The translations under genes and the position numbers were made by a program. Under the pieces are notes generated by a model, which ran no database searches, was not told the origin of the DNA, and was given only the letters and a program-made list of their open reading frames with translations. 10,535 nt of DNA from Oculatellaceae cyanobacterium bins.114 (GTDB lineage: Bacteria; Cyanobacteriota; Cyanobacteriia; Elainellales; Elainellaceae), in contig JANRJA010000207.1 of assembly GCA_033764315.1 (NCBI GenBank), positions 1 through 10,535 on the forward strand, in the 5' to 3' direction. Below are positions 1-10,535 of this stretch, one piece after another (within the stretch, counting starts at the first letter, position 1; each line of letters opens with the position of its first letter).

Positions 1-1434
1 AGTGCGGTAGTCCAGCTCAATGGTGTGGGTTTTGCCCTTGCCCAACCAACCCCCCGTTCATCCAATCAACCCTCAAGTCGAACAACGGCAACCACTCAAC
101 CTAATCGTTCCCTTGACCCTGACCCCAATCCATTACAACTGCCGACCAAAGTTAATGAGGTACAGCTTCAAAGCACCCAATCGATTACATTACAGGAGGC
201 GATCGCTCTAGCAGAGCGTAATAATCGAGATCTCCAAGTGGCAGAACTGACCCTGAAGCGCGGGCAGGCAGCATTACGACAGGCACGAGCCGCATTGTAC
301 CCAACTCTGGCAGGTGAAACCGAGATTGGATACGAACGGTCAGCAAACGATCGACTGGATGATTTGAAATACCTGAATGAAGATGCATCTCCAACGGGTG
401 TTTTGGGTGGCAGAGTAGAAGTAAGTTATGACATTTTCACATCAGGCAGACGACCCGCTCAAATTCGCGCAGCAGAGGCTCAGGCTCGCTATGAACAATT
501 AGAAGTAGAACGACTACGGGCACAAATTCGACTAGATGTGACCAATGCTTACTATGACGTGCAACAGGGTGATGAGCAGGTACGCATTGCTCAGGGAGCC
601 ATAAAAAATGCTGAGAGGAATTTATCTGACGCACAAGCCTTAGAAGAGGGAGGAATTGGCACAAAATATGATGTGAGTCGTGCTAGGGTTCAACTTGCAA
701 ATTCGCAGCAGGACCTTACAGATGCTCAAGTGCAGCAAGCAACTACTCGTCGTCAGTTGGTGCAGTTACTCAGCTTGTCTGAAATGGCAGACGTGAGTGC
801 TGCAGATCCGGTGCAGAAGGCTAACGAATGGACACTGTCTTTAGAGGACAGCATTTTACTGGCATACAAAAACCGGGTTGAATTTCAGCAGCAGTTAGAG
901 CAGCGCACGATCGCTCAACAGCAACGCAAAGCCGCGATCGCAGGTCGTTTGCCCCAAATCAGCTTGTTTGGTAACTATCAATTCTTGAATGAGTTTAATG
1001 AACCCTTTGGAACCCTTGATGGATATGCAGCAGGAGTACGCTTGAGATGGACGTTTTTTGATGGAGGCGCAACCTTTGCGGCGGCAGATCAGAACCGTAC
1101 GAATCAGGCGATCGCAGAAACCCGTTTTGCCCAAACCCGCAACCAAGTTCGATTTCAAGTAGAGCAAGCATTCAAAAATCTGCAAGCCAACGACCGCAGC
1201 ATTGAAACGGCAACCACTGCATTGAAGGAAGCTCAGAACGTGGCAGAGGTGGCAGAATTTCGGTTTCAGCAGGGCGTGAGCACCCAGTTGGATGTTATCA
1301 CTGCTCGCAATGACTTAATCCGTGCCGAGAGCAATCGACTGAGAGCCGTTTTGAACTACAACCGTGCCTTAGCAGCCCTGCAACGAGCTGTTAGCGGACT
1401 CCCCTCGAACAAACCTGCCAGTTCTTCTAAATGA
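1..1434 (+). CDS. TolC-family outer membrane efflux protein (5' end outside window)
   Basis: The frame is open from base 1 (SAVVQLNGVGFALA-Q looks like the end of a signal peptide), so the GTG at 25 is probably not the true start. OEP-repeat features: ITLQEAIALAERNN, AALYPTL, YDIFTSG, VTNAYYDV, RLPQISL, WTFFDGG, RFQQGVSTQLDVITA, YNRALAALQRAV. Confidence 0.93.
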   Translation, partial: SAVVQLNGVGFALAQPTPRSSNQPSSRTTATTQPNRSLDPDPNPLQLPTKVNEVQLQSTQSITLQEAIALAERNNRDLQVAELTLKRGQAALRQARAALYPTLAGETEIGYERSANDRLDDLKYLNEDASPTGVLGGRVEVSYDIFTSGRRPAQIRAAEAQARYEQLEVERLRAQIRLDVTNAYYDVQQGDEQVRIAQGAIKNAERNLSDAQALEEGGIGTKYDVSRARVQLANSQQDLTDAQVQQATTRRQLVQLLSLSEMADVSAADPVQKANEWTLSLEDSILLAYKNRVEFQQQLEQRTIAQQQRKAAIAGRLPQISLFGNYQFLNEFNEPFGTLDGYAAGVRLRWTFFDGGATFAAADQNRTNQAIAETRFAQTRNQVRFQVEQAFKNLQANDRSIETATTALKEAQNVAEVAEFRFQQGVSTQLDVITARNDLIRAESNRLRAVLNYNRALAALQRAVSGLPSNKPASSSK

Positions 1435-1479
1435 GAAACGGTTTAACGAATTTATCCTTTGATTTCAAAGGTAACAGTT

Positions 1480-1692
1480 ATGTCTTTGCTTTTCCTCATT
1501 CCGCTGGTTATTGGCTTATTAGCCGCCCGTTCATCAAAAAAATGCACCGATGATCTTGCTGAACTCACAGGTTTCGTTGCAGCATTGAGTCTAATTCTAA
1601 GTCTAGTCCTAGCTCCCTGGCAGATTCTATTTCTGCTGTTAACGCTAATCATTAGTGCAAAAACTTCTCAACGCCAACGACCTGTTGCATGA
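1480..1692 (+). CDS. small hydrophobic cyanobacterial membrane protein (70 aa), unknown function
   Basis: ATG at 1480 preceded by AAAGGT. Two to three hydrophobic segments; LFLIPL...D(D/E)...SLILSLVLAPWQI resembles a conserved small cyanobacterial family (recalled, not searched). Confidence 0.75.
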   Translation: MSLLFLIPLVIGLLAARSSKKCTDDLAELTGFVAALSLILSLVLAPWQILFLLLTLIISAKTSQRQRPVA

Positions 1693-1712
1693 CGAAGCAT
1701 CTCAGGCTTATC

Positions 1713-1745
1713 TTTCATCTCACTTTCATCGGAAGCAGCGAAACT
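1713..1745 (+). promoter_or_regulatory. OmpR-type direct-repeat box 1 plus -10 element
   Basis: TTTCAT-ctcac-TTTCAT (1713-1729), 10 nt, GAAACT (1740-1745); upstream of the M23 gene. Confidence 0.8.
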
Positions 1746-1789
1746 GATATAAGTGCCTTTTCGAGAATAACCAACGAAAGATTTTAGTG

Positions 1790-3001
1790 ATGTCCGAACG
1801 AATTCACCCCGTTGACCCATCGCCAAATGGTAAACGCTATTTATCTCGACTCAAGCAAGGACTCATCTGTATTAGCAGTTTTTCTCTTCTAAATAGCGGG
1901 ATTGCGATCGCTCAAGCTCAATCAGATCAAGAAATTACTCCCATCGATCCAGCTTCCCAACCTGCTGTAGAAGTTGCACCAGCTATTTCTGCACCCAGTC
2001 CAGCCTTTGTTAAGACTACGCCAACGCCATCTGAAACACCCCCATCGGCTTCCTCTGACCCAATCACCACTGCACCCGTAGAGGCTACTGAGTCATATAT
2101 CGATTCAACGCCCTACAGTCTTGGAGCTACTGATCGAGAAAAGCCTGTCGTCATTGCTCGTCCTACTCGAAGTCCCATCATTGCTCCAAGTTCAGTAAGC
2201 ACCCGCTATTCAATGAGCGTAGATGCTGGCAGCGTGAATTTTTCAAGCGCAAATCCTGCTGGAATTTACCCTGGAAGCACTACCGCTTCTGGCACAAATT
2301 ACTATCACAAACTGCCCTACCAAACCAAACCATTCAACACCATCAGCCTAATTTTTCCCCTTTCTATTCCGGCTCCCATTACTTCGATTTTTGGTTGGAG
2401 AGTTCATCCTATTAGTGGCGTGTTTCGCTTCCACTCTGGTACTGATATCGGCGCACCGTTAGGAACCCCCGTATTAGCTGCCTATGCCGGGAAGGTGGAG
2501 ATTGCAGACTTTCTCAGCGGCTACGGTTTGTCTGTTTCCATCAAACATCAGAATGGAACCAAAGATACGCTCTACGCCCATCTGTCCGAAATTTTTGTCA
2601 ACCCAGGACAATGGGTGAAACAAGGAGATGTGATTGGGCGTGTTGGCAGCACCGGAACTGCAACTGGACCAAACCTCCACTTTGAACTACGACAGTCAAC
2701 TCCCGAAGGTTGGGCTGTAATAGACTCTGGCGCACAGTTAGAATATGCCCTGGCTGGTTTAGTGAAAGCATTGCAAACAGACAAATCTTCAGCCCAAGCT
2801 CGAAGCATAAAACAGAAACAAGTGAGCAGTCGTGTTGGTAGTGTAGAACTGGTAACCAAACCAACTCTTCCTTTTGAACTGCGCCAGTCAACGCTTGAAG
2901 CTTGGGCAGCATTGGATCCTGGTGTTCAGTTGGAATATATCTTGGCTCAACTGGTAAAACCGTTACAAACAGCGAAATCGCCTGCTCAACCTCGTAGCTG
3001 A
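1790..3001 (+). CDS. M23/LytM-family metallopeptidase-like protein with N-terminal signal/TM segment and Pro/Ser/Thr-rich linker
   Basis: ITSIFGWRVHPI, HSGTD (HxxxD), GYGL, TLYAHLS, VKQGDVIGRVGSTG and GPNLHFE (canonical GPHLHFE). Start is GTG 1787 or ATG 1790. Confidence 0.93.
   Translation: MSERIHPVDPSPNGKRYLSRLKQGLICISSFSLLNSGIAIAQAQSDQEITPIDPASQPAVEVAPAISAPSPAFVKTTPTPSETPPSASSDPITTAPVEATESYIDSTPYSLGATDREKPVVIARPTRSPIIAPSSVSTRYSMSVDAGSVNFSSANPAGIYPGSTTASGTNYYHKLPYQTKPFNTISLIFPLSIPAPITSIFGWRVHPISGVFRFHSGTDIGAPLGTPVLAAYAGKVEIADFLSGYGLSVSIKHQNGTKDTLYAHLSEIFVNPGQWVKQGDVIGRVGSTGTATGPNLHFELRQSTPEGWAVIDSGAQLEYALAGLVKALQTDKSSAQARSIKQKQVSSRVGSVELVTKPTLPFELRQSTLEAWAALDPGVQLEYILAQLVKPLQTAKSPAQPRS
2615..2998 (+). 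repeat. 192-nt (64-codon) in-frame tandem duplication at the 3' end of the M23 gene
   Basis: Unit 1 2615-2806 (VKQGDVIGRVGS...AQARS) and unit 2 2807-2998 (IKQKQVSSRVGS...AQPRS); 40/64 residues identical by hand alignment without gaps. Confidence 0.92.
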
Positions 3002-3046
3002 AAATGCATTTAGAACTAATAATCAACAGCAATCAATAGAGCAAAA

Positions 3047-3079
3047 TTTCACCCGGCTTTCATCCCAACCTGTCACACT
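3047..3079 (+). promoter_or_regulatory. OmpR-type direct-repeat box 2 plus extended -10
   Basis: TTTCAC-ccggc-TTTCAT (3047-3063), 10 nt ending TGT, CACACT (3074-3079); upstream of the pxcA-like gene. Confidence 0.8.
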
Positions 3080-3165
3080 TTTTACAAAGGCTTCTTATCA
3101 AAACAGTGCTTCTTCTCACTTCCTCGCCTGCTGTTCAAGAAGCCTAACTTTTGCTTCTGAAGCCA

Positions 3166-3981
3166 ATGAAACTCAGATCGGCTTTTCAAAAAACAGGTCT
3201 TCTTCCTCGCTCTATCAACCAGACGCTGGAGAAATTTAGAAGAAGTTTAGATCCGAAGGGTGAGTCTGAGATTCTTGAAGAATTTCAAGCGTCTCGAACT
3301 CGAACAATTATTTCTTTACGCTACTTGTTAATCCTGCTGATTGTTCCATTACTAATCAACCAAATCTCCAAAAACTTCGTGATTGAGCCGTTAGTGAAAA
3401 ATGTTTGGCTGAATCGACAGTTGGAAGTTTTTGTAAACTCAACTCAAGAAGAGCGCCTACTAGCAGAGTTGCGTGATTTTCAAGCTCAAATTCGATTTGA
3501 ATCTCTCGTTAAAGAAAGTCCGGCATTCTCTGAACAGAAGATGCAAGAAAAGATTCACGATAAAGCGATCACTTTATCCGAGAAGTATACAGATGAAAGC
3601 ATTAGTGCGATTAGCAACATTTTTGCAGATACACTCGCTGCGATCGCTTTCATTATGCTAATTATTAAAGGCAAAGAGCAACTTTCTGCCCTAAAACAGT
3701 TTGTTGATGAACTGATATACGGTCTAAGCGATTCTGCCAAAGCTTTTTTTCTCATTCTGCTCACCGATATGTTTGTTGGTTTTCACTCCTCTTATGGCTG
3801 GGAAATCCTGTTGAAAGCTACTTCACATCACTTTGGGTTGCCTGAGAGCAAGCAATCTATCTCCCTTTTTATTGCAACTGCTCCAGTCATACTAGATGCA
3901 ATTGGTAAATACTGGATTTTTCGTTATCTTAACCGCATCTCTCCCTCATCTGTTGCAACCTATCGCAACATGAATGAATAA
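3166..3981 (+). CDS. CemA/PxcA-family (proton extrusion protein-like) membrane protein, short form (~271 aa)
   Basis: LPRSI, YGLSDSAKAF..IL.TD.FVGFHS..GWE, HFGLP, FIAT.PVILD and KYWIFRYLNRISPS.VATYRNMNE are hallmark CemA/PxcA C-terminal motifs. ATG 3166 is preferred over TTG 3151. Confidence 0.92.
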   Translation: MKLRSAFQKTGLLPRSINQTLEKFRRSLDPKGESEILEEFQASRTRTIISLRYLLILLIVPLLINQISKNFVIEPLVKNVWLNRQLEVFVNSTQEERLLAELRDFQAQIRFESLVKESPAFSEQKMQEKIHDKAITLSEKYTDESISAISNIFADTLAAIAFIMLIIKGKEQLSALKQFVDELIYGLSDSAKAFFLILLTDMFVGFHSSYGWEILLKATSHHFGLPESKQSISLFIATAPVILDAIGKYWIFRYLNRISPSSVATYRNMNE

Positions 3982-4005
3982 ATTATTTACAGTTAAAGAT
4001 TGAAG

Positions 4006-4038
4006 TTTCATCCTAGTTTCATTCCCTTTTGAGATTCT
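4006..4038 (+). promoter_or_regulatory. OmpR-type direct-repeat box 3 plus extended -10
   Basis: TTTCAT-cctag-TTTCAT (4006-4022), 10 nt ending TGA, GATTCT (4033-4038). Confidence 0.8.
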
Positions 4039-4096
4039 GTAAATACTAGCCTTTTAGTTGGCTATAAACCTGAGAGTTTCATTTCGGAGAAATGCA

Positions 4097-4462
4097 ATGA
4101 AAAAGTTAGTTTATATAACTACTGCAACACTTGTCCTGGTGTCTTCAATTTCTGCTGTTTTGGCGATCGTATCCACAAGTTCTGCCGCTTACGCAGGTGA
4201 AACATCTGACTCTGCATACTGCCAGAAAGCCTTCAAACCAGCAACTTCAGGAGGAGCCGTGCGAGAACGGTTGACGGCGATGGCAAAGTGCAACTCAACA
4301 AATACCATCTCAAACACATCAGCCGTACAGCCGCTGAAGAGTTCGTTGACTACCAATTCCACTAATGCATCTAATGTCTGTGTCATTCCTCCAGCCGGAA
4401 CTACAGGAGGGTCTATTAGGCAAAACTTTGAAGCTTCAACAAGATGCAACTCAGGGCGTTAA
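4097..4462 (+). CDS. secreted hypothetical protein (121 aa) with two Cys-bounded internal repeats
   Basis: GGAG at 4086-4089 before ATG 4097; Sec-type signal MKKLVY...AAYA; two C...GG-x2-R-x4-A-x3-CNS units. Confidence 0.8.
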   Translation: MKKLVYITTATLVLVSSISAVLAIVSTSSAAYAGETSDSAYCQKAFKPATSGGAVRERLTAMAKCNSTNTISNTSAVQPLKSSLTTNSTNASNVCVIPPAGTTGGSIRQNFEASTRCNSGR

Positions 4463-4519
4463 CCATAACAGACTGAATTGCAAAGTAGAACTTCTGTAAT
4501 TGATCGAAGGAGAACATTG

Positions 4520-4987
4520 ATGAAACAGTTCACTGCTATTGCTGCATCTGTGCTGACTTTTACCTCTTTCAGTCCTGCTGCCAATGCCACTTCTGAAGCA
4601 AATGTGCCTCATATCGTAGGAGGGGTAGGAAATCCAAACAACACGTCTTTCCAGCCTGCCAACTATTCAATCAAGCTACATGTCACTGGCAGATCCCTCT
4701 TGCAAGTATCAATTGAGCCACCTACTGGAGGTCGATTAAGCGATGCGATCAAAATTACCGACCAATCTGGCAAAAAATTAGATGCCACTATTTCGCTGAA
4801 TGGGCAGAGAGTTTTAATTGTCTTTGCTCAACCCATTGCACCAGGAAGTACCTTGACTATTGGTATGCAGCAGGTGAGAACACTAGACAACGAAATGGTT
4901 TGGCATTTTCCAGTCGCTGCCAAACTAGAGGGTATCTCTGAGGACATTCCAATGGGTGCAGTGAGAGTGCAACCTCATATCCGCTGA
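4520..4987 (+). CDS. secreted DUF2808-like protein
   Basis: AGGAG at 4508-4512 before ATG 4520; signal peptide ending ANA; beta-rich body with I.F.QP(I/V)APG.TL.I and IPMG.VR motifs typical of cyanobacterial DUF2808 proteins. Confidence 0.75.
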   Translation: MKQFTAIAASVLTFTSFSPAANATSEANVPHIVGGVGNPNNTSFQPANYSIKLHVTGRSLLQVSIEPPTGGRLSDAIKITDQSGKKLDATISLNGQRVLIVFAQPIAPGSTLTIGMQQVRTLDNEMVWHFPVAAKLEGISEDIPMGAVRVQPHIR

Positions 4988-5028
4988 CACCCGGTTTACA
5001 CCTAGACTTTCAGAACCGGATATTTAAC

Positions 5029-5065
5029 AGTCGAGTCGTGGTTGTATTTCTGCGGCTCGGCTTTT
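5029..5065 (+). terminator. probable intrinsic terminator after the 4097-4987 unit
   Basis: AGTCGAGTCGTGG (5029-5041) pairs with CTGCGGCTCGGCT (5050-5062): 13 bp including 4 G:U pairs, which work only on + strand RNA. 8-nt loop, followed by a short T run. Confidence 0.6.
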
Positions 5066-5113
5066 GACTGCGAAGTTGCAATATATACAAAGATATACAG
5101 GTGAGCAGAAAAC

Positions 5114-5146
5114 TTTCACCGTACTTTCATTCTGCCTTGCCAGACT
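5114..5146 (+). promoter_or_regulatory. OmpR-type direct-repeat box 4 plus extended -10
   Basis: TTTCAC-cgtac-TTTCAT (5114-5130), 10 nt ending TGC, CAGACT (5141-5146). Confidence 0.8.
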
Positions 5147-5195
5147 AGAAGTAAACCAATCCCCAGAGGGGGGATTTTTAGTTTAGGAGAGTCAG

Positions 5196-5444
5196 ATGAA
5201 ATACCTTGCTTTTGCCACTTTTGTTTTGATGCTCGTTGCTTCAGCCTTTACAGCAAATGCGGCAGAAACAAAATGTAAAGGCGATGCACTGCGAAAAAAG
5301 CCTCCGATACCGAATCATCCTACCCACATCCGTAATGTAGTGTGGCGTAATACGCGGGCGATGTGTCTTCAGGAACTTTCGCAGATGCCAAAGCCTCCGG
5401 CAGCAAGTAACATACCCTCTACCCAGCCGTCTTCATCAAACTAA
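5196..5444 (+). CDS. small secreted hypothetical protein (82 aa) with C-x29-C loop and HPTH motif
   Basis: AGGAG Shine-Dalgarno just upstream, signal peptide MKYLAF...ANA, and its own promoter box upstream. Confidence 0.8.
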   Translation: MKYLAFATFVLMLVASAFTANAAETKCKGDALRKKPPIPNHPTHIRNVVWRNTRAMCLQELSQMPKPPAASNIPSTQPSSSN

Positions 5445-5552
5445 ACAACGGCGCGACGCTCATTCAGGGACATCTATACAATCTCAGTGAACGAACCAAT
5501 AATTGATCGCTCCCGGATTGCCCTTCTGAAGCCAGGAGGATTTTTGCAGAAA

Positions 5553-5585
5553 TTTCATCCTGTTTTCATTGTCACCTGTCAAGCT
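5553..5585 (+). promoter_or_regulatory. OmpR-type direct-repeat box 5 plus extended -10 (autoregulatory site)
   Basis: TTTCAT-cctgt-TTTCAT (5553-5569), 10 nt ending TGT, CAAGCT (5580-5585); upstream of the response regulator. Confidence 0.85.
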
Positions 5586-5633
5586 AAGAATGAGAGTTCT
5601 AATCCTGGGTAGGGGGATATTCAGTCGTCAGAG

Positions 5634-6344
5634 ATGAAAGTTCTGTTAGTTGAAGATGAAATCGATTTGGGAGCAGCACTCCAGCGCACTTTGCAGCAGG
5701 AGAAATACATTGTGGACTGGGTGCAAGATGGAGCGGATGCCTGGGACTATTTAGACAGTCGGCAAACTCAGTACACGCTGGCGATTTTTGACTGGATGTT
5801 ACCCAGTTTGACAGGTCCAGAACTCTGTAAACGATTACGAGAACGGCAGAATTCTCTGCCTGTGTTGATGTTGACAGCACGAGACCGTTGGGAAGATAAG
5901 GTGGTGGGCTTGGATGCGGGAGCCGATGACTACCTGGTCAAGCCGTTTCGGATGGAAGAGTTGCTAGCACGGCTACGGGCATTATGGCGGCGATCACCTC
6001 AATTTCAACCCACACAAATTCAGGTCGGCAGCTTCACCCTCGACTGCCATAACCGCACTATTTGCTGGCAATCTCCTCAAAAAAATGGCCGAACCGTTCG
6101 ACTCAGCAAGAAAGAGTTCCAGCTCATGGAATACTTCATGAAACATCCTCGCCACGCTGCCACCCGTGACCAGATCCTGAGCTACCTTTATGAGGTAGAC
6201 ACTGAGCGGATCAGTAATGTTGTTGCAGCGCAGGTGCGGTTGTTACGACGCAGACTCACGGAATTAGGCTGTGAGGATGCGATTCAAACAGTTCCGGGAG
6301 GAGGATATCGGCTTAATCCCGCCTATGCAGACGCGGTTGTTTAG
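5634..6344 (+). CDS. rppA: OmpR-family response regulator, RppA/NrsR/CopR type
   Basis: MKVLLVEDE, FDWMLP (phosphoacceptor), LMLTARD, GADDYLVKPF; winged helix with SNVVAAQVRLLRRRL, characteristic of cyanobacterial RppA-type regulators. Confidence 0.92.
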   Translation: MKVLLVEDEIDLGAALQRTLQQEKYIVDWVQDGADAWDYLDSRQTQYTLAIFDWMLPSLTGPELCKRLRERQNSLPVLMLTARDRWEDKVVGLDAGADDYLVKPFRMEELLARLRALWRRSPQFQPTQIQVGSFTLDCHNRTICWQSPQKNGRTVRLSKKEFQLMEYFMKHPRHAATRDQILSYLYEVDTERISNVVAAQVRLLRRRLTELGCEDAIQTVPGGGYRLNPAYADAVV

Positions 6345-7710
6345 ACGAACTCGCTTGCAACTGGCGGGATGGTATGCGGTTGTCATGGGGTTGATCCTGA
6401 GTCTGGGTGGGTTGACGATTTATCAGGTCATTATTCGGGCTTATTCAGTTTCGATCGACCGGGAGCTAGAGGCAGTGACTGAAACCTTACATAACGGGAT
6501 CGAACTGAATTTGAAGCAACCCGGTCAATTAGAGCCCATTATTCAAAAGCTAGTTCCCGATGTTTGCGTAGTCGGAAAACCTTGTCTCAACAAAACGTTC
6601 TCCACCCATAACCACAACTCGTCTAATCAACATCACTCGATCAATACAATCCGTCAGAGTGACTACTACATTCAGTTTCTAGACAATTCGGGAAGCATCG
6701 TCGCTACGGCTGGGCTGCGTCCAGATGTACCTCTAACAAATGGTTCCGATACCTGGCAAACCGTTGTGGATTCGGAGGGAAATCGCTTTCATCAGAAGTC
6801 GTTGCCATTGCACACCCTCGACAATCAACTGTGGGGGTATCTCCAGGTTGGACGATCGCTGAAAGATTTGGACAGTCGTCTTGCTTCGTTGAAGTTAGCC
6901 TTCTTCATCGGGTTGCCCGTGATCACAACTTTAGTCGCTGTTTCCAGTTGGTTTTTGGCAGGAATTGCCATGCGCCCTATCTACCGCTCCTACCAGCAGA
7001 TGCAACGGTTTACAACCGATGCCGCACACGAATTACGCACACCGTTAGCCGCGATTCTGGCAACGGTTGATTCAGTTTCAAGGTTGCCCAGTTTAACAGA
7101 GCTAGAAACACGGGATACGCTGAAAACGATTGAACGCCAGCTCAACCGTTTTTTTGAGCTTGTTAAAGATTTATTTTTGCTAGCCCGATTGGAGCAACAC
7201 ACGCTGGCAATTCAGAGGGAATCAGTTTGCTTAAATGACTTAATCCATGATTTAGTTGAAGAGTTTGCAGCCTTTGCCGACGCGAATGGATTAACCCTAG
7301 CAGCAGAGATTCAAGTTGCTAAGGAATTGCATATTCTGGCAGACGAAGACCAGGTTTATCGCTTGATTTCAAACCTGGTTGTGAATTCAATTCAGTATAC
7401 GTCTACAGGTGGTGCTGTGACGCTGGTTCTCAATCGGGACGAAGGTCATGCTGTGATTCAAGTTCGAGATACCGGCATGGGAATTGCCCCTGAAGAGCAA
7501 GTACACATTTTTGATCGGTTTTATCGAGTGAACCGCGATCGCTCCCGTCAAACGGGTGGATCGGGATTGGGTTTGGCAATTGCTAAAGCGATCACTGAAG
7601 CTCATGAGGGAAATTTACAGGTACAGAGCGAAGTTGATCGAGGCAGCACCTTTACAGTGCGTTTACCCTTGAAATCACGTCCGATTAATAATCATGCAAC
7701 CGTTATCTAA
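6325..7710 (+). CDS. rppB: sensor histidine kinase, RppB/NrsS/CopS type
   Basis: ATG 6325 (overlapping the rppA end by 20 nt) gives the typical LF..TR..LAGWY..VMG.IL start. Two TM helices, H-box FTTDAAHELRTPL, N-box NLVVNSIQY, DTGMGI, FDRFYRV, GGSGLGLAI. Confidence 0.92.
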   Translation: MQTRLFRRTRLQLAGWYAVVMGLILSLGGLTIYQVIIRAYSVSIDRELEAVTETLHNGIELNLKQPGQLEPIIQKLVPDVCVVGKPCLNKTFSTHNHNSSNQHHSINTIRQSDYYIQFLDNSGSIVATAGLRPDVPLTNGSDTWQTVVDSEGNRFHQKSLPLHTLDNQLWGYLQVGRSLKDLDSRLASLKLAFFIGLPVITTLVAVSSWFLAGIAMRPIYRSYQQMQRFTTDAAHELRTPLAAILATVDSVSRLPSLTELETRDTLKTIERQLNRFFELVKDLFLLARLEQHTLAIQRESVCLNDLIHDLVEEFAAFADANGLTLAAEIQVAKELHILADEDQVYRLISNLVVNSIQYTSTGGAVTLVLNRDEGHAVIQVRDTGMGIAPEEQVHIFDRFYRVNRDRSRQTGGSGLGLAIAKAITEAHEGNLQVQSEVDRGSTFTVRLPLKSRPINNHATVI

Positions 7711-7753
7711 ATCAATTTTTTGTCCAATTTAGTTTCTGAATAAGTATCAAATC

Positions 7754-8542
7754 ATGAAATTTATTCATCAAATTAGCACTCAATTTCAACTCATACTAGG
7801 ACTTAGCGGAGCAATTTTTGTTGCATTATCGAACCCCTCATTTGCCCTCACTGTTCAACCGAAGGCAGTTGATTTCGCAAAACAGGCGTTGGAGACATTC
7901 AAGCGTGGAGATGTGAAGGGTGCGATCTCTGGCTACACTCAAGCGATTCAAGCCGATCCTGACTTCACGAACGCCTACATTGAACGAGGAATTGCCTATC
8001 ATGACATAGGAGATCTGAGTCGAGCTATTGCAGACCTTGACCGAGCGATTCAGCTCGAACCAAACAACGCATTAGCCATCTACAATCGGGGAGAAATCTA
8101 CTCTGATTTGAACAAGTTGCCCCAGGCACTTGCAGATTTGAACAAAGCTCTAGAGTTGAAACCGGGCTATCCAGAAGCCTTCAACAATCGAGGTGTGGTA
8201 TATGCCAAGATGGGCAAGTTCCAAACTGCTTTGAAAGACATTGAGCGTGCCATTGCGCTCAAACCAAACTATGTTTTTGCCTACAATAATCGGGCATTAG
8301 TACGAACCGCGTTAGAGGATGTTGAAGGTGCAATCGCTGACTACACAGAAGCCATTCGCCTTAATCCAAAATTGGCAGAGTCTTACCTGAATCGAGGCAG
8401 ATTACATTTAACGACTGGAAATCGGCAGGCGGCACTGAATGATTGGCAACAGGCGGCTCAACTGTTTGCCGAACGAGGCGATCACACCCGCCATCAGCAA
8501 GTGCAGGGTGCGATTCAACAACTTCAACAAGTTAGCAAATAA
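7754..8542 (+). CDS. secreted tetratricopeptide repeat protein (about 6 TPRs)
   Basis: Signal peptide ending SFA; consecutive 34-aa repeats (AYIERG.AY...GD...AIAD...AIQL.P); C-terminal AL.DWQQAAQLF capping helix; 43 nt after rppB, so likely co-transcribed. Confidence 0.92.
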   Translation: MKFIHQISTQFQLILGLSGAIFVALSNPSFALTVQPKAVDFAKQALETFKRGDVKGAISGYTQAIQADPDFTNAYIERGIAYHDIGDLSRAIADLDRAIQLEPNNALAIYNRGEIYSDLNKLPQALADLNKALELKPGYPEAFNNRGVVYAKMGKFQTALKDIERAIALKPNYVFAYNNRALVRTALEDVEGAIADYTEAIRLNPKLAESYLNRGRLHLTTGNRQAALNDWQQAAQLFAERGDHTRHQQVQGAIQQLQQVSK

Positions 8543-8764
8543 TAAAATCTTTAATGCAACGACGGCATACCTATTCTTGAGCAATGACATGAGCAATGGC
8601 AATTAAATACTCTGTCAAATTATTAAATCGTAAGGAAAAGCCATCTGACATTTGACAAACTTCGTGAACGCATTGTCGAGGCGATCTCAATCTTTGTCAT
8701 ACTTGTCTCCTTGATTGATAAGCTTTGGTTCAGATGGGAACTATCTACTTTGACTTCTACTAAA

Positions 8765-9091
8765 ATGCGATCGCTCCTTTTCTTTTGTATGGCGGCATTC
8801 GGTGAAATTTCTGGCTGTTATGCCTTCTGGGCATGGCTCCGACTGGGCAAAAGCATGCTCTGGGTGCTGCCGGGATTAGTCGCTCTCACCCTCTTTGCAG
8901 TTGCCCTCGCCCAAATTGAAACTTCCAATGCCGGAAGAGCTTTTGCTGCCTATGGCGGGATTTATATTCTCTTGTCACTTGGGTGGTTGTGGACGGTTGA
9001 AGGAGTCAAGCCAGATCGCTGGGATTTATTAGGTGTAGCGGTTTGCCTGATTGGTACAGTGATTATTATGCTAGCTCCCCACAGGCTCTAA
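8765..9091 (+). CDS. ynfA: YnfA/UPF0060 family small membrane protein (108 aa)
   Basis: [44 protein letters not shown] 8765 gives the family-typical length. Confidence 0.93.
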
Positions 9092-9469
9092 ATGGGCTGC
9101 CACTTCTTGGTACAGATTCATCACATGGTTATCGGCTAAACTATAATACACATTCCGTCCCTCCTTGCGGTACTTCACCAACCGCATAGCTCGGAGAATC
9201 CGAAGCTGGTGCGACACAGCTGATTCACCGATCTTTAAACCTGCTGCTAAGTCGCACACGCACAACTCCTGACGTGCCAAAGCTGAGAGTATCCGCAGTC
9301 GGGTTGGGTCTGCCAGGACACCAAAAAATTCTGCCATCCGTTGCGCTTCAGGTATTGGCAGGATTTCTGGTTGCACCTGACGGACTGTTTCTAGGTGGAT
9401 GAGACGGGTTTCACAACCCGGTGCATCCGGCTCTTGGATGAGTGGGATTGAATCTTTGCGGTTAGGCAT
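9071..9469 (-). CDS. ziaR: ArsR/SmtB-family metal-sensing repressor, ZiaR-like (132 aa)
   Basis: C.....H in the N-arm, [58 protein letters not shown]; divergent from a Zn-type P1B ATPase. Likely ATG at 9469. Confidence 0.92.
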
Positions 9470-9548
9470 AGAAAGAACTTGGTGTGACAACTGTAAATAA
9501 GATGGCTTCGCTTAAGCCCCAGTATAGAGCTAAGAATGGTTATCGTTC

Positions 9549-9574
9549 TATATATGAATATACTTTCAGATATT
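9549..9574. promoter_or_regulatory. SmtB/ZiaR-type 12-2-12 imperfect inverted-repeat operator
   Basis: TATATATGAATA-TA-CTTTCAGATATT, 8/12 positions complementary, TGAA-N6-TTCA core; lies between divergent ziaR and ziaA. Confidence 0.85.
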
Positions 9575-9630
9575 GAAGGTTTTGCTCTACAATTTTTGAA
9601 TAACGCTTTAACCTGATTTGGCTACCCGCT

Positions 9631-10535
9631 ATGACTCAAACTCCCTCGCTTAAAACTCAACAGATGCAAGTGGGTGGTATGGACTGCTCTAGTTGCGCGA
9701 TGAAGATTGAAGGCAGCGTGGAGAAATTGCCAGGGATTGCTGAGGTGTCGGTCAACGTGGCAACGGGACGTATGGTGGTGTCCTACGATCCGCAGGAAGT
9801 CAGCGAGGTGGAAATTCAAAATCGGGTGACGCGATTGGGCTACACGGTTGCGATCAAGCAGTCGCGGACACCCACTTCATCTCATACTGACGACGGTCAC
9901 GATCAAGATGACGGACACGATCACAATCACAGTCATGGCACTGGTGAATTTAATCTGAAAAAAGAGCTGCCTGCGGTGGTACTCGCGGTCTCGTTATTTG
10001 CAATCGGCATCATTTTTGAAGAACCGTTGCACAACACGCCTTATAACATTGGTGAGTTTGCCGTATTTATCCCAGCTTACCTGCTCAGTGGTTGGTCAGT
10101 GTTAAAAACGGCTGGACGCAATATTCTGAGAGGGCAGATTTTTGATGAAAACTTTCTGATGACGATCGCCACATTGGGAGCCTTTGCCATTCACCAACTC
10201 CCAGAAGCGGTTGCCGTGATGCTGTTTTTCAAGGTGGGTGAGTTGTTTCAAGAGTATTCTGTCGGGCGATCGCGGCGATCAATTAAGGCGTTGTTGGAAG
10301 TGCGTCCTGATAGTGCCACCTTGAAAGTGAATGGAACGGTGAAACAAGTTAAGCCTGAAACGGTCAATGTGGGCGATCAGATTCTGGTGAAGCCAGGAGA
10401 GAAAGTGCCTTTAGACGGCGAAATTCTGGAGGGCAACTCTCAAGTCGATACCTCTGCCTTAACAGGTGAATCGGTTCCTCGCATCGTCAACGTTGGAGAT
10501 CCAATTTTGGCAGGCATGATTAACAAGTCGGGCGC
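9631..10535 (+). CDS. ziaA: Zn/Cd-exporting P1B-type ATPase, ZiaA-like (3' end outside window; absent from ORF track)
   Basis: Hand translation from ATG 9631: MTQTPSLKTQQMQVGGMDCSSCAMKIE (HMA GMDCxxC), His/Asp-rich linker, FDENFLMTIATLGA, EAVAVMLFFKVGELFQ, VKPGEKVPLDG, DTSALTGES; open to the window end. Confidence 0.95.
   Translation, partial: MTQTPSLKTQQMQVGGMDCSSCAMKIEGSVEKLPGIAEVSVNVATGRMVVSYDPQEVSEVEIQNRVTRLGYTVAIKQSRTPTSSHTDDGHDQDDGHDHNHSHGTGEFNLKKELPAVVLAVSLFAIGIIFEEPLHNTPYNIGEFAVFIPAYLLSGWSVLKTAGRNILRGQIFDENFLMTIATLGAFAIHQLPEAVAVMLFFKVGELFQEYSVGRSRRSIKALLEVRPDSATLKVNGTVKQVKPETVNVGDQILVKPGEKVPLDGEILEGNSQVDTSALTGESVPRIVNVGDPILAGMINKSG

Follow-up and report, generated by a model that had tools for sequence, protein, structure and literature searches.

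The window, a 10,535-nt stretch of DNA from Oculatellaceae cyanobacterium bins.114 analysed at its full length, holds a response regulator and a sensor kinase gene which overlap, both products passing the cut-offs of the respective NCBIfam models, together with a series of upstream genes and five promoter-like elements (Table 1). Downstream of the regulator/kinase pair follow an ArsR/SmtB gene and a gene for a Zn/Cd-type P1B ATPase, while copM (DUF305) and copBAC were not found in the window by Pfam and NCBIfam searches. The PcxA/CemA-like gene is a second copy, with a homolog on another contig (C17, 51%). Both small proteins with an N-terminal hydrophobic stretch are likely exported, as predicted from their sequences, and all their atlas matches score below 0.9; the 121-aa protein has no family match in Pfam or NCBIfam, and the 82-aa protein belongs to a small conserved family without a Pfam entry (29 homologs, including a 68% paralog on contig C235). 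The hairpin 3' of the DUF2808 gene is likely a terminator, which is absent from the list of the terminator scan.

Table 1. Features of the island by position in the window (all predicted starts lie 39 nt past the start of the box).
Feature	Position	Strand	Remarks
TolC-family outer-membrane efflux protein	1..1434	+	Pfam OEP 222.9 bits; 5' end and promoter off the contig
70-aa membrane ORF	1480..1692	+	3 hydrophobic stretches; no Pfam/NCBIfam match
Promoter 1	1713..1745	+	box 1713-1729; -10-like GAAACT 1740-1745; no TG; predicted start 1752; precedes M23 peptidase gene
M23 metallopeptidase	1790..3001	+	Pfam PF01551 110 bits; HxxxD and HxH motifs
Promoter 2	3047..3079	+	box 3047-3063; TG 3071-3072; CACACT 3074-3079; predicted start 3086; precedes PcxA/CemA-like gene
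PcxA/CemA-like membrane protein, short	3166..3981	+	Pfam CemA 314 bits; PcxA models below cut-off
Promoter 3	4006..4038	+	box 4006-4022; TG; GATTCT 4033-4038; predicted start 4045; precedes orf121 and DUF2808 gene
orf121, 121-aa protein	4097..4462	+	N-terminal hydrophobic stretch; 4 Cys
DUF2808 protein	4520..4987	+	Pfam PF10989 35.4 bits
Hairpin, 12 bp, then 4 T	5030..5061	+	RNAfold; 3' of DUF2808 gene
Promoter 4	5114..5146	+	box 5114-5130; TG; CAGACT 5141-5146; predicted start 5153; precedes orf82
orf82, 82-aa protein	5196..5444	+	N-terminal hydrophobic stretch; 2 Cys
Promoter 5	5553..5585	+	box 5553-5569; TG; CAAGCT 5580-5585; predicted start 5592; precedes rppA-rppB
OmpR-family response regulator, RppA/CopR type	5634..6344	+	NCBIfam NF041734 368.9 bits, cut-off 250
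RppB/CopS-type sensor kinase	6325..7710	+	NCBIfam NF041735 624.2 bits, cut-off 400

The sequence-only reading had described five TTTCA(T/C)-N5-TTTCAT boxes on the + strand, and all five are found exactly where it placed them, in intergenic DNA with predicted 5' untranslated regions of 38, 80, 52, 43 and 42 nt; allowing one mismatch reveals no further box in the window. In 200 shuffles of the window the box count has a mean of 0.32 and a maximum of 3, and five boxes are reached in none of them. As also described, a (C/G)AnnCT hexamer follows exactly 10 nt past each box, and a TG at -15/-14 is present in all sites except promoter 1. With two mismatches allowed, the composite pattern of box, 10 nt and NAnnCT still matches these five sites alone, compared to a mean of 0.12 and a maximum of 1 in shuffles. 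The other 12 spacer lengths in the range 0-12 have a mean of 4.0 matches in the whole genome, equivalent to 0.006 expected in the window, which gives a Poisson P of about 1e-13 for at least five boxes. As pairwise identity over the 63 unconstrained positions is just 22-38%, the sites do not stem from a recent duplication.

The layout is shared by related loci. Across 1.4 Mb from 80 loci that surround related regulators, 167 boxes possess the 5-nt spacer, 26 have spacer 0 and 0-4 occur at each of the remaining 11 spacer lengths, with at least one 5-nt-spacer box in 68 of the 80 loci; a second set of 100 loci contributes 169 boxes at 5 nt versus 0-7 at other lengths. Taken over both sets, the same layout recurs in about 150 unrelated loci. 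The gap between box and hexamer is fixed: it is exactly 10 nt (shift 0) in 79 of 89 sites, and each other shift accounts for 0-10. TG is found in 77 of 89 related-island sites and T at -12 in just 8 of 89, the base at -12 in related-locus sites being C in 41, A in 25, T in 8 and G in 5 cases. Boxes are situated upstream of TolC homologs on contig C19 and in the related islands L035, L171 and L173, upstream of the pcxA-like homolog in L173 (position 1135) and upstream of DUF2808 genes in the plasmid islands L033 and L034; further neighbours in related islands are RND/CzcA, CDF and CopM-like genes. In L035 and L173 an M23 gene follows TolC without a box, and in many relatives no exact box was found immediately upstream of the regulator gene. 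Promoter 4 is kept on C235 and in L035 although the DNA upstream diverges, and the half-sites and a TGTCA..CT block of promoter 5 are preserved in six aligned homologous promoters. DNA contigs aligned to positions 1-6400 span this part piecewise; among the matches listed, one contig lacks around 20 nt immediately past promoter 2. No RNA sample with the region is listed, which speaks neither for nor against the promoters.

Judged from sequence, the promoter layout is of a known kind, that of the studied CopRS system. The putative CopR site has been given as TTCATN4-5TTCAT (PMC4182526), and CopR binds and activates the copM and copB promoters (PMC4284471; PMC13421787). The link to CopR drawn by the earlier reading is borne out, as the published site matches and exact boxes are present in the copM and copB promoters on pSYSX, where the gap is likewise 10 nt, followed by TGn-CAGACT (copM, the hexamer of promoter 4) and TGn-AACACT (copB). 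Published dRNA-seq starts of both operons (2/2) lie at box start+39, the hexamer thus occupying -12 to -7, and the starts predicted earlier for the window fall at the same distance. In wild-type Synechocystis the analogous cop promoters yield 75-2243 reads across 10 conditions, with no copper treatment among them. A generic sigma-70 scan recovers none of the five promoters (15 matches versus 11.6 by chance), as expected because there is no -35 element. That the sites arose by chance or are relics of a duplicated intergenic element has practically no probability; nothing was found in favour of this explanation, and it is refuted by the spacer statistics with the low identity outside the motif, by the counts in other loci and by the start geometry in Synechocystis.

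The absence of the first T of the -10 element, which had suggested that the promoters may be nearly silent without their activator, stands for the window sites, but is family-wide, CopR promoters included, and not specific to the window. Promoter sequences are probably given in the primary CopR paper, Giner-Lamia 2012, and the non-T at -12 in CopR promoters may already be visible in print. It is highly improbable that the non-T at -12 is the mark of a dedicated island-borne sigma factor. The plasmid islands L032, L033 and L034/L130 do encode sigma-70 factors with an altered region 2.4, in L032 and L033 with boxes upstream of the sigma gene, yet 0 of the 80 related loci, whose sites show the same -12 spectrum, contain a sigma gene within the flanks covered, none of the five group 1/2 sigma matches in the host genome (assembly 90.7% complete) is on an island contig and none is annotated in the pSYSX cop region. 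The idea was rejected on the related loci and the host island contigs.

Promoters with a TG-extended -10 element are able to function without a -35 element, and the regulator might act as a repressor at the boxes of otherwise active promoters. The precedent is mntCAB with its regulator ManR, for which a repressor role is described (PMC13421787) and whose target mntC is preceded by a similar box. Repression is nevertheless improbable here: a contact-dependent activator is favoured, because the fixed gap, the single orientation and the mostly absent T at -12 correspond to the geometry of CopR-activated promoters.

The response regulator possesses Asp53, the SNVVAAQ[VIM]RLLRR recognition helix, which over SNVVAAQVRLLRR is identical to that of CopR, and the wing TVPGGGYR. 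Overall identity to CopR amounts to 57%, and the NCBIfam 'RppA' model matches both proteins. In a quick tree (65 rows) the window regulator resides in a subclade separate from CopR, and an exclusive clade of the two is rejected (quick tree of 30 rows, p-AU 1.4e-7); the window regulator is thus a paralog of CopR and not its ortholog. The sensor kinase, 46% identical to CopS, has two TM helices, His235 and an extracytoplasmic Cys pair, after which comes a His-rich insert. As a Tyr is found at the position of the CopS His-Trp pair after TM1, the ligand of the sensor may differ from that of CopS.

With a composite profile trained on other genomes, the top eight sites in the 6.6-Mb host genome are the five of the window plus three sites that contigs C235 and C19 hold in paralogous cassettes, one of these sites preceding a paralogous TolC gene, in line with the earlier expectation of a composite motif above background. 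These sites score from 25.6 bits, at promoter 1 as the weakest of the five, to 38.3 bits against a null maximum of 20.3, and NAnnnT follows the box in 8/8 of them versus 0/5 scattered exact boxes elsewhere in the genome. All eight are located in cassettes of the window regulator's lineage, including directly upstream of both copies of the regulator gene. The predicted regulon, which had been called local, is not strictly so: besides the five window sites there are the three sites on C235/C19 and a 94%-identical twin of the regulator on C235. For the CopM-like gene of the genome, on contig C243, a search out to 350 nt with two mismatches allowed finds no box, and the 4.3-kb target block shows no long DNA match outside conserved domains against 56 family genomes.

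Collectively, the five sites are, with a probability of roughly 0.85, activator-dependent promoters that are switched on by the RppA/CopR-type regulator of the island or its C235 twin after the kinase has detected a likely metal signal. Six proteins of the genome pass the RppA cut-off (NF041734), and the promoters could be real with an RppA-family paralog on C6, C249 or C81, alone or by cross-talk, as their main reader. The recognition helices of these paralogs are similar, near-identical in the case of C6 and C249 (SNVVAAQMRLLRR and SNVVPAQMRLLRR), and the paralogs' own contigs, whose ends cut the regulator genes, hold no exact box. A paralog as main reader is unlikely, considering the confinement of all eight strong sites to cassettes of the window lineage and the base preceding the second half-site. 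The wing tips of C6 and C249 are hydrophobic, and beside regulators of this type A precedes the second half-site in 70/84 and 71/73 sites (two sets), with A or G at this box position 11 in 73/73 sites of the second set, whereas the window sites have C or T in 4/5 and A in 0/5.

In the clade of the window regulator this base is mostly C or T (A in 4/28 versus 70/84 elsewhere), accompanied by a changed wing tip. This clade-linked base with its changed wing tip is new in this analysis and bears on the open point of absent cross-regulation despite near-identical boxes (PMC4182526); as an apparent association within one clade it is only a lead. Whole-profile scores give an equivocal clade assignment, with the own-clade profile (training set of 19) higher at five of the eight sites and the other profile (training set of 105) at three. 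The Gln-wing-tip loci, three only, have T, T and A before the second half-site and a -10 element seemingly shifted by one base. Tentatively, CopR-like paralogs might share a common helix and core box and be insulated by the wing, with a hydrophobic M/V/L/T tip selecting a purine in front of each half-site (ATTTCAT) and the Gly tip of this clade, PGG[GS]YR, going with a pyrimidine (YTTTCAT). If true, this would constitute a one-residue/one-base specificity code, explain look-alike boxes of CopR, NrsR and ManR without cross-regulation and provide cyanobacterial engineering with metal-inducible promoter sets that are orthogonal to each other.

Mechanistically, the activating regulator, once phosphorylated, would bind as a head-to-tail dimer with one subunit per TTTCAY and recruit RNA polymerase, thereby offsetting a weak core promoter, as OmpR/PhoB-family structures and the CopR literature suggest. 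The 11-bp-period direct repeat takes the place of a -35 element and is followed by the extended -10 element without the -12 T; transcription would start 39 nt past the box start, as shown for the homologous CopR promoters. Promoter 5 is likely autoregulatory and would provide positive feedback, promoters 1-4 would supply envelope and exported proteins, and in paralogous or related cassettes such promoters would drive TolC, RND pumps and CDF transporters. The signal, the least certain step, is somewhat more probably than not a transition metal on the outer side of the cytoplasmic membrane, which need not be copper. The predicted regulon of an unstudied CopR paralog is thereby defined at base resolution and ties DUF2808, two small and probably exported proteins, a second PcxA-like protein and an M23 peptidase to a likely metal/envelope stress response. 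The family rule of box, 10 nt, TGn-[C/A]AnnnT and start at +39 would make regulons readable from cyanobacterial genomes and plasmids.

Among known systems, CopRS (Hik31/Rre34; copMRS and copBAC promoters) shares the hexamer repeat, 5-nt spacer, 10-nt gap and TGn-(C/A)AnnCT as well as the recognition helix, the autoregulatory layout and the extracytoplasmic Cys pair of the sensor; the start at box+39 has been measured in Synechocystis, and the window shares the sequence geometry. Different from CopRS, the window sites would serve an M23 peptidase, a PcxA-like protein, DUF2808 and small, probably exported proteins, and they number five (eight in the genome) against two promoter types in Synechocystis. 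The wing reads PGGG instead of YGLG in CopR, the second half-site is mostly preceded by a pyrimidine in the window regulator's clade and by A/G for CopR, and the sensor carries a His-rich insert but not the His-Trp pair that CopS has after TM1. The all7606/all7605 pair on pCC7120beta of Nostoc PCC 7120, named only as putative copS/copR homologs (PMC12282138), falls into the same wider subgroup of the tree (support 91), and its region resembles the window in DUF2808, CemA-like, TPR, RND and ArsR plus P1B ATPase neighbours and in numerous exact boxes laid out alike, but differs in the wing (PSMG) and in boxes whose half-sites are each mostly preceded by A. Starts predicted for the pCC7120beta boxes include 98319, 90688, 90095, 89204, 87824 and 79200 on the minus strand. 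Synechocystis NrsRS/RppAB (sll0797/sll0798) and ManRS are by description likewise OmpR-family and metal-responsive systems; TTCAT repeats like those of CopR have been reported before nrsRS/nrsBACD and mntC, sites which did not respond in CopR experiments (PMC4182526), and the RppA motif of a review, AAMAWCTCYYWCCCC, occurs at chance level in the window (5 versus 4.2). In OmpR/PhoB class II activation (PhoB at pstS, PmrA at pbgP, PhoP of M. tuberculosis), 11-bp-period repeats equally replace the -35 element, the PhoB site covering -41 to -25 and the window box -39 to -23 of the predicted start, while half-site sequence and host differ and a base other than T usually occupies -12 in the window family.

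The direct repeat TTTCAY-N5-TTTCAT, here called the box, has five exact matches in the window, all intergenic and on the + strand only, against a shuffled-sequence mean of 0.32 with one mismatch permitted. The composite pattern, which adds a -10-like hexamer 10 nt downstream that is preceded by TG at four of the five sites, recovers with two mismatches permitted the same five sites and none else (shuffle mean 0.12). Alternative spacer lengths give a mean of 4.0 matches per genome; at that rate, P for finding five within 10.5 kb is ~1e-13. Over 63 free positions the five sites share only 22-38% identity. The motif search bears out in every detail what the sequence-only reading had observed, namely the boxes with their positions, strand, gap, hexamers and TG, and agrees with its view of motif conservation rather than recent duplication; the five-site observation is real and well supported.

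Genes, boxes and hairpins of the window, which spans contig C130 from end to end (cyanobacterial assembly, 6.64 Mb)
Feature	Position	Strand	Remark
TolC	contig start	+	cut at contig start
70-aa membrane ORF		+
M23 peptidase		+
Short PcxA/CemA-like protein	3166-3981	+
121-aa likely exported protein		+
DUF2808 protein		+
82-aa likely exported protein (orf82)	5196-5444	+
RppA-type regulator		+	368.9 bits, cut-off 250
RppB-type kinase		+	624 bits, cut-off 400
TPR protein		+
YnfA		+
ArsR/SmtB gene and Zn/Cd-type His-rich P1B ATPase	9071-10535		divergent, beyond YnfA
Hairpin	5030-5061		3' of DUF2808 gene
Hairpin	5522-5539		3' of orf82
Box, promoter 1	1713	+	GAAACT; predicted start 1752
Box, promoter 2	3047	+	CACACT; predicted start 3086
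Box, promoter 3	4006	+	GATTCT; predicted start 4045
Box, promoter 4	5114	+	CAGACT; predicted start 5153
Box, promoter 5	5553	+	CAAGCT; predicted start 5592

The ArsR/SmtB-ATPase unit has no box and is a metal-sensing unit separate from the adjoining two-component regulon. At promoter 1, which has no TG of its own, a further extended -10-like string (TG-A-TATAAG, 1745-1753) overlaps the predicted start. Promoter 4 has a GC hairpin with a T run behind it (5158-5176), 5 nt past its predicted start and immediately 5' of the orf82 ribosome-binding site. This hairpin, kept with differing loops on contig C235 and in the related locus L035, could be a 5'-end stabiliser or an attenuator.

The genome holds 13 exact boxes, five in the window, two on C235, one on C19 and five scattered ones which lack NAnnnT and occur at background rate. 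A paralogous cassette lies on C235, with an orf82 homolog, a regulator and a kinase of 94% and 76% identity, YnfA, ArsR and the ATPase; its boxes stand before the same two genes as in the window, the orf82 homolog and the regulator, and the C19 box (C19:1598) lies upstream of a paralogous TolC gene, in line with the earlier suggestion to look for the composite motif before TolC. With a composite profile built from other genomes, these eight sites come out on top (25.6-38.3 bits; next match 23.2, null maximum 20.3); an earlier profile returned the same top seven, with the C19 site at null level. Because the eight top sites fall in the C130, C235 and C19 cassettes, the predicted regulon is limited to the island lineage, yet reaches beyond C130. 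The proposed local regulon is accordingly not strictly local and has to be extended by two sites on C235 and one on C19. In the C235 cassette (C235:1-3594) the kinase has a diverged sensor loop, and transposase-like remnants lie upstream of the cassette; two sensors may feed one common regulon. At C89:218 an A-flanked box with one mismatch, at null level with 17.9 bits, precedes the gene of a 306-aa His/Met-rich likely exported protein, downstream of which comes an ORF that reads as phytochelatin-synthase-like; this box may belong to another regulator paralog.

Among 80 loci around related regulators, 68 contain at least one box, with 167 boxes at the 5-nt spacer vs 26 where the half-sites have no spacer and 0-4 at any further length. 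The 89 dereplicated sites show TG in 77 and NAnnnT in 79 (0-10 when shifted by 1-4 nt), vs TAnnnT in only eight. A second set of 20 genome regions and 80 metagenome loci, with organisms partly overlapping the first, gives 169 boxes at 5 nt vs 0-7 at others; as the loci are kin, box counts are not independent events. Annotated plasmid islands carry 6-8 boxes each, upstream of RND/CzcA, CDF, DUF2808, M23, DUF305, sigma-factor and regulator genes. The boxes move together with their genes: a pcxA-like gene at a different location in L173 retains its box, and TolC has one in L035, L171 and L173. The short extra PcxA/CemA-like gene recurs in L032, L033, L130 and L173. Autoregulation is not universal, since in only a minority of 30 short loci do box and regulator start lie 200 nt or less apart. 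The Nostoc PCC 7120 loci L034 and L130 (pCC7120beta, 79-133 kb) carry some 15 boxes, arranged in the same way, over a metal-gene region, common to two regulator pairs; the first regulator of L034 is presumably all7606. The available part of PMC12282138 regards all7606/all7605 as merely a putative homolog.

The base before the half-sites varies with the regulator clade. Beside regulators of the window subclade, A precedes the second half-site at 4/28 dereplicated sites vs 70/84 elsewhere (second set, 2/18 vs 71/73) and the first half-site at 12/28 vs 79/84, and this difference is paralleled by the wing tip, which reads PGG[GS]YR in the subclade and [HYP][GS][MVLT]GYR elsewhere. GC content does not account for the difference, as the subclade includes loci of 42% GC and in family-level genomes with hydrophobic wings almost every site has A. 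That the wing tip is the cause is plausible because the upstream-subunit wing touches the spacer in the M. tuberculosis PhoP-DNA structure (PMC4832192, in part). Three loci with Gln at the wing tip have T, T and A, with a -10 that seems displaced by one base. As the trait is confined to one clade with a few exceptional sites, and whole-profile scores prefer the own-clade model at only 5/8 sites, causation by the wing tip is a tentative, rather doubtful lead.

At the window promoters, whose geometry and conservation are observed, the kinase most likely phosphorylates Asp53 of the regulator upon sensing a putative metal. The regulator would occupy the repeat at -39 to -23 as a tandem dimer, replacing the -35 element, as described for PhoB and PmrA (bioRxiv 10.1101/2022.07.20.500760, in part), and recruit polymerase to a -10 element that is extended by TG but weak at -12, which would raise expression of the regulator operon and of four target units. 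This requires no sigma factor specific to the islands. Plasmid metal islands do contain sigma-70 genes (L032:1109-2083, L033:3090-4043, L130:2543-3514) with an unusual region 2.4 (QSITRYLAL; QAMTRAISQ); in L032 and L033 the gene sits directly behind a box, and a sigma cascade under the regulator may therefore operate in these two.

The geometry can be calibrated on Synechocystis pSYSX, where the regulator homolog is CopR (slr6040; naming after PMC4284471, in part) and the only two boxes in 16.7 kb lie upstream of copM and copB, with TGc-CAGACT and TGa-AACACT at the same 10-nt gap. The transcript starts 34756 and 37463 (PMC4195498, part of the supplement) both equal box start +39, which places the hexamer at -12 to -7 and TG at -15/-14. 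The chromosomal copM unit has an identical 28-nt UTR, given with 26 nt, 2 nt off, in the available part of PMC4890671. Applied to the window, the offset returns the same five starts as predicted before, all purines, with predicted 5' UTRs of 38-80 nt. The proposed likeness to the CopR site agrees with the putative site TTCATN4-5TTCAT in the accessible text of PMC4182526, where similar sites before mntC and nrsRS/nrsBACD gave no response. As to the suggestion that such promoters may be nearly silent without their activator, the analogous Synechocystis promoters collect 75-2243 reads in the wild type over 10 conditions (PMC4195498, part of the supplement), and PcopB is called fairly tight and a PcopM variant leaky (PMC4890671, in part).

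In the partly available literature searched on the family, start sites and wings (primary CopR/NrsR/ManR and Anabaena start-site papers lying outside this scope), neither the -12 trait of the family nor the regulon of the window clade nor the flank variant was found described, and the accessible parts of PMC4335983, PMC12292863, PMC13421787 and the PMC4195498 main text hold nothing bearing on the box.

The window regulator, one of six in the genome above the RppA cut-off, has the recognition helix of CopR, with SNVVAAQ[VIM]RLLRR in 106/132 regulator sequences. It is a CopR paralog, because it falls into a separate 9-row subclade (SH-aLRT 99; quick tree, 65 of 132 rows) and a test on 30 rows rejects a clade made up of it and CopR exclusively. 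A second, diverged regulator gene in L035 (13539-14315) and L171-L173, with helix SNVVAAQIRRLRC and wing QGGN, lies on the opposite strand with its own box upstream and no adjacent kinase, and is possibly an accessory or degenerate regulator. The window sensor shares a Cys pair with CopS, but has an added His-rich insert and Tyr where CopS has His-Trp after TM1; these features and the neighbouring Zn/Cd-type ATPase suggest a metal as the signal, which need not be copper. In box, box position and autoregulatory layout, the window matches what is already known from the CopR system.
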